The position numbers and the translations under genes were made by a program. From NCBI GenBank assembly GCA_023511655.1, contig JAIMBB010000002.1, positions 928-64,927 of the forward strand: a stretch of 64,000 nt of DNA, written 5' to 3'. Shown in pieces: positions 1-64,000 of the stretch; positions within the stretch are counted from its first letter, which is position 1; each line of letters opens with the position of its first letter. The DNA comes from Anaerolineae bacterium. GTDB lineage: Bacteria > Chloroflexota > Anaerolineae > J036 > Brachytrichaceae. The notes beneath the pieces are model-generated. The model was not told where the DNA came from. It was given only the letters and a program-made list of their open reading frames with translations, and made no database searches.

Positions 1-27
1 CCGACGATACGACATCGGGTTAGCCGC

Positions 28-402
28 ATGGCAGATGGAATAAGCGAATTCGACCTGGGATATATCATGGGGATCGTTGTGAGCGAGGGATCGTTTACGG
101 GCGACTGGCGCAACCCCTGTCTGCAGATCAAGCTGCATCAGCGCGATGTGGCTGTGCTCGAATTCCTCCAACGCACGCTCGGCGGCAAAATCTACGGACC
201 CTATCATCACGGCGACCGGCACTACTCGATGTGGCTGCTTCGCGGCCATGAGTTGGATCGCGCCGTGAGCCTGTTCGTCCATCATCTCCCCGCCAGCCAT
301 CGCCGCACGCAGTTCCTGGCCTGGATCGCGAAATACGCACCCTGGAACGAACAGTATGCCGCATATCTCAAGTCAGACGTCGCTTCGGAATCCATCTCAT
401 GA
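28..402 (+). CDS. LAGLIDADG-type homing-endonuclease-like protein (single-motif, free-standing)
   Basis: 124-aa ORF. N-terminal LGYIMGIVVSEGSF fits the LAGLIDADG dodecapeptide pattern (acidic residue before the final Gly). The frame stays open to the window edge, so the true start may lie upstream. The stop overlaps the next start (ATGA at 399-402). Confidence 0.55.
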   Translation: MADGISEFDLGYIMGIVVSEGSFTGDWRNPCLQIKLHQRDVAVLEFLQRTLGGKIYGPYHHGDRHYSMWLLRGHELDRAVSLFVHHLPASHRRTQFLAWIAKYAPWNEQYAAYLKSDVASESIS

Positions 403-1499
403 CCGATCAAACCCTCCTTAAGCTGCGTGAACTTTTGCTCAACGAGTTCTCCGAGTCGGAACTGATCTCGCTGTGCCAGGATATCGGTCTCGATTACCAG
501 GCGCTGCCCGGCACCGGCACCTTCGGCAAGACGCGTGAAATCATCGAAGTCGCCCGGGCCCAGGACAAGCTGCGCGTGCTCCAGAGCCGTCTGCGCGAGC
601 TGAAGCCGGCGGCCTACGCTGCGGCCGGCATCAGCAGCCTCGATCCTGCCGACCAATTGCCTGCAGCCGCCGAGGGCGCGCCGGCTCCCCAACGCCGCGC
701 AGGCCCGTGGCCGGCGATCCCGCGCACTGTCGCGCTGCTTCTCTCGTTGCTCGTGCTGGTCGCCTGCGCCGCCCTTTTGTTGCCGCGGTTGATCAGCGGC
801 CCAGCCGCTCAAGCTACGCCCGCCTCCTCCGCTGCGAGCGCCCTACCCGCTGCGGATCAGTCAACGTCCATGCCGATCGCGGAGGCGGCCACCGCTCCTC
901 CTGCAACCCCACCGGCCGACGAAGCCACCAGCGCTGCCGGCCAGGGCGACGCGGCTGCGCCCATCATGACCACTGCCGCACAACCGACGGAAGCCCTCAC
1001 CGACCAGGCCGTATCCACCGAAGCACCCGCGCCGGCTCAGGCAGAAGTTCTTACACCCGAGCCCGCGCCGATCGGCACGCTGAGTCCGGCCGAGGCACAC
1101 CCGGCCGCGCAGAACGTCCGCGGGCTAAACGAGCTGCTCCTGTCGTTCTACACCGGTAAGATAACGGCAAAGGATCTGGAAGATTACTGGACAGGCGATG
1201 CGCTGCGATTGGTGACCAGCTTCGGCGACGTCCGTCTGCCTCGCGCGATGCGCATTTCGCCCACTCAGCGCGAGGCGCTGGACATCAGCTACGAATACCT
1301 GCGTCCGCCCACCCTCGTCTCGGAGACTGCAGACGGCGCCATCGTCACCAGTCGCGAATTCTGGCGCTACGCCAACACCCTCAACCGGGCGCAAATTTGC
1401 GAGGTGCGCGATTACGAGTACAGGCTGGTGCGAGAGGGGGATCGCTATCGCGTGCGCAGCTTCCAGAGCCGGCTGTTGGAGACTCGCTGCCGCTCTTGA
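399..1499 (+). CDS. Membrane-anchored protein with an N-terminal EAD-like (effector-associated/death-like) helical module, Ala/Pro-rich linker and unknown C-terminal domain
   Basis: 366-aa ORF. The N-terminus LLKLRELLLNEFSESELISLCQDIGLDYQALPGTGTFGKTREIIEVA resembles adaptor modules of conflict-system proteins. One TM helix (VALLLSLLVLVACAALLLP), a low-complexity A/P/T linker, and a C-terminal globular part of about 130 aa. Confidence 0.5.
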   Translation: MTDQTLLKLRELLLNEFSESELISLCQDIGLDYQALPGTGTFGKTREIIEVARAQDKLRVLQSRLRELKPAAYAAAGISSLDPADQLPAAAEGAPAPQRRAGPWPAIPRTVALLLSLLVLVACAALLLPRLISGPAAQATPASSAASALPAADQSTSMPIAEAATAPPATPPADEATSAAGQGDAAAPIMTTAAQPTEALTDQAVSTEAPAPAQAEVLTPEPAPIGTLSPAEAHPAAQNVRGLNELLLSFYTGKITAKDLEDYWTGDALRLVTSFGDVRLPRAMRISPTQREALDISYEYLRPPTLVSETADGAIVTSREFWRYANTLNRAQICEVRDYEYRLVREGDRYRVRSFQSRLLETRCRS

Positions 1500-1513
1500 G
1501 CGCGCTCTCGCGC

Positions 1514-1558
1514 AGCCACCGCGCGGACACCTCCCGCGCGGACACCTCCCGCGCGGAC
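1514..1558. repeat. Tandem 15-nt repeat (ACCTCCCGCGCGGAC, about 3 copies) in a convergent intergenic gap
   Basis: Read directly: gccaccgcgcggac / acctcccgcgcggac / acctcccgcgcggac, between the stop of 399-1499 and the stop of guaB. Confidence 0.85.
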
Positions 1559-1579
1559 GCTCCGGCATGAGCGCGTAGC

Positions 1580-3076
<1,497 letters not shown>

Positions 3077-3097
3077 TCATGCGTCACAGACTTTCAC

Positions 3098-3481
3098 TTA
3101 TACCTGCGCAATACACTCGATCTCCACCAGGGCATTCCTGGGCAACCTGGCCACCTCGACTGTGGAACGCGCGGGAGGATCGTTCGGGAAGTAAGTGGCA
3201 TATACCGCGTTCATCGCGGCGAAGTCGTTCATACTCTGCAGGAAGACCGTGGTCTTCACTACGCGGTCGAGTCCGGAGCCGGCAGCCTCCAGCACCGCCT
3301 TCAGGTTCATCAGTGAGCGGTGGGTTTGTTCCTGGATGCCGCCGGCCACCAGCTCGCCGGTGGCCGGGTCTATCGGCACCTGGCCGGAGCAGAAGACGAG
3401 GCCACCAGAGATGATGGCTTGCGAATACGGACCGATAGCTTTAGGAGCGGAATCGGAGTGAATGACGGTTCGGTTGGACAT
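3098..3481 (-). CDS. ridA: RidA/YjgF family reactive-intermediate deaminase
   Basis: 127 aa. PKAIGPYSQA and the C-terminal ARSTVEVARLP...VEIE pattern are typical of the YjgF/RidA family. Confidence 0.9.
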   Translation of the reverse strand: MSNRTVIHSDSAPKAIGPYSQAIISGGLVFCSGQVPIDPATGELVAGGIQEQTHRSLMNLKAVLEAAGSGLDRVVKTTVFLQSMNDFAAMNAVYATYFPNDPPARSTVEVARLPRNALVEIECIAQV

Positions 3482-3715
3482 CGAATCTTCCTTGGTCGTG
3501 TGTGTTTTTGCGTACTGCGTGTGTATGTGGTGTACTACATGTGTGCTCTACTCTGGGTGCTCGTCAGCGCGGCGTCACGATGATCGCCGACGCAATCATG
3601 CTGATGATCAATGCGGCGATGATGAGCAGGCCAAAGATGGAAGCGGTTTTGCGATTACGATCACGCGCCCGAGCGCGTTCGCGTTCATCGTTCGTCACGC
3701 GTATGATTCTAACCG

Positions 3716-4864
3716 ATGCACATGGTGATTGACTGCGGCCGGTTGGTGCTGGACGAACGCATCGAGCGCGAAAAGCGAGTGCTGATCGAGGACGGCGAGA
3801 TCTACGCGATCGCAACGCACATAGACGCGCCGGCGGATGCCACCGTGATTGACGCGCGCGAATACCTCGTTTTGCCCGGCTTCATTGACATCCACGTGCA
3901 TGGCGCGATGGGTGCGGACGCGATGGACGCCACGCCCGAGGCGCTGCACACCATGGCGCGCTTCTTCGCCGCACACGGCGTGACCGGCTTCGTGCCTACC
4001 ACGATGACTGCGCCGCGCGATCAAGTCGCAGCCGCCGTCGAAAACGTCAGACGGGCCTTGACCGACGCACTTGTTGCCCAGGGACCGGTCGCGGCGCACA
4101 TCCTCGGCGTGCACATCGAGGGCCCCTATATCAACCCCCGGCAACGCGGCGCGCAGCAGGCCGAGTTCATGCGCCCGGCCGATCCCGGCGAATACTGTCC
4201 ATGGTTCGAGAGCGGGGCCGTCAAACTCATCACCGTCGCACCAGAAGTGGATGGCGTGATGCGCCTGATCGAAGATGCACGGCAACTCGGCATCGCCGTC
4301 GCCCTCGGCCACACCGACGCAACCTATGCCCAGGCCCAGGCTGCCTTTGCCGCCGGCGCCAACCAGGCCACGCACACCTTCAACGCCATGCGTGGTCTGC
4401 ACCATCGCGAACCGGGGACGCTCGGCGCGGTGCTGGCGAACGACGCCGTATACGCGCAACTGATCTGCGACAACGTGCACGTGCATCCCGCTGCGATGGC
4501 CGTGCTCTACAAATGCAAGGGGGCGGATCGCCTGGCCGTGATCACCGACGCAATGGAAGCGACGGGGCTGGGCGACGGGGACTTCACCCTAGGCGCCCAG
4601 CGCGTAGCTGTGTGCCAGGGCGTGGCCCGGCTGACCGATGGCGCCCTGGCCGGCTCCACGTTGACGATGGATGCCGCCTTCCGCAACATCATCGCGGCCA
4701 CCGGCTGCACCTTGGCCGAGGCGTCGCGGATGTGCTCGCATACGCCGGCATGCGCAATAGGCGTGGGCGACCGCAAGGGCAAGATCGCGCCGGGCTACGA
4801 TGCGGATCTCGTCATCCTCGATCAGGATCTGCGCGTCGTGAGGACGATCGTCGGCGGGCAGTGA
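3716..4864 (+). CDS. nagA: N-acetylglucosamine-6-phosphate deacetylase
   Basis: 382 aa. Amidohydrolase HxH motif (PGFIDIHVHG), HTFNAM motif, and the C-terminal DADLVILD pattern of NagA. Confidence 0.9.
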   Translation: MHMVIDCGRLVLDERIEREKRVLIEDGEIYAIATHIDAPADATVIDAREYLVLPGFIDIHVHGAMGADAMDATPEALHTMARFFAAHGVTGFVPTTMTAPRDQVAAAVENVRRALTDALVAQGPVAAHILGVHIEGPYINPRQRGAQQAEFMRPADPGEYCPWFESGAVKLITVAPEVDGVMRLIEDARQLGIAVALGHTDATYAQAQAAFAAGANQATHTFNAMRGLHHREPGTLGAVLANDAVYAQLICDNVHVHPAAMAVLYKCKGADRLAVITDAMEATGLGDGDFTLGAQRVAVCQGVARLTDGALAGSTLTMDAAFRNIIAATGCTLAEASRMCSHTPACAIGVGDRKGKIAPGYDADLVILDQDLRVVRTIVGGQ

Positions 4865-4894
4865 CGACGGGACGATCTCAGCGATAATCGGGTC

Positions 4895-5470
4895 ATGGAC
4901 ACGCCGGATGTGGTTCGCACGCCAACTCCTGCCGAAGAGCGCCTGATTACGGGCGAAGAACTCGCCCGCATAAGCGGCGTCGAGAGCGCAGAGTTAGTAG
5001 AGGGCAGATTGGTGAAGAAGATGCCGACGGGAGATGAACACGGCGCGGTTGAGATCGCCATTGCTGCAGCATTACACAACCACGTTCGCATTGCCAAGAC
5101 TGGCAAAGTGCGTAGCGGCGAAGTCGGCATCTACACGCGCCGCAATCCCGACACCACCCGAGCAGCAGACGTGCTCTACATCTCCAACGAACGCTACAGC
5201 CAGAGATCATCGAGCGCCTTTCTCGACGTTTCCCCTGAGATCATCGTGGAGATCTTGTCGCCCGGCGATAGCATGCCCGAAGTGCTGCAGAAGCTGCGTG
5301 AATATTTTGCCATTGGCGTAGTTCTGGTGTGGCTGATTGATCCAACGTCGAAGACGGTGCTGGTCTATCGCTCGCTGACCAATGTGCGCGAGCTCACGGT
5401 CAATGACGAACTTACCGGCGAAGACGTGCTGCCCGGCTTTGTGGTAAAAGTGGCGGAACTGTTCGAGTAG
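4895..5470 (+). CDS. Uma2-family (DUF820) putative restriction-like endonuclease
   Basis: 191 aa. ELVEGRLV..MPTG.EHG core and SPEIIVEILSPGD (PD-(D/E)xK-like) are characteristic of Uma2 proteins. Confidence 0.85.
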   Translation: MDTPDVVRTPTPAEERLITGEELARISGVESAELVEGRLVKKMPTGDEHGAVEIAIAAALHNHVRIAKTGKVRSGEVGIYTRRNPDTTRAADVLYISNERYSQRSSSAFLDVSPEIIVEILSPGDSMPEVLQKLREYFAIGVVLVWLIDPTSKTVLVYRSLTNVRELTVNDELTGEDVLPGFVVKVAELFE

Positions 5471-5594
5471 CTTCACGCATCGAGCCGACGGCAGAAATCA
5501 TCGAACCCCGCGTTGCTCCAACCGACAGGCAGAGGACTCGATCGGACAGATCCCTCGGCTGAAGCCTCAACCTCCCGATCACGTTTGCCTGTCG

Positions 5595-6083
5595 TCAAGG
5601 CTTTTGATCGCGTAACTTATCAGCCTCACTTCGCGCAATCTCCACGCTGCGGCTAAGGAAGTCATGGATGACGGCCAGCTCAGCATCACTGTATGAAGCT
5701 GCCAGCTCTGCCATGGCAGCCTGAATGCCGTCGAAGAGCGGCGCGACGCGCTGAGCGTGAGCCGGCGTCAGCCGCAGGAGCACCGAGCGCCGGTCGGCGG
5801 TCGAGCGTTCGCGCTTGACAAACCCCGCTCGTTCCAGCCGGTCAATCACATCCGTCACTGCCCCGCTGCTCAAACCGGTCAATTCGGCCAGCTTGCTTGG
5901 CGTCATCGGCTCCTCCTTGTGCCGGTCGAGCACATCCAGACAGCGCAGATCGGTCGTGTTGATGCCGAGGTGGTCGGCCACAGCCTGATTGAACAGGACG
6001 TTGCGGGTGGCGATGGCCCGACCCATATCTTGACCGACCAAACGCAGCAGTTCCTCACGCGGTGGGATCGTCTTCTTGCGCAA
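5595..6083 (-). CDS. MarR-family transcriptional regulator
   Basis: 162 aa. Winged-helix core LTPSKLAELTGLSSGAVTDVIDRLERAGFVKRERSTADRRSVLL. Confidence 0.85.
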   Translation of the reverse strand: MRKKTIPPREELLRLVGQDMGRAIATRNVLFNQAVADHLGINTTDLRCLDVLDRHKEEPMTPSKLAELTGLSSGAVTDVIDRLERAGFVKRERSTADRRSVLLRLTPAHAQRVAPLFDGIQAAMAELAASYSDAELAVIHDFLSRSVEIARSEADKLRDQKP

Positions 6084-6160
6084 CTTTCGTTTACCTCGAT
6101 CGTAAAGTATTTTGATTGTCCAAATATTTGATCATCAAAACAAACCAAGAGGTAATTCGA

Positions 6161-6628
6161 ATGAACAACAAAGCAATTCTAGTTGTGATCGCTGTGCCAG
6201 TTGCCTTGTGTGCCCTGTGCGGATACCTGCTCGTCGGCCTCATCGTGTCGGACATCATTCGTTACGGAGCCTCAGCTCAAAACGTGAGGCGCAACGAACC
6301 GATTTCTCAGCAGCAGGCCGGGGCGCAGCCGCAACACGCATCGCAATCCTCGGCGACAGGTTCGGATGAATTGGTCCGTCGGCATCATTGCCGGGCCTGC
6401 CACGGCCAAGATCTGCGCGGGCAACAACTGGGCGCAATGTACGCACGCGGCCTGACCGCCTCCGGCGTGGCCGGGCAATGGAGCGAGGCGGAGTTCATCG
6501 CTGCCATGCGCACCGGCCAGCGCCCCGACGGCAGCCAAATGTCCGACGCGATGCCCTGGCGGGCGATCGGCAAGGCCAGCGACTCAGACCTCGAACAGCT
6601 CTGGGCTTATTTGAAATCGTTGCCCTGA
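6161..6628 (+). CDS. Membrane-anchored monoheme c-type cytochrome
   Basis: CxxCH haem-binding motif (CRACH). N-terminal TM helix (AILVVIAVPVALCALCGYLLVGLIV). AAGAGG Shine-Dalgarno (SD) about 8 nt upstream of ATG 6161. The track ORF starts at 6116. Confidence 0.7.
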   Translation: MNNKAILVVIAVPVALCALCGYLLVGLIVSDIIRYGASAQNVRRNEPISQQQAGAQPQHASQSSATGSDELVRRHHCRACHGQDLRGQQLGAMYARGLTASGVAGQWSEAEFIAAMRTGQRPDGSQMSDAMPWRAIGKASDSDLEQLWAYLKSLP

Positions 6629-6649
6629 GAAGTCGGACATTGCCGGGCG

Positions 6650-6685
6650 CCCTTGCAAGCACGCCGGAGAGGGCGCTTGCAAGGG
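6650..6685. terminator. 11-bp perfect hairpin in a convergent gap (candidate bidirectional terminator)
   Basis: CCCTTGCAAGC (6650-6660) pairs with GCTTGCAAGGG (6675-6685) across a 14-nt loop. There is no clear U-tract. Confidence 0.45.
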
Positions 6686-6692
6686 CCACGCG

Positions 6693-7788
6693 TTATCCCT
6701 CCTCGTTGACGACCACCATCATGCCCTTGCCGGTCGGGTTCTGCATGATGACGATGCGAACAGTGCGGCTGCCTTTGGTGAATTCCAACTGGGTCATGGA
6801 GCTGATGATCTGCACCTTGCCCGCCTTCCATCCCTTGGCCGGCATCTCCTTCTTGAAGAACTCGACCAGCGCTTCTGGTTTATCCTCGCTCTGGAACATC
6901 GTCATGCCTTCGCGGGTGAAGGTGCCGGTCGCGCTCTTGGGCAAGGGGATGTCGTCGGCAACCGATTCGGCCGATTGGCATGCTGCCGGCAGCTCGATCG
7001 CTTTCACCTTATTGGTGTCGAGGACGACGTATTCCGCCGTTAGCTTACCCTCGGCTAACTGATCGGGCTGACTGCCGGTGACTCCTTCCCCGAGCGAGCT
7101 GGCGTCACCTGTGACCTGCAAGGTGAACTTGACGACGTAGCTACCATCGCGCGATCCAGATGTTGCCGCTGGCGGACTTAACGCCACGGGTGAAGATGGC
7201 CGTGGCATCCAGAGCATACTGATCGGCCAGGATACCGTTCACGCGATCGCCCTCCTTGACCAACTTCACGCCGCGCATCTCTCGACCGCCGGTCAGATCC
7301 ATCGCCTCAAAGAAGCCGGCGGGCATAGGAACCGGCGTACAGCGCGATGCTTTATCGGTGTTCAAGGAACTGCTCACGTAGAACGTGCCGGCGATATCGT
7401 AAGCCTCGATCATCCAGCTCGACGGGTCGTTCGCCGACCGGGGTGTCTGCGAGATCGTCATCACCCGAGCGGCCAGCTTGTCGGCGAGGATCACCGACTC
7501 GCTGAAAGCGTATGAGGCTGTGTATGGCTTGCCGTTGGCCAACTTGCCATCAAACGACCAGGCCCAGCGCGCACGGTAGCTCTTCAGCTTATCCAGGCCC
7601 GCGCGCAGGCTCTTCAGCGTGATCGTGCGAGACACAGCCGTTGATGCGCCGATCCCGGGGGCTGCGGCATCCTTGGCCATGACAGGCGCCGGCGACGCAG
7701 ACAGCATGAAGAGCGCTGCACAAGCAGCGCCGGCGAACCCGGCGAGCGAAGCGATCATTTTCAAACGGGTTGTGCGTATCTTGCTCAT
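6693..7788 (-). pseudogene. Secreted hypothetical protein split by a single frameshift (or assembly indel)
   Basis: ATG 7788 with an AGGAGG SD and a signal peptide (MSKIRTTRLKMIASLAGFAGAACAALFMLSASPAPVMA). The frame ends ...SGNIWIARW* at 7141. The adjacent frame continues ...RDGSYVVKFTLQ... to 6693 and has no credible start of its own. Confidence 0.55.
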
Positions 7789-8003
7789 AACTTGCTTTGA
7801 TCCTCCTGTGCCGTTGGCAACGGACGCACGCGGTTCGACGATCGGCGGCCATGTCGCAGCGCTCTTAACAAATGCGGTCCCAGCAGATGCCGTCCTCTCA
7901 CGAGCGGCGCACAGATCAGTTGCTCGCCTCGATTGTCGCTGGAGATCGCCCGGGGCGCATTCTCGAAACGCGCGGACGGCGTAGAGGATGTGCACGCCAT
8001 CCC

Positions 8004-9857
8004 TCAGTTCACCGAGGTGACAACTGGCGCGATCGCCGGCTGGGCGGGCATCGGCGCGATGTCGGCGCCGGTGGCCTTGTGCGCCGTCACCAGCTTGTAA
8101 TACAGCCCGCGCAGCGCCATCAGCTCGTCGTGCGAGCCCTGTTCGGCGATCTGGCCGTCGCGCATCACCAGGATCACGTCGGCATCGCGCACGGTGCTCA
8201 GGCGGTGGGCGATCACGAACGCCGTGCGGCCTTTGAGCAGCACCCTGAGGGCCTGCTGGATCAGCCGCTCGGTGTGCGTGTCCACGCTGGACGTGGCCTC
8301 GTCCAGGATCAGGATGCGCGGGTCGGCCAGCAGCGCGCGGGCAAACGACACGAGCTGGCGCTGGCCAAGCGACAGTCGCCCGCCGCGCTCCTCGACCTGG
8401 TAGTCATAGCCGTCCTTCATCTTGCTGATGAAGGCATCGAGGCCGACGGCCCTGGCTGCCGCTTCGATTTCCTCCTGCGTCGCCTCCAACTTGCCGTAGC
8501 GGATGTTGTCGCGGATGGTGCCGCTGAAGATGAACGGGTCTTGCAGAACCAGCGACACCTGCCGGCGCAGCGAGGCCAGCGTGACCGCGCGCAGGTCGTG
8601 CCCGTCAATCAACACACGCCCTTCGGTCGGGTCGTAGAAGCGCATGATCAGGTTGATGATGGTGGTCTTGCCGGCGCCGGTTGGCCCGACGATGGCGACC
8701 GTCTGTCCTGGCTCGACGTGAAGGTTGACGCCGCGCAGCGCGCTCTTGCTGGTGGCCTCATACTTGAAGTGCACGTTCTCGAACGTCACAGCCCCGCGAA
8801 TTTGTGGCAGCGGTCTGGCATCCGGCGCATCCTGGACCTCCGGCGCAGTGTCGAGGAACTCGAACACGCGCTCGGCGCTGGCCATAGCGCTGAGCACCTG
8901 CGAGTACACACGGCTGAGCGCGCTGATGGGCGCCCAGAAGCGCCACAGATACTGGATGAAGGCGGTGATCACGCCGATGGTCACCAGCCCGGCGTTCAGC
9001 TGCACCGCGCCGACGTAGACGAGCAACGCCGTGCCCATCACGCCCACCAGGTCGAACAGCGGCCAGATCAGGTTATCCAGCTTGATGGCGCGCACGTTGG
9101 CGTCGCGGTTCCACTGGTTGATGCGGGCGAAGCGGGCAATGTTGTGCTCCTGACGGTTGAAGGCCTGCGTCACGCGCACGCCGTTGATGCTCTCGTTCAG
9201 GTTGGCGTTCATGTTGGATGCGCTCTTGCGCACATTCATCCAGGTAGCCTCCACCTTGTTGCGCAAGCTGCCGAAGATCAACCAGAAGAACGGCAGCGCG
9301 GCGAAGCACGCCAGCGCCAGTTGCCAGTTGATGGCCAGCATGATGACGATGATGCCGACCAGGCTGAGGCCTTCGGCGATGATCATGGTCAGGCCGCCGT
9401 TGAGCAGCTCGTTGATCGCGCCGATGTCGCTGGTGACGCGCGACATGATCTTACCGACCGGTCGGTTGTCGTAGAAGCGCAGGCTGAGCTTCTGGATGTG
9501 CGTGAACAGCTCGCTGCGCATGTCGTGCAGCACGCCCTGGCTGACGACGTTGATGCGATGGATGCGCGCGTAGCCGGCCGCCCACGCGATCAGCCGGAAG
9601 GCCAACAGCAGCCCCACCAGCCCGACGATGAGCGGCACGTCTTTGTTCACGATGCCGCGGTCAATGATGACCGCGATGATCGCCGGCTCGATCAGGTTGG
9701 CGACCGTGCCCAGCAGCACGAACACGCCGACGATGCTCAGTTGCGCCGTGTATGGCCCAAGGTAGCGCAGCATGCGCCTGAAGTAGCCGTAATTGAAAGG
9801 CTTCTCTTGCGCCTCCTGTTCCAGTTCCTCTTCAAATGCTTCGTAGGCTGCTGACAT
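8004..9857 (-). CDS. ABC exporter, fused permease/ATPase half-transporter
   Basis: 617 aa. Six-TM exporter domain, Walker A GPTGAGKT, signature LSLGQRQ, Walker B ILILDEATS. GGAGAAGC SD before ATG 9857. Confidence 0.9.
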   Translation of the reverse strand: MSAAYEAFEEELEQEAQEKPFNYGYFRRMLRYLGPYTAQLSIVGVFVLLGTVANLIEPAIIAVIIDRGIVNKDVPLIVGLVGLLLAFRLIAWAAGYARIHRINVVSQGVLHDMRSELFTHIQKLSLRFYDNRPVGKIMSRVTSDIGAINELLNGGLTMIIAEGLSLVGIIVIMLAINWQLALACFAALPFFWLIFGSLRNKVEATWMNVRKSASNMNANLNESINGVRVTQAFNRQEHNIARFARINQWNRDANVRAIKLDNLIWPLFDLVGVMGTALLVYVGAVQLNAGLVTIGVITAFIQYLWRFWAPISALSRVYSQVLSAMASAERVFEFLDTAPEVQDAPDARPLPQIRGAVTFENVHFKYEATSKSALRGVNLHVEPGQTVAIVGPTGAGKTTIINLIMRFYDPTEGRVLIDGHDLRAVTLASLRRQVSLVLQDPFIFSGTIRDNIRYGKLEATQEEIEAAARAVGLDAFISKMKDGYDYQVEERGGRLSLGQRQLVSFARALLADPRILILDEATSSVDTHTERLIQQALRVLLKGRTAFVIAHRLSTVRDADVILVMRDGQIAEQGSHDELMALRGLYYKLVTAHKATGADIAPMPAQPAIAPVVTSVN

Positions 9858-9870
9858 GCTTCTCCTTTTT

Positions 9871-9925
9871 GGTCGTCAGGTCGTCAGGTCATCAGGTCAT
9901 CAGGTCATCAGGTCGTCAGGTCGTC
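9871..9925. repeat. Tandem octamer array GGTCRTCA (about 7 copies)
   Basis: Read directly. The array starts 14 nt upstream of the ABC exporter start codon. Confidence 0.9.
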
Positions 9926-9934
9926 GCGTCTGAC

Positions 9935-10024
9935 TTGCCCGACCTGACCGACTTGCCCGACCTGACCGACTTGCCCGACCTGACCGACTTGACTGACTTG
10001 CCCGACTTCACCGACCTGCCCGAC
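9935..10024. repeat. Tandem nonamer array YTGMCCGAC (10 copies)
   Basis: Read directly. The 3' copies overlap the stop and the last 5 codons (SRAGR*) of the GNAT gene ending at 10008. Confidence 0.9.
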
Positions 10025-10562
10025 TTTCAAACCGCTGCACCGGTCCCTCCCATCGCTCGTTATCCACCACGATCTCTTCGAAGCGGCCGCCGGTGTATCG
10101 GCCGATCACTTTGCGCCAGAATGCCTGCGCGTCTTTGTTCTCGGGAATCTCGCCCACCTCCCACGTGCCGGGGAAGCGGGCGAACAACTGCGTCGCGAAC
10201 CACTCGCCGATGCCTTTGCCGCGATACTTGCGCAGGATGAAGAACTCGCCCATCAGCCAGTGATGATCCCGCTTCGGCCGGATGTAGCTCCCTTCCTCCA
10301 CCCAGGCAAAGCCCGCGAATCTACCATCGGCGCGCAGCAGGAATGGGTGAAAGGTGTCACCATAGCGGTCCCACCAACCGAGCAGAAAGTCATCCTCGGT
10401 GAACATGCCGCGCTCGTTCACGTCCGACTGCGTCATCGGGCTGAAGTCGTGCGCGTATAACTCGAACAGGTGTCGCAACACGGCCCGATGATGCGGCCCG
10501 GCTTCAACGATCTCTAGATTATTCATGTTGCCGAAGGGACGCCGGGTGAGCGTTGTCGTCAT
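10008..10562 (-). CDS. GNAT-family N-acetyltransferase
   Basis: 184 aa. Acetyl-CoA binding motif RKYRGKGIG. The start overlaps the upstream stop (ATGA at 10559-10562). Confidence 0.8.
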   Translation of the reverse strand: MTTTLTRRPFGNMNNLEIVEAGPHHRAVLRHLFELYAHDFSPMTQSDVNERGMFTEDDFLLGWWDRYGDTFHPFLLRADGRFAGFAWVEEGSYIRPKRDHHWLMGEFFILRKYRGKGIGEWFATQLFARFPGTWEVGEIPENKDAQAFWRKVIGRYTGGRFEEIVVDNERWEGPVQRFESRAGR

Positions 10563-11596
10563 GGTTCAATCGCCTTGCGATAGGTGGTGTAGCGCTTGGC
10601 CACGCGGAAACCGCACGCCTCGTATACACGCAACGCACCGGTGAGGTTCTCGGCATCCACGCTCAGCGCCGCCTCGGTCATGCCCAGGTCCTTGTGCATC
10701 TGCAGGCTGAGGGCGATGAGCGCCCGCGCCAACCCACGCTTGCGATACGGCCGCCGCACGAAGATGCCTTCGGTGTAACCGCGCTTGCGGTTGTACTTGG
10801 CGTTCTCGTCCTCGTTGATGAAGTTCTCGACCGCGCCGGCGATCTCGTTCTTCTCGACGTCCCACGCCACCCGAAACAACTCCGGGCGGAACCACTTCCA
10901 CTCGATCCAACCTTGAAAGTGCGCCTCGGTCGGCTCCGAGAACCCCCAGTGGTCGCGAAAGGCCTCGACGTCGGCCTCGAACAGGGCGCGCCACTGATCG
11001 GGCTGCACCGGCCGCACCTCGAAGCCCTCCGGCAGCGGGAAGCGCGGGATGTCGTCCTGCCCCGCGACCAGCGGACGCGTCATTTCGAAGCTGTAACGCA
11101 CCGGGGCGTAGCCTTCGCTCGTCAACAGCTTCTCGGTAGCGACCTCGGTGTCTGCCGCCCAGGTCTGGAAGAAGCGCGGCGCGTCGGCCGGATGGCCTTG
11201 TTCGCCGATGACCTCGCGGATGCGGCGCTGCATGTGATGCAGCAATGCGCGCCCGATGCCGCGCCGACGCCACTTCGGCGACACGCGCCCGGAGTGGCCA
11301 TAGATGTAATAGCCGGTCGCTTCCTCGCGCCGCCACCAGTTGCGGCATGTGGCGATCAACTCGCCGGCCGCGTCCTCAACGAACAACATGTCTTTGTGCG
11401 GATCACAGTTGGTCATATGCGCAAACCAGTTCGCCAGTTCCTCCGGCGTGGTCGCGTCATCCACCTGATCGGCATCGGCGCATGCCTGGTCCAATGCCGC
11501 CATGCGCGGGAAATCGCTCTCGCCGCGGAAGCGGCGGAAGGTCAGCCCGTGGATTGCCGGCGCATCGGCCAGCAGGATTTCGTTCACGGTCGTCAT
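10559..11596 (-). CDS. Tandem-GNAT acetyltransferase (MshD-like two-domain architecture)
   Basis: 345 aa with two GNAT cores (WRRRGIGRALL and YRKRGLARALI). Confidence 0.8.
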   Translation of the reverse strand: MTTVNEILLADAPAIHGLTFRRFRGESDFPRMAALDQACADADQVDDATTPEELANWFAHMTNCDPHKDMLFVEDAAGELIATCRNWWRREEATGYYIYGHSGRVSPKWRRRGIGRALLHHMQRRIREVIGEQGHPADAPRFFQTWAADTEVATEKLLTSEGYAPVRYSFEMTRPLVAGQDDIPRFPLPEGFEVRPVQPDQWRALFEADVEAFRDHWGFSEPTEAHFQGWIEWKWFRPELFRVAWDVEKNEIAGAVENFINEDENAKYNRKRGYTEGIFVRRPYRKRGLARALIALSLQMHKDLGMTEAALSVDAENLTGALRVYEACGFRVAKRYTTYRKAIEP

Positions 11597-11671
11597 GTCA
11601 CATTCCTCACATCGTCAATTGCCGCATTCGAGATGCCCGCGAAGACGGGCTTGCCGATGCGGATGGGCAGC

Positions 11672-13753
11672 CTACGCTGCCACTGCTTCCCACCGCCTCA
11701 TCGCCTCGTCCAGCTCGCGCTGGGCAAGGGCGTATTCGATGCTCAGTCCGCGCGCCTCGTCGCTGCCCTTCGCGCTCTGCATCGCCTCGCACAGCGCCTT
11801 CAACTTCGACTCGAGCGCTGCGATGTGCGCTTCCAATTCGGCAATCTGTTGCTGACGTTTCCTCTCGGCGTTCTTGTTCGACCTGTCATTCCGACCCTGA
11901 GCCTGCCGAAGGGGAGGAACCTCTGCTTCGGCCGTTGCGCGCTTCGTCACGCGCGCGCTTTCACCCCTACCCTCTTTCCCTTCGCTTCGCCGCGAGGACG
12001 TGCTGCCCCCAAGGGGAGAGGGAGCAGATGCCCGCCACTTCACCCACTCGGCGTAAGTGCCGCGGAAGACGTGCAGCCTGCCACCCTCGATCTGCCAGAT
12101 CTGCGTGGCCAGCCTGCTGATGAGGTAGCGGTCGTGTGAGACCAGCAGAATCGTGCCGTCGTAGCCTTCGAGCGCAGCCTGGAGTTCCTCCTGTGCCATG
12201 ATGTCGAGATGGTTGGTTGGCTCGTCGAGCACCAGGAAGTTCGCGCCCGTGAGCTGCAGGATCGCCAGTGCCAGCCGCGCTCGCTCGCCGCCGCTCAAGC
12301 CGGCGATGGGCTTGAAGGCATCGTCGTTCATGAACAGGAATTGCGCCAGGTAATGGCGCGCTTCGCCGTCGCTCATGCGTTTATGCTTTTGTACCTCTTC
12401 GATCACCCGCGCGTGCTCATCCAACTCGTCGTGCGCCTGAGCGAAGTAGCCGACTTCCACGCTTGGGCCCAACTCGACCTCGCCCTTCAACGGCGGAATC
12501 GTCCCCAGCGCAGTGCGGACGAACGTGGTCTTGCCCGCACCGTTCGGGCCGATCAGCGCGACGCGATCGCGCCAGCGCAGCTCCACATCTCCGCAATCGA
12601 ACAGCGTGTTGCCCGGATAACCCACAATGAGCTTCTTCGTCCGCAGCACCACCTCGCTGCCGCGTTTCTCGCTGTCGAGCGCGAGCTTCAAACGGGCCGG
12701 CCGAGACGGTGGGCGCAGCGCACGCACACGGCGCTCCGCTTCCTCGTAGGTGAAGGGGAACGGCACGTACACCTGCTCGGCGATGGCGCTCCAGCGCTCG
12801 TTCACCAACGCCTCCGCGCCCAGTTGCTCGACAGCGACGATTTCCTTCGTCATCCGGCGCAGCTTGCCCTTGGCCCACGTCACCGATTTATCGCCGTTGC
12901 CGCCTTTCAGGTTGTCCAGGTCGCGTTTGATGATGCGCAATTCGTTCTCGAAGTTCGCCTTGACCTGGTTAAAGACGAACAAGCTGCGCTGGAATCGCTC
13001 CTCGCGTTGCTGCGCATACGCCGTGTAGTTGCCACGATAGATTTCGACCTTGCTCCGGCTCATCTCCCAGATGTGGTTGACCACGCGATCGAGGAAATAG
13101 CGATCGTGCGAGCAGATCAGCAGCGCGCCGCTCCATGCGATCAACGTCTTCTCCAACCACTCCAACGCGTCCACGTCGAGATGATTCGTTGGCTCGTCGA
13201 GGATGAGCAGATCGGGCTGTTCAAGCAGCAACCGCGCCAGCAGCGCGCGCGTCTTCTGCCCGCCGCTGAGGTGGGCGACGGGCATGTCCCAGTCGGCGCG
13301 GTTGAAGCCCACCCCATCGAGCACCTGGGTGATGCGCGTTTCGATCTCATAGCCCCCGCCGTGTGCGAATCGCTCTTGTAGGTCGCCATACTCGCGCATC
13401 GCATCGGCGTCGCCATTCGCCATCGCGCGCTCCAGCTCGCGCATGCGCACCTCGATGGCGTGCAGGTGTGCGAATGCACCCAACATCTCGGCGTGCAGCG
13501 AGTGCTCGCGGCCGGCGAAGGCATCCATCGCCTCTTGCGGCAAGTAGCCGACGCGTTTGTACCTGGCCAGGCGCACACTGCCGGAAGTCGGCTTGTCCAC
13601 GCCGGCCAGCACGCGCAGCAGCGTCGTCTTGCCGATGCCATTCGGACCGATCAACCCGATCTTGGCATCAGGGGCGATGCTCACACTGATGCCGGCGAAG
13701 ACATCGGTGAAGCCTTGCGATTGGCTGAGGTCGGTTGCAGTCAGCATAGACAT
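11672..13753 (-). CDS. ABC-F family ATPase (soluble, two NBDs, long linker, C-terminal coiled coil)
   Basis: 693 aa. Walker A GPNGIGKT and GPNGAGKT, signatures LSGGQKT and LSGGERA, no TM segments, C-terminal heptad-like tail. GGAAGGAGGG SD before ATG 13753. Confidence 0.9.
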   Translation of the reverse strand: MSMLTATDLSQSQGFTDVFAGISVSIAPDAKIGLIGPNGIGKTTLLRVLAGVDKPTSGSVRLARYKRVGYLPQEAMDAFAGREHSLHAEMLGAFAHLHAIEVRMRELERAMANGDADAMREYGDLQERFAHGGGYEIETRITQVLDGVGFNRADWDMPVAHLSGGQKTRALLARLLLEQPDLLILDEPTNHLDVDALEWLEKTLIAWSGALLICSHDRYFLDRVVNHIWEMSRSKVEIYRGNYTAYAQQREERFQRSLFVFNQVKANFENELRIIKRDLDNLKGGNGDKSVTWAKGKLRRMTKEIVAVEQLGAEALVNERWSAIAEQVYVPFPFTYEEAERRVRALRPPSRPARLKLALDSEKRGSEVVLRTKKLIVGYPGNTLFDCGDVELRWRDRVALIGPNGAGKTTFVRTALGTIPPLKGEVELGPSVEVGYFAQAHDELDEHARVIEEVQKHKRMSDGEARHYLAQFLFMNDDAFKPIAGLSGGERARLALAILQLTGANFLVLDEPTNHLDIMAQEELQAALEGYDGTILLVSHDRYLISRLATQIWQIEGGRLHVFRGTYAEWVKWRASAPSPLGGSTSSRRSEGKEGRGESARVTKRATAEAEVPPLRQAQGRNDRSNKNAERKRQQQIAELEAHIAALESKLKALCEAMQSAKGSDEARGLSIEYALAQRELDEAMRRWEAVAA

Positions 13754-13784
13754 AGCGGTGGCCCTCCTTCCATCTCGGAACCGG

Positions 13785-13940
13785 TCAGATCAACAACACC
13801 TCTTCGTCTTTTGCGCCCTTGCGCGCAGCGCGATCTCTTTGCTTTACATTCGCCGCGCCGCTGCGTCGAATCGTTATCGCAGCGATCACGATGGTGACAA
13901 AAGACACTACCGCGATAGCTGCACCAATTACCCATTCCAT
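13785..13940 (-). CDS. Small single-pass membrane protein (51 aa), hypothetical
   Basis: GGAGA SD 7 nt upstream of ATG 13940. Sequence MEWVIGAAIAVVSFVTIVIAAITIRRSG... is one TM helix plus a basic tail. It fills the gap between the exporter and the ABC-F gene. Confidence 0.35.
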   Translation of the reverse strand: MEWVIGAAIAVVSFVTIVIAAITIRRSGAANVKQRDRAARKGAKDEEVLLI

Positions 13941-14022
13941 CGTTGCGTCTCCACGTCGGCGAGCAACTGCCTGGGGCGTTACCACAAGCCAAGGCCGCCG
14001 CATCCCGGCCCGCTCAAGCCGT

Positions 14023-15900
14023 TCAGGCAAGAACCGCCGCTCCTCTGTCCACATCCTTCCCTTTCATCAGCGCGTCCTCGTCAATCACATCCGCACCGCG
14101 CGCTTCCTGGTCACGGAATTGCAGGTTGTACAGGGCGCGATATTCGCCATTCAGCGCATACAGTTGCTCGTGCGTGCCCTCCTCGGCAACGCGCCCGTCC
14201 TTGAGCACGACGATCTTGTCTGCGTTCTTCACCGTGCTCAGCCGCTGTGCGATGACGATGCTGGTGCGGCCCTTCATCACTTGGGCCATCGCCTGCTGGA
14301 TCACTGTCTCGGTCTGCGTGTCCACCGCGCTGGTCGCTTCGTCCAGGATCAGGATGCTCGGGTTCATCAGCACGGCGCGCGCCAGCGCCACGCGCTGTCT
14401 CTGTCCGCCGCTTAATCCGACGCCGCGCTCGCCAACGACGGTGTCGTAGCCCTTGGGCAGTTTTTCGGCGAACTCGTGCACCTGAGCTATCTTGGCCGCG
14501 GCGATCACCTCGTCGTCGGTCGCGTCCGGCTTGCCGAAACGGATGTTGTCTTTCAGCGATGCGCTGAACAAGAAGGTTTCCTGGGGCACGATGGCCATGC
14601 GGCTGCGCAGGTCGGCCAGCCGATACTCCCGCACATCCACGCCATCCACCAGCACGCGCCCGCTGTTCACGTCGTAGAAACGGGGCACGAGGTTGATAAC
14701 CGACGATTTGCCGCTGCCCGTCCCGCCGAGGATGACTACCGTTTGTCCCGGCTCCACCGTCAAGTTCAGCCCGCACAACACGCTCGTATCTGGATCGTCG
14801 GGGTAGCTGAAACAGACGTTGTCGAATTCGACGCGCCCGACTTGATGACCTGACGACCTGATGACTTGCGATCCGGTCATCATGTCGTCAGGTCGGTCGG
14901 GTCGGTCAGGTTGGTCAAGTCGGTCAGGTCGCGCTGGATCACGAATCGTCTCCTCCGCATCGGCGATCTCGAACAGGCGCTTGGCCGACGCAACGGCCTG
15001 CCGCGAGATGCTGATGAACCAGCCCATCAGCCGGATCGGCCAGATCAGCGACCAGATGTACCAGGTGAAAGCTGTGAACACGCCGAGCGTGAGCGCGCCG
15101 TTCACGATTTGCAACGAACCGACCAGGATCAACAGCAGGAACGACACGCCGCTGATGAAGTCCATGGCGGGGAAGGCGTTGGCCTCCAGCCGTCCGCGCT
15201 CGATGTTCTTCTGTCGATTGAGCGCGTTTTCGCGGGCGAACTGCATCACCGCGTAGGGTTCGCGCCCAAAGGCCTTCACCACCCGAACGCCGCTCACGTT
15301 CTCTTGCAGCACGCTGGTCAACCGGCCCATCTGCTCGCGCACGGCGTCCCAGGCCGGGTCGAGCCGCAGGCGAAAGCGGGCGATCGGGAAGTACATCAGC
15401 AGCATCGGCGCCAGCACGATCAGCGTCAGCTTCCAGTCCAGGCTGAGCAGCACGACCAGCGTGAAGGCGAAAGTGCTAATCTCGGTGACCATGGCCGTGA
15501 AGCCGAAGGCCACGAACTGCTCGATGCCGTCCATGTCGCTCAGCATCCGGCTCATGATCTGGCCGGTCGGCATGGTGGTGTAGTACGAGAACGGCTGGTA
15601 TTGCAACTTGCGGTACAGGCTGTTGCGCAAATCGCGCACCACGTCGGTGCCGATCATGCCCTGATACACGCCCTGGAGGTAGAAGAACAGGCTGCGTAGC
15701 GCAGCGACGCCTACCAGCACCAGGCACCAGAACAGCGTGGCTTGCAGGTCAAGCGCGATCACGCCTTGGTCCACCGCAAAGCCGAGCAATTGCGGCACCA
15801 TTAGGTTGGTGACCAGGGCGCCGATGGTGAACACCAGCACCCATACGATGCGCCGGCGGTAAGGGCGCGCGAAAGGCAGCAGGCGTTTCAAGTATTCCAT
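14023..15900 (-). CDS. ABC exporter, fused permease/ATPase half-transporter (carries an in-frame repeat insertion)
   Basis: 625 aa. Six-TM domain, Walker A GGTGSGKS, signature LSGGQRQ, Walker B ILILDEATS. Confidence 0.9.
   Translation of the reverse strand: MEYLKRLLPFARPYRRRIVWVLVFTIGALVTNLMVPQLLGFAVDQGVIALDLQATLFWCLVLVGVAALRSLFFYLQGVYQGMIGTDVVRDLRNSLYRKLQYQPFSYYTTMPTGQIMSRMLSDMDGIEQFVAFGFTAMVTEISTFAFTLVVLLSLDWKLTLIVLAPMLLMYFPIARFRLRLDPAWDAVREQMGRLTSVLQENVSGVRVVKAFGREPYAVMQFARENALNRQKNIERGRLEANAFPAMDFISGVSFLLLILVGSLQIVNGALTLGVFTAFTWYIWSLIWPIRLMGWFISISRQAVASAKRLFEIADAEETIRDPARPDRLDQPDRPDRPDDMMTGSQVIRSSGHQVGRVEFDNVCFSYPDDPDTSVLCGLNLTVEPGQTVVILGGTGSGKSSVINLVPRFYDVNSGRVLVDGVDVREYRLADLRSRMAIVPQETFLFSASLKDNIRFGKPDATDDEVIAAAKIAQVHEFAEKLPKGYDTVVGERGVGLSGGQRQRVALARAVLMNPSILILDEATSAVDTQTETVIQQAMAQVMKGRTSIVIAQRLSTVKNADKIVVLKDGRVAEEGTHEQLYALNGEYRALYNLQFRDQEARGADVIDEDALMKGKDVDRGAAVLA
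14836..14930. repeat. Octamer/nonamer tandem-repeat block inside the ABC exporter CDS
   Basis: TGAYGACC units followed by GTCRTCA and GTCGGTCAG units. These are the same families as 9871-10024. The block encodes RPDRLDQPDRPDRPDDMMTGSQVIRSSGHQV in the TMD-NBD linker. Confidence 0.85.
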
Positions 15901-16016
15901 TTCAGGTTGTGAACGTCGTTTGGTTGAAAGATTCCGCCGCGGAGGCGGTACGCGAACAAGAGATCGGACAGCACCGGTGAGCCGACCCGCCCGTGGATCG
16001 AAGCAGCCGAAGGGGA

Positions 16017-16052
16017 CAACGAAAAGCCACAGGCGGGGACTGCGCCTGTGGC
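16017..16052 (-). terminator. Intrinsic terminator
   Basis: Minus-strand RNA: GCCACAGGCG (16052-16043), a 7-nt loop, CGCCUGUGGC (16035-16026), then UUUUCGUU. Confidence 0.65.
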
Positions 16053-16080
16053 TCGGTTCAGATGGGGAGGCTTGATTTTC

Positions 16081-16179
16081 TCAGCGCATCACCAACGACG
16101 GGCGGTAGGCGCAGTACGGCAAGGTGAAAGCGGCATCGCCACTCAGCCGGATGCGGATCGGCATGTTCATGCTTGCCAT
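16081..16179 (-). CDS. 32-codon ORF (MASMNMPIRIRLSGDAAFTLPYCAYRPSLVMR), candidate leader peptide or small protein
   Basis: Own promoter and terminator. GGAGG at 16197-16193 (13 nt before ATG 16179). Stop at 16083-16081. Not in the ORF track because it is under 60 aa. Confidence 0.4.
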   Translation of the reverse strand: MASMNMPIRIRLSGDAAFTLPYCAYRPSLVMR

Positions 16180-16239
16180 CGGTTTTTCTGCGCCTCCTCT
16201 ATCGTGATTTGCAGCCGCGCCTTGGGCGCGACGCAAGGC

Positions 16240-16268
16240 ATTCTATCGAATCGGGAGAGGAAAGTCAA
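16240..16268 (-). promoter_or_regulatory. Sigma-70-like promoter TTGACT-17nt-TAGAAT
   Basis: Minus strand: -35 TTGACT (16268-16263), a 17-nt spacer, -10 TAGAAT (16245-16240). A 6-bp 5' hairpin (16230-16216) follows. Confidence 0.5.
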
Positions 16269-16658
16269 TCACCGGAGAAAGCGGAAGCCCGGCAGGCCCA
16301 TCAACCTGGCTCATAAATGAGCCGTGGATTGGACAACATCCTTGATTGAAACGCTGAAGCCAGTTAGCGTTTCGCGGGTCGGAACCCTGCCGCTTGTGCT
16401 TCTTCTGGTGTGCAAAACCGGAGATCGCCATCTGTTCTAACCCATCTCTGAAGAGGCAGTTTTCAGAGTTGGGTGGCATGTCTAGGCGGTAAAAAGGACC
16501 TCCTCATTGGGCTTGTCAATTAGCCAGCTGAACCCGCTCCTCAGCATTGCGTTTGCTCCGAATACCATGTGGATATCACAACCAAAACGAACGCAACCAC
16601 ACAGCCAAAAGAGGCGCCGGCCTGCCGAGAGCAAGCACAATCGTCACATCGCCAGGGC

Positions 16659-17096
16659 TCATTCGCCGATGTCCTCGTTCCACAGATCGGGCCGCGAGGC
16701 GATGAATTCCTCCATCAACTGGATGCAGGTGGGGTCGTTGAGGATGACCAATTCCACCCCCCGGCTGCGCAGATAATCTTCCGGCCCGCGAAAAGTTTTG
16801 TTCTCGCCGATGATGATCTTGGGGATTTTGTAGAGCAGGGCGGTGCCGCTACACATATCGCAGGGCGAGAGCGTGGAATAGAGTATCGCCCGGCGATAGT
16901 CGCTGGCCTTCAGCCGGCCGGCATTCTCGATGCAATCCATCTCAGCATGAAGGATGGCGCTGCCCTTTTGCACGCGCCGGTTGTGCCCGCGCCCAACGAT
17001 GCGCCCATCAATCACCAGCACCGAGCCGATTGGAATGCCGCCCTCGGCCAGGCCGAGCTTGGCTTCTTCGATCGCAGCTTGCATGAATTCGTCCAT
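16659..17096 (-). CDS. Cytosine deaminase, CDA-fold (yeast Fcy1-type)
   Basis: 145 aa. Zinc motifs HAE and PCDMC. End-to-end resemblance to Fcy1 (GGIPIG, GRGHN.R.QKGSA.LH.E, TLSPCDMC.G, C-terminal RP..W.EDIGE). Confidence 0.85.
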   Translation of the reverse strand: MDEFMQAAIEEAKLGLAEGGIPIGSVLVIDGRIVGRGHNRRVQKGSAILHAEMDCIENAGRLKASDYRRAILYSTLSPCDMCSGTALLYKIPKIIIGENKTFRGPEDYLRSRGVELVILNDPTCIQLMEEFIASRPDLWNEDIGE

Positions 17097-17119
17097 AGAT
17101 CTACCTCCTGATCAGGTAA

Positions 17120-18067
17120 TTACTCGCGGCGATAGGGTTTGAGATACGCTCCCGGATACGGCGCGTGGCGACCGGCCACGGCCAGGGCCAGGATGGTGAC
17201 CAGATAGGGCAGAGCCAGCAACACTTCGTAGGGGAGCTGGAAGCCTTGCGTTTGCAGGCGCAGTTGCAAGGCGAACATCCCCCCGAACAGCAACGCCCCG
17301 AACATGGCGCGCAGCGGGTCCCACCGCGCGAAGATCACCAGAGCGATGCACACCCAGCCTCGGCCGGCGACGATGCCCGGCGAAAAGGCACCCAGTTGCG
17401 CCAGCGACAGAAATGCGCCGCCCAGCGCCATCAACACCCCACTGATCGCCAACGCTGCATAGCGGATGCGAAAGACGTTGATCCCCGCCGCATCGGCCGC
17501 TTCGGGATTCTCGCCAACGGCGCGCAACTGCAGCCCAAAGTTCGAGTGATACAGCACCCAGACCGACGCCGGCACCAGCACCAGGAAGGCAAGATAAGTG
17601 AGCAGATACTGATTCAACAACGGGTCGAGGATTGGCGTGCCGGGGAAGGGGTTGAGTTGCGAGAAAGGACTGATACGCGGCAACACAGGCCGTTCGCCGA
17701 AGACCAGTCGGAAGCCAAACATGGCCAGGCCGGTGCACAATAACGTGATGCCCAGGCCAGCCACGTGTTGATTGAGGCCCAACGTTACGCTCAGCAAAGC
17801 CATCAGCAAAGCCATCAACAATCCACTGATCATGGCTGCGACCAGGCCTACCCAAAGGTAGGCTCCCCAGCCGGCGGCCTCGGCTTGCGCTGCGGCTGCA
17901 AATCCCACAAACGCCCCCAAAAACATGACACCTTCGATGCCCAGGTTCAACACGCCGCTGCGCTCGCTGTAGACCTCGCCGATGGTGGCATACAGCAGCG
18001 GCGTAGCCACGCGCAGGGTCGCAGCCAGCAAGCCCACCAGAAACGCTAACAACGACGCCTCGCTCAT
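17120..18067 (-). CDS. ABC transporter permease (BMP/nucleoside-type system)
   Basis: Polytopic membrane protein. Start ATG 18067 overlaps the upstream stop (ATGA). Confidence 0.85.
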   Translation of the reverse strand: MSEASLLAFLVGLLAATLRVATPLLYATIGEVYSERSGVLNLGIEGVMFLGAFVGFAAAAQAEAAGWGAYLWVGLVAAMISGLLMALLMALLSVTLGLNQHVAGLGITLLCTGLAMFGFRLVFGERPVLPRISPFSQLNPFPGTPILDPLLNQYLLTYLAFLVLVPASVWVLYHSNFGLQLRAVGENPEAADAAGINVFRIRYAALAISGVLMALGGAFLSLAQLGAFSPGIVAGRGWVCIALVIFARWDPLRAMFGALLFGGMFALQLRLQTQGFQLPYEVLLALPYLVTILALAVAGRHAPYPGAYLKPYRRE

Positions 18068-19125
18068 GCCGCCCTCCGTTCCCATCTGATCCGATAGTGC
18101 TGCAGCAGCAGGACGGCCAGCGTCACCAACAGCAGGGTGGCCTGGATCACCTCGCCCAAGTAAACCGGCACGCCCAGGGCACGGCTCACGGTCTGGCTGC
18201 CGGTGTCAATCAGGCCGATGAATAGAGCGGCTGGCACGACCGCCCAAGGGTTAAGTCCGCTCAGCGTGGCGATGACGATGCCGGTGTAGCCATGGCCGCC
18301 GGAGATGGCTTCGATGAGGTGATAGTGAATGCCGGCAACTTCAATCGCGCCGGCCAGGCCGGCGATGCCTCCGCTCAGCAGCGCCGTGGTCAACATCACA
18401 CGCCCCACCTGGATGCCGGCAAATCGAGCGGCGTCCGGCTCCATCCCGGCCGCGCGCAACCGAACCCCAAACGCAGTGCGACTGAGCACAAAGCCTAACG
18501 CCGCCACCACCAGGATGGCCAGCAGAAAACCCAAGTGCAGCCGGCTGCGCGGAATCAGCTTGGGCAAGATGGCCGCCGCTGCGATGTCGGGCGATTGCGG
18601 CCACTGGGAGATGGGATCGCGCCAGGGGCCGTTCAGCAGAGCGCTCACCGCCAGCAGAGCCACCGAGTTCAACAGCAATGTGGTGACCACCTCATCAATG
18701 CCCAGTCGGGTTTTCATCAGCGCCGGGGTGGCGACCCAGGCCATGCCGGCAGCGACGCCGCCGATGAGCGTCAGTGGGACTGCCACCGCGGGCGGCAAGC
18801 TGTGCATGTTCAAGCCGATGGCCGTCGCCGCCACTGCGCCGGCTAGGAACTGACCTTCGGCTCCGATGTTCCAAAACCCTCCAGAAAAGGCTACCGCGAC
18901 CGCCGCACCGGTTAGCAGCAGCGGCGTCGCTTTCACCAGCACCTCCACGGCGCTCACCCGGCTGGAGAGCGGCTCAACAAGAAAGTGGTAATAGGCCTCC
19001 AGCGGGCTGGCACCCACCATCAGCACCAGCGCGCTGGTAAGCGCAAAAGTGATGATCACCGCCAGGATGGGCAGGATCACTCGCATCCACACTGGTGGGG
19101 CCCGTCGTTCGATTTTCAATGTCAT
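18064..19125 (-). CDS. ABC transporter permease (BMP/nucleoside-type system)
   Basis: 353 aa polytopic membrane protein, in an operon with the ATPase and the BMP-family binding protein. Confidence 0.85.
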   Translation of the reverse strand: MTLKIERRAPPVWMRVILPILAVIITFALTSALVLMVGASPLEAYYHFLVEPLSSRVSAVEVLVKATPLLLTGAAVAVAFSGGFWNIGAEGQFLAGAVAATAIGLNMHSLPPAVAVPLTLIGGVAAGMAWVATPALMKTRLGIDEVVTTLLLNSVALLAVSALLNGPWRDPISQWPQSPDIAAAAILPKLIPRSRLHLGFLLAILVVAALGFVLSRTAFGVRLRAAGMEPDAARFAGIQVGRVMLTTALLSGGIAGLAGAIEVAGIHYHLIEAISGGHGYTGIVIATLSGLNPWAVVPAALFIGLIDTGSQTVSRALGVPVYLGEVIQATLLLVTLAVLLLQHYRIRWERRAA

Positions 19126-19150
19126 GATGCCTGCGAAAGGGACGAGGGAT

Positions 19151-20659
19151 TCAGCGACGCAGGCCGGCCATCAGTAACCCCAACGCTTCCAGCGTGGCCT
19201 CGCCGGCGTCGAGGATCTGCCGGATTTCTCCCTCGTAGATCACCGCAATTCGGTCGGAGAGTTCCAGAATCTCGTCCAGGTCTTCGGAAATCAGCAGGAT
19301 GGCTGCGCCTTTCTGGCGCTGCTCCACCAGCTTGCCGCGCACATACTCAGTGGCGGCCACGTCCAGCCCGCGCGTGGGCTGCGAGACGACGATCACGCGC
19401 GGGTTGCGATCCAGCACCCGTGCCAGGATCACCTTTTGCATGTTGCCGCCGGAGAGCGTGCGGATGGGATCGTCGGGTCGGGCCCTGATCTGGTATTGGC
19501 CGATCAGGCGTTCGGCGTGTTGGCGCAGCCGGCGCCGATCAATCAACCCAGAGCGTGTGAATTCGTCCAGATGCTCCAGAGCCATGTTGTAGGCCACCGA
19601 CATCGCACCAACCACGCTTTCGTGCCGGTCTTCGGGGATGCGCCCAACACCGGCGTCCATCGCGCGTCGTGGGCCGGCGTTGGTGATGTCCTGGCCACAC
19701 ACCAGCAAGCGACCGCTGGTGACCGGACGCACGCCTTCGATCACCTGAGCCAGCTCGGTTTGGCCGTTGCCGGCTACTCCGGCCACGCCCAGGATTTCGC
19801 CGGCGCGGACTTCCAAAGAAAGATTGCGCAGCGCGGGCAGCCCTTTGTTGTTCCTGGCGCTCACGCCTTCCAGTTGCAAGGCGGCCTGGGGCTGCGCCGC
19901 GGAGATGGTCCGCGGTTTTATCACGCCGATGGTGGGCCGGCCCACCATCATGCGCGCCAGGTCGGTGGGCGTGACTCGGGAAGTTTCTGCCGCCCCCACC
20001 ACCTCGCCGGCTCGCATCACCGTCACGCGATCGGTGATCTGCATGACCTCATGCAGCTTGTGGCTGATGAAGACCACCGACACCCCTTCCTGGCGCAGAC
20101 GGCGCAACGTGGCAAAGAGTTGCTCCACCTCCTGTGGCACCAACACGGCCGTTGGTTCGTCCAGGATCAACACCCGTGCCTGGCGGTAGAGCGCTTTGAG
20201 GATCTCCACCCGTTGGCGCTGTCCGACCGACAGGTCTTTGACCAGCGCCCGCGGGTCAATCGAGAGTCCGACGCGGTCGGCAGCGGCAGATACCTGTTGC
20301 TGGGCCGCTTTCAGGTCAAGGCGAATGCGCTGGTCGCAGCCCAGGATCACGTTCTCAGTCACCGTCATCGGTGACACCAGGGCGAAGTGCTGTGTCACCA
20401 TGCCGATGCCGTGGGCGATCGCGTCGTGCGGGGAGCGGATGGTTGCCGGCGCACCGTTGACGGCGATGGTGCCGGCGTCGGCGCGGTAGAGGCCATACAA
20501 GATACGCATCAGCGTGCTCTTGCCGGCGCCGTTCTCGCCGAGCAGGGCGTGGATCTCGCCCGGTCGTAGGTCGAAATCCACACCCCGATTAGCCACCACC
20601 GTCCCGAAGCGCTTCCAGATGCCGCGCATGCGCACGGCAGGCACTTCGTCTGTGGTCAT
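19151..20659 (-). CDS. ABC transporter ATP-binding protein (duplicated NBD)
   Basis: 502 aa. Walker A GENGAGKS, signature LSVGQRQ in NBD1, and LSGGNMQK in NBD2. Confidence 0.9.
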   Translation of the reverse strand: MTTDEVPAVRMRGIWKRFGTVVANRGVDFDLRPGEIHALLGENGAGKSTLMRILYGLYRADAGTIAVNGAPATIRSPHDAIAHGIGMVTQHFALVSPMTVTENVILGCDQRIRLDLKAAQQQVSAAADRVGLSIDPRALVKDLSVGQRQRVEILKALYRQARVLILDEPTAVLVPQEVEQLFATLRRLRQEGVSVVFISHKLHEVMQITDRVTVMRAGEVVGAAETSRVTPTDLARMMVGRPTIGVIKPRTISAAQPQAALQLEGVSARNNKGLPALRNLSLEVRAGEILGVAGVAGNGQTELAQVIEGVRPVTSGRLLVCGQDITNAGPRRAMDAGVGRIPEDRHESVVGAMSVAYNMALEHLDEFTRSGLIDRRRLRQHAERLIGQYQIRARPDDPIRTLSGGNMQKVILARVLDRNPRVIVVSQPTRGLDVAATEYVRGKLVEQRQKGAAILLISEDLDEILELSDRIAVIYEGEIRQILDAGEATLEALGLLMAGLRR

Positions 20660-20665
20660 CGAACG

Positions 20666-21736
20666 TCAGCGGTTCATTTTGGCCGAGGCTGGCGGCTGCG
20701 CCTCGTTGATGTCCACGCGGAAGAGGCCCTGCTTGATCTCCTCCTCCTTGGCTTTGACCTTGTCAATCAACTCCTGGGGAATGCCGCCCTTGACTTTGGT
20801 GTTGATCGCGGCCAGGCTGGCGCCACCCTTTACCACCATGCTGAAGTCCTTCAGGTCTTGAGCGGTGTAGGTGCCGCCGCGCACCTGGCTGATGATGTAG
20901 TTGACGGTGGGCTCCATGTGCCACACCGGACCGCTGACTACGTAGTCGGGCGCGAGCGAGGACTGATCGCTCATGCTGCCGAAGACGTATAGGCCGCGCT
21001 CGGCTGCTGCTTCGATCACGCCGAATCGCTCGGCGAAGAGCACGTCGGCGCCGGCTTCGATCTGCGCCAGGGCGGCTTCTTTGGCCGCCGCAGGGTCGAA
21101 CCAGCTATTGATGAAGGTGGTCTTTACCTCTGCGTTGGGGTTCATGGCCCACACGCCGGCCGTGAAGGCGTTGATGATGCGATTGACCTCAGGCACGGGA
21201 TAGCCTCCCACCACGCCGACGATGTTCGACTTGGTCAGCCCCCCGGCCAGCATGCCGCTGAGATAGGCCGGTTCGTGAATCCAGTTGTCGAAGACTGAGA
21301 AGTTGGGATCGGCCGGCCCACCCCCGGAACCGAAGACGAAGGCGATCTCGGGGTAGTCCCTGGCCACGCGGCGCACCGCTTCTTCGTTGCCAAAGGCATC
21401 GCCAAAGATCACGTTCGGTTTGGATTTCTCGGCCACTTCGCGCAACACGCGCTCCATGTCGCCGGCATAGCCGATATCATCGGTGTAGGTGTATTCAATC
21501 TCGCCGGCTTCTTTGGCTTTGTTAAGGGCGGTGTGGATCACGCCGACCCACGGCTCTTCGACGGCTGTGGCGTAGGCGCCGAAGACGGTGATCTTCTGCG
21601 GCGCCGCCGGTGTTTCCGCAGCGGGAGCAGGTGCCGGCGCCTGGGTCTGCTGCCGGGCACTGGGAGGAGCCGGCACAGCACAAGCCGCCAAAAGACCAAT
21701 CAGCAATACGGGAGCAATCAAATGAATGCGTCTCAT
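20666..21736 (-). CDS. BMP-family (PnrA/Med-like) substrate-binding lipoprotein
   Basis: 356 aa. Lipobox LLAAC followed by a PBP fold typical of the basic membrane protein family. Confidence 0.85.
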   Translation of the reverse strand: MRRIHLIAPVLLIGLLAACAVPAPPSARQQTQAPAPAPAAETPAAPQKITVFGAYATAVEEPWVGVIHTALNKAKEAGEIEYTYTDDIGYAGDMERVLREVAEKSKPNVIFGDAFGNEEAVRRVARDYPEIAFVFGSGGGPADPNFSVFDNWIHEPAYLSGMLAGGLTKSNIVGVVGGYPVPEVNRIINAFTAGVWAMNPNAEVKTTFINSWFDPAAAKEAALAQIEAGADVLFAERFGVIEAAAERGLYVFGSMSDQSSLAPDYVVSGPVWHMEPTVNYIISQVRGGTYTAQDLKDFSMVVKGGASLAAINTKVKGGIPQELIDKVKAKEEEIKQGLFRVDINEAQPPASAKMNR

Positions 21737-22092
21737 CTTTTGCTTCTCCTCAGAAGGCTTGTATGAATTACGTAAGAATGACTCTTTGGCGTCTCTCTTG
21801 GTTCAGCGTGGAATTTGCACACACCTTCAATCCGCATGAAATCAGGGATAGCAAGGAATGGAAAGTCGGTTAATTCCGAGGGCATTTTGCGCTTTGTGGT
21901 CCGTTCTCAACCTCCTTAGATGCGGGTTCTGCTGAGACCTGGCGCGCTCAACCGGCCTCACGTTCCGCCGCGGGATAATAGCAGTCGCGCGCCGCTTTGT
22001 CCAGCAGATGGCGACGAGCCATCCCCTCGGTATGTAAGAAACTTCCCGGCGAGAACGCTCAATGCTCCCGGCCGGGCCATATAATCCGTCTC

Positions 22093-22425
22093 GTGGACCT
22101 GGTGCTCGATCTGGCCTGGTGGGGATTGGTTTACGTGTTGCTGCCCACGGCGCTCGGATCGGCCGCAGCGCTGCCGCTTTGGCTGAAGCGGCGCGTGTTG
22201 TTGGGCAATGCGATCGGCTCGGCGATCATCGCCGTGGTCATGATCATCTACATCATCCAGTTTTTCGTCAGCCTGCTTTCGGTCGGCTTCCTGACCCAGA
22301 CCGACCTGCTACCGATCGGGTTGCTCGTCCTCGTCGGATGGGCCGATGTGTTGATTCTTTTCTTCCTGAGCGGTGCAGTGGAGAACCGGGTCAAGCGGCG
22401 GGTCGTCAACCCGGATGACTTTTGA
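22093..22425 (+). CDS. Small integral membrane protein, hypothetical (start uncertain)
   Basis: Three hydrophobic helices. GTG 22093 lies 7 nt after a TATAAT hexamer (22080-22085). The track ORF begins at 21997. Confidence 0.4.
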   Translation: MDLVLDLAWWGLVYVLLPTALGSAAALPLWLKRRVLLGNAIGSAIIAVVMIIYIIQFFVSLLSVGFLTQTDLLPIGLLVLVGWADVLILFFLSGAVENRVKRRVVNPDDF

Positions 22426-22427
22426 CC

Positions 22428-24248
22428 TCACAGGCTGAGGTAACGCTCGATGCGCGCCTCGATCAGGTCGAGGCTCCCCTTCCAGAAGGCCCTGTCGCGC
22501 ACGTCTATACCGAAGCGGGCCGCCAGATCGGCGACGGTGGCCTCGCCGGTGCTGGCCAGGAGCGCCCCATACTCCGGCACAAACGCCGCCCCGCGTTGCT
22601 TGTAAATGGCATACAGGCCGAGGCCGAACAACAGGCCGAACGCGTACGGGAAGTTGTAGAACGACAGGCCGGCGAAGTAGTAGTGCGGTTTCCACGTCCA
22701 CATGAACTTGTGTAAATAGCGCTCGTCCAGCCCATCGCCGTAGGTCTCCTTCTGGAAACGCAGCATCAGCTCGCACAGTTCATCGGCCGACAGCTCCGCC
22801 TTCGCCCGCCGCCTGAACACTTCCATCTCGAACAGATAGCGCGAGGTGATGTCTACGATCACCTGAGTTTTGCCGATCAGGTCGGTCTCCAGGATGGCCA
22901 GCTCTTCGGATGGGGTGCGAGCCTCGGCCAGGGCAGCATCGGTGACGATGGTCTCGCACAAAATCGAGGCTGTCTCGGCCAGCGTCATCGGGGTGATGGA
23001 TTGCAGCTCGGTCTTGCCGGCAGCATAGATGCACTCGTTGTGGAAGGCATGCCCCAGCTCGTGGGCAATGGTCGAGACCTGATCGAGCGAACCGTCATAG
23101 TTGCACAGAATGCGCGACTCCTTGACCAGCGGCACACTCATGCAAAAGGCGCCGGCGCGCTTGCCGGGGCGTTGCTCGGCGTCTATCCATTGTTGATCGA
23201 AGGCGCGGCGGGCCAGGTTTTCCAGGCGCGGGCTGAAGGTGGCGAAGTGCTCCAGGATGAAGTCGCGCGCTTCTTGCCAGGCATATGTGCGTCCATCCTG
23301 TGTAATTGGGGCCATCAGGTCCCACCATGGCAGGCCACTGGCGTGGCCCAGGCGCCTGGCCTTGGCGCGCAGATACCTGCGAAAGGCAGGAAAGGAATCC
23401 TGCATCGCATCCAGCATCGCATCGAGCGTCTCGCGGTCAATGCGGGCGTGGTCAAGCGCAGCATGCAGCGGATCCTTCCGCCCACGTCGCTTGTCCAGCG
23501 TATTGACGGCACCCTTGACGCCGTTCATCGCGGCGGCCAGCGGTTCTTTCACTGTCTCCCATGCCGCCAGCTCGACCTCATAGGCACGCCGGCGCACCTC
23601 GGGGTCGGGGTCATGCTGCATCACGTTGATCAGCGCGGGCATGGAGAGCTTCTCGACCTTGCCGTTCCGGGCGAAGTCCACCGTGAGCTGCGAGGTGATG
23701 GTGCCTTGCAATTTGCTCCATGCGTTTGCGCCGCTCAGGCTCAATTCGGCTGCCAGGCCCTCTTCCGGCTCGCTCATCAAGTAACGGCTTTGTTCGGCCG
23801 TCTCACGCAGGTAGAAAGCATGCGCCTGCGCCGGGCCGCCCCGCGCCGTCACCCGCGGCAACGCGTCGGCGATGGCCCCCACCCAACCGCTGAAGCGCAC
23901 GTCAATTTGTTGTAACCGCACGCCTAGCGGCTCGATCTCGCTCAGCATGCGGCGCGCCGTTTGGTTAAACGAATCGGTTGCCACGAACGAAGGGATATAA
24001 GCGCCTACGGTGTGATACAAGGCAATCAGGTCGTTGACGCGCTCGAGGTAGCCGTTGAGCGCCAGTTCGATAGCAGCATCGTCGCTGCGCCGCGCGGATT
24101 TGGAGATGGCGTGTTCATCGAGGTAGCGTTCCAACTCGTTCAGGCCAGCTTCGCACCGTGCGATGGCCCTCTTCAATTCCTCCGACTCGAGCGCAGGAAA
24201 GACGTTCGAAAGATCCCAGCAGGGCAATGATCCGGAGACGCGTGCCAT
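22428..24248 (-). CDS. pepF: M3-family oligoendopeptidase F
   Basis: 606 aa. HELGH zinc motif (IAHELGHAFH) and PepF-like length and architecture. Confidence 0.9.
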   Translation of the reverse strand: MARVSGSLPCWDLSNVFPALESEELKRAIARCEAGLNELERYLDEHAISKSARRSDDAAIELALNGYLERVNDLIALYHTVGAYIPSFVATDSFNQTARRMLSEIEPLGVRLQQIDVRFSGWVGAIADALPRVTARGGPAQAHAFYLRETAEQSRYLMSEPEEGLAAELSLSGANAWSKLQGTITSQLTVDFARNGKVEKLSMPALINVMQHDPDPEVRRRAYEVELAAWETVKEPLAAAMNGVKGAVNTLDKRRGRKDPLHAALDHARIDRETLDAMLDAMQDSFPAFRRYLRAKARRLGHASGLPWWDLMAPITQDGRTYAWQEARDFILEHFATFSPRLENLARRAFDQQWIDAEQRPGKRAGAFCMSVPLVKESRILCNYDGSLDQVSTIAHELGHAFHNECIYAAGKTELQSITPMTLAETASILCETIVTDAALAEARTPSEELAILETDLIGKTQVIVDITSRYLFEMEVFRRRAKAELSADELCELMLRFQKETYGDGLDERYLHKFMWTWKPHYYFAGLSFYNFPYAFGLLFGLGLYAIYKQRGAAFVPEYGALLASTGEATVADLAARFGIDVRDRAFWKGSLDLIEARIERYLSL

Positions 24249-24290
24249 GTCCTTGACTATACCTCACTCAACGGATAATTACGCCCACCC

Positions 24291-24926
24291 ATGACGAGGC
24301 TCACCTTCGACCTCGTGCGCCGCGCCATGCGCCAGCCGTTGCCTGGGCTAGAAGCGCAACTGCGCATGGCGCCACCGGGCCGGGCGAGGGCAGTTGCGCC
24401 CAACGGTACGCCGCGAGAAGCCGGGGTGCTGTTGTTGCTCTATCCACGCTCCGGCGCGTTGCACTTCGTGCTCACCCGCCGCACCGACCGGTTGGGTCAT
24501 CACGGCGGACAGATTTCGCTGCCAGGCGGTCGTCGCGAGCCGGACGACGCCGACTTTGCAGCGACCGCGCTACGCGAGGCGCGCGAGGAGCTGGGCATCG
24601 CAACTGAAAACGTCGAGCGACTCGGCAGACTGACCGCACTGTATGTGCCGCCGAGCAACTTCATCGTCCACCCCGTCGTTGCCCATATGCCGCACCGGCC
24701 ACTCTTTCGGCCAAATGCCGACGAAGTCGCCGAGGTGATCGAAGTGCCACTGGGCGCCCTGCTCGATCCGACCACGCGCACAGTGGAGCCACGCGTGCCG
24801 GCCGGCCAGAGCAGCGCGCCTGCCATGACCCCGTTCTACCGCATTGGCGAGCATAAAGTGTGGGGAGCGACGGCGATGGTGCTGAGTGAATTCGAGATGT
24901 TGCTGCGAACGGCGATGGCGAATTGA
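24291..24926 (+). CDS. NUDIX hydrolase, CoA pyrophosphatase type
   Basis: Nudix box GGRREPDDADFAATALREAREELGI, preceded by the CoA-type motif LTRRTDRLGHHGGQISLPGG. Confidence 0.75.
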   Translation: MTRLTFDLVRRAMRQPLPGLEAQLRMAPPGRARAVAPNGTPREAGVLLLLYPRSGALHFVLTRRTDRLGHHGGQISLPGGRREPDDADFAATALREAREELGIATENVERLGRLTALYVPPSNFIVHPVVAHMPHRPLFRPNADEVAEVIEVPLGALLDPTTRTVEPRVPAGQSSAPAMTPFYRIGEHKVWGATAMVLSEFEMLLRTAMAN

Positions 24927-24968
24927 GTTGGCTGTGGAATATGCATGGACGGCGGCGGATGTCCCGTT

Positions 24969-25625
24969 TTACATCCGCGCCTCGTCCAATCGTGCCTGAA
25001 GCGCATCCAGCGCTGCTTTCAGCTCTGCCTCGCGAAAGCTGATGGTCAAATCGCTGCGCGTGCGCTCCACGACACCGCGCACCATGTCGGTATTGCGTCG
25101 CAGCCCGCCGGTGATCGCATCGGGAAAATCCATCGTCACCAGCACGTCGTAGATCTCGTCCATGGCCATGAGCAGCCGTTCGGCCTCCTGGCTATGGCCG
25201 CCGCGAATCTCATCAAGCGCGCGCCGACGCAACTCACCCGCTGCCTCGGCCAGCCCGTTCAGATAAGCCGCATATTCCACACCGATCTCCTCCGGCGCAG
25301 GGACCGGTTTGCCCTGTGCGATGGCCAGCGCGATGGATGCCTCGGCCAGTTCCTTGAGTGCATCTTGCGTATAGCCGGTGAAGAACAGGTCTGGATGCGG
25401 CTCGACGAGCGTCACGAGCTCACCGGATGCACGACGGGCTTCGTTCAACAATCGCTCGGCTTCGCCCCATTCGTCACGGTGCGAGGCGCGGATCGCCAGT
25501 GAGCAAAAGCGTATCAGTTCCCTGGAGAGGTTAACGGCTCTGTCGCGCGCGGCGTTCTTGGCGATGAGGATTTCGCGAATGCGCTCTCCGATTTGCGACA
25601 AGCGGCCATTGTTCATGGGCATCAT
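24969..25625 (-). CDS. Translin-family protein (start uncertain: 25625, 25622 or 25616)
   Basis: All-helical, about 218 aa. YLNGLAEAAGELRRRAL matches the translin Y.xG.aDxxGELxR motif, and the C-terminal GLRRNTDMVRGVVERT pattern also fits. Confidence 0.6.
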   Translation of the reverse strand: MMPMNNGRLSQIGERIREILIAKNAARDRAVNLSRELIRFCSLAIRASHRDEWGEAERLLNEARRASGELVTLVEPHPDLFFTGYTQDALKELAEASIALAIAQGKPVPAPEEIGVEYAAYLNGLAEAAGELRRRALDEIRGGHSQEAERLLMAMDEIYDVLVTMDFPDAITGGLRRNTDMVRGVVERTRSDLTISFREAELKAALDALQARLDEARM

Positions 25626-25664
25626 TCTAGCGTTTCCCTTTAGGCCGTCATCCGTATGTAGAGA

Positions 25665-25899
25665 TGTGGATGGTGTGGATGAGCCCGCGCAGCCCAATCC
25701 ATGGCGCGAAACGGCTGTTCCACCCCTAAATCTTGGCTTAACATAGGCCCCTGTTCCCTTTCACACGGGACGGGCTGTTCATTCCCTTTGTGCACAACGG
25801 CGGATGAAATCCATATCTGGGTGTGGAAATGTGGATTTACGGATGAAACTCACAGGGTGTGGACGAGGCGTTGCGTGAGAGCTGCGGAATTGTGGATTG
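25665..25899. promoter_or_regulatory. Cluster of six same-orientation TGTGGA(T) repeats (DnaA-box-like)
   Basis: TGTGGATGG 25665, TGTGGATGA 25674, TGTGGAAAT 25822, TGTGGATTT 25830, TGTGGACGA 25858, TGTGGATTG 25891. Each matches TGTGGATAA (the complement of TTATCCACA) at 7-8 of 9 positions. A weaker GATGGATAA sits at 25974. Confidence 0.35.
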
Positions 25900-25962
25900 C
25901 GAGGAACAAGAAAGCGATTGAACGAACGCATCGCATTCGTTGCAAAAACGTGCGGATCTCGA

Positions 25963-27480
25963 ATGGATTTGGTGATGGATAATAGGTGCCCCATGCAGAC
26001 GGTTGAGTCGTTGTGCGCACGCTATGTCCTAGACCTGGCGCACGCACGATACGTAGCTGCGGCGGCGATGCAGCTCTTCGACGAGACACAGAATCTGGGT
26101 CTGCATGCTTTCACCCCGCGCGAGCGGGAATGGCTCCAGGCTGGGGCGACGTTGTTGGATCTGGGGATGTCCCTCGACCCATCCAATCATCATCTCACCG
26201 GCCGAGACCTGGTCCTCGCTGCGCCGCTGCAAGGGTTCTCGCCGGCCGAGCGGGCTATCGTTGCCTGCATCGTCGGCTTTCACGACGGCGTCGCCCAACC
26301 CGAACGCGAACCGCTGTTGAAAGCGCTGGACGATCAACAGCGCAAAGTTGCCCTGGGGCTTGCGGCGCTGGCGCGCGTCGCCGATGGCCTCGACGCCACC
26401 CGCACACAGACCACCGTCGTCAAAGCCTGCGCGCGCGCCGCGGATGGAACTCTGGTCGTCCGCATATGCGGCCCGCACAGCCACGACGATGCTCGACAGG
26501 CCGAGGCCAGGGCCGACTTGTGGCGCGCGGTGTTCGGCGCGGTGACGTTCACCGGCCGCCTGACCTCACCTGGCCTCGTAGCGGACGACCCGCTGGCAGA
26601 AGCTTGTCGCAAAGCCCTGCGCTATCGCGTGGACTGGGCGGGCGGCCCGGGAGCTTGGCGAACCGCTTCATCCGAACCGGCGGCCCCAGATCGCGTTCGC
26701 AAGCTGCGCGTCGCCGCCCGGCGCATGCGCAACGACTTGCGGATTTTCAGCCCAGGTCTGCGCGCAAAAAGCCTTCGCCCGATTTCGAAGGGGCTGCGCG
26801 ACCTATTGAAAGTGTTGCGTCAGGTGCGCACGTGCGACGTGCTGCTGGCTAATCTGGGCGACTATATCGAGCGGTGCGACGACGAAGACAGGATCGGTCT
26901 GGCGTCGTTGATGGACTTCTGGCTTGCTGAGCGGGCTCGGCGAGCCGAAGCGCTATTCACTTTCATGAGTAGCGATGGCTATCAAGGCTGGTTGGATGCG
27001 CTAACCGTGTTCATCTCGAACGAGGGCGAACGCGTTGCGCGCGCCGTCGAAGCCGGAAGGCCCTCCCACGTGCGGCACATCATCCAGCCGACGATTGCAC
27101 GGCAACTGGCGGTCGTCCGCTCGTACGACGTTTTGCCCGACCTGCCCGACGTCGAGCAGATTCACGCTTTGCGCGTCGCGATCAGACGCATGCGTTACAC
27201 CATCGAAGCCATGCAGGACGTGTTGCCGGCTGAGGAAAGTCGAGCCTACTTGACGGCCTGCATCGCCGCTCAAGAGGCTTATGGCGCGATTCATGACGCG
27301 CACGAAGCAGCGCACCAAGCCGTGCGCGTGATGTCTCTGAATCGCGCCGATCGCATGCGCGACGCCTTTCGCGCTGTGCACATGGGTCGCAAAGGCATCA
27401 CCGCCTACGCCGACGCCCAGCGCCGAGTCGTTGCCGCGCGCCTGGTTGGATGGCGAGATTACCTGGAGCCGTTTCTATGA
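25963..27480 (+). CDS. HD-like (Ppx/GppA C-terminal type) plus CHAD domain protein
   Basis: The N-terminal HD-like segment resembles the Ppx C-domain. The C-terminal half carries CHAD repeats (RVAARRMRNDLRIF, HALRVAIRRMRYTIE). The start could be 25963, 25975 or 25993. Confidence 0.8.
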   Translation: MDLVMDNRCPMQTVESLCARYVLDLAHARYVAAAAMQLFDETQNLGLHAFTPREREWLQAGATLLDLGMSLDPSNHHLTGRDLVLAAPLQGFSPAERAIVACIVGFHDGVAQPEREPLLKALDDQQRKVALGLAALARVADGLDATRTQTTVVKACARAADGTLVVRICGPHSHDDARQAEARADLWRAVFGAVTFTGRLTSPGLVADDPLAEACRKALRYRVDWAGGPGAWRTASSEPAAPDRVRKLRVAARRMRNDLRIFSPGLRAKSLRPISKGLRDLLKVLRQVRTCDVLLANLGDYIERCDDEDRIGLASLMDFWLAERARRAEALFTFMSSDGYQGWLDALTVFISNEGERVARAVEAGRPSHVRHIIQPTIARQLAVVRSYDVLPDLPDVEQIHALRVAIRRMRYTIEAMQDVLPAEESRAYLTACIAAQEAYGAIHDAHEAAHQAVRVMSLNRADRMRDAFRAVHMGRKGITAYADAQRRVVAARLVGWRDYLEPFL

Positions 27481-29336
27481 AGACCAACGCGGCCCGCATC
27501 GCACATCTTCGCAATATCCGTGAAGGCGACCGAAGCCCCGGCCCGGGACGAAGGGGATGCACTGGCGCCCGCAGAGCACTGATGACGCTGCTCGGCTGGG
27601 CCCTGCTCGCCACGGCGTGCGGCAGCGCCGCGGAGGAGACACCCGTCGCGCAAGCGCCCACTATCACGCCTATTGTCATCACACTCGAACCGTCCCCTTC
27701 GCCTATTGTCATCGTCATAGACGTATCGCCCACGGCTGTGCCGATCCCGCCGCCCACAGCGACCATGCCACCCACGGCTACTCCGCTGCCCACTGCGACG
27801 CCCGCACCTAGCCCAACGCCGCACCCTGCGCCGACGAATACGCCTGCGCCAAATCCGTCGCCCACGCTCGCTCCCTCTCCCACGCCCATGCCCGAAGCTG
27901 CGCCTGCGCTCCAGCTAGAGGCGCTCACCGGAAACGATGTGAAGTTGCCGGAGGTGCCGATCTCCGCGACGACTGGCATCACAGCAACGGCGCTGTTCTC
28001 GCTCACCGAGGTGCCGCCGCCTGTGTCGCCAGTGAAGCTGCCCCCAGGCACCATCAACATCGCGCTGCTCGGGTTGGATGCACGGCCCGGCGGTGGGGGA
28101 TCGCTGACCGACGTCATCATCATCGCCAGCATTGACCCACACGTGCCGGCTGTAACACTGCTGTCCATCCCGCGCGATACGCTGGTCTACATTCCGAATC
28201 GGCGGATGGCGAAAGTCAACACCGCCTTCGCTGCCGGCCCGGACGTGTTCAAGCAGACCGTCAAATACAACTTTGGCCTGAACGTGGACTACTACGCCAC
28301 GGTGAATTTCGCCGGCGTGGTGAACGCTGTCAACACTCTGGGCGGCATTGACATCATCGCCACCTGTCCGCTCTACCAGGTCTTCCTCAGGGATCCGTAT
28401 TACTTCGCCGACCCGGTCACGCCGCTCACCGTCACCGTGCCTTATACCGACACGTTCACCGGCGAGGTCTGGGAGCCCGGCCAGCCGGTTCCCACCCAGA
28501 CCATCTACATCCCGCGCCCAGGCGTATACACGCTGAACGGTATGCAGACCCTGGCCTACGCGCGTGCTCGCTATGGCGTGCCGGGCGGCGATGTAGACCG
28601 CACCCGACGTGCGCAGCGCGTTGTGCGCGCGTTGCTCAACAAGGCGCGCAGCAACGGCTTGATCACGATCGCGCGCCTACCGGCGTTGCTCGACCAGTTC
28701 AGCCGCAATGTCAAGACCGATCTCACGCTTGACCAAATCCTGGCCCTGGCAGCGCAGGCCGACCGCTTCGACGACGGCATCATCCGCAGCCGCTATCTGG
28801 ACGGCGTCGGCATGACCGGCGTAACGCTGCCGGTGGTCGGTTCTGTGCTCATCCCCGACCGCGACAACATCACGCCCTACTTGCAGATGGCTATGAACGT
28901 GCCGCTCAACCAGCAAGCCGGCAGCGGCATTCCGGTCGAAGTGTGGAATGGCACGCGCCAGCCCGATTTCGGCCTGGTGGTGGCCGATCGTCTGCGCGAG
29001 CTGGGCTTCAGCGTGGTGAGCATCCAGGATGCGGGAAGCGTCTATCCCAAGACTCAGGTCATTGATTTCACCACCACGGCCAAGGGCAGCGCCATTCCGC
29101 TGCTACAACGGACGCTCGGCGTCCGGCCGGAGAACATCATCGCCCAGCCCAACCCCGAAGGCCCGCGCTATCGCATCATTGCCGGACAGGACTTCGATCC
29201 GTGTTACTACAAAACCACGCCGCCCAACGTGCGTCACATCCCGTCTCCGGTCCAGCCTGCCGCTCCCGATCCGGATGCAGCGGCGAACGGCGCCGACCCG
29301 AACCAGCCGGTGGACGGCGCACTGTCCAATCCGTAA
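27477..29336 (+). CDS. LCP (LytR-CpsA-Psr) family cell-envelope glycopolymer transferase
   Basis: TM anchor, Pro/Thr-rich spacer, LCP core (INIALLGLDARPGG..TDVIIIASID..LLSIPRDT) and a LytR_C-like tail. ATG 27477 overlaps the CHAD gene stop (ATGA). Confidence 0.85.
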   Translation: MKTNAARIAHLRNIREGDRSPGPGRRGCTGARRALMTLLGWALLATACGSAAEETPVAQAPTITPIVITLEPSPSPIVIVIDVSPTAVPIPPPTATMPPTATPLPTATPAPSPTPHPAPTNTPAPNPSPTLAPSPTPMPEAAPALQLEALTGNDVKLPEVPISATTGITATALFSLTEVPPPVSPVKLPPGTINIALLGLDARPGGGGSLTDVIIIASIDPHVPAVTLLSIPRDTLVYIPNRRMAKVNTAFAAGPDVFKQTVKYNFGLNVDYYATVNFAGVVNAVNTLGGIDIIATCPLYQVFLRDPYYFADPVTPLTVTVPYTDTFTGEVWEPGQPVPTQTIYIPRPGVYTLNGMQTLAYARARYGVPGGDVDRTRRAQRVVRALLNKARSNGLITIARLPALLDQFSRNVKTDLTLDQILALAAQADRFDDGIIRSRYLDGVGMTGVTLPVVGSVLIPDRDNITPYLQMAMNVPLNQQAGSGIPVEVWNGTRQPDFGLVVADRLRELGFSVVSIQDAGSVYPKTQVIDFTTTAKGSAIPLLQRTLGVRPENIIAQPNPEGPRYRIIAGQDFDPCYYKTTPPNVRHIPSPVQPAAPDPDAAANGADPNQPVDGALSNP

Positions 29337-29451
29337 CAACCTGCGCCGCCGACGCCAGCAGCTGATCCAAACACGCCGACAGCCACGCCCACGGCACAGG
29401 ACACGCCGCCCGTCGAGCCTTCGCCCACGCCAGGGCAGGGAGGGTGATCGC

Positions 29452-30153
29452 ATGACGGAGGAAGAGGCAGTCGGCGGGGTGAAAGCGCTCATCTTCGATT
29501 TCGACGGCACGTTGCTCGATACCGAAACGCCCGAATATCACGCCTGGCAACAGATCTACCGCGAACACGGCGTCAGTCTGACGCTGGCTGAGTGGCTGGA
29601 AGGCGTCGGCACCTGGTATGCCTTCGACCCGTATGTGGACCTGGCGCGCAAGCTAGGCCGGCCGCCCGATCGCGCTGCCATCCAGGCGCGGTTGAAGGCG
29701 TTGCATCACGACGTATTGTTGGAGATGGACCTGCGCGACGGCGTAGCGCATTTGCTGCAGGAAGCGCGTCGGCGCGGCTTAAAGCTGGCTGTCGCCTCGA
29801 GTTCTTCGCATGCCTGGGTGGATGCACACCTGGAGCGCTACGGCTTATTGACGCTCTTCGACGTCATCAAATGCCGCGACGACGTGCCGCCCGGCCGTAG
29901 CAAGCCGCATCCGGATTTGTATCTGGCCGCGCTCGATGCGCTGGGGGTGAGCGCCGGCCAGGCCATCGCCTTCGAGGACTCGCTCAACGGTGTGCGCGCA
30001 GCGCGGGCGGCGAGCCTCTTCACCGTCGCCGTCGCCAACCCGATCACTCGACACCTGCCTTTGGACGAAGCGGATCGCGTGGTGCACTCGTTCGCTGAAG
30101 TGGAGTTGGATCAATTGCTGGCGGCGCGCCGGTTCGCGCAACCCAAGCCGTAG
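29452..30153 (+). CDS. HAD-superfamily hydrolase (beta-phosphoglucomutase-like subfamily)
   Basis: Motif I DFDGTLLDT, cap domain, motif IV FEDSLNG. GGGAGGG SD before ATG 29452. Confidence 0.85.
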   Translation: MTEEEAVGGVKALIFDFDGTLLDTETPEYHAWQQIYREHGVSLTLAEWLEGVGTWYAFDPYVDLARKLGRPPDRAAIQARLKALHHDVLLEMDLRDGVAHLLQEARRRGLKLAVASSSSHAWVDAHLERYGLLTLFDVIKCRDDVPPGRSKPHPDLYLAALDALGVSAGQAIAFEDSLNGVRAARAASLFTVAVANPITRHLPLDEADRVVHSFAEVELDQLLAARRFAQPKP

Positions 30154-30160
30154 GAAATGT

Positions 30161-30212
30161 GCGCGGCGCATTCGCGCGGCGCATTCGCGCGGCGCATTCG
30201 CGCGGCGCATCT
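30161..30212. repeat. Tandem 13-nt repeat GCGCGGCGCATTC (4 copies)
   Basis: Read directly. It begins 8 nt after the HAD stop codon, in a convergent gap with dcd. Confidence 0.9.
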
Positions 30213-30252
30213 ACGATCGTCTGCCGGCGTTGGGCCGTCAACGCACGGGCGG

Positions 30253-30813
30253 CTAGTTCTCGATGCGCGGCAGCGTCACGCCGGTCTGGCCTTGGTATTT
30301 GCCCTTTTTGTCGGCGTAGCTCTGCTCGCAAACGCCATCGCCGGCCAGGAAGAGGAGCTGCGCGATGCCCTCGTTGGCGTATACCTTGGCCGGCAGTGGG
30401 GTGGTGTTGCTGATCTCCAGCGTCAGGTAGCCCTCCCATTCCGGTTCCAGCGGCGTAACGTTGACGATCAGCCCACAGCGCGCATAGGTGGACTTGCCCA
30501 CACAAATGGTGAGCACGTCCCGCGGGATGCGGAAATACTCCACCGTGCGGCTGAGCACGAACGAGTTGGGCGGGATGATGCAGACGGGTCCCTTGAAGTC
30601 CACGAACGACTGCGATACAAAGTTCTTGGGGTCCACGACGGCCGAGTTGACGTTCGTGAAGATCTTGAACTCGTCGCTCACCCGGATGTCGTAGCCATAG
30701 GATGAGAGGCCATAGCTCACCACGTTCTGTCGCACCGAGCCCTCGACGAAAGGTTCGATCATGCCGCGTTCTTTGGCCATGCGGCGAATCCAGTGATCGG
30801 GTTTGATGCCCAT
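30253..30813 (-). CDS. dcd: dCTP deaminase
   Basis: 186 aa. N-terminus [18 protein letters not shown] and SSYGYDIR are typical of Dcd. Confidence 0.9.
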
Positions 30814-30979
30814 TGTGAATCGGGAATGGAGAATTGGAATTGGTGTGTCGCGAAGCGCCGTGCAGGCAGCCTCCGCGAAGATTCGATTCTATACGCGGCG
30901 GTGGCGCAGGGCGAGGGTCACTGCCACACCGCCAGGCCGAGCTGACCATGACCCGTGCGGCCTTCACCCTTTCGCCAAT

Positions 30980-32779
30980 TCACATGCGCTCCGGCGCACT
31001 CAAGCCCATGAGGGTGAGCGTCTTGGCCAGCGTCACCCGCGTCGCGCGCGCCAGTTGCAGGCGCGCAAAGGCGACTTCTGGTGGGGAACCCTTGATCCGG
31101 CAATCCTCGTAGAACTTGCTGAAGGCCTGGGTCACCTCGCGCGCATAGGTGGTGTAGTGGTGAGGTTGCAACGTTGTGGTCACCAGCTCGACGATCTCTG
31201 GCAGTTGTAACAGCTTGCGGATGAGCGCCAGCTCCGAGGGATGCTCGAAGTTGACCATCGAGGATTGAGAATCACGAGCCGCGTCCGGCAACCAGCCTTC
31301 CTCTTTCGCCTTGCGCTCAATTGAGCAAATGCGGGCGTGGCCGTATTGCACGTAATAGACCGGATTGTCCTCGTTTTGCTGCTTCAGCACGTCCAGGTCG
31401 AAGGTGAACTTGGTGTCTATGCTGCGCGAGAGCATGATGTAGCGGAAGGCGTCGGGGCCGATCTCGTCCAGCACGTCGTCAATCAGCAGCGCGTTGCCCT
31501 TGCGCTTGCCCATGCGCACTTCCTGCCCGCCGCTCATCAGCGTGATGAAGCGATAGATCACGATGCGCACTGCGCCCTCCGGCAGGCCGAGCGCGCGCGC
31601 GGCGGCATATAGCCGGGCCACGTCGGCCTGGTGGTCTTCGCCCCACACGTAGATGGCCGGGTTGAAGCCGCGCAGCATCACTTTGTGCCAGGCGTAAGGG
31701 ATGTCGCTGGCGAAATACGTCGGTCGCTCGTCGGGGTCGGCGATCACCTTTGGCGAGCGGATCAACACGGCCTGCACCGGCAAGCTGTGACCCTGCTCGT
31801 CCTTGTCGGCAGCGTAGTCTTCGTCGCTGCGGCGTTGCCCCTGACCGCCCCGGATGGGCGAGCCATCTTCGCTGAACCACAGCGCCCCGTCGTGCTCCAA
31901 TACCAGCCCGCGCGATTTGAGCAAAGCAATCATCTGCTCGCCCAGCCCGCTTGTCCACAGACTCTTCTCGCTGAAGAAATTGTCGTAGCGAATGTTCAAG
32001 CGGGTCATGGTGCGCTTGATGTTCTCCATCACTTCGGCGATGCCCAGTCGGCCCAGTGCGCGCACGGCCTCGTCTTTGGGCATGCGTAGAAAGCGATCGC
32101 CTTCGCGCCGCGCAATCAGGCTCGCCACTTCTTGCACATCTTCGCCCTGGTAGCCGCGTTCGGGCAAGGGTTCGTCTCGGCCCAAGGCCTGTGCATAGCG
32201 CGCATACACGCTGGCGCCGAAGACACGCACCTGGCTGCCGGCGTCGTTGATATACCACTCGCGGTGCACCTGGTATCCCGCCGCTTCGAGCGTGTTGGCC
32301 AGGGTGTCGCCCACCACCACGTTGCGGCCGGTGCCGATCGTCGCGTAGCCGGTGGGGTTGGCGCTGCCATGCTCCACCTGCGCCTTGCGCCCTTTGCCGA
32401 TCTCGATATTGCCCCATGCCTGGTCTTGTCGGTTGATGATGGTCACTACGTGCGCCAGGAAGGCCGGCGTCAGGCGAAAGTTGATGAAGCCGCCGGCGAC
32501 TTCGACCGTGAAAGCAGGCAGTGTCGCTTCCGGCGCTTGCAGCATCTCGGCCACTGTCGCTACCTTGATGCGCCTGGCGACGATCTCGGCGATCCTGGGT
32601 GGGGGCATTCTGGCCGCGCGCGCCAGTTGCAGCGCGACGTTCGTGGCATAGTCGCCCATCTCCGGCTGGCGCGGATGCTCGACGGTGATCGGTGGGATGG
32701 GAAAGGCGGGCAACTCATCCGCGGCCTGTGCGTCGGCGATGGCTGCAGCGATGAGCGTGCTGAGGTGGTCGCGAATCAT
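30980..32779 (-). CDS. argS: Arginine--tRNA ligase
   Basis: 599 aa. Class I HIGH-type motif (HGSANPTG), an anticodon-binding DALR-like C-terminus, and the terminal M typical of ArgS. Confidence 0.95.
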   Translation of the reverse strand: MIRDHLSTLIAAAIADAQAADELPAFPIPPITVEHPRQPEMGDYATNVALQLARAARMPPPRIAEIVARRIKVATVAEMLQAPEATLPAFTVEVAGGFINFRLTPAFLAHVVTIINRQDQAWGNIEIGKGRKAQVEHGSANPTGYATIGTGRNVVVGDTLANTLEAAGYQVHREWYINDAGSQVRVFGASVYARYAQALGRDEPLPERGYQGEDVQEVASLIARREGDRFLRMPKDEAVRALGRLGIAEVMENIKRTMTRLNIRYDNFFSEKSLWTSGLGEQMIALLKSRGLVLEHDGALWFSEDGSPIRGGQGQRRSDEDYAADKDEQGHSLPVQAVLIRSPKVIADPDERPTYFASDIPYAWHKVMLRGFNPAIYVWGEDHQADVARLYAAARALGLPEGAVRIVIYRFITLMSGGQEVRMGKRKGNALLIDDVLDEIGPDAFRYIMLSRSIDTKFTFDLDVLKQQNEDNPVYYVQYGHARICSIERKAKEEGWLPDAARDSQSSMVNFEHPSELALIRKLLQLPEIVELVTTTLQPHHYTTYAREVTQAFSKFYEDCRIKGSPPEVAFARLQLARATRVTLAKTLTLMGLSAPERM

Positions 32780-32859
32780 GACGTTGGTTTGATAGATCGT
32801 ATTCTAACAACAGCGCGCCCTGATTTTCAGGTTGCCGAATCGGGTGTTTACTGGTTGCC

Positions 32860-33651
32860 ATGGCGATGCACTCTTTTGACTACCGACGAATGTTTGATCT
32901 CACCGGCCGGTTGGCGCTCGTGGTAGGCGCGGGCAGCGGCATCGGCGAAGCTTCTGCGCATGGCCTGTCGGCGCACGGCGCGCGCGTGATCTGCGCGGAT
33001 CTCGATCTCACAGCCGCGCAGCGCGTGGCGCGGGACATCGGCGCAAATGCCGATGCGCTCCAACTTGACATGCGCGACTCAGCAGCCATCGCTGCTGCGC
33101 TGGGCACCGTGCCACCGCCCGACGTGCTGGTCAGCACGCCCAGCATCAACGTGCGCAAGCCGTTGCTGGAGATCAGCGATGACGAGTTCGACCGCGTGAT
33201 CGCGCTGAACCTGCGCGGCACGTTCTTGCTGATGCGCCATGTGGGGCGCGGCATGGCCGAGCGCGGCCGCGGCAGCATCATCGTATTCAGCAGCATTCGG
33301 GGCGAGGTGGTCGAGCCTGGGCAAGGCGTATATGCTGCCACCAAGGCCGGCGCGCGCCAGATGTGTCGTGCGCTGGCCGCCGAACTTGGGACGCGCGGCG
33401 TGCGGGTGAACCTGATCGCGCCGGGCGTGGTCGAGACGCCGCTTACCGAGCCGATCCGCCAGCATCCCGAATGGTACCGCGCCTATGCCGAGAAGAACGC
33501 CTTCAAGCGCTGGGCGCAGCCCCACGAGATGGCCGGCGCCGTGGTGTACCTCGCCTCCGACGCGAGTTCCTACGTCACCGGCGCGGTGTTGTACGTGGAC
33601 GGTGGATGGACTGCGCAAGACGGGCGTTTTACGCCGCCGCTGGCTCGATAG
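32860..33651 (+). CDS. SDR-family oxidoreductase
   Basis: 263 aa. Cofactor motif GAGSGIG, catalytic YAATKAG (YxxxK), NLIAPG motif. Confidence 0.9.
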   Translation: MAMHSFDYRRMFDLTGRLALVVGAGSGIGEASAHGLSAHGARVICADLDLTAAQRVARDIGANADALQLDMRDSAAIAAALGTVPPPDVLVSTPSINVRKPLLEISDDEFDRVIALNLRGTFLLMRHVGRGMAERGRGSIIVFSSIRGEVVEPGQGVYAATKAGARQMCRALAAELGTRGVRVNLIAPGVVETPLTEPIRQHPEWYRAYAEKNAFKRWAQPHEMAGAVVYLASDASSYVTGAVLYVDGGWTAQDGRFTPPLAR

Positions 33652-33738
33652 TGTCGTTGGTGTCGGTAGTGTCATTAGTGTCGTGGACACCAGTGACACC
33701 AACGACACCGTCCGACACCATTGACACCATCCGACACT
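33651..33738. repeat. Palindromic 9-nt tandem array: 4 x GTGTCNNNN followed by 6 x GACACCNNN
   Basis: GTGTC at 33651, 33660, 33669 and 33678. GACAC at 33686, 33695, 33704, 33714, 33723 and 33733. The array fills the whole SDR-M20 intergenic gap. Confidence 0.9.
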
Positions 33739-33746
33739 AAAAACCC

Positions 33747-34994
33747 ATGCTCTCCGAAAACGAAAAGCACGCCCTCAACTTGATTGACGATGATGAATTG
33801 ATCGGCTGGGTGCAGGCGCTCACGCGCATCCCAAGCGTGTGGAAGCCGGCCGAAGGCATCGGCGAAGAAGCTGCAGCGCGCTGGATCGAAGCGCGCTGTC
33901 ACGAGATCGGCCTGGAGACGCACTTCGAGTTCGTCGTCCCCGGCCGGCCCAACGTGATCGCCTTCCTGCGCAGCCGCCCAGGCACGACTCCTGATGCGCC
34001 CTACCCAACGCTCATGTTCGAAGGTCACACCGATGTGGTGACCGAAGGCGACCCGGCGCAATGGACGCATCCACCGTTCGGCGCGGTGATTCGCGATGGG
34101 CGCATCTACGGCCGTGGCGCAAATGACATGAAGGCTGGCTTGTGCTGTGCGTTGATGGCGATCAAGTCCATCCAACGCAGCGGCGTGGCGCTCGCCGGCG
34201 ACATCGTGCTCGGGGCGGTGTGCGACGAAGAGGGCAGCATGATCGGCATCAAGCACTTCGTCGAACGTGGCTGGGCTGATCGGGTGACAGCTTGCATCGT
34301 GTGCGAGCCGGAGGAGAACCACCTGTGCATCGCGCAGAAGGGGGTGATGTGGGTGCGCTGCGTCATCCACGGGGTGATGGCCCATGGAGCAATGCCGCTG
34401 ACCGGCGTGAACGCTGCCTACCCGCTGGCCCGCTTTCTCAGCCAGGTGCACGCCCTCGAAGAGCGCGAGATCGTCCGTCATGGCCGGCACGAGTTCCTCG
34501 GCCAGCCCAGCATCACGCCGACGATCGTGATGTCGCCCGCGCGTGGTGGAGGTGAGCCCCAGAACAACGTCATGCCCGGCGCGGCAGAGTGCGTCCTGGA
34601 TGTGCGCCTGATCCCCGGCCAGGATCCCGAAGACATTGCCCGGCGCATCGAAACGATGCTCGCAGCGAGCGTCGCTGTTGACGGTCGGCTGCGCGGCGAG
34701 GTGCAGGTGATCGAGGTGCGCTACCCTACCAGCACTGACCGCCATCACCCCATCGTGCAGGCGCTGGCCGGCGCATACGCCGACCTGACTGGCGCGCCGC
34801 CGGTCTACGGCGGTGTGCCGGGCAGCACCGATGGCACCATTTTGCATGCGCGCAAGGGCATCCCCATCGTCACTTGTGGCCCGGGCGACATTCACATCCC
34901 GCACCACGTGGACGAGTGGGTGAGCATCGAGGAGATCAAACTGGCGGCCCGCCTGTACGTGCTGGCAGCGATAAGATATCTGGGACACCAATGA
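33747..34994 (+). CDS. M20-family metallopeptidase (ArgE/DapE/ACY1-like)
   Basis: 415 aa. HTDVV metal motif, CDEEG, and a dimerisation-domain insert. Confidence 0.85.
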   Translation: MLSENEKHALNLIDDDELIGWVQALTRIPSVWKPAEGIGEEAAARWIEARCHEIGLETHFEFVVPGRPNVIAFLRSRPGTTPDAPYPTLMFEGHTDVVTEGDPAQWTHPPFGAVIRDGRIYGRGANDMKAGLCCALMAIKSIQRSGVALAGDIVLGAVCDEEGSMIGIKHFVERGWADRVTACIVCEPEENHLCIAQKGVMWVRCVIHGVMAHGAMPLTGVNAAYPLARFLSQVHALEEREIVRHGRHEFLGQPSITPTIVMSPARGGGEPQNNVMPGAAECVLDVRLIPGQDPEDIARRIETMLAASVAVDGRLRGEVQVIEVRYPTSTDRHHPIVQALAGAYADLTGAPPVYGGVPGSTDGTILHARKGIPIVTCGPGDIHIPHHVDEWVSIEEIKLAARLYVLAAIRYLGHQ

Positions 34995-35016
34995 CACCCT
35001 CGACACCATCGACACC
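34984..35016. repeat. Tandem GACACCNNN repeat (4 copies) bridging two CDSs
   Basis: GACACC at 34984, 34993, 35002 and 35011. It supplies the last codons and stop of the M20 gene and ends immediately before ATG 35017. Confidence 0.9.
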
Positions 35017-36015
35017 ATGAACCCCACCCTCACCGCCATTCCCGGCCTGAAAGTGGGCCATTGGACGAATCGCGAATGCGGCACGGGTTGCACGGTCGTG
35101 CTGTGCCCCGAGGGCGCAGTGGCCGGCGTAGATATCCGCGGCGGCGCGCCAGGCACGCGCGAGACGCCGTTGCTCGAACCGACCAGCGCGGTCGAGAAGG
35201 TGCATGCCGTGCTGCTGAGCGGCGGCAGCGCCTATGGCCTCTCGGCAGCCGATGGCGTCATGCGCTGGCTGGAGGAGCGCGGCTATGGCTTCGACGTCGG
35301 CGTGGCGAAGGTGCCTATTGTGCCGGCGGCCATCTTGTTTGATCTGCCGGTGGCCCGCGCCGACGTGCGACCGGATGCAGCGGCCGGATACGCAGCGTGC
35401 GAAGCGGCCACCGATGCCCCCGTCGAACAAGGCAACGTCGGGGTGGGCACGGGCGCCACATGCGGCAAGGCGCTTGGCTTCGCGCAGGCGACGAAGGCTG
35501 GCGTCGGTTCGGCGGCGATCCGCCTGGCGAGCGGTGCCATTGTCGCGGCGCTGGTCGCCGTCAATGCCTTCGGCGACGTGATTGACCGACACACCGGCCG
35601 CATCATCGCCGGCGCGCGCAAGCCCGATGGCAGCGGCTTCGCCGACACGATGGCTTACCTGGCGAGCCTGGACGATTTGACCATCGCCCGCCTGGCCGAG
35701 CGGCTCCGTGGTCAGAACACCACCCTGGCTGTCGTAGCTACCAACGTCGCCCTCAGCAAGAACCACACCATTAAGGTGGCGCAAATGGCGCACAACGGCC
35801 TGGCCCGCGTCATCCGGCCGATCCATACCATGCTCGACGGCGACACCATCTTCGCCTTGTCGCTGGGCGAGCTGCGCGCCGACGTGAGCTTGCTGGGCGA
35901 GCTTGCCGCCGACGCCGTTGCGCAGGCCGTCGTCAACGCCGTGCTGGCCGCCGAGCCGTTGGGCGGGTTGCCTTGCGCGCGGGGGTTCCTGCCCGAGCAG
36001 AGGGACGAGTTATAA
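35017..36015 (+). CDS. P1/S58-family aminopeptidase (DmpA-like)
   Basis: 332 aa. N-terminus AIPGLKVGHWTN...GCTVVL and GAPGTRE are typical of DmpA/BapA-type Ntn hydrolases. Confidence 0.85.
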   Translation: MNPTLTAIPGLKVGHWTNRECGTGCTVVLCPEGAVAGVDIRGGAPGTRETPLLEPTSAVEKVHAVLLSGGSAYGLSAADGVMRWLEERGYGFDVGVAKVPIVPAAILFDLPVARADVRPDAAAGYAACEAATDAPVEQGNVGVGTGATCGKALGFAQATKAGVGSAAIRLASGAIVAALVAVNAFGDVIDRHTGRIIAGARKPDGSGFADTMAYLASLDDLTIARLAERLRGQNTTLAVVATNVALSKNHTIKVAQMAHNGLARVIRPIHTMLDGDTIFALSLGELRADVSLLGELAADAVAQAVVNAVLAAEPLGGLPCARGFLPEQRDEL

Positions 36016-36071
36016 CGCCTCGCCCCCGTAGTTGATCGTCTTGAGGGGGTGTCTTCGCGAAAAGGAGCAAA

Positions 36072-36129
36072 AACCTCCCGCAGGTTGCTCACCCAAGTTG
36101 TGACAGCCGGCAAAAATCTGCGGGAGGTT
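36072..36129. terminator. 12-bp perfect-stem hairpin with a 34-nt loop in a convergent gap
   Basis: AACCTCCCGCAG (36072-36083) pairs with CTGCGGGAGGTT (36118-36129). It could be a bidirectional terminator or a small structured RNA. Confidence 0.35.
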
Positions 36130-36200
36130 GTCACTGCCTATGGCCGTGTGCACCCGGATTGAGCGTAAAGCAATGCCTGCGCCAGAGCCGCTGCAAGGTC

Positions 36201-36761
36201 CTACGCCGTGCGCGCCTTCAAAGAGGCCTCGACCGCGACCATGACGAGCGGGATGATGATGGCGCAGCCGACCAGCTCGATGAGCGCCTGTGGAATGATG
36301 GCGGGAACGACCGAGATAGGCACCTGGCCGAGGAGGAGGGCAATGCCGACGGCAGTCACGGTATTGGTCAGTGCGCCGGCGGCGCCGGCAGCGGCCCCGG
36401 CGATGATCGTGTTGGTCGTGTCACCCGGATCTCGCTTTAGGGCGCGGTAGACCAACCACGCCACCAGCGCGAAGGCCAGGCGCGGCACGATCAGGGTGAT
36501 CGGCCCAAACGCCGCCGTAGCCGGCAGGATCAGGTACATCACGCCCATGATCAACCCGGCGAACATCCCGACTAGGGGGCCGCCGATGATCGCACCGAGG
36601 ATGACCGGGATGAGCAACGTCGTCATCGCCCCGCTCAGGTTCGGCACGGGGATCGAGCCGATGCCGATCACTTGCAGTGCGATGACCATAGCGCCGAAGA
36701 TGGCGGCTAGCACGATCGTGCGCGTGTTGACCGACCAGGGATCAGAGGTTGCCGTTGTCAT
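36201..36761 (-). CDS. ECF-transporter S (substrate-capture) component, substrate unknown
   Basis: 186 aa with 5-6 TM helices. IPVPNLSGAMTTLLIPVILGAIIGGP pattern. AAGGAGAG SD before ATG 36761. Divergent from the ECF A/T genes. Confidence 0.65.
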   Translation of the reverse strand: MTTATSDPWSVNTRTIVLAAIFGAMVIALQVIGIGSIPVPNLSGAMTTLLIPVILGAIIGGPLVGMFAGLIMGVMYLILPATAAFGPITLIVPRLAFALVAWLVYRALKRDPGDTTNTIIAGAAAGAAGALTNTVTAVGIALLLGQVPISVVPAIIPQALIELVGCAIIIPLVMVAVEASLKARTA

Positions 36762-36894
36762 GTGAACTCTCCTTTTCTTCTTGTGATTCGTCTGGGTAGA
36801 AGACCGGTCTGGTGATCGTGTTGTGGGCCGGCCGTTGTGCGCGCGTTTACAATCGAAGCGATACCGAAGCGCTCCCAGGTTCGATTCTGCAAAC

Positions 36895-38421
36895 GTGGCT
36901 ATCCAAATCTCCAAACTGAGCTATACCTACACCGGCCGCGCCGAGCCTGCCTTGCGCGAAGTGTCGTTGACCTTCCGCCCGGGGGAGGTGGCGCTGATCG
37001 TCGGCCAAAGCGGGAGTGGAAAGACCACGCTCGCCCGCTGCATCAACGGCCTGATTCCACACAGCTACAAGAACGGAACACTTGTCGGCGAGATTCGTTG
37101 CTATGAAAAGTCTACTGCCGGACTGTCGCTGGCACAACTGGCCCGCCTCATCGGCACCGTGATGCAGGATCCGGACAAGCAGATCGTCGCCACGCGCGTC
37201 TTCAACGAAATCGCCTTTGGACTGGAGAATCTCGGCCTGTCCCGCGATGACATCCGCGCACGAGTGCATGAAGCTGCGGAATATCTGCACATCCCTCATC
37301 TGCTCGACCGCGAGACCCACACGCTGAGCGGCGGCGAGCTGCAGAAGGTGGTGATCGCCGGCGCGTTGGCCATGCGTCCGCGCACCCTGTTGCTCGATGA
37401 GCCGCTGTCCTCGCTCGATCCACCCTCGGCGCGCGACGCGCTGGCGCTCTTTCGCCGTTTGGCCGATGCTGACATGGCGGTTGTGATGATCGAACACCGC
37501 GTGCGCGATGCGCTGCGCATCACGCCTGAGCATGGGGTGGCGCTGCACCAGGGCGCGGTGGTGTTCGACGGCGACGCGGCCGGCCTGCGCGCCTGGATGC
37601 GCGCCCAGCGCAATGGCCGGCCGACGCCGCGCCTGCCCGCTCGCTCGGTCGCAGCTCAGGGCGAGCCGCTAATCTCCTTCCGCCAGGTTCGCTTTGCCTA
37701 TCCCGGATCGCCGCAAGAGCAACTGCGCGGCGTCTCGTTCGACGTGCGCGCGGGCGATGTGATTGCGCTGATGGGGCCGAACGGCGCCGGCAAGTCCACC
37801 CTGTGCAAAACGGCCATCGGCCTCTTGCGCCCTTCCGCCGGGCGGGTGATCGTAGCGGGCGAGGATGCGGCGCGCTTCACTGTCGCGCAGATCGTGCGCA
37901 AGATGGGCTACGTCTTCCAGAATCCGGCGGCCATGCTCTTCGCCAACACGCTGCGCGAGGAGTTGAGCTTCGGCCCGCGCAACGTGGGCATGTCCGAAGA
38001 CCGCATCGTCGCGACCATCGCGCGGGTTCTGGAGACGGTGGGATTGGGCCACCTGTCGCTCGACCAATCGCCGTTCGGCCTGAGCTTTGGGCAGCAGAAG
38101 CGCATCGCGCTGGCCGGCGTGCTGGCCATGCAGCCGGACGTGCTCATCCTGGACGAGCCAACCGCGGGGCTGGACGATGGCACGGCCGAGGACCTGATAC
38201 AGCGCCTGCTGACGGCGGAGCATGGTCCGCAGGCCATCGTGATGGTGACGCACGACCTGAGCCTGGCGCATCGCTTTGCCAACCGCGTCGTCCTGGTGGC
38301 CGATGGACAGGTGGTGGCCGATGGTTCGCCGACCGAGATCCTCGAAAGCGCAGACACGATGCGACGAGCGCGACTGGATCCGGTCGTCGTGTCGGCAGAT
38401 GATCAATCTCTGGATGGTTGA
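36895..38421 (+). CDS. ECF transporter ATPase, fused EcfA1-EcfA2 (start uncertain)
   Basis: Two NBDs (GQSGSGKT / LSGGELQ and GPNGAGKS / LSFGQQK). GTG 36895 gives the typical AIQISKLSYTY N-terminus. Confidence 0.85.
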   Translation: MAIQISKLSYTYTGRAEPALREVSLTFRPGEVALIVGQSGSGKTTLARCINGLIPHSYKNGTLVGEIRCYEKSTAGLSLAQLARLIGTVMQDPDKQIVATRVFNEIAFGLENLGLSRDDIRARVHEAAEYLHIPHLLDRETHTLSGGELQKVVIAGALAMRPRTLLLDEPLSSLDPPSARDALALFRRLADADMAVVMIEHRVRDALRITPEHGVALHQGAVVFDGDAAGLRAWMRAQRNGRPTPRLPARSVAAQGEPLISFRQVRFAYPGSPQEQLRGVSFDVRAGDVIALMGPNGAGKSTLCKTAIGLLRPSAGRVIVAGEDAARFTVAQIVRKMGYVFQNPAAMLFANTLREELSFGPRNVGMSEDRIVATIARVLETVGLGHLSLDQSPFGLSFGQQKRIALAGVLAMQPDVLILDEPTAGLDDGTAEDLIQRLLTAEHGPQAIVMVTHDLSLAHRFANRVVLVADGQVVADGSPTEILESADTMRRARLDPVVVSADDQSLDG

Positions 38422-38428
38422 AGTGAAC

Positions 38429-39124
38429 ATGCAGACGTTCGACCCACGGGCGCGGGTGACCTTCTATGCGTGTCTGACCACAGCCGTGCTGCTGGTGAAC
38501 GACTTGCGCGTCCTGGCCGGCCTGGCGATGCTAGGCGGTGGTGTGCTGCTCTTTGCGCGCGTGCCGTGGGAACGCATCAAGCGCATCTGGCTTGGGGTGG
38601 TCATTTTCATTGCGCTGATCACCGCGCTGAACCTGCTCTTCCGCACGCCGCTGGAAGCAGCGCAGCAGGCGCTGCGTGCCGTGGCGATGGCGTCGTCATC
38701 GCTCGCCATTGTGCTCACCTTCGATCCGGCCTACCTCGGCGTCACCTTCCGCCGCATGGGCTTCCCGGATAAATTCGCGTTCGCGCTCGATCTGACTGCG
38801 CGCTTCGTGCCCACCCTGATGCGCGACTTTCGCATCACGATAGATGCGCAACGGGCGCGCGGCTACGAGCTGGAATCGCGCGATCGCAGCTTGAAGGGCA
38901 TCCTGACCGTCGGGCGGCGCTTCGTGCCGCTCATCGTGCCGGTCGTGGTGCGCGCCGTCCTGGATGCCGAAGATCGCGCCAACGCCATGGATCTGCGCGC
39001 GTTCGGCACCGGGCCGCGCACCTGGCTGCAAACGCTGCGCCTGGGGCTGCCCGATTACGTCCTGATCGCAGCGTCGTTCGCCTTGCTGGCCGGGGCCATC
39101 GCTGCTCGTCTGGTGCTGGGCTGA
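38429..39124 (+). CDS. ecfT: ECF transporter transmembrane T component
   Basis: CbiQ/EcfT family. Contains the conserved ARGxxxxx coupling motif region (AQRARGYEL) and lies immediately after the ATPase. Confidence 0.85.
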   Translation: MQTFDPRARVTFYACLTTAVLLVNDLRVLAGLAMLGGGVLLFARVPWERIKRIWLGVVIFIALITALNLLFRTPLEAAQQALRAVAMASSSLAIVLTFDPAYLGVTFRRMGFPDKFAFALDLTARFVPTLMRDFRITIDAQRARGYELESRDRSLKGILTVGRRFVPLIVPVVVRAVLDAEDRANAMDLRAFGTGPRTWLQTLRLGLPDYVLIAASFALLAGAIAARLVLG

Positions 39125-39131
39125 GCCGCGA

Positions 39132-40598
39132 TCAACTCTTGAGGATTTGCTGGCGCGCCGCTTCCACATCTTCTTTGCTGGCCAGCAGCGTCAGCGTATC
39201 GTTGGCTTCGATCACCGTGCTGCCGGTGGGCACGATGTGATCGCCGTTGCGGGTAATCAACACGATCAGCGCGCCTTCCGGCAGGTGCAGATCCACAATC
39301 TGCTTGCCGACCGCCGGCGATGTCGCGCTGATGCGGATGTCCATCGGCCGGGCGTTCGAACCGTCTATCACCCGGATGGTGGGCGGGATTCGCTTTTGCT
39401 CGGGCAGGTTCAGGCCAAGCCATTGTGCCACCGGCGTCACCATTGTGCCCTGGATCAGCACCGACGTCAGCACCACGAAGAAGACCAGGTTGAAGATGGT
39501 GCCGGCCGGCGGCAGACCGGCCACCAGTGGAAAGGTGGCCAGGATGATCGGCGCGGCGCCGCGCAAGCCGACCCACGAGATGAGCACCAGTTCGCGCAGC
39601 GACATGCGCGCCCAAAACAGCGAGGCGAAGACGGCTGCCGGCCGCGCTACAAAGATCAGGAAGGCCGAGCTGAGCATGGCCACGCCGGTGAGCGGAACGA
39701 GCTGCGACGGAAAGACCAGCAAGCCCAGGGTGAGGAACATCGCGATCTGCATCAGCCAGGCCAGGCCATCGTGGAAGCGCAGCAGGCTGCGTTTGTGAAT
39801 GAAGTCCCGATTGCCCATGAACAAGCCGCACAGATACACCGCCAGGAAGCCGTTGCCGCCGGCCAGCGCAGTGGCGCTGTAGGCGACGAGCACGATGGTG
39901 ATGGTGATGATCACATACAGCCCTTCGGCCTGCAGCCTGATCCGGTTCATCAACCGCACGCCGGCGTAGCCGATCGCCAGCCCAAACCCCGCGCCGAGCG
40001 ACATTTGCAGCACGAACATCGGCACCAGGCCGAGGATGCCGGCGCCTGGCGTGGTCAGCAGGCTGATCATGCCCAGCGTGAGGAAGACAGCCATCGGATC
40101 GTTGCTGCCGGATTCCAGCTCGATGAGCGGTTCCAGGTTGCCGGCCAGCCGGTTGGCGCGCATGCGCATCAGGCTGAAAACCGCCGCCGCGTCGGTAGAC
40201 GAGATCACTGCGCCGAACAGCATCCCTTCCGGCAGCGAGAAGCCCAGCACGGCCGTGGCGAACAACCCCACTGCCAGGGCAGTGACGAACACACCGATCG
40301 TCGCCAGCGCCAGGCCGTGTCTCCATACCGGCTTCACCGAAGGCCATGACGTGTCCAGGCCCCCCGAAAACAGGATGAAGATGAACGCGATCACGCCGAC
40401 TGACTGCGCCAGTCGTACGTCGTCGAACTGGATGCCGCCCAGCCCCTCAGAGCCGGCCAGCATACCGATGGCGAGGAACAGCACCAGCGATGGCACGCCC
40501 AGTATGCTGGATGCTTTGCTCGCCAGCACGCTCAGAGCGAGCAACCCGGCGACGATCAGCAACACTTGTTCGATCGGCAGGGGAGTCGTCAGTGGCAT
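39132..40598 (-). CDS. K+/H+ antiporter (CPA1, NhaP2-type) with C-terminal TrkA-C domain
   Basis: 488 aa. About 12 TM helices plus a soluble RCK_C-like tail (VIEANDTLTLLASKEDVEA). Confidence 0.85.
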   Translation of the reverse strand: MPLTTPLPIEQVLLIVAGLLALSVLASKASSILGVPSLVLFLAIGMLAGSEGLGGIQFDDVRLAQSVGVIAFIFILFSGGLDTSWPSVKPVWRHGLALATIGVFVTALAVGLFATAVLGFSLPEGMLFGAVISSTDAAAVFSLMRMRANRLAGNLEPLIELESGSNDPMAVFLTLGMISLLTTPGAGILGLVPMFVLQMSLGAGFGLAIGYAGVRLMNRIRLQAEGLYVIITITIVLVAYSATALAGGNGFLAVYLCGLFMGNRDFIHKRSLLRFHDGLAWLMQIAMFLTLGLLVFPSQLVPLTGVAMLSSAFLIFVARPAAVFASLFWARMSLRELVLISWVGLRGAAPIILATFPLVAGLPPAGTIFNLVFFVVLTSVLIQGTMVTPVAQWLGLNLPEQKRIPPTIRVIDGSNARPMDIRISATSPAVGKQIVDLHLPEGALIVLITRNGDHIVPTGSTVIEANDTLTLLASKEDVEAARQQILKS

Positions 40599-40611
40599 GG
40601 TGGTGAGAGTC

Positions 40612-41604
40612 CTACGCTCGCCGGTCAGGTTGTGCCTTGGGCGATATGTGCCTTCCTGTTGCGACTGGTTGGGGCAAGTCGCGCTCTACGGAGTGACCAG
40701 GGGGCTCCACGAATGGGCGCGATCCGGGTGGGCCGGGTGGCAAGCTGCGGGGCGTATAGCGCCGCGGGTAGTGCACCACGTTTGGTTTGGGGTGAGCCAG
40801 GTAGGCGCGCATCGTGCGCTCGCCTTCGGCAAGCATTTCCTCGGTCTTCGAAAAGTCGCCCAGTTGCAGGTTAGGATAGGCTCGCAGTGCAATATGATGC
40901 ACGGTGACCCCAGGAGTCTGAACCGCGGCTTCCAGCTCGCGCAGCGCCAGGCTATAGAGCGATCGCTTGATGGCATACCCTGCAATGTCGAGAGCACCTT
41001 TGAACGTCAGGCCGGCATCCACCTCGAAGGCTAGGTCGAGCGCCCAGATCTCGGTCGCGCCATGGGCCAGCGCCACTTTGATCGGCAGATTGGACATCAC
41101 GCCGCCATCCACGAATGCCTGGCCGTTGTGATAAGTGGGGGGAAAGAAGCCAGGCACGGCCGCGCTGGTGAGCACGGCGTCAATCAGAGGGGCATTCGGG
41201 TCATCGCCATACACATAGAGCGTTTGGGTGAGCAGATGACAGATCGTCACGTAGAGCGGGACCTGCAAATCGCCGAACGAGCGCACGCCTTGGGGCAGCG
41301 ATGCTTCGATGTAGGCCCGGATGCGTCGGTTGTCGGTCAGGTGGTCGCTGCCGCGCAGCGCCCTGAGGACGGCGCGCACAGGGGTAGTGCCGAACAGCTT
41401 GCGCCGGCCGGCGTCGCGCCACAGCGCAATCATGCGCCCAGCTTGCGCGACCGTCGGTTCGGCGGCCAGATATGCGCCGTTCAATGCGCCCACCGAGGAA
41501 CCGACGATCATCTCGGGCAAGATATTGTGTTCCAGCAGGGCCTTGATGGCGCCGGCTTGCAAAGGGCCGCGGTTGCCGCCGCCGGAGAGGACGAAGGTGC
41601 GCAT
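40612..41604 (-). CDS. Patatin-like phospholipase
   Basis: Oxyanion hole GGGNRG, nucleophile elbow GSSVG, catalytic Asp in FVDGGV. Confidence 0.85.
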   Translation of the reverse strand: MRTFVLSGGGNRGPLQAGAIKALLEHNILPEMIVGSSVGALNGAYLAAEPTVAQAGRMIALWRDAGRRKLFGTTPVRAVLRALRGSDHLTDNRRIRAYIEASLPQGVRSFGDLQVPLYVTICHLLTQTLYVYGDDPNAPLIDAVLTSAAVPGFFPPTYHNGQAFVDGGVMSNLPIKVALAHGATEIWALDLAFEVDAGLTFKGALDIAGYAIKRSLYSLALRELEAAVQTPGVTVHHIALRAYPNLQLGDFSKTEEMLAEGERTMRAYLAHPKPNVVHYPRRYTPRSLPPGPPGSRPFVEPPGHSVERDLPQPVATGRHISPKAQPDRRA

Positions 41605-41633
41605 GAAGCGAAATATAAACGCCGGACGAATAA

Positions 41634-41658
41634 CCCCGGTTTCTTCAAGAAACCGGGG
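41634..41658 (-). terminator. 10-bp GC-rich hairpin after the ftsH-like gene
   Basis: CCCCGGTTTC, a 5-nt loop, GAAACCGGGG. T-rich flanks on both strands. Confidence 0.5.
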
Positions 41659-41698
41659 TCTTGTTTTACACGGGCCTATAGCATTGGCTTCTGCGACG

Positions 41699-43816
41699 TC
41701 ACTTTTGTTCGGGCTGCGGCGGCTCCGGATCCTGGTCGTTGACGATCTCCGGCGTGAAGTTGCCGATGCCGCTGCTGATCAGGGTCGGTCCATCGCTGGA
41801 TTGGCTACCGGCACCCGAATCGTTCCCAGTCACTGGAGACGGTTGATGGGGTGAGCTGCCGTTCGATGCACCGTTGATGATCACGACCGGCTCATCGCTA
41901 TCCGTGGCTCGCTCGGCCGAGCCGTTGACTTCCACGGGGGCGGGAACAGGCTCATTCAGCAGTTGGCCGCCGCTCTTGCCGCTGCGCAGCTCGGCCAGCG
42001 TCTGGGCCCGGATGGCCGCCAGCGTGCGCGGGATGATCTCCTCTTCCTTGAAGGCTTCCAGGCTCTGGTTGGCCTCGATGATCTCGACCACTTCCTTGCC
42101 GTTCAGCGTGTTCTTGGCAAGGAGTTCTTCGGCCAGGGCGGTCACTTCCTTCCAGTGCCGGCGGAGCAGCTTTTCGGTCACCTGCTCCATTTGCAACCAG
42201 TATTTCTCGAGAACCTCGTCCTGGGCCATGGCGGCGGCGATGTTGTCGGCGCCGAACCCGCCGAAGCGCATGGCCATGCGTGGGCCGAAATAGCCGTACA
42301 CGGCCAGCTTCCACAGGTTGATCTGCACATTGCGGTAGTCGCCGCCGGTCGAGGCGAAGATCTCGCCCGTCAGGATCTTCTCCGCAGCGCGCCCGGCCAG
42401 CGATACGATGATGTCGTAAGCGTAGCGCATCACCGGCTCGATGTGCTGGTCTATGGTGTCCACCGGCATCACGTGGCCCTGTGCGCCGGTGGACAGGCGC
42501 ACGATGGTCGCGCGCACGATCTTCTGATCGGGCATGACGTAGTATTGAGCCACGGCGTGGCCGGCTTCGTGATAGGCCAGCACGCGGCGCTGCGACTCCT
42601 CCATCTCCTCCACCGGCGTTTCGATGCCGACGGTCTGCTCCATGAAGGCCTTGTCAATATCTTTCTGGCTCACCTTCTTGCGGCCGTCGAAGAACGCCAG
42701 GCGGACGGCGTCTTTGGTGATGGCGCCGGAGATGTCGGCGGGGGTCATGCCTGCCGTGTCCGCCACGATCGCCTCGACGTCCACTGTGTCATCGTGCTGA
42801 ATCTTGCTCAGGTAGCCCTGAATGATCAGCCGGCGGCTGGCGCGGTCGGGCGCCTCCACGGCGATCTTGGTGTCCAGCCGGCCGGAGCGGGTGAGCGCCG
42901 GGTCGAGCACGTCGGGACGGTTGGTGCTGCCCATCCACATCACGTGCCAGTTGCGCTTGGGCTTGTATTGCTTGCCGAAGGTGCGGTAGACGCGCCGCCA
43001 GAACTTCTCGCTGCGCGAGGGCTGGTTCATGCCGTCCATCTGGCTGAGCAGGGTGGACAGGGCGAACATGCCCAGGCCGAAGCCGGTGAACGAACCCATC
43101 ATCGGCCCGCCCCCGCGCACGCCGCCGCGGTTCATGCCCACGGCGTCAATCTCGTCAATGTAGGCCACGCACGCGCCGTATTTCTTAGCCAGGTCGCGCG
43201 CGTATTTGCAGAAGCGCAGCACCTTCAAAATATCCATGCCCCAGAACATGCCCTGGAAGCTGGTACCCTGCGCGCTGATGAAGGCCATGCCCGATTCGCC
43301 GGCGATGGCCTTGGCCAGCATGGTCTTGCCAGTGCCGGGCGGTCCATACAGCAGCAACCCGCTGATGTACTTGCCGCCCATCTTCTCGAATTCCTTGCGG
43401 TCGCGCAGCAGGCTCATCCATTGCTTGACCAGCTTGACGAGCTGCGGCTGGCCCCAGTAGTCGTCGAACGTCACTGTGGTGTCGTCGCCGGGGCGGATGA
43501 TTTCGACCTGGGGGCGAGAGAGGAACCAGAACAGCAGGCCGAACTGCAGAATGATGCTCAGCAGCACCGCCATGATGCGCAACGATAGATCCAGCGCCAG
43601 CCCGACGGCGCTGAAGAACATGTTCAGCGACACGTCGTCAATCGTGGCCAGCATGTAGATCGTAATCGCGATGCTGACGAGGATGAAGATTTTGATGAAG
43701 CTCCGAATCGCTCGCCGGATGCGGTTGGGCCAGCGGTTATACGGAATGTCTATCTTCTTTTTTTGTTTTTTTGCTTTAGGATCGGACAAGCTCAATGGGC
43801 CTGGGAGGCTCGCCAT
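41699..43816 (-). CDS. Divergent FtsH-like AAA+ zinc metalloprotease
   Basis: 705 aa. Walker A GPPGTGKT, Walker B IDEID, STNRPDVLDPAL..GRLD, M41 zinc motif HEAGHAV. Atypical N-terminus, an insertion in the AAA module, and a long low-complexity C-tail. Confidence 0.8.
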   Translation of the reverse strand: MASLPGPLSLSDPKAKKQKKKIDIPYNRWPNRIRRAIRSFIKIFILVSIAITIYMLATIDDVSLNMFFSAVGLALDLSLRIMAVLLSIILQFGLLFWFLSRPQVEIIRPGDDTTVTFDDYWGQPQLVKLVKQWMSLLRDRKEFEKMGGKYISGLLLYGPPGTGKTMLAKAIAGESGMAFISAQGTSFQGMFWGMDILKVLRFCKYARDLAKKYGACVAYIDEIDAVGMNRGGVRGGGPMMGSFTGFGLGMFALSTLLSQMDGMNQPSRSEKFWRRVYRTFGKQYKPKRNWHVMWMGSTNRPDVLDPALTRSGRLDTKIAVEAPDRASRRLIIQGYLSKIQHDDTVDVEAIVADTAGMTPADISGAITKDAVRLAFFDGRKKVSQKDIDKAFMEQTVGIETPVEEMEESQRRVLAYHEAGHAVAQYYVMPDQKIVRATIVRLSTGAQGHVMPVDTIDQHIEPVMRYAYDIIVSLAGRAAEKILTGEIFASTGGDYRNVQINLWKLAVYGYFGPRMAMRFGGFGADNIAAAMAQDEVLEKYWLQMEQVTEKLLRRHWKEVTALAEELLAKNTLNGKEVVEIIEANQSLEAFKEEEIIPRTLAAIRAQTLAELRSGKSGGQLLNEPVPAPVEVNGSAERATDSDEPVVIINGASNGSSPHQPSPVTGNDSGAGSQSSDGPTLISSGIGNFTPEIVNDQDPEPPQPEQK

Positions 43817-43915
43817 GAACGGAACTCCTTATGCTCTTCAAATTCGTGCTCGTTGATTGTAGTATTGCCCCAACTCGGAACAAGTTAAATTGGTTTAGAG
43901 TTTGGTGAGAGCATC

Positions 43916-45463
43916 GTGATAATCGTTCTAGGTTTAGGCCCCGGAGATGCGAACCTCCTGACGCGAGAAGCCTGGGAGGTGCTCGCCGCAAGCGAACGGG
44001 TGTACTTGCGGACGCGGCATCACCCGACCGTCGCCAGTTTGCCCCCTCATCTCGCCTTGCACGACTTCGACCACCTCTACGACGGCGCTGCCAGCTTCGA
44101 CGACGTCTACGCGCAGATTGCGGAGGCGGTGATCGAAGCGGCTCGGACGTCGCCCCCGGACGTGGTGTACGCTGTGCCCGGCCATCCGCTCGTTGGCGAA
44201 GCCAGCGTGCGATTGATCCTGAGCCGCGCTCGCCGGCTGGGCATCCCCACCCGCATCGTCGCTGGCCTGAGTTTCATCGAACCTGTGCTGGAGCAGCTTG
44301 TGGAAGCCGCGCTGGGGACGCCGGATTCGTCGTCCACCATCCTCCTGCCGCCGGTGACGGATCCGCTGGATGGCTTGCAGATCTGCGATGCGTTCGAAAT
44401 TGCAGCGCTGCATCACCCGCCGCTGAATCCGGATAAGCCGGCGCTGATCGCTCAGGTCTACTCTCGCGCGGTCGCCTCCGACGTAAAACTGACCCTGATG
44501 AACCAGTATCCGCCTTCGCATCGCGCGATTATCGTGCGCGGCGGCGGGAATAAACGAGGTCAGACCAAGGCGAGGGAGGGGTGTGAGCCTTCGTCCAATG
44601 TGCCCGGTTGTCATGCGGTGACCTTAGCCGAGCTGGACCATGCCGATCTTTTCGACCATCTGACGTCGCTCTACGTGCCACCGCTGCCTCAGCCAGGCGG
44701 ATTCGAGTCGCTGCATGAGACCATCGCTCATCTGCGAGCGCCGGAGGGCTGTCCCTGGGACCGCGAGCAAACGCACGAGTCGCTGCGCAGCACGCTGCTT
44801 GAGGAAGCCTACGAGGTGCTCACCGCGATTGACGCCGGCGACCTCGACGCGCTCAGGGAGGAGCTGGGTGACTTGTTGCTCAACATCGTGCTGCAGGCGC
44901 AGATTGCGACCGAAGCCGAGGAATTCCGCATGAGCGATGTGATCGCCGAGGTGAACGCCAAGCTCAGGCGCCGGCATCCGCATGTGTTCGGCGACGTCGT
45001 CGTCAACGATGCCGGCGAGGTCATTGCCAACTGGCATGCCATCAAGCGCCAGGAGAAGGCGGTCAAGGGCGAAGAGGCCGGTTCGGTCCTCGACGGCATC
45101 GCCCCAGCCCTGCCCGCGCTGGCCCAGGCCCAAAAGATCGCCCATCGCGCCGAAAGGGCTGGCTTCCGGTGGGATAGCCACGCCGATCGCCTGGCCAAGG
45201 TGCGCGAAGAGCTAGAGGAAGTGGTGAACGCGCGCGACAATGCCCACCGTGCCGAGGAGATCGGCGATTTGCTGTTCACCATCGCTGATTGGGCCGACGG
45301 CTATGGCATTGATGCCGAAACTGCTGCGCGCGAGGCCAACCTCAAGTTCGCCCGCCGCTTTCGCGCGCTCGAACGCGTCGTCCGCGAACGCGGCCTGGAC
45401 ATGAGCGCGATGAACCAGGCCGAGATGTTGGCGATCTGGCACGAGATCAAGGGGAGGGAGTAG
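43916..45463 (+). CDS. mazG: Fused tetrapyrrole-methylase-like domain plus MazG NTP pyrophosphohydrolase (YabN-type)
   Basis: N-terminal IIVLGLGPGD...VPGHPLV (TP_methylase fold) and a C-terminal tandem MazG (GCPWDREQTHESL...EE.GDLL). Confidence 0.85.
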   Translation: MIIVLGLGPGDANLLTREAWEVLAASERVYLRTRHHPTVASLPPHLALHDFDHLYDGAASFDDVYAQIAEAVIEAARTSPPDVVYAVPGHPLVGEASVRLILSRARRLGIPTRIVAGLSFIEPVLEQLVEAALGTPDSSSTILLPPVTDPLDGLQICDAFEIAALHHPPLNPDKPALIAQVYSRAVASDVKLTLMNQYPPSHRAIIVRGGGNKRGQTKAREGCEPSSNVPGCHAVTLAELDHADLFDHLTSLYVPPLPQPGGFESLHETIAHLRAPEGCPWDREQTHESLRSTLLEEAYEVLTAIDAGDLDALREELGDLLLNIVLQAQIATEAEEFRMSDVIAEVNAKLRRRHPHVFGDVVVNDAGEVIANWHAIKRQEKAVKGEEAGSVLDGIAPALPALAQAQKIAHRAERAGFRWDSHADRLAKVREELEEVVNARDNAHRAEEIGDLLFTIADWADGYGIDAETAAREANLKFARRFRALERVVRERGLDMSAMNQAEMLAIWHEIKGRE

Positions 45464-45530
45464 GAAAGGTAACGATTGAGTGTCGCATTGCGCCATCCTC
45501 AATCTCCAAATCTGGGCTCTCCTGATCACC

Positions 45531-46367
45531 ATGAAGATCGCGGTCCTGAGCGACATTCACGGCAACTATCCTGCGCTGCTCGCCGTCGCCGAGCACGTCG
45601 AAGCATGGCGTCCGGATCTGGTCGTGGTGGCCGGGGATACCGTCAACCGTGGGCCGCGCTCGGCAGAGTGTCTGGCTTTCGTGCTCGCCAAGGGACGCGA
45701 GGCCGGCTGGCAGACGGTCATCGGCAATCACGAGGAGTATGTCATCGCCCAGAGCAAGCCCGATCACCCAACCAGCGGGCCGCTGGCCGAAATTCAGCGC
45801 GCCTCGCGTTGGACGTATGAAAAGCTTAATCGCGACGTCTCCGCGCTCGAAGCGATGCCGTTTGCGCTCGATCGGCGTGGTCCGAGCGGCGATGATGTGC
45901 GCATCACACATGCTTCGATGCTCGGTACCCGCGACGGCATCTATCCCAGGACCTCCGACGCCGAACTGGTCCCCAAACTCGGTCAGCCCCCGCCGGCGGT
46001 CTTTTGCGTCGGACACACCCATCAACCGCTGACGCGCTCGCTCGATGGCGCGCTGGTCGTCAACGCCGGCTCGGTGGGCTTGCCCTTCGACCGCGACTGG
46101 CGGCCCAGCTATGCCCAGGTGACCTGGTGCCGAGGGCACTGGCAAGCTTGCATTGTGCGTCTGGAATACGATCGGTCGCAGGCAGAACGAGACTTTTACG
46201 AGACCGGCTTTTTGGATGAAGGCGGGCCGCTAGCGCGCCTGATGCTGCGCGAACTACAGATCGCTTCGGGGTTGATCTACAGTTGGTCGAACGAGTTCGA
46301 AAATCCAGTGCTCGCTGGCGAGCTTACCATGGAACAATCGGTCGAGCGCTTCCTACGACGTTATTGA
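45531..46367 (+). CDS. Metallophosphoesterase
   Basis: MKIAVLSDIHGN, GD.VNRGP, GNHE and GHTH motifs. Confidence 0.8.
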   Translation: MKIAVLSDIHGNYPALLAVAEHVEAWRPDLVVVAGDTVNRGPRSAECLAFVLAKGREAGWQTVIGNHEEYVIAQSKPDHPTSGPLAEIQRASRWTYEKLNRDVSALEAMPFALDRRGPSGDDVRITHASMLGTRDGIYPRTSDAELVPKLGQPPPAVFCVGHTHQPLTRSLDGALVVNAGSVGLPFDRDWRPSYAQVTWCRGHWQACIVRLEYDRSQAERDFYETGFLDEGGPLARLMLRELQIASGLIYSWSNEFENPVLAGELTMEQSVERFLRRY

Positions 46368-46423
46368 CCCTTCCGCAGCTTTGAACCTCTCGCCTATCTT
46401 CACCTACGCATAAAATTGGGGCC

Positions 46424-47233
46424 ATGGCGCGCAGTTGGCGTTACGATGAGCACACTTGGCCAGAGATCAAAGCCCGCATCGCCGAGCAACCCGTGGTCGT
46501 GTTGCCTATTGGTGCGGTGGAGGATCACGGCCTGCACATGGCGCTCAACACCGATAACGTCATCCTGGAGGGCATCATCCACGCCGCAGCCCAGCGCGCA
46601 CCCGATGACATGATCGTCTTGCCCACTATCCCCTATGGCTTCGATGAGCACCACATGGACTTCCCCGGCACGATCAGCATCGGGCTACACACGCTGATAG
46701 ACTTCGCCAGCGATGTGGCCATCAGCGTTGCGCGCCACGGCTTCACCCACATCCTCATCGCCAACGGCCATGGGAGCAACCATCCCATCTGCGACTTGGT
46801 GGCTCGCAATGTGGTGATCGCGACCGGCGTGATCTGCGCCAGCATGTCGCCGAACGCTGCCGTGGATCCGACGCTGGCCCAGGACGTGATCGTCACCGAA
46901 CGCAAGAGCGGCATGGGCGGCATCGCCCATGCCTGCGAGTATGAGACCAGCATGATGCTGTATCTGCGCCCCGATCTGGTGGACATGGCGCTGGCCGAGG
47001 CCGATCGCGGCCAGCTCAGGCTCAAATACTTCAACTGGGATCATGGCGAGCCGAGCGCGCTGAGCTGGCAGGACTGGTGGAGCCGCTTCTCGCGAAACGG
47101 CGTGGCCGGCGACGCCACCGTCGCTACGGCCGCCTTCGGCGAACGCTGCTTCAACGTGACGGTCGAACGGTTCATCGAGTTGGTGCGCGAATTCCGCACC
47201 ATCCCAATCAAGCCTCGCACCGATCACCACTGA
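46424..47233 (+). CDS. Creatininase-family amidohydrolase
   Basis: LPIGAVEDHGLHMALNTD and ANGHGSN motifs. Confidence 0.85.
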   Translation: MARSWRYDEHTWPEIKARIAEQPVVVLPIGAVEDHGLHMALNTDNVILEGIIHAAAQRAPDDMIVLPTIPYGFDEHHMDFPGTISIGLHTLIDFASDVAISVARHGFTHILIANGHGSNHPICDLVARNVVIATGVICASMSPNAAVDPTLAQDVIVTERKSGMGGIAHACEYETSMMLYLRPDLVDMALAEADRGQLRLKYFNWDHGEPSALSWQDWWSRFSRNGVAGDATVATAAFGERCFNVTVERFIELVREFRTIPIKPRTDHH

Positions 47234-47254
47234 TGCCCCAAACCCCAACCCGAC

Positions 47255-47923
47255 ATGACCTCAACATCCGACATCTTCGTCACGGTTGACATCGTGATCT
47301 TCACCCTGCGCAATGGCGATTTGCAAGTGTTGCTGGTGAAACGGAAGACGCCGCCTTTCGAGGGACGTTGGGCGATTCCCGGCGGGTTCGTCCAACACGA
47401 CGAATCGCTCGAAGATGCCGCAGCGCGCGTGTTGTTCGAAGAAGCGGGTGTGCGCGGTGTGCACATCGAACAGCTCTACACCTTCGGCACGTTGGATCGT
47501 GACCCGCGCGGGCGCATGGTGACGGTGGCCTATTTCGCGCTGGTGCCGTCGCCGCTGGCGCTGCACGCCGGCAACAGCACGGCCGATGCGCAGTGGAAGT
47601 CGGTGTATGCCCTGCCAGAGATGGCCTTCGACCACGCCGAGATCGTGAGCTACGCGCTCAGGCGCCTGCGCTATAAGCTGGAATACACCGCGGTCGGCTT
47701 TCAGTTGCTGCCCAAAACCTTCACCCTCAGTCAGTTGCAGAAGGCCTACGAGACGGTGCTGGGCGAACGCCTGGACAAGCGCAACTTCCGCCGGCGCATT
47801 TTGCAGGCTCAGGTGATCGAAGAGACCGGCGAGATGCAAAGCGGCGAGGGCCGTCCCGCCAAGCTGTATCGCTATCGCGAGGATGCCGTGGCCGAGGTGA
47901 AGGCCAGGCGCCTGTTCCCCTGA
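47255..47923 (+). CDS. NrtR-like regulator (Nudix domain fused to a C-terminal winged helix)
   Basis: Nudix fold (GRWAIPGGFV...EEAGV) followed by LEYTAVGFQLLPKTFTLSQLQKAYETVLGERLDKRNFRRR, which is typical of the NrtR DNA-binding domain. Confidence 0.75.
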   Translation: MTSTSDIFVTVDIVIFTLRNGDLQVLLVKRKTPPFEGRWAIPGGFVQHDESLEDAAARVLFEEAGVRGVHIEQLYTFGTLDRDPRGRMVTVAYFALVPSPLALHAGNSTADAQWKSVYALPEMAFDHAEIVSYALRRLRYKLEYTAVGFQLLPKTFTLSQLQKAYETVLGERLDKRNFRRRILQAQVIEETGEMQSGEGRPAKLYRYREDAVAEVKARRLFP

Positions 47924-47939
47924 TGCCCTGCCAAGCCGC

Positions 47940-49625
47940 TTAGCGAATCGGCCGGCGCGCGGCTGCGCTGAGCACGTCTACGACGAAAGTCAGCACGAAC
48001 AGCGCAATGAGCGTAGAGAGCAACCCCGGATAGTCGAAGCTGCTCAACTGTTCGGTCAGCAAACGCCCCAGCCCACCGGCCCCTACGAAGCCGACGATCA
48101 CCGTCTCGCGCGCGCAGACCTCCCACCGGTAGAAGATGTAGGCCAGCGATTGCGGGATGGTCATTGGCAGCGTGCTGTAGAGAAAAGCGTGGGCAGGCGG
48201 CGTGCCGCCGTGTCGCAACACGCGCATCGGCCGCTGATCCACGTTCTCCACTGCCTCGGCGATCAGCCGGCCCAGGATGCCCAGGTTGTGCACGGCGATT
48301 GCCAGCGCACCGGGCAACGGGCCGGGGAACATGACGAACAGGAACAGCAGCGCCCAGACCGGCGCAGGGATGGCACGCAAGAAGAGGAGTGAGCCGCGGG
48401 CCAGCCAATACGGCCAGCGCGCGCCCATCGCCCGCCGCGCGGCCGGCTGTGCCAGCACGATGCCGAACGCGCCGGCGACGGCGATGGCGAAGATGGACAT
48501 GGCCAGCGTCTGCAGCGAGAGCTGAAGGAGGCTGGCCATGTTCTCCGCCGACAAGTCTGGGGGGAACATCTCGCGCACCATCTGGCCGAAGAGCATCTGT
48601 GTGCGTGGCGAAAACAGCCGGCCAAAATCGGGCCGGATGTAGAGCAACGACAGCGGCACCAACGCAGCGCCCACCACCAGCAAGCCCAGCAGGGTGCGCG
48701 AGGACGGCGTGGCGCGGGCCAGTGCGGCGGCCTGGGCATCGCAACCAGGGGCCAGGTTCACCTCCAGCCGGGTGGGCGCGCCGAGGACCTGGCGCACGCG
48801 CGCGCTCAGCCAGTCGGTTGCGCCGCTGAGCGCGATCAAAGCTGCTATCAGCGTCCACATCTCGCCATAGCGCAGCGATTGCAGGCTGAGCAGGACCTGG
48901 TAGCCCAGGCCGCCGGCGCCGATCACGCCCAGCACGGTGGCCGAACGGATGGCACACTCCAGGCGATAGAACGAATACGAGAGTAAGTTCGGGAAGGCGC
49001 GCGGCAATAAGCCGTAGAGCAGCGCCTGGCCAGCCGGCACGCCACCGTTGAGCAGCCCACGCAACGCATCGCGCGGCGTCTCGTCCAGGATCTCGGAGAA
49101 CACCTTGGCGGTGATTGCCCCGAACGGAATGCCCAGTGCCAGGATCGCCACCAGCGGGTCAAGGCCCAGGATCTTGACCAGGAAGAGGCCCCAGATCACC
49201 TCGTGGATGGCGCGTGGCACGGCCAGCCCGCCCCGCACGGCCAACCAGGGCGCCCCCAACTTGCTGCCGGAGGTCCGACGATGGGATAGCCACCATACCT
49301 CAGACGAGAGCAATCCACCGGCCAGGCCGATCACCAGACTGAGCGCCAACCCACAGATGGCATAGGCAAAGGTGACGAGGGTGGACTCCAGCGTCAGGCG
49401 CAGGAAGTCTGCGCTCAGCTCCGGGCGCAGGGCAGCAGCGAAGAACTGCTGAACCAGTGCCCACCCACCGCCGTTGATCAAGTTGCCGCGCAATAGCCCC
49501 ACCTGAGTCGTCGCCCAGGCAATGGCCAGCAGCGTCACCAGGACGACCAGGCGCGCGCCGTTGAAGAAACTGCGCAGCGACAGGGGCAACGCCGGCCTGT
49601 GCCGGGTGGCAGATGATGCGCTCAT
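47940..49625 (-). CDS. phnE: Phosphonate/phosphite-type ABC transporter permease, duplicated PhnE
   Basis: 561 aa with two PhnE-like halves. In an operon with phnC and phnD. Confidence 0.85.
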   Translation of the reverse strand: MSASSATRHRPALPLSLRSFFNGARLVVLVTLLAIAWATTQVGLLRGNLINGGGWALVQQFFAAALRPELSADFLRLTLESTLVTFAYAICGLALSLVIGLAGGLLSSEVWWLSHRRTSGSKLGAPWLAVRGGLAVPRAIHEVIWGLFLVKILGLDPLVAILALGIPFGAITAKVFSEILDETPRDALRGLLNGGVPAGQALLYGLLPRAFPNLLSYSFYRLECAIRSATVLGVIGAGGLGYQVLLSLQSLRYGEMWTLIAALIALSGATDWLSARVRQVLGAPTRLEVNLAPGCDAQAAALARATPSSRTLLGLLVVGAALVPLSLLYIRPDFGRLFSPRTQMLFGQMVREMFPPDLSAENMASLLQLSLQTLAMSIFAIAVAGAFGIVLAQPAARRAMGARWPYWLARGSLLFLRAIPAPVWALLFLFVMFPGPLPGALAIAVHNLGILGRLIAEAVENVDQRPMRVLRHGGTPPAHAFLYSTLPMTIPQSLAYIFYRWEVCARETVIVGFVGAGGLGRLLTEQLSSFDYPGLLSTLIALFVLTFVVDVLSAAARRPIR

Positions 49626-50380
49626 GCCTCGGCCTTGCGGATGCGATACAGCGCTTCGACCATCCCCGGCGTGACCTGGCCGGCGGGCAGGTCGAACATC
49701 ACATGGCCCGCCCGCAGGCCGATCATCCGCTCGCAGTGGCTATAGGCATACTCGATGGCGTGCAGGCTGACCACCAGCGTCTTGTTGAAGCGATCACAGA
49801 GCTCGCGCAGCAGCGTCATGATCTCGCGGCTGCGCTCCGGGTCAACGCTGGAGATCGGCTCGTCGGCCAGGATGACCACCGGGTCTTGCACCAGCACGCG
49901 GGCGATGGCTACCCGCTGCTGCTGGCCGCCGGAGAGGGTGTCGGTGCGCGCGTAAAGTTTGTCGGCGATTCCCACATCGGCCAGCGCGCGGGCGGCGCTC
50001 TGGCGCTCCAGCGGGACGATCAACGAGAGCATGGCCCTGGCCAGCGACCAGCGCCCCAGATGTCCGGCGTTGACGTTGTGAATCACGCTCAGGTTAGGCA
50101 CCAGGTGAAACTGTTGATACACCGTGCCGATTTGGCGTTGGATGCGGCGCAGGGCGCGCACCGAAAGCCGGGTGGGGTCCTCGCCCAACAGCCGCACTTG
50201 TCCCTCGCTGGGAGCCAGGGAACCGTTAAGCAAGCTGAGCAGCGTGCTTTTGCCCGCGCCGCTGGGGCCGATCAAAGCGACCCGCTCGCCAGCCTTGACT
50301 TGCAGCGAAACCTCGCTCAGCGCCGTGAACGAGCCGTAGCGCACCGTCACCTTGTGTAGCTCAAAGATCGGGTCAGTCAT
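49622..50380 (-). CDS. phnC: Phosphonate-type ABC transporter ATP-binding protein
   Basis: GPSGAGKST, LSGGQQQR, ILADEP. The start is taken at MTDPIFELHKV. Confidence 0.9.
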   Translation of the reverse strand: MTDPIFELHKVTVRYGSFTALSEVSLQVKAGERVALIGPSGAGKSTLLSLLNGSLAPSEGQVRLLGEDPTRLSVRALRRIQRQIGTVYQQFHLVPNLSVIHNVNAGHLGRWSLARAMLSLIVPLERQSAARALADVGIADKLYARTDTLSGGQQQRVAIARVLVQDPVVILADEPISSVDPERSREIMTLLRELCDRFNKTLVVSLHAIEYAYSHCERMIGLRAGHVMFDLPAGQVTPGMVEALYRIRKAEA

Positions 50381-50443
50381 CAAGCCAGCACGTGAGGAGG
50401 GATGGCCAGCCCACCTGAGCGCTTCGGCCATCCCTGCTGGGTC

Positions 50444-51382
50444 TCACTTGATCTTGCCGATCTCGCGGCCGATCGCCTCGATGTCGACGTAGTTCTCGTT
50501 CTTGGTCTCGATGAACTTCTGCGCGCCGAACAGATCCAGGATCTCTTTGTGGGTCGGGTTGGCCTGGTCGAGGGCGAGGAAGGCCTGCTTCACGCGCCCA
50601 ATGAAGCCGGCGCCGAAGTTCTGTTCCACGTCTGGGCGCACGATCCAGTGATAGTCGTAGTAGGGCGGGGTGCGCCAGATCACGATTACCTTGCTGGTGT
50701 CCACCTCGCCGCTCTTGACGCGTGCTTCCCAGACCTGCGCGTTGAGCGCGCCGGCGTCGTACGAGCCGGCCTCCACCAGCTTGATGGTCTTATCGTGTGA
50801 GCCGGAGAAGCCCGGCTCGCCCTTCAAGTCTGAGAGGGACAGGCCGGCCTGGCGCATGAAGAACTGTGGCATCAGCCGACCAGAGGTGGACGATTCACTG
50901 CCAAAGGTGAAGGTGCGACCCTTCAGCCCCATCAGCCCGCTGATGTCCTCGAAGGGCTGAATGCCGGTGGCGACATTGGCGATGAACACGCTGCGGAACT
51001 TCTCATCAATATCGCGCTGGATGATGGCCTGGGCGCCATCCACCTGCAGGCGCGCCTGCACGCCGGTCAGGCCGCCAAACCAGGCCATATCCACATCGCC
51101 GGTCTTGAAGGCGTTGACGACGGCGGTGTAGTCCGTTACCGGCTTATAGACCACTTCGACGCCTAGCTCGGCTTTGAGATATTCCGCCAGCTTGCCGTAC
51201 AGGCGATTGAGCTTCTCCGGGTCCTGGTCGGGGATGGCCGAGATGACAAAGGGCTTCGTCGGTGCCGGCGCGGCGGGTTGCGAAGCAGGGGCCGCGGCCG
51301 GCGGCGGCGCAGCGCAGGCAGCCACCGCCGCCGATATACATAGAGCGAGGGCAAGACGTGTTTTTTGTTGAGATCGAAACAT
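50444..51382 (-). CDS. phnD: Phosphate/phosphite/phosphonate ABC substrate-binding lipoprotein
   Basis: 312 aa. Lipobox-like AVAAC and the PhnD family pattern (FVISAIPDQDPEKL, TSGRLMP). Confidence 0.85.
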   Translation of the reverse strand: MFRSQQKTRLALALCISAAVAACAAPPPAAAPASQPAAPAPTKPFVISAIPDQDPEKLNRLYGKLAEYLKAELGVEVVYKPVTDYTAVVNAFKTGDVDMAWFGGLTGVQARLQVDGAQAIIQRDIDEKFRSVFIANVATGIQPFEDISGLMGLKGRTFTFGSESSTSGRLMPQFFMRQAGLSLSDLKGEPGFSGSHDKTIKLVEAGSYDAGALNAQVWEARVKSGEVDTSKVIVIWRTPPYYDYHWIVRPDVEQNFGAGFIGRVKQAFLALDQANPTHKEILDLFGAQKFIETKNENYVDIEAIGREIGKIK

Positions 51383-51693
51383 CGTGACTCCTTTCGATTA
51401 CAGTGACCTAAGTTGGCAAAGCGCGTGTGTGACGGCGGTTTCCGCCCCACGCCGGCGCGCCCTGGTCATGCTCGAAAGCAGCCCGATGGATCGGTGTGGC
51501 CGAGGACCACGGCGAGGCTGGCGAGGACGACGGAGCTGCCCGAACAGCGCGACACGCGCGCCGAAGATCGCGCAGTTCAGCGATAGCTCGTTCGGTTCAA
51601 TCGCATCTGTCCTCACCTCCTTTCGACCGTTCGGCTGTCGGAATGCCCGGCATGATAACGCAAACGGCGCTGCATATCAGGTAAGATGCGGGC

Positions 51694-52746
51694 GTGACGA
51701 CGGGCAGAAAGATCAAGCTCACGTCGCTCGCGTCGTGCGCCGGTTGAGCAGGCAAATTGAGTCCTGCGACTCTGGCCGCCGTGTTGCGACCGCTCCAGCA
51801 CCGCTTCAAGCCCGAGGACCATCCAAACCTGTTGATCGGCCTCGGTCAGCCGGACGATGCCGCTGTGTATCGTCTGTCGGATCAGCACGCCATCGTCCAG
51901 ACGGTGGATTTCTTCACACCGGTGGTGGACGATGCCTACGCCTACGGCGCCATCGCGGCGGCCAACGCGCTCAGCGACGTGTATGCCATGGGCGGCGAAG
52001 TCCTGTTCGCTCTCAACATCGCCGCCCTGCCCGACGATTTGCCCGACGAAGTAGTGAGCGACATTTTGCGCGGCGGGGCCGATAAAGTGGCCGAGGCCGG
52101 CGGCGTCATCGCCGGCGGCCACACCATCCGCGATAAAGAGCCGAAGTATGGCCTGTGTGTGACCGGCATCGTAGATCCGGCGCAGGCGATGACCAAGGGT
52201 GGTGCCCGACCTGGCGACGTGCTCGCGTTGACCAAGCCGCTGGGCGTGGGCGTCGTCACCACTGCCATCAAGCGCGACCTGGTTGCGCCGGATGAGGTGG
52301 ATGCAGCCATTGCCAGCATGATGCGCCTGAACCGCGACGCTGCGCGCGCGGCGCGCCGGCTGGGCGCACGCGGTGGCACCGACATCACCGGCTACGGTCT
52401 GCTGGGCCACGCCCTGGAGATGGCCAACAGCGCTGGCGTATGCTTCCGCTTCTACTGGCATGCCCTGCCTTTCCTGCCCGGCGCATTGAAGCACGGCCAG
52501 AACTGGGTCTTCCCCGGTGGCGCCGCGACCAACGAAGACACCTACAAACATCAAGTGCAGTTCGACCCTGCGCTGGAAAGCTGGCAGCGCATGATGATCT
52601 TCGACCCTGAGACCAGCGGTGGGCTGCTCATCGCCATCGCCGCGGATAAGGCCGATGCGCTGGTGCGCGAATTGCAGTCCGGCGGCGACCAGGCCTTCGT
52701 CATCGGCGAGGTGGTCGAGGGAAACGGCATCGTCGTGATGACCTAA
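51694..52746 (+). CDS. selD: Selenide, water dikinase (selenophosphate synthetase) with in-frame UGA = selenocysteine at 51745-51747
   Basis: The track ORF (51757-52746) lacks the SelD N-terminus. Reading upstream in frame gives V-TTGRKIKLTSLASCAG-U-AGKLSPATL, which aligns with E. coli [20 protein letters not shown] (Cys17/Lys20). The body has AIR-synthase-like SelD motifs (DDAAVY, VDFFTP, DVYAMGG). Confidence 0.8.
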
Positions 52747-52789
52747 TGACCCGATGACCTAATGACCTGATGACCTGATGACGTGGTGA
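52742..52789. repeat. Tandem octamer array CCTRATGA (6 copies), complement of the GGTCATCA family
   Basis: Read directly. It starts within the selD stop codon region and ends 3 nt before ATG 52792. Confidence 0.9.
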
Positions 52790-52791
52790 CC

Positions 52792-53493
52792 ATGCGTGAC
52801 GACCTCTCGCTCACCTTCACCGTGCTGCCCGATGCCTTTGCCGTGTGCCGGCTGAACGCGGATGCATCCATCCCCGCCTGGGTGCTGGGCGATGGTTTCT
52901 TCTCCATTACGCGCACCGACGATGAACTATCGGTGGTGTGTCGCGCGGCGCACGCGCCCGGCGATGCCAGCTGCGAACGCGGCTGGCGTCTCCTCAAGCT
53001 GGGCGGGCCGTTTGACTTTGGGCAGGTTGGCATCCTGGCGGCGGTGGCCGGCCCGCTGGCCGAAGCGCGCGTTGCTCTCCTTGCCATCTCCACCTACGAC
53101 ACCGACTATCTGCTGGTGAAGGCCGATCAGTTGGAGCAGGCTATTGCCGTGCTCACCCGCGCCGGCCATTCGGTGAAGGTCGCCGATGCCGACGAGCGCA
53201 TCGCCGTCAGGTGCGCCTGGCGTCCGCCGAACAGCCAGGTGCGCCTGCATGCCACGTTCGATGCGCAGGTGATCGAATATGATGCCGCACAGGATCGCTG
53301 GTTGGTGCGACTGACCGGCCTGTGCACAACCGACGCCGACCCCGCTGCTCGCGCATTGATCGAGGCTCAGATCGGTCGGTGGGCGTACGTGCCCAGCGAA
53401 GCGCGGCGCGGCCTGACATTGCCGCTGAAATATGAGACACTCACAGGCGGCATCCGTTTCTTCTATACCGATGATCCACGCGAGAGGAGGTGA
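52792..53493 (+). CDS. ACT-domain protein with an uncharacterised C-terminal extension
   Basis: N-terminal ACT_7/CASTOR-like pattern (FAVCRL...FFSITRTDDELSVVC...GWRLLKL.GPFDF...GILA...ISTYDTDYLLV) plus about 100 further aa. Confidence 0.65.
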   Translation: MRDDLSLTFTVLPDAFAVCRLNADASIPAWVLGDGFFSITRTDDELSVVCRAAHAPGDASCERGWRLLKLGGPFDFGQVGILAAVAGPLAEARVALLAISTYDTDYLLVKADQLEQAIAVLTRAGHSVKVADADERIAVRCAWRPPNSQVRLHATFDAQVIEYDAAQDRWLVRLTGLCTTDADPAARALIEAQIGRWAYVPSEARRGLTLPLKYETLTGGIRFFYTDDPRERR

Positions 53494-53497
53494 AGCT

Positions 53498-55138
53498 ATG
53501 CCAACCGCAAAATCTTCAACCAAACGCACGACGTCGCGGACTCGCAGACAGGCCAGGCGGCCGACGACTTTTCAGATCACCTATGCCAACCTCAGCAGTG
53601 CCCTGAGCGACCCCGACATGTTGGCGCGTTTCGACAAGGCGTTCGCCAAAGTGCGCGCCAACGTGGGCGAACACGCGCGCACTTACCCGATGCTCATCGG
53701 CGGCGCCGAGCGATTCGCCGACGTGCAATTTGCCAAAACCACGCCAATCAACACAGGGTTGACCATCGGCTACTTCCAGAAAGGCACTGCCCAGGACGCC
53801 CACGACGCCATCGCCGCGGCCCGGACGGCCTTCCCGGCCTGGAGCGGGTTGTCCTGGCGACGGCGCGTCTCGCTTATGCGCAAGGTGGCCGTGCTGATCA
53901 ACCGCCGGTTGTTCGACCTCGCCGCCTGGGTGAGCATCGAGGTGGGCAAGAGCCGGGCCGAGGCCCTCGGCGACGTGAAGGAGACCGCCGATCTGATTGA
54001 CTATTACTGCGATCAGATGGAAGCCAACGACGGCTTCGTGCGGGAGTTGCTGCCGGAAGGCGGCAAGGGCACTTCGCGCAGCGTGCTCAAGCCCTACGGG
54101 GTGTGGGCAGTCGTGTCACCTTTCAACTTTCCGATGGCGCTGACGGGCGGGCCGGCGGGAGCAGCGCTGATCGCCGGCAACACGGTGGTCATCAAGCCGG
54201 CCAGCGATACGCCGATGACGAGCTGGCTGTTGACGCAATGCCTGCGCGATGCCGGCCTGCCGGCCGGTGTCTTCAACTATGTCACCGGCCCCGGCAGCAC
54301 GGTCGGCGAAGCGCTGGTTACCCACCCCGATGTGGCTGGGATGACCTTTACCGGCTCATTCGCGGTCGGCTTTAACCTGATTCAGCGCTTTAGCCAGACC
54401 ATGCCGCGCCCGCTCATCGCCGAGATGGGCGGCAAGAACGCCGTCATCGTGAGTGACAAGGCCGACCTGGACAAGGCTGCCGAGGGCGTGGTGCGTGCAG
54501 CGTTCGGGCTGAGTGGGCAGAAATGCAGCGCCACCAGCCGCGTCTATGTTCATCGCGCAGTGAAGGATCGCTTCGTGGATTTGCTCAAGCACAAAACCGA
54601 GGCCCTGCGGGTCGGCGACCCGACGCAGGCCGGGGTGTTCACCGGGCCAGTGTGCAACGCAGGCGGCTACCAGACCTTTCAACGCGCGGTGGCCGAGGCG
54701 AGCCGCGACGGCGGCACCGTCATCACCGGCGGGCGCGTGCTCACCGAGGGGGAGCTTGCCAAAGGCTACTTCTGCGCGCTCACCATCGTGGATGGCCTGC
54801 CGCTCGATCACCCGCTGTTCTGCGAAGAGCTGTTCGTGCCATTCCTGCTGATCGGAGCCGTGGACTCGCTGGAACAGGCCCTGGCCGAGGCCAACAAGGT
54901 GACGTATGGGCTGACGGCCGGGTTCTTCAGCAAGGATCGCCGCGAGGTCAGGTATTTCCTCGATCACATTCAGGCCGGCACGGTGTACGTCAACCGTGAG
55001 CGCGGGGCGACTACCGGCGCATGGCCAGGCAACCAGAGCTTCGGCGGCTGGAAGGCCAGCGGCAACACCGGCCGGGGCGCGGGTGGGCCGTACTACTTGC
55101 AGCAATACATGCGCGAGCAGAGCCAGACGGTGTTCTGA
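53498..55138 (+). CDS. Aldehyde dehydrogenase family, 1-pyrroline-5-carboxylate dehydrogenase-like
   Basis: Catalytic EMGGKN and GQKCSA motifs. AGGAGG SD before ATG 53498. Basic N-terminal extension. Confidence 0.8.
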   Translation: MPTAKSSTKRTTSRTRRQARRPTTFQITYANLSSALSDPDMLARFDKAFAKVRANVGEHARTYPMLIGGAERFADVQFAKTTPINTGLTIGYFQKGTAQDAHDAIAAARTAFPAWSGLSWRRRVSLMRKVAVLINRRLFDLAAWVSIEVGKSRAEALGDVKETADLIDYYCDQMEANDGFVRELLPEGGKGTSRSVLKPYGVWAVVSPFNFPMALTGGPAGAALIAGNTVVIKPASDTPMTSWLLTQCLRDAGLPAGVFNYVTGPGSTVGEALVTHPDVAGMTFTGSFAVGFNLIQRFSQTMPRPLIAEMGGKNAVIVSDKADLDKAAEGVVRAAFGLSGQKCSATSRVYVHRAVKDRFVDLLKHKTEALRVGDPTQAGVFTGPVCNAGGYQTFQRAVAEASRDGGTVITGGRVLTEGELAKGYFCALTIVDGLPLDHPLFCEELFVPFLLIGAVDSLEQALAEANKVTYGLTAGFFSKDRREVRYFLDHIQAGTVYVNRERGATTGAWPGNQSFGGWKASGNTGRGAGGPYYLQQYMREQSQTVF

Positions 55139-55180
55139 GTCTGAGCTGCTGGCTGTCCATCGCCGGCCAGGTCGCCGTCG

Positions 55181-56179
55181 TCACAGCGCCACCACCACCC
55201 GCCCGCGCAGCGCGCCCTGCAAGATCGCATCTATCAACGGCGGAAGCTCGCCGAGCGTGATGTCTCGCGCGATGGCGGCCAGTGCGGCCGGCGATGGCTT
55301 CCACTCCTCCGCCAGCCTGCCCCATATCTGCGTTCGCAGCGGCATGTCGGCGGTTGCCGAATCAATGCCTTGCAGCGTCACGCCGCGCAAGATGAAGGGA
55401 TACACCGTGGTATGCAGTTCCGGCGAGGCGACGTTACCGCAGCAGGCCACGCACCCGCCGCGCCTCGTCGCCTTGATGGCCGTAGCCAGGATGTCCCCGC
55501 CGACGGCGTCCACCACGCCAGCCCACCGCTCTTTTAGCAATGCCTTTCCACTCGCATCGCGGGTGTCATCGCGCGAGAGGATCTCCTGTGCTCCGAGTTG
55601 CCGCAACCAGTCGTGCGCCTCGGCTTTGCCTGTCGCTGCAACCACGCGGTAACCCAGCTTGCTCAAGATGGCGACCGCCAGGCTCCCTACGCCACCGCTA
55701 GCACCCGTCACCAACACGTCCCCCGACTCTGGTGTAACCTCGTGCCGTTGTAGCTGATGCACGCTCAAGGCGGCTGTGAAGCCGGCCGTGCCGAACGCCA
55801 TGCTCTCGCGCAATGTCAGGCCATCTGGCCTCTTCACTACCCATGCCGCCGGTACGCGGATGTACTGACCAAAGCCGCCCGGCGTGTTCATGCCCAGGTC
55901 GTAGCCGGTGACGATCACTTCATCGCCGGGCTTGAGACGCGCGCCTGCGCTTTCGACGACTTCGCCGGCAGCGTCAATGCCAGGAGTGTGCGGATAGTGG
56001 CGTGTCACACCTCGGTGACCGGTGGCCGACAGCGCGTCCTTATAGTTCAGCGATGAGTAGCGCACCCGGATTAACGTTTCGTTAGGTGGCAGATCGGCCA
56101 GCTTGCGTGATGCGATGGCACGCTCAAAGCTGCCATCGGGTCGCTCGCTTACCACAAGCGCGACGAATTCTCCTTCCAT
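55181..56179 (-). CDS. YhdH/AcuI-type NADPH-dependent quinone/acrylyl-CoA oxidoreductase (MDR family)
   Basis: IRVRYSSLNYKDALSATG...YPHTPGIDAAGEVV pattern. Confidence 0.85.
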   Translation of the reverse strand: MEGEFVALVVSERPDGSFERAIASRKLADLPPNETLIRVRYSSLNYKDALSATGHRGVTRHYPHTPGIDAAGEVVESAGARLKPGDEVIVTGYDLGMNTPGGFGQYIRVPAAWVVKRPDGLTLRESMAFGTAGFTAALSVHQLQRHEVTPESGDVLVTGASGGVGSLAVAILSKLGYRVVAATGKAEAHDWLRQLGAQEILSRDDTRDASGKALLKERWAGVVDAVGGDILATAIKATRRGGCVACCGNVASPELHTTVYPFILRGVTLQGIDSATADMPLRTQIWGRLAEEWKPSPAALAAIARDITLGELPPLIDAILQGALRGRVVVAL

Positions 56180-56359
56180 AAGCCGATTGTAGCCTCGCCG
56201 GGTGTTGCCCCGATGCTCGAACAAGCAGTTTTTGCAAACGTCTTGCGGCAAATGCGCGGCAAACACATTGACTTTTGCCCTCGGCTAGTTCAAACTCCAA
56301 ATCGGATTTTCACAAGAATCTTTTATAAGACCCCAAGTTAATCTAAGGAGGAGATAAAC

Positions 56360-57169
56360 ATGGATTGGCTACCTCTCATCATCGCTGCAGTCGTCGGTGT
56401 CGTTATCGGAGCGGTCTTCACCATGATACCCTATCGCCGGCGAGGCGAGGAATACGAGAGCCGTATCCGCGACCTGGATGCGAAGGTCCGAAACGCCGAG
56501 CGCGAATTAAACGATGCGCGCAGCCAGGTTCAGATGCTGCAGGCCAATGTGCGCACCACCGAAGCCAATCTGACGGATGCTCGCAGCCTGGTCACCACGC
56601 TCGAAAGCAACGTCAACTCCCTCAGCGAAGCGAAGGCAGCCCTCGAGGCCGACGTCCAGGCGTTGAAAGAACAGAAGAGCGCCCTCGAAGCCAGCATCCG
56701 TTCGCTGACGGATGAGAAGAGCGGTTTGGAGGCGACTTTGAGCGAGCGCGTGACTGAGCTGGAGCAAATGAAAGCTTCCCTGGCTCATCTCCAGAGCCAA
56801 TTCGACGAAGCCACGACCAAACTCGCGGAGCTGAGCACTCAGCTCGAGGGAGCCAACGCCGAACTCGCGACGGTGAAGGGCAACTATGAGGCCGTCGTCG
56901 GCGTGTTAGGAAGCAAGGAGGTCGAGCTGAACACGCTGCACGGCGATGTGGAAAAGCTGCGACAAGATGTAGGAGCGGTCGGCGTCTTGAAGGATGATTT
57001 GGAAGCCAGGCTCGCGCGCACACGCAACGACGTCGCTGCTGAGTTGGCTCTATACACTGCCGCGATGATCAGGATGAAAGAAGAGGCGCTGAACAAAGCC
57101 ACTGCGCGCATCAATGTGCTAAAGACTCGATTGAGCGAAGCAGGACTGACGATAAGTGACGAAGACTAA
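56360..57169 (+). CDS. TM-anchored coiled-coil protein (269 aa)
   Basis: TAAGGAGGAG SD. N-terminal TM helix (WLPLIIAAVVGVVIGAVFTMI) followed by continuous heptad-like E/L/A/K-rich sequence. Confidence 0.7.
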   Translation: MDWLPLIIAAVVGVVIGAVFTMIPYRRRGEEYESRIRDLDAKVRNAERELNDARSQVQMLQANVRTTEANLTDARSLVTTLESNVNSLSEAKAALEADVQALKEQKSALEASIRSLTDEKSGLEATLSERVTELEQMKASLAHLQSQFDEATTKLAELSTQLEGANAELATVKGNYEAVVGVLGSKEVELNTLHGDVEKLRQDVGAVGVLKDDLEARLARTRNDVAAELALYTAAMIRMKEEALNKATARINVLKTRLSEAGLTISDED

Positions 57170-57231
57170 ATGCCATGTCGGATGGTGTGGAGCGGCCGGT
57201 CCACCCCATCCGCGCCTATGGGAGCAGAGCT

Positions 57232-60200
57232 ATGGACATCAACATTTTATTGCTAATCGCTGCCCTCATCGTGGGGATCATCATTGGTTGGATCCTCGCC
57301 CGGGGCCAGACGAGCGGAACGATTAACGAGCTTGAGTCGCGCGTGCGCACGGCGCAGACGGCGGCAGAAGGCGCCAAACGCGATCTCACCAACGCCCAAT
57401 CCGAGTTGACGGTCAAAGAATCCCACATCAAGACGCTCAACGCCAACATCGGCATCCTGGAGGAGAAGCTCCGCCGGGCCGAGCAGGGGGATAAACAGGT
57501 CGCTGCCACGATCGCACAGCTACAGGAGGAACTGCGTGCTGCCACTGCCGATCGGCCTGCCTATGAGGCCGAGTTGCGCCAACGCGACGCCGAATTGAAC
57601 GAGCTGAGAGCACAACTCGCTAAGGCCCAGTTAGAAGCCGACGAGCTGCGTGCTAGGATCTCGGCTGCCGAGATGGAGCGTGAGAGCGCCACCCTACGCG
57701 CCCAGTTCGCGGCCGACACGACCGAAGTCACCGAAGAAGCTCAATTCCAGGCCACGCTGACAGAACCCACCCAGGCTCGGGTGGAAGAGGTTGAAGCCAG
57801 CGCCAGGGTGGCAGAGGCCGAAATCAGGGCTAAGGCAGAAGAGGCTATCCAGGCAGAGCAAGCGAAGGTGGCGGCCCTCGAAGCGCACGCAGCCGAGCTG
57901 CGAAAAGAAGTCCGCGAACTGCGCGATGGCCTTGCCACACTCGCCTTCGCCGGCGCCGAACTCGTCGCCCGTTACGAGAAGCGCACCCACGAGTATGAAG
58001 ATCAACTCGTGCGCCTGCAAGCTCAGCCTGTCGGCGCGACCGGGCTCGTGATCGGCAGCGCTGCGGTGGCCGAAGAGACGCAATCCCAACTCGCTGCACT
58101 GGCAGCCGAGCTTGATGCACTCGTCGCTGGTAAGGCCGAGCTGGAGATGCAACTGCAAGCACGCACCACGGAACTCGAAGAGCTGCGCGGACAGTGCGAC
58201 GCCATTCGCCGAGACTTACAAACGGAGACCACCAGCAAGGGCGAACTCGTCTCGCTGATTCAGAGGCGCGATAGCGACCTGGGCGAGCTTCGGGAAAAAC
58301 TGAGCGTGCTCGACGCCGAGTTAGATGGCGTCATCGAATCCTCGCCTGAGCTGGTGGCCAGGCTTGCCCCGCCGGCAACTGGGGAAGAAGGCCAGACCGA
58401 TCCATCCGCACAACCGCTCAAAATTCTGGCCAAATTCGGCCTCGTCAAGAGCCTGATCAATGCACTCGCCGCCGGCAAGTCCGAATTGGAGAGCCAGCTC
58501 CAGGCGCGCAGCTCGGAGCTGGACGAAACGAAGCAGCGGTTCGCAGCGCTGCAAGCGGACATCGGTGCATTGCTGACCAACGGTCAGGGTGAAGCGGGCC
58601 AAACGCTGGCCATGATCGGCGAGGAACTGCCTGAGGATCCACAGGCCAGATTGACGCTGCTCAAGACCCGTATTGAAGACTTGAACGCAGCGAACGTTGA
58701 GCTGAGAGATCTGCGCGCGCGGCTGGGGGATGTGGAGGCCGAGGTTGACGCGTGGCTCGGTTCGATCGGCGTGCCGGAGGGCGAAGGGCAGCTCGACCTG
58801 AAAGCCAAGCTTGGGCTGCTGAAGACGCGGGTTGCCGAGCTCGACCAGGCCAGGGCGACGCTGACGGCCCAGGTGGACGCCGGAGCCGCGGAGCTGGGCG
58901 ATCTGCGCGCGCGGCTGGGCGAGGTGGAAGCCGATGTCGACGCATGGCTGCGCACGCAAGTCGAGGTGCTGGAGGGCGAAATACCCGCCGACTTGAAGGG
59001 CAAGCTTACGCTGTTTAAGTCCAGCTTCTATGGCCTTAAACAGGCTAAGGAGGGAGCGGAGGCCAGGCTGCAGGAGGAAGACGCACGGCTGGCAAAACTC
59101 AGTGAGCAACTGGCCAAGGTTCAAGGCGAGGTGGAGGCCGCCGTTCAGGCCAAAGCTGAGCTGGAGACGCGGCTGCAGGAGAAAGAAGCGGAGCTCGCGG
59201 GGCTGAACGATCAACTGGCCGCAGTCCGAGGTGAACTGGAGGCCACCAATCAGGCTAAGACCGACCTGGTTGCGCAGATTGATGCGCTCTCTTCTGCCAA
59301 GGCCGACCTGGAGGTGCAGCTGAGCGAGATCAACAAGCGGCTGAGGCAACTGGAAGAGGAGCGACAAGATGGCGGTCGCTCGGTCCTGGGCACTGCGACT
59401 ATCGCCGCCGGAGCTGCGACGCTGGGAGCGGTAGCTACCTCAAGAGGTGAGGGTGAAGGTGAGGCTGCTACGCAGGCCGATCTGGCTGCACAACTGGTAA
59501 CCAAAGACGCGGAGATCGCGGACTTGAACGCGCGCCTGGAAGCGCTAAAGAACGTCCTTCAGGCGCGCGAGGTCGAACTTGGCGAGCTGCAGGCTAAGCT
59601 CGCCGGGCTGCCTGCACCAGAGGTTGGCGTTGAAGTACCTACGCTCGCAGTCGAGGCAGAAGCACCGGAGGTTGACGTCGCCGGCGATCTTCGTGCGCAA
59701 CTGGACGCCCTGCAGGCACAACTGAGCACCGTGATCGCCGAGCGCGATGAGCTGAGGGCCGAGCTGGAGGCCAAGGCGGAAGCGCCGGAGGTTGACGTCG
59801 CCGGCGATCTTCGCGCCCAACTGGACGCCTTGCAGGCACAACTGAGCACCGTGATCGCCGAGCGCGATGAGCTGAGGGCCGAGCTGGAGGCCAAGGCGGA
59901 AGCGCCTACGTTGGCCGCTGAGGTGCCGGCAGAGCCGTTGACGCTCACGCGCCAGTATGTGAAGGAGGCTAAGGAGGCGGCGATCCGCGCGGCTACCAAG
60001 GCCGGACGTGAAGTCAAGACCTCGGAGTGTCCGCAGGACCTGGCCATGACCAGAGGCATCGGCTCGGTCTTCGAGCAGCGCTTGTACGCCGCTGGCATCG
60101 GCACGTTCTGGGAACTGGCCAACCTGACCGACGACGACTTCAAGCGCATCCTTGAACTGGACGACCGGCAGTTGCTGCGCGTTGACTTCGAAGCGATTCG

Positions 60201-60474
60201 CAACGACGCGCGACGGTTGGCGTCGGAGACGGATTCGGTCGGCCGAGTGTGGCAAGGCGAAGAGCCCGATGACTTCGAACCGCTCGAGGGCATCGGCAGC
60301 GTCTACGAACGCAAGCTATACGAAGCCGGCATCTGCACGTTCGAGGCGCTGGCCAATACCACGGTCGAGCAGTTGATGGCGATCTGCCCGCCCACCAAGC
60401 TGCGCAAACCGAACTACGCCGATTGGATCGCGCAGGCGCGGATCATGGCGCAGAAGAAGCAGCGCAGAGCATGA
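57232..60474 (+). CDS. Giant TM-anchored coiled-coil protein with C-terminal tandem helix-hairpin-helix (DUF4332-like) modules
   Basis: GGGAG SD before ATG 57232 (the track ORF starts at 57175). TM helix (INILLLIAALIVGIIIGWILA) and about 900 aa of coiled coil. C-terminal GIGSVFEQRLYAAGIGTFWELA and GIGSVYERKLYEAGICTFEALA. Confidence 0.75.
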   Translation: MDINILLLIAALIVGIIIGWILARGQTSGTINELESRVRTAQTAAEGAKRDLTNAQSELTVKESHIKTLNANIGILEEKLRRAEQGDKQVAATIAQLQEELRAATADRPAYEAELRQRDAELNELRAQLAKAQLEADELRARISAAEMERESATLRAQFAADTTEVTEEAQFQATLTEPTQARVEEVEASARVAEAEIRAKAEEAIQAEQAKVAALEAHAAELRKEVRELRDGLATLAFAGAELVARYEKRTHEYEDQLVRLQAQPVGATGLVIGSAAVAEETQSQLAALAAELDALVAGKAELEMQLQARTTELEELRGQCDAIRRDLQTETTSKGELVSLIQRRDSDLGELREKLSVLDAELDGVIESSPELVARLAPPATGEEGQTDPSAQPLKILAKFGLVKSLINALAAGKSELESQLQARSSELDETKQRFAALQADIGALLTNGQGEAGQTLAMIGEELPEDPQARLTLLKTRIEDLNAANVELRDLRARLGDVEAEVDAWLGSIGVPEGEGQLDLKAKLGLLKTRVAELDQARATLTAQVDAGAAELGDLRARLGEVEADVDAWLRTQVEVLEGEIPADLKGKLTLFKSSFYGLKQAKEGAEARLQEEDARLAKLSEQLAKVQGEVEAAVQAKAELETRLQEKEAELAGLNDQLAAVRGELEATNQAKTDLVAQIDALSSAKADLEVQLSEINKRLRQLEEERQDGGRSVLGTATIAAGAATLGAVATSRGEGEGEAATQADLAAQLVTKDAEIADLNARLEALKNVLQAREVELGELQAKLAGLPAPEVGVEVPTLAVEAEAPEVDVAGDLRAQLDALQAQLSTVIAERDELRAELEAKAEAPEVDVAGDLRAQLDALQAQLSTVIAERDELRAELEAKAEAPTLAAEVPAEPLTLTRQYVKEAKEAAIRAATKAGREVKTSECPQDLAMTRGIGSVFEQRLYAAGIGTFWELANLTDDDFKRILELDDRQLLRVDFEAIRNDARRLASETDSVGRVWQGEEPDDFEPLEGIGSVYERKLYEAGICTFEALANTTVEQLMAICPPTKLRKPNYADWIAQARIMAQKKQRRA
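59655..59906 (+). repeat. Near-identical 120-bp tandem duplication (2 copies plus a partial third) inside the coiled-coil CDS
   Basis: Copies at 59655-59774 and 59775-59894 differ at about 5 positions. Each encodes EAPEVDVAGDLRAQLDALQAQLSTVIAERDELRAELEAKA. Confidence 0.9.
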
Positions 60475-60502
60475 GCCGGCGAGCATGACGAGTTGGTTGG
60501 AC

Positions 60503-60533
60503 GCGAACGGGGTGCCTTAGGCGCCCCGTTCGC
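60503..60533 (+). terminator. 14-bp stem hairpin 29 nt after the coiled-coil gene stop
   Basis: GCGAACGGGGTGCC, loop TTA, GGCGCCCCGTTCGC (one G-U pair). No U-tract. Confidence 0.45.
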
Positions 60534-60798
60534 AAGCAAGTCGTTTGCGAATTCGAGGCGCGTCAATGGCGCCCGCGATGCCCCTTTGTCTGCTGCTTGT
60601 CGGGAAGAACACAGCTTCGTCCGCACATTGGCCAGCGATCCAAGCTAGAATACCGGGCGCGCGGCGCTATGTCGCGGTGAACTTGAAGACGATCCTTTTC
60701 TGAGCGGCGGTCGCTAACGTTGATCCATCGTTCATCGCATACTTTGCTTCGGTTCACAGTGCCAGCGAGATGTGCGTCGAACGCAAAGGGAGGTCGAA

Positions 60799-61158
60799 AT
60801 GTCGAACGATCGCAATGTGACAACTCAGGTGGGAGTATTCAAAGCGCTGATTAACCGAGCGCGCCTGATCTGGCATTTGATGCGCGATCCGCGTGTGCCG
60901 GTTTATCTCAAAGTGCTGCCCATAGCTACCGCGCTGTATGTCGTGTCGCCGGTGGACTTGCTCCCCGACGTTGCGCCGTTGCTCGGTCAGCTCGATGACC
61001 TCGGCGTTTTGCTGGTGGGCATCGAGTCGTTTATCGCGCTGTGCCCGGCCCATGTTGTCGAAGAACATCGTGCACAGATCGAAGGCCGCGAGTTCTATTC
61101 CACCGCCGATGCAAGCCGCTCGGATGAGACGATTGACGGCGAATGGCGGGTAAAGTGA
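60799..61158 (+). CDS. DUF1232 (YkvA-like) membrane protein
   Basis: GGGAGG SD. Conserved P..DLLPD..P.LG.LDD motif (VSPVDLLPDVAPLLGQLDDLGVLL). Confidence 0.75.
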   Translation: MSNDRNVTTQVGVFKALINRARLIWHLMRDPRVPVYLKVLPIATALYVVSPVDLLPDVAPLLGQLDDLGVLLVGIESFIALCPAHVVEEHRAQIEGREFYSTADASRSDETIDGEWRVK

Positions 61159-61224
61159 CCTCGACAAGGCCGGGTGGTAGCCTGCCACCAGCGCAGGTCG
61201 CCCGCGCGCTCGAGCGCGCGGCGT

Positions 61225-63108
61225 TCAGCGCGTCTTATCGCTATGCCACAGCGACAATGCCCACGAACCGGTGCTGACCAGCAATTCGCGCAGTTCGCGT
61301 GCCTCTGCAAGGGCCGTGCGCGCCGGATGCGCAAGGGCATAGAAAGGTAAAGGCAGCATGGCTTTGCGCGGCGGCGTGAGCAGGATAGCCGCTGGGCGTT
61401 TATCCTTCGGCAAGCCGGCGAGTTCGCGCGCCTTTTCTAGCGCCAGCGTGAAGTCGCCCAGCGCATCTACCAGTCGGTGCTCCCTGGCCTGCGCGCCTGT
61501 CCACACTCGCCCGCCGCAGATAGGCTCGAGCGCATCGAATTCGATCGCCCGGCCTTCTCCCACGATGCGTTTGAAGTCGTCGTAAGCGCGCGCCACCAGG
61601 TCGGCGAAGACCTCGCGTGTTTGGTCGTCCATCGGCTCGGCGTCGCTGAACAAGCCGGCGCGTCTGCCGCGCTGCAGCGATACGCGATGCACGCCGAGCT
61701 TCTCGAAGGCTTCTCGCGTGTGCGGCCTCAGCGCAATTACCCCGATGCTGCCGGTGACGGTGAGCGGTTGAGCGACGATGTAGTTCGCGAGCGCCGATAC
61801 GTAATAACCACCCGAAGCAGCTACTCCACCCATGTAGACCACGACCGGCTTTCTGGCGCGCAGACGGCGCACCTCGCGCGCGATCAAATCCGACGCCAGC
61901 ACAGCACCACCCCCCGAGTTCACATACAAAATCACGGCTGCGACGTTGTTATCCGCCTCGGCGCGGCGAATCAACTGCGCCACGCTCTCGGAACCGGTGA
62001 CCTCGTCGCTGATCAGCGGGATAGGCAGCGGCAGGCGTCGGCTGGCGCCAGGCACGATCAGCCCTTCGATCTTCACCACGCCAACCACCTTCGGCGCGTA
62101 TTCGACGATGGGGATGAGCAATGACTTGCGTGCGTCTTCCAGGTTGATGCAGGCGCGCCTGGCCTGTTCGGCCGCGGCTTGCTGGGCGCGGCGCAGATTG
62201 CCGGCCAACGCGGGCGCGATCTTCTCGATGCGCCGTGCGAGTAACTCGAACCGTTCATCTACCGGCGCAGGCGGCTCCGGAGAGAGATAACGGTCCAGTT
62301 CGTCTTCATAGAGGGCTGCGTCGAGCAGGCCATGCTGGACTGCTTCCTTCGCTCCGAAGGGTGCGCGATCTATTAGCTCGCGCACACGCTCCGGGGCGAG
62401 CCGGCGGCCCTCGGCAATGCCGCGCACCAGCTCATCGAAGCGTGCATCGAGTAGCCATTCAGCCTGTGCGCGTGCATCGGGCGAGAAGTCGTTGCGCGCG
62501 AATGCGTCGCCGGCAGACTTGAAGGGCGACACATTCACCACGTCCACGCCGATGCCCAGCCGGTCGAGAGCGTCTTTGATGAAGACGTATTCGTTGTGAA
62601 AGCCGAGCACGTTCCATTCGGCGCTGGGCGGCATGACAATCTGATCGCACGCGCATGCCAGATAGTACTGAAAGGGGCCGAACGACTCGGCGCAGGCGAC
62701 AAGCCGTTTGCCGCTGCTGCGAAAGTCCCCCAGCAGGCTGCGCAGGCCTTGATAAACCGCCGGCGTCGCAGTGCACCCGATCTTGATCACCACGCCCTTC
62801 ACCCGCGGGTCGAGCGCCAGCCGTTCGAAGGTGCGGCGTAGCTCGCTGACGCTGGTCGGCCCCGCCGGCAACGGCAGGAGACGGGTGAGGAACCCAGGAC
62901 CGGGCAATTCCGGACGCTGAGGAGGAAGCTCCACGATTTCGCCTTCGAGCGGAACGATGACGAAGGGCGGCAACTTGCGCCGTCCCCGCCATCTGTTACG
63001 CAGGTTCAACCGCGTGCGACGGATGAATGCGCCCAGACTCGCCACGGGTGGGATTATAGAGTTACCTACCGGCCCCGTGGCTGGTGAGTCCTCGGGTGTG
63101 GCCCACAA
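61225..63108 (-). CDS. sppA: Signal peptide peptidase SppA, 67K type (two S49 domains; start uncertain)
   Basis: Two ClpP/crotonase-like S49 halves (NSGGGAVLASD, GGVAASGGYY). Confidence 0.85.
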   Translation of the reverse strand: MWATPEDSPATGPVGNSIIPPVASLGAFIRRTRLNLRNRWRGRRKLPPFVIVPLEGEIVELPPQRPELPGPGFLTRLLPLPAGPTSVSELRRTFERLALDPRVKGVVIKIGCTATPAVYQGLRSLLGDFRSSGKRLVACAESFGPFQYYLACACDQIVMPPSAEWNVLGFHNEYVFIKDALDRLGIGVDVVNVSPFKSAGDAFARNDFSPDARAQAEWLLDARFDELVRGIAEGRRLAPERVRELIDRAPFGAKEAVQHGLLDAALYEDELDRYLSPEPPAPVDERFELLARRIEKIAPALAGNLRRAQQAAAEQARRACINLEDARKSLLIPIVEYAPKVVGVVKIEGLIVPGASRRLPLPIPLISDEVTGSESVAQLIRRAEADNNVAAVILYVNSGGGAVLASDLIAREVRRLRARKPVVVYMGGVAASGGYYVSALANYIVAQPLTVTGSIGVIALRPHTREAFEKLGVHRVSLQRGRRAGLFSDAEPMDDQTREVFADLVARAYDDFKRIVGEGRAIEFDALEPICGGRVWTGAQAREHRLVDALGDFTLALEKARELAGLPKDKRPAAILLTPPRKAMLPLPFYALAHPARTALAEARELRELLVSTGSWALSLWHSDKTR

Positions 63109-63126
63109 AGCGGGCGCCCTGGTGAC

Positions 63127-64000
63127 TCACGCACGGCAAACCAGGTGCACCCTCATCAGGATGTCGCGATAGTCATTCAGCGCGAAGCGGCCGCCGCCCA
63201 CACTCATGGCGTTGGCTGCGCCAGCTGCGACTGCGCTGCGCAGGGCGTCTGCCTCGGTCGCCCCTTCGGCCAGCCGATGCGCCAGCGCGCCCAGAAACAC
63301 GTCGCCGCTGCCGACGGAGCTGACGCTGCGCACCGCCGGCGGTGACGTGACCCATAGACCCTCGACGCCGGCCATGACCGCCCCTTGCCTGCCCAGCGTG
63401 ATGGCGCAACGCTGCCACCCACAGCGTTCGCGAATTGCTTGCGCGACGTGCACAGCGTCGTCCAACGACTCCACCGCGCGGCCGGCGAGTGCAGCGATCT
63501 CATCGGCATTGACTTTGACGTTGATGGATCGGACATCCACAGCTGCGCGCAGCCATTCGCCGCTGCTGTCCAGCCACACTTCCGCCCCCGACGCACGGCA
63601 GGCGTCGAGCAGCGCCGCGAAAGCGACCGGGGAGGGACCGCTGGGCACACTGCCGCTGAATGTCACTGCGTTGGCGTCGCCGGCCGCGCGTGCGATCACT
63701 GATTGTGTGAAGCGCTGCCAAGCCTCGTCACTTACGGGTGGGCCGGGCTCGTTGACGAGCGAGGCATCGTGTCCGCTGCCGTCCACGATGATCGTGGCGA
63801 ATCGCGTCTCGGCCTCAATCCAGGTCCACTCACCGTCCAGCCCTTCGGCCTCGGCGAGCTGGGTGAAATGGCGACCGGTGTGGCCGCCGAGCAATCCGGC
63901 GCAGCGGGCCCGTCCGCCAAGCCGCAAGACGCCTCGCGCGACGTTCAGCCCCTTGCCACCGGCCGAGATCAGCACCTGCGCGGCGCGGCTCACGCCGTGC
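63127..64000 (-). CDS. PfkB-family sugar-phosphate kinase (1-phosphofructokinase/tagatose-6-P kinase-like), 5' end outside the window
   Basis: AGGKGLNVA and the C-terminal VGSGDVFLGA motifs. The N-terminal beta strands expected before AGGKG are missing, so the gene runs off the right edge. Confidence 0.8.
   Translation of the reverse strand, partial: HGVSRAAQVLISAGGKGLNVARGVLRLGGRARCAGLLGGHTGRHFTQLAEAEGLDGEWTWIEAETRFATIIVDGSGHDASLVNEPGPPVSDEAWQRFTQSVIARAAGDANAVTFSGSVPSGPSPVAFAALLDACRASGAEVWLDSSGEWLRAAVDVRSINVKVNADEIAALAGRAVESLDDAVHVAQAIRERCGWQRCAITLGRQGAVMAGVEGLWVTSPPAVRSVSSVGSGDVFLGALAHRLAEGATEADALRSAVAAGAANAMSVGGGRFALNDYRDILMRVHLVCRA

Follow-up and report, generated by a model that had tools for sequence, protein, structure and literature searches.

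Does the short cassette in front of an ABC exporter gene in an Anaerolineae genome regulate that gene, and if so, what does it respond to? The window, a 64,000-nucleotide stretch of contig JAIMBB010000002.1, carries on its minus strand a promoter-like site, a small ORF and a terminator-like hairpin ahead of a string of exporter, ABC-F and acetyltransferase genes, and an earlier sequence-only reading had taken this arrangement for a leader-peptide attenuator. We consider it likely that the cassette is a ribosome-dependent transcription attenuator gating a resistance-like operon (exporter, ARE-like ABC-F, GNATs). Folding, the conservation of the ORF and its complementarity, and the absence of an internal promoter all agree with this proposal. 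As predicted here, by computation throughout, the leader represents a new family within a known type of antibiotic-sensing device; its parts, complementarities, conservation, covariation and kept reading frame are seen directly in the sequences compared.

Read on the minus strand, the cassette opens with a -35 hexamer TTGACT (16268-16263) and, 17 nt on, a -10 hexamer TAGAAT (16245-16240), a consensus match that places the predicted transcription start near 16233. The first folded element is a 5' hairpin, P0 (GUCGCGCC-CAA-GGCGCGGC, 16232-16214), which folds with 8 bp in the minimum free energy (MFE) structure, not with the 6 first noted. Next comes the 5' strand of the anti-antiterminator (AAT, 16212-16172), which pairs with 16123-16085 in the MFE structure and holds the Shine-Dalgarno (SD) sequence GGAGG (16197-16193), segment 1 (AGGCGCAG, 16195-16188) and a stretch made up of the start codon and the bases after it (AUGGCAAG, 16179-16172). 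The ATG (16179-16177) and a TGA (16083-16081) delimit a leader ORF of 32 codons plus stop (16179-16081; MASMNMPIRIRLSGDAAFTLPYCAYRPSLVMR). Within it lie an apical hairpin, GUGGC-GAU-GCCGC, in Ser-Gly-Asp-Ala codons (16143-16129; MFE and alignment), the switch segment 2 (CUUGCCGUACUGCGCCU, 16123-16107, codons 20-25) and the distal 3' strand of the AAT (16106-16085, codons 25-32; MFE and helices with covariation).

Beyond the stop codon, a GC stem formed by GCCACAGGCG (16052-16043) and CGCCTGTGGC (16035-16026) encloses a 7-nt loop and is followed by TTTTCGTT. A consensus scan keeps this 10-bp stem and lengthens it to 12 pairs (16054-16024); together with the U-tract UUUUCGUU (16025-16018) it makes up the predicted intrinsic terminator (16054-16018). 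The nine nucleotides ACTGCGCCT (16115-16107) of segment 2 are the perfect complement of AGGCGCAGT (16047-16039). The latter stretch is segment 3 (AGGCGCAGU), the antiterminator partner of segment 2 with 9/9 complementarity; it comprises half of the terminator 5' arm plus the loop and is a direct repeat of segment 1. The remaining 16017-15901 is the 5' UTR of the exporter, whose ATG is at 15900. We found neither a promoter-like site in it nor an SD ahead of the exporter ATG; it contains a conserved block, CCACGGGCGGGUCGG (15996-15982), and a hairpin (15949-15934). The block is a conserved post-terminator repeat of the terminator arm, and the hairpin downstream of it is CCGCC/GGCGG. On recheck, the coordinates first given for promoter, SD, start and stop codons, GC stem, complementarity and exporter start were all correct.

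Within the window alone, the evidence beyond chance is mixed, and conservation is decisive. The promoter is the only sigma-70-like match in 13-19 kb, where about 1.2 are expected by chance, so that the match alone proves nothing. The terminator is the best of 7 matches, with 5.1 expected. When the ORF was shuffled with dinucleotides preserved, a stretch of 8 nt or more complementary to the SD strand as well as to the 5' arm/loop of the terminator turned up in 0.9% of shuffles. This p value of about 0.01 for the double complementarity is compatible with a constitutive 5' structure, that is, a leaky terminator or an mRNA-stabilising leader that keeps operon expression at a low basal level, with the complementarity between segments 2 and 3 being incidental to the direct repeat of segments 1 and 3. 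For reasons given below, we regard this explanation as very improbable. The window appears to hold a single leader: a motif search returned only 16107-16122 and a chance match with three mismatches, and nhmmer found one copy. A weak nhmmer match at 35771-35862 lies inside a 332-aa ORF and was dismissed as noise. Two longer ORFs overlapping the cassette, one of 78 aa (16243-16479, no Pfam match) and one of 90 aa (16048-16320, plus strand), were treated as spurious.

Pfam and NCBIfam searches bear out the gene string proposed to lie downstream. The first gene (15900-14023, minus strand) encodes a type I (ABCB-like) ABC half-exporter of 625 aa, with Pfam ABC_membrane and ABC_tran domains and P-gp, TM287/288, TmrAB and Sav1866 as relatives in the PDB. 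The remaining five genes follow on the same strand (13940-8004): a small TM ORF (13940-13785), an ABC-F protein (13753-11672), a two-domain GNAT (11596-10559), a second GNAT (10562-10008) and a second ABC half-exporter (9857-8004). The ABC-F protein matches NCBIfam NF000355, 'ribosomal protection-like ABC-F', with 441.7 bits against a cut-off of 380. The genome of Ca. Roseilinea has the same gene order. Our best reading is that the operon encodes a heterodimer-type ABC exporter, an ARE-like ABC-F and GNAT acetyltransferases, which makes it resistance-like by gene content.

Relatives of the leader were reached through the exporter protein, which gave a set of 17 loci (W-type) from Thermoflexales/Roseilinea-like Chloroflexota with exporters that are 75-99% identical. 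In this one clade, 17/17 loci have the complete cassette in the same position. The -35 hexamer marks the exact point from which the sequences are similar, its TTGAC is invariant throughout, and every relative has a -10-like hexamer at a spacing of 16-18 nt. All 17 loci have an SD, an AUG 13-14 nt after GGAGG, an ORF of 31-40 codons and a terminator 28-31 nt after the stop codon, and the exporter ATG follows after 121-215 nt. Every locus thus retains the ORF with its boundaries as well as the complementarity, features whose loss in relatives would have spoken against an attenuator. By consensus matching, none of the 17 loci has a promoter-like site between the terminator and the exporter ATG. 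The leader always travels with the exporter, and the neighbours upstream of it differ. A sister lineage has an exporter that is 85% identical, yet neither the leader nor the ABC-F gene, which shows that the leader is not obligatory for this exporter family.

The sequence-only reading had described a switch between two states. The mutual exclusivity of terminator and antiterminator stands, but with the AAT added, and with covariation to support it, there are three states rather than two. The partner overlooked at first is segment 1, which overlaps the SD and pairs with the same in-ORF segment as the terminator does. Because segment 1 repeats the terminator segment and pairs with segment 2, the leader amounts to a three-way switch (anti-antiterminator, antiterminator, terminator), in which segment 2 can pair either with the SD/AUG strand or with the 5' arm of the terminator.

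To assess covariation, we mapped the MFE structure of the window's leader onto the alignment of the 17 sequences, using slid partners and shuffles as controls. RNAalifold on a MAFFT alignment recovered only the helices that are in register; the outer AAT helix, whose register differs from clade to clade, was read in each sequence separately and through the mapped MFE structure. In the mapped structure, 82.7% of cells are paired, compared with 34-48% with slid partners, and there are 70 compensatory cells, compared with 32.8±4.7 in shuffles (0/500). In support of the AAT, 21 pairs show compensatory changes; examples from its helices are AUCAC/GUGAU, AUCUUUG/CAAAGAU, CUUUGACAA/UUGUCAAAG, UUUGGCAA/UUGCCAAA and CCGGC/GCCGG. 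P0 is present in about nine relatives, where 91.8% of its cells are paired and four pairs show compensatory changes. The apical hairpin (82.4% of cells paired) survives through G-U changes and two compensatory pairs, and the terminator stem is 97% paired and nearly invariant in the 17 sequences.

The antiterminator helix is paired in 92.8% of cells across the 17 sequences, compared with 12-46% with slid partners. It shows almost no covariation in the W-type leaders because segment 2 is near-invariant among them. A clade of five loci (L005, L006, L025, L030 and L031) has a central A·C mismatch in this helix, and L029 and L013 retain only 5-6 contiguous pairs. An antiterminator without covariation in the W-type family is what a merely constitutive structure would allow; against this, the GCAGU nucleotides of the terminator loop, which serve the antiterminator only, are conserved in most sequences, as are the boundaries of the ORF relative to segment 2 and the terminator.

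Folding calculations agree with a terminator and an antiterminator that exclude each other and have similar core strength. The predicted terminator has a GC stem of 10-12 bp and a hairpin energy of -22.5 kcal/mol, and the cores formed by segments 1:2 (-16.6 kcal/mol) and 2:3 (-15.9 kcal/mol) are balanced; the whole AAT duplex reaches -37.3 kcal/mol. Segment 2 pairs preferentially with the 5' strand that contains the SD and the AUG, and in the MFE fold of the window's leader this pairing occurs and the terminator forms. The 218-nt leader folds with a z-score of -4.1, and none of 200 shuffles folded as well. For the free full-length RNA, the folds contain the terminator in 17/17 sequences and the AAT pairing in 16/17. 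When the SD/AUG region was blocked and the RNA cut before the 3' arm of the terminator, 2:3 pairing formed in 17/17. When a ribosome footprint was slid along the ORF, the antiterminator could form with codons 1-17 in the P site but at no position from about codon 20 onwards, again in 17/17. In the unconstrained truncated RNA, at least 11 antiterminator (2:3) pairs are already present in the MFE fold of 7/17 sequences, and the thermodynamic balance is therefore not clear-cut.

More distant operons provide an independent view of the switch. Three of them (L009, L027 and L028) carry two leaders, in the order a-type leader, exporter, b-type leader, ABC-F. The a-type leaders, which precede the exporter in these three loci and in L032, are unrelated in sequence to the leader of the window. 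They nevertheless have a strong promoter, an SD and an ORF of 31-37 codons, and an in-ORF anti-SD sequence, UUGCUCC, that is also complementary to GAGCAA in the terminator 5' arm/loop. Their antiterminator helix shows a compensatory change, U-A to C-G, between L027 and L028. The recurrence of the same three-way complementarity in different sequences, compensatory antiterminator change included, is difficult to reconcile with a constitutive structure in which the pairing of segments 2 and 3 is incidental. The b-type leaders, which precede the ABC-F gene, are homologous to the leader of the window (nhmmer E ~1e-7). They share a 17-nt switch motif that is read in a different frame (1-nt shift), with the start and stop positions of the ORF retained, such that the switch nucleotides encode LPYCA in W-type and PCRIAP in b-type leaders.

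Is the ORF translated, or is it a GC-rich by-product of an untranslated structured RNA whose fold is selected by a ligand or factor, as in a riboswitch or a leader controlled by a protein or sRNA? Several observations would suit such an RNA. Conservation and covariation are strong at the RNA level and the peptide shows hardly any constraint: entropy differs little among the three codon positions (0.76/0.72/0.90), giving a weak codon-position signal, and 13/17 sequences have an open frame +2 as well. The SD is one strand of a helix, and the 13-14 nt that separate it from the AUG are long for efficient initiation. Given the flat entropy and the open second frame, the evidence for translation consists of the SD and AUG, the in-ORF indels in multiples of three, the fixed stop codon and the frame-shifted homologue. 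The positions of AUG and UGA are fixed in 17/17 W-type loci, and the only indels inside the ORF are of -3 and +24 nt, as opposed to indels of 1-2 nt just outside. The b-type homologue, shifted by 1 nt, still has an ATG-to-stop ORF over the same span, and the unrelated a-type leaders have an SD and an ORF too. Unlike an aptamer, the apical region is hypervariable and tolerates the 24-nt insertion. Finally, no family in Rfam 15 matches 16018-16233 at E values up to 10, and over 14-19 kb the same threshold gave only chance matches inside coding regions. An untranslated leader is thus unlikely.

The original proposal of a leader ORF holds, with the amendment that the sequence of the peptide is itself hardly constrained. 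In a homologous leader the key motif falls in another frame, which suggests that translation is conserved and not its product. We conclude from these alignments that the RNA and, as predicted, the act of translation are under constraint and the peptide is not; a conserved functional peptide was rejected because of the nearly flat codon-position entropy.

A further possibility is that the cassette is a small gene in its own right, producing an sRNA of ~215 nt or else a small peptide that is secreted or modified (for instance Cys-containing and RiPP-like, exported by its neighbour), with a functional rather than a regulatory link to the exporter. A promoter and a strong terminator do bracket the ORF, W-type peptides have a conserved LPYCA(C/Y) motif, and ABC exporters and acetyltransferases adjoin. 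The LPYCA codons, however, coincide with the RNA switch segment and give PCRIAP in b-type leaders, a-type peptides are unrelated, and the 32-aa leader peptide has no Pfam match. The exporter has no peptidase C39 domain, and the gene string contains no RiPP-modifying enzyme. The fidelity of the leader to the exporter, with upstream neighbours that differ, also argues against independence, and as a promoter-like site after the terminator is absent in 17/17 loci, the exporter would depend on read-through anyway. We therefore consider a free-standing gene highly unlikely, and reject a RiPP precursor in particular on the basis of the frame-shifted homologue, the exporter consisting of ABC_membrane and ABC_tran only, and the lack of modifying-enzyme families.

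The ribosome-dependent attenuator that we favour would operate as follows. Transcription would start near 16233 and produce a nascent leader with three mutually exclusive pairings around segment 2. If no ribosome is present, segment 2 and the 3' end of the ORF would pair with the SD/AUG strand (AAT), the terminator would form and polymerase would stop at ~16020. During normal translation, the ribosome would cross segment 2 and park at the UGA, 28 nt before the terminator; as it would then sit between segments 2 and 3, the terminator would form again. A ribosome held at the start codon or within about codons 1-17, as with a translation inhibitor, would leave segment 2 free by occupying the SD/AUG strand or separating it from segment 2. 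Free segment 2 would pair with segment 3 once the latter is transcribed, making the terminator 5' arm unavailable and allowing read-through into the exporter/ABC-F operon. Termination and read-through, stalled ribosomes as the signal, the stall site and the inducing compounds are elements that we infer, the argument for read-through by ribosome stalling being the gene content (ARE-like ABC-F, exporters, GNATs). By analogy, the ABC-F protein might possibly clear the stalled leader ribosome and so provide feedback. To our knowledge, neither transcription-translation coupling nor intrinsic termination has been characterised in this clade.

Among known systems, the leader is, on our best reading of the sequences, probably closest in kind to the experimentally established ribosome-stalling attenuators of vmlR, bmrB and mefAL/msrDL. 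As ORF length and the placement of structures differ from those of bmrB, vmlR and msrDL, we claim only that it would work like them, not that it is similar in sequence. The vmlR leader of Bacillus subtilis has a uORF and AAT, antiterminator and terminator structures that control the ARE-type ABC-F VmlR (PMC9226507). As in the present leader, the three structures overlap and the leader ORF lies within the AAT hairpin. When a ribosome stalls at the start or close to it, the base of the AAT is disrupted, whereupon the antiterminator forms and the intrinsic terminator is bypassed (PMC9226507); the same would apply here. Both systems concern an ARE-type ABC-F and have further structure after the terminator in the 5' UTR. 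The vmlR uORF, however, has 3 codons (MIN), whereas the ORFs described here have 31-40 and span the whole AAT 3' strand; its SD is single-stranded ahead of SL-1, whereas here it is one AAT strand; and vmlR belongs to Bacillota, whereas here the phylum is Chloroflexota and the first regulated gene an ABC exporter.

The bmrB leader peptide controls bmrCD, a heterodimeric ABC multidrug exporter of B. subtilis, and its translation is required for antibiotic-induced read-through into the two ABC half-transporter genes (PMC4191407). It resembles our leader in having an ORF of tens of codons (53 in bmrB; PMC4191407) and a predicted terminator, antiterminator and anti-antiterminator. All three bmrB structures lie inside the ORF, however, whereas here the terminator is 28 nt past the stop codon and the AAT 5' strand is upstream of the start codon; the operon described here also has ABC-F and GNAT genes. 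In the streptococcal mefA-msrD operon, an efflux pump and an ABC-F are under ribosome-mediated transcription attenuation by the leaders mefAL and msrDL (PMC10314930). This 'double lock' of two leader ORFs in series is exactly the layout of L009, L027 and L028; the window's own operon has the first leader only, and the pump is of the MFS type (MefA) there and an ABC exporter here. MsrDL, a peptide of 6 aa, senses cladinose macrolides via the nascent chain; there is no AAT in that system, and it is the stalled ribosome itself that blocks the terminator (PMC10314930). A literature search found no described Chloroflexi/Chloroflexota leader of this kind, which is weak negative evidence.

The overall layout of leader ORF and terminator is shared with amino-acid-starvation attenuators of the trpL/hisL type, which sense a shortage of charged tRNA through runs of regulatory codons. 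In trpL of Proteobacteria, the position of the ribosome reads out a 1:2 / 2:3 / 3:4 pairing logic. Alternative pairing read by ribosome position would be common to trpL and the present leader, but region 1 of trpL is in the ORF and has regulatory Trp codons, whereas region 1 here is the SD/AUG strand. The peptides vary without restriction and share no conserved run of any one codon, and the downstream genes are exporters, ABC-F and acetyltransferases rather than biosynthetic genes. On gene content and the absence of conserved codon runs, we reject an amino-acid attenuator, to which we attach next to no probability. Such trp-type leader-peptide attenuators are discussed alongside bmrB (PMC4191407).

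The role of the proposed translation-sensing leader may go beyond that of one on/off terminator, which we think unlikely even when three non-exclusive options are taken together. Segment 2, the repeat at 15996-15982 and the CCGCC/GGCGG hairpin could form a cascade gating the SD-less start of the exporter. An abundant terminated RNA of ~215 nt, or its peptide, could by analogy act in trans; rnTrpL and peTrpL of Sinorhizobium do so. In the relatives with two leaders, the exporter and the ABC-F could respond to different classes of translation inhibitor. If any of these options were true, Thermoflexales/Roseilinea-like, uncultured Chloroflexota would possess a modular, clade-wide sensing of translation stress and not a simple attenuator.

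Ribosome-sensing attenuators of ABC-F and ABC-exporter genes have so far been characterised mainly in Bacillota and Actinomycetota. If the attenuator proposed here is correct, it would extend them to another phylum: uncultured Thermoflexales/Roseilinea-like Chloroflexota would switch on exporter, ABC-F and acetyltransferases only under ribosome inhibition, and this would be a sign that chemical warfare of an antibiotic-like kind, with inducible intrinsic resistance, takes place in their communities. The leaders also constitute a natural experiment, in which two frames are used to read one and the same RNA switch and the three-way logic recurs in unrelated sequences; from this we conclude that the selected features are the span of the ORF and the pairing, not the peptide. 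The leader is a ready search model for inducible resistance operons in metagenomes, and it draws attention to a small gene that mostly escapes annotation pipelines, although the gene caller did call the leader ORF in the genome of Ca. Roseilinea.

The leader of the exporter operon lies on the minus strand. Its promoter consists of a -35 hexamer TTGACT (16268-16263) and, 17 nt further on, a -10 hexamer TAGAAT (16245-16240). These are followed by a GC hairpin (16232-16214), a GGAGG Shine-Dalgarno (SD) sequence (16197-16193), an ORF of 32 codons running from ATG at 16179 to TGA at 16083-16081 and, 28 nt after the TGA, a GC-rich terminator stem-loop (core, 16052-16026) ending in TTTTCGTT. The exporter ATG is at 15900. 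All these elements are where the sequence-only reading of a leader-ORF attenuator had placed them, and the 9-nt complementarity between ACTGCGCCT in the ORF (16115-16107) and AGGCGCAGT in the terminator 5' arm and loop (16047-16039) is exact. Two stem lengths needed revision: the 5' hairpin has 8 bp, not 6, and the terminator, described with 10 bp, can be extended through A-U and G-U pairs to 12 (16054-16024). In a consensus scan of 13-19 kb the leader terminator ranked first and the leader promoter was the sole promoter match, which on its own proves nothing, because about one such match is expected by chance. Rfam contains no match for the leader. The leader profile gives exactly one copy in the window (nhmmer); a weak match at 35771-35862 (plus strand; E 0.04) falls within a 332-aa ORF (35017-36015) and was judged to be chance. 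Upstream of the promoter, a spacer of ~390 nt (16270-16658; GC ~0.50 vs 0.61) extends to a deaminase gene (16659-17096, minus strand). A 78-aa ORF at 16243-16479 has no family match, overlaps the promoter and is probably not a gene.

The minimum free energy (MFE) of the 218-nt leader is -91.6 kcal/mol (z = -4.1), and none of 200 shuffles was equally stable. In the MFE fold the in-ORF segment is paired not with the terminator segment but with GGAGGCGCAG (16197-16188), the SD and following bases. The sequence-only reading overlooked a direct repeat: the terminator segment recurs as AGGCGCAG at 16195-16188. This anti-antiterminator (AAT) pairing extends in both directions, the start codon region AUGGCAAG pairing with CUUGCCGU (16123-16116) and the 5' UTR AUCACGAU with the last ORF codons GUCGUUGGUGAU. 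Thus, CUUGCCGUACUGCGCCU (16123-16107) has two alternative partners, the SD/AUG strand or the terminator 5' arm and loop, and the layout is the classic one of AAT, antiterminator (AT) and terminator. For the window alone, an ORF segment complementary to both partners over at least 8 nt arises in 0.9% of dinucleotide shuffles. The core energies are balanced, at -16.6 kcal/mol for AAT and -15.9 kcal/mol for AT; the whole AAT duplex has -37.3, the extended AT -19.0 and the terminator hairpin -22.5 kcal/mol.

With the exporter protein as query, relatives were restricted to Chloroflexota MAGs and metagenomes (Thermoflexales, Candidatus Roseilinea and 'Anaerolineae'). We compared 17 loci with window-like leaders and exporters 75-99% identical, one of them in a complete Ca. 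Roseilinea genome whose automatic gene calls include the 32-aa ORF. The full cassette, with ORF and complementarity region, is present in all 17: TTGAC(N), a 16-18 nt spacer and a -10-like hexamer; GGAGG and, after 13-14 nt, ATG; an ORF of 31-40 codons; UGA 28-31 nt ahead of a terminator with a U-tract; and 121-215 nt from terminator to exporter ATG. Sequence similarity starts at the -35 hexamer and upstream neighbours vary between genomes, which assigns the cassette to the exporter operon. An exporter promoter downstream of the terminator, which would have bypassed the attenuator, was also considered; no promoter-like site lies between terminator and exporter ATG in any of the 17 loci. The SD-to-AUG spacing of 13-14 nt (16197-16177 in the window) is conserved and unusually long; in two of the leaders (L002, L003) a further AUG, two codons earlier in the same frame, has a canonical spacing of 7 nt. 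In alignment A3, the 5' UTR past the terminator also contains conserved blocks (minus strand, 15982-15996 and 15934-15949). One of them, CCACGGGCGGGUCGG, nearly repeats the terminator 5' arm and is complementary to the 3' arm; alternatively, its GGCGG could bind the CCGCC of a CCGCC-loop-GGCGG hairpin lying downstream (RNAalifold). No SD precedes the exporter ATG in any relative. Together, the post-terminator blocks and SD-less start may form a second, translational gate.

Folding bore out the proposed competition between terminator and antiterminator. With a ribosome footprint on SD/AUG and the transcript ending just 5' of the terminator 3' arm, the AT helix is in the MFE structure of all 17 leaders. 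Free full-length RNA folds with the terminator in 17/17 and the AAT pairing in 16/17. The balance is close, because free truncated RNA already has at least 11 AT pairs in its MFE structure in seven of the 17. When the footprint was moved along the ORF and only the RNA ahead of it folded, AT formed with codons 1-17 in the P site and was never seen from about codon 20 on, again in all 17. A ribosome at the UGA would span ~16100-16068, between the in-ORF and terminator segments and ~14 nt short of the terminator stem. On this model the ORF would need to extend past the in-ORF segment, which an unimpeded ribosome would then remove or isolate, and also to end before the terminator; we infer that this position is the rationale for the conserved ORF span. 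With the SD/AUG strand added as third partner and the cassette present in 17/17 loci, the attenuator reading is both supported and sharpened: the leader is probably a conserved three-state leader-ORF transcription attenuator. As modelled, the most likely inducing event would be a ribosome stall at the ORF start or within its first half; the stall position, the inducers and any feedback are inferences.

The window's MFE structure was projected onto a MAFFT alignment of the 17 sequences. Paired cells amount to 82.7%, compared to 34-48% with the 3' partners slid by 1-3 columns; 21 pairs are changed on both sides, and there are 70 compensatory cells as against 32.8±4.7 in column shuffles (0/500). 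This pattern indicates that the leader RNA structure is under selection. The outer AAT helix is replaced wholesale between clades (AUCAC/GUGAU, ACGA/UCGU to UGAU/AUCA, CCGGC/GCCGG, AUCUUUG/CAAAGAU), further versions being CUUUGACAA/UUGUCAAAG and UUUGGCAA/UUGCCAAA. The terminator stem is almost invariant and therefore neutral as evidence on that stem. In the 9-bp AT helix 92.8% of cells are paired (12-46% when slid), essentially without covariation, because the in-ORF segment never varies; a central A·C mismatch occurs in the L005 clade, and only 5-6 contiguous pairs remain in L013 and L029.

The leader peptide is weakly conserved: only M1, G14, L20, P21, C23 and A24 never change, entropy differs little among the codon positions (0.76/0.72/0.90), and it is the RNA switch segment that encodes the conserved LPYCA. 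Openness of the ORF is weak evidence by itself, since frame +2 is also open in 13/17. In favour of translation, SD/AUG and UGA are fixed, and in-ORF indels are limited to -3 nt (L013) and +24 nt (L029); indels of 1-2 nt fall outside it, between SD and AUG, downstream of the stop and in the loop of the terminator. Similar-sized ORFs also occur in leaders of unrelated sequence (a-type) and in a frame-shifted homologue (b-type) from more distant operons.

The a-type leaders precede the exporter in L009, L027, L028 and L032 (exporters 63-65% identical). They have TTGACA-17-TAGAAT or TATAAT, a strong SD, an ORF of 31-37 codons and a stop 27-35 nt ahead of the terminator; their SD-to-AUG spacing is 7-9 nt. 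The in-ORF segment (UUGCUCC family) has complementarity both to GGAGCAA on the SD strand (-22 to -25 kcal/mol) and, at the terminator, to the 5' arm/loop (GAGCAA...; -14 to -19 kcal/mol). Comparison of L027 with L028 shows the AT helix going from UUGCUC/GAGCAA to UCUGCUC/GAGCAGA, a compensatory U-A to C-G change. Judged by sequence, a-type leaders are independent versions of the same design. The b-type leaders lie between exporter and ABC-F (L009, 6032-6250; L027, 6902-7111; L028, 7043-7255), contain TTGCCGTATTGCGCCTG and are homologous to the window leader (nhmmer E ~1e-7). A 1-nt indel just 5' of the motif shifts its frame (...FPCRIAPVAR... vs ...LPYCAY...), and an ATG-to-stop ORF of 34-36 codons keeps the same span, ending 25-28 nt before the terminator. 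Of all the observations, this frame shift argues most strongly that selection acts on the RNA motif and on translation through it, and not on the peptide. b-type leaders have their own promoter and two tandem terminators, and an ORF of ~44-51 aa ending GVFAI follows, immediately before ABC-F.

No leader was found in a sister lineage whose exporter-GNAT-exporter operons are without ABC-F (L004 and L023, examined upstream of 3016 and 5001, and L026), nor in L007, L008/L017 and L011/L018. Loss of the ORF in close relatives keeping the operon had been named as evidence against attenuation; it is seen in L004/L023, but there the operon has been remodelled and the upstream region differs, and we take the loss to reflect another mode of regulation and do not count it against function. 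As L004 and L023 keep an 85%-identical exporter, the exporter itself does not require the leader, the presence of which tracks the larger resistance-like operon.

The leader works like known systems by functional analogy only; no homology is claimed. In vmlR, a 3-codon uORF lies within an AAT hairpin that is broken by lincomycin-stalled initiating ribosomes, accompanied by AT, terminator and a further SD-sequestering hairpin (PMC9226507). Antibiotic-induced read-through into bmrCD, which encode an ABC exporter, depends on translation of the 53-codon bmrB leader, for which terminator, AT and AAT structures were predicted (PMC4191407). The mefA-msrD operon combines efflux and ABC-F under two leader ORFs, and the msrD leader is itself subject to feedback from MsrD (PMC10314930). 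The Chloroflexota leader has vmlR-type AAT logic and a bmrB-sized ORF, and relatives of the window operon have a mefAL/msrDL-type double lock. It stands apart in using the SD itself as AAT strand, in having its terminator outside the ORF and in coming from Chloroflexota, a phylum (Chloroflexi/Chloroflexota) for which no account of a leader like this was found among the papers searched. We class it as a new family within a known kind of regulator; the comparison across loci is unusually clean and the phylum is new, but the principle had been established before.

The 625-aa and 617-aa proteins of the operon are type I (ABCB-like) half-exporters, with P-gp, TM287/288, TmrAB and Sav1866 as nearest solved relatives. 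The 693-aa ABC-F scores above the NCBIfam cut-off for 'ribosomal protection-like ABC-F' (441.7 bits vs 380), and in the PDB EttA, YbiT and Uup are about as close to it as LsaA, VmlR and Lmo0919. The two GNAT proteins show weak similarity to MshD and AAC(6'). This set of exporter, ABC-F and acetyltransferases is the kind of content placed under ribosome-stalling sensors elsewhere. Between exporter and ABC-F, a 51-aa ORF (13785-13940, minus strand) has one hydrophobic stretch (MEWVIGAAIAVVSFVTIVIAAITIRR...), and ORFs of 45-56 aa are called at the equivalent place in relatives. The exporter (14023-15900, minus strand) carries at residues ~325-345, between its transmembrane and nucleotide-binding domains, a low-complexity Pro/Asp/Arg-rich insert, PARPDRLDQPDRPDRPDD, which breaks many NCBIfam alignments into two stretches.
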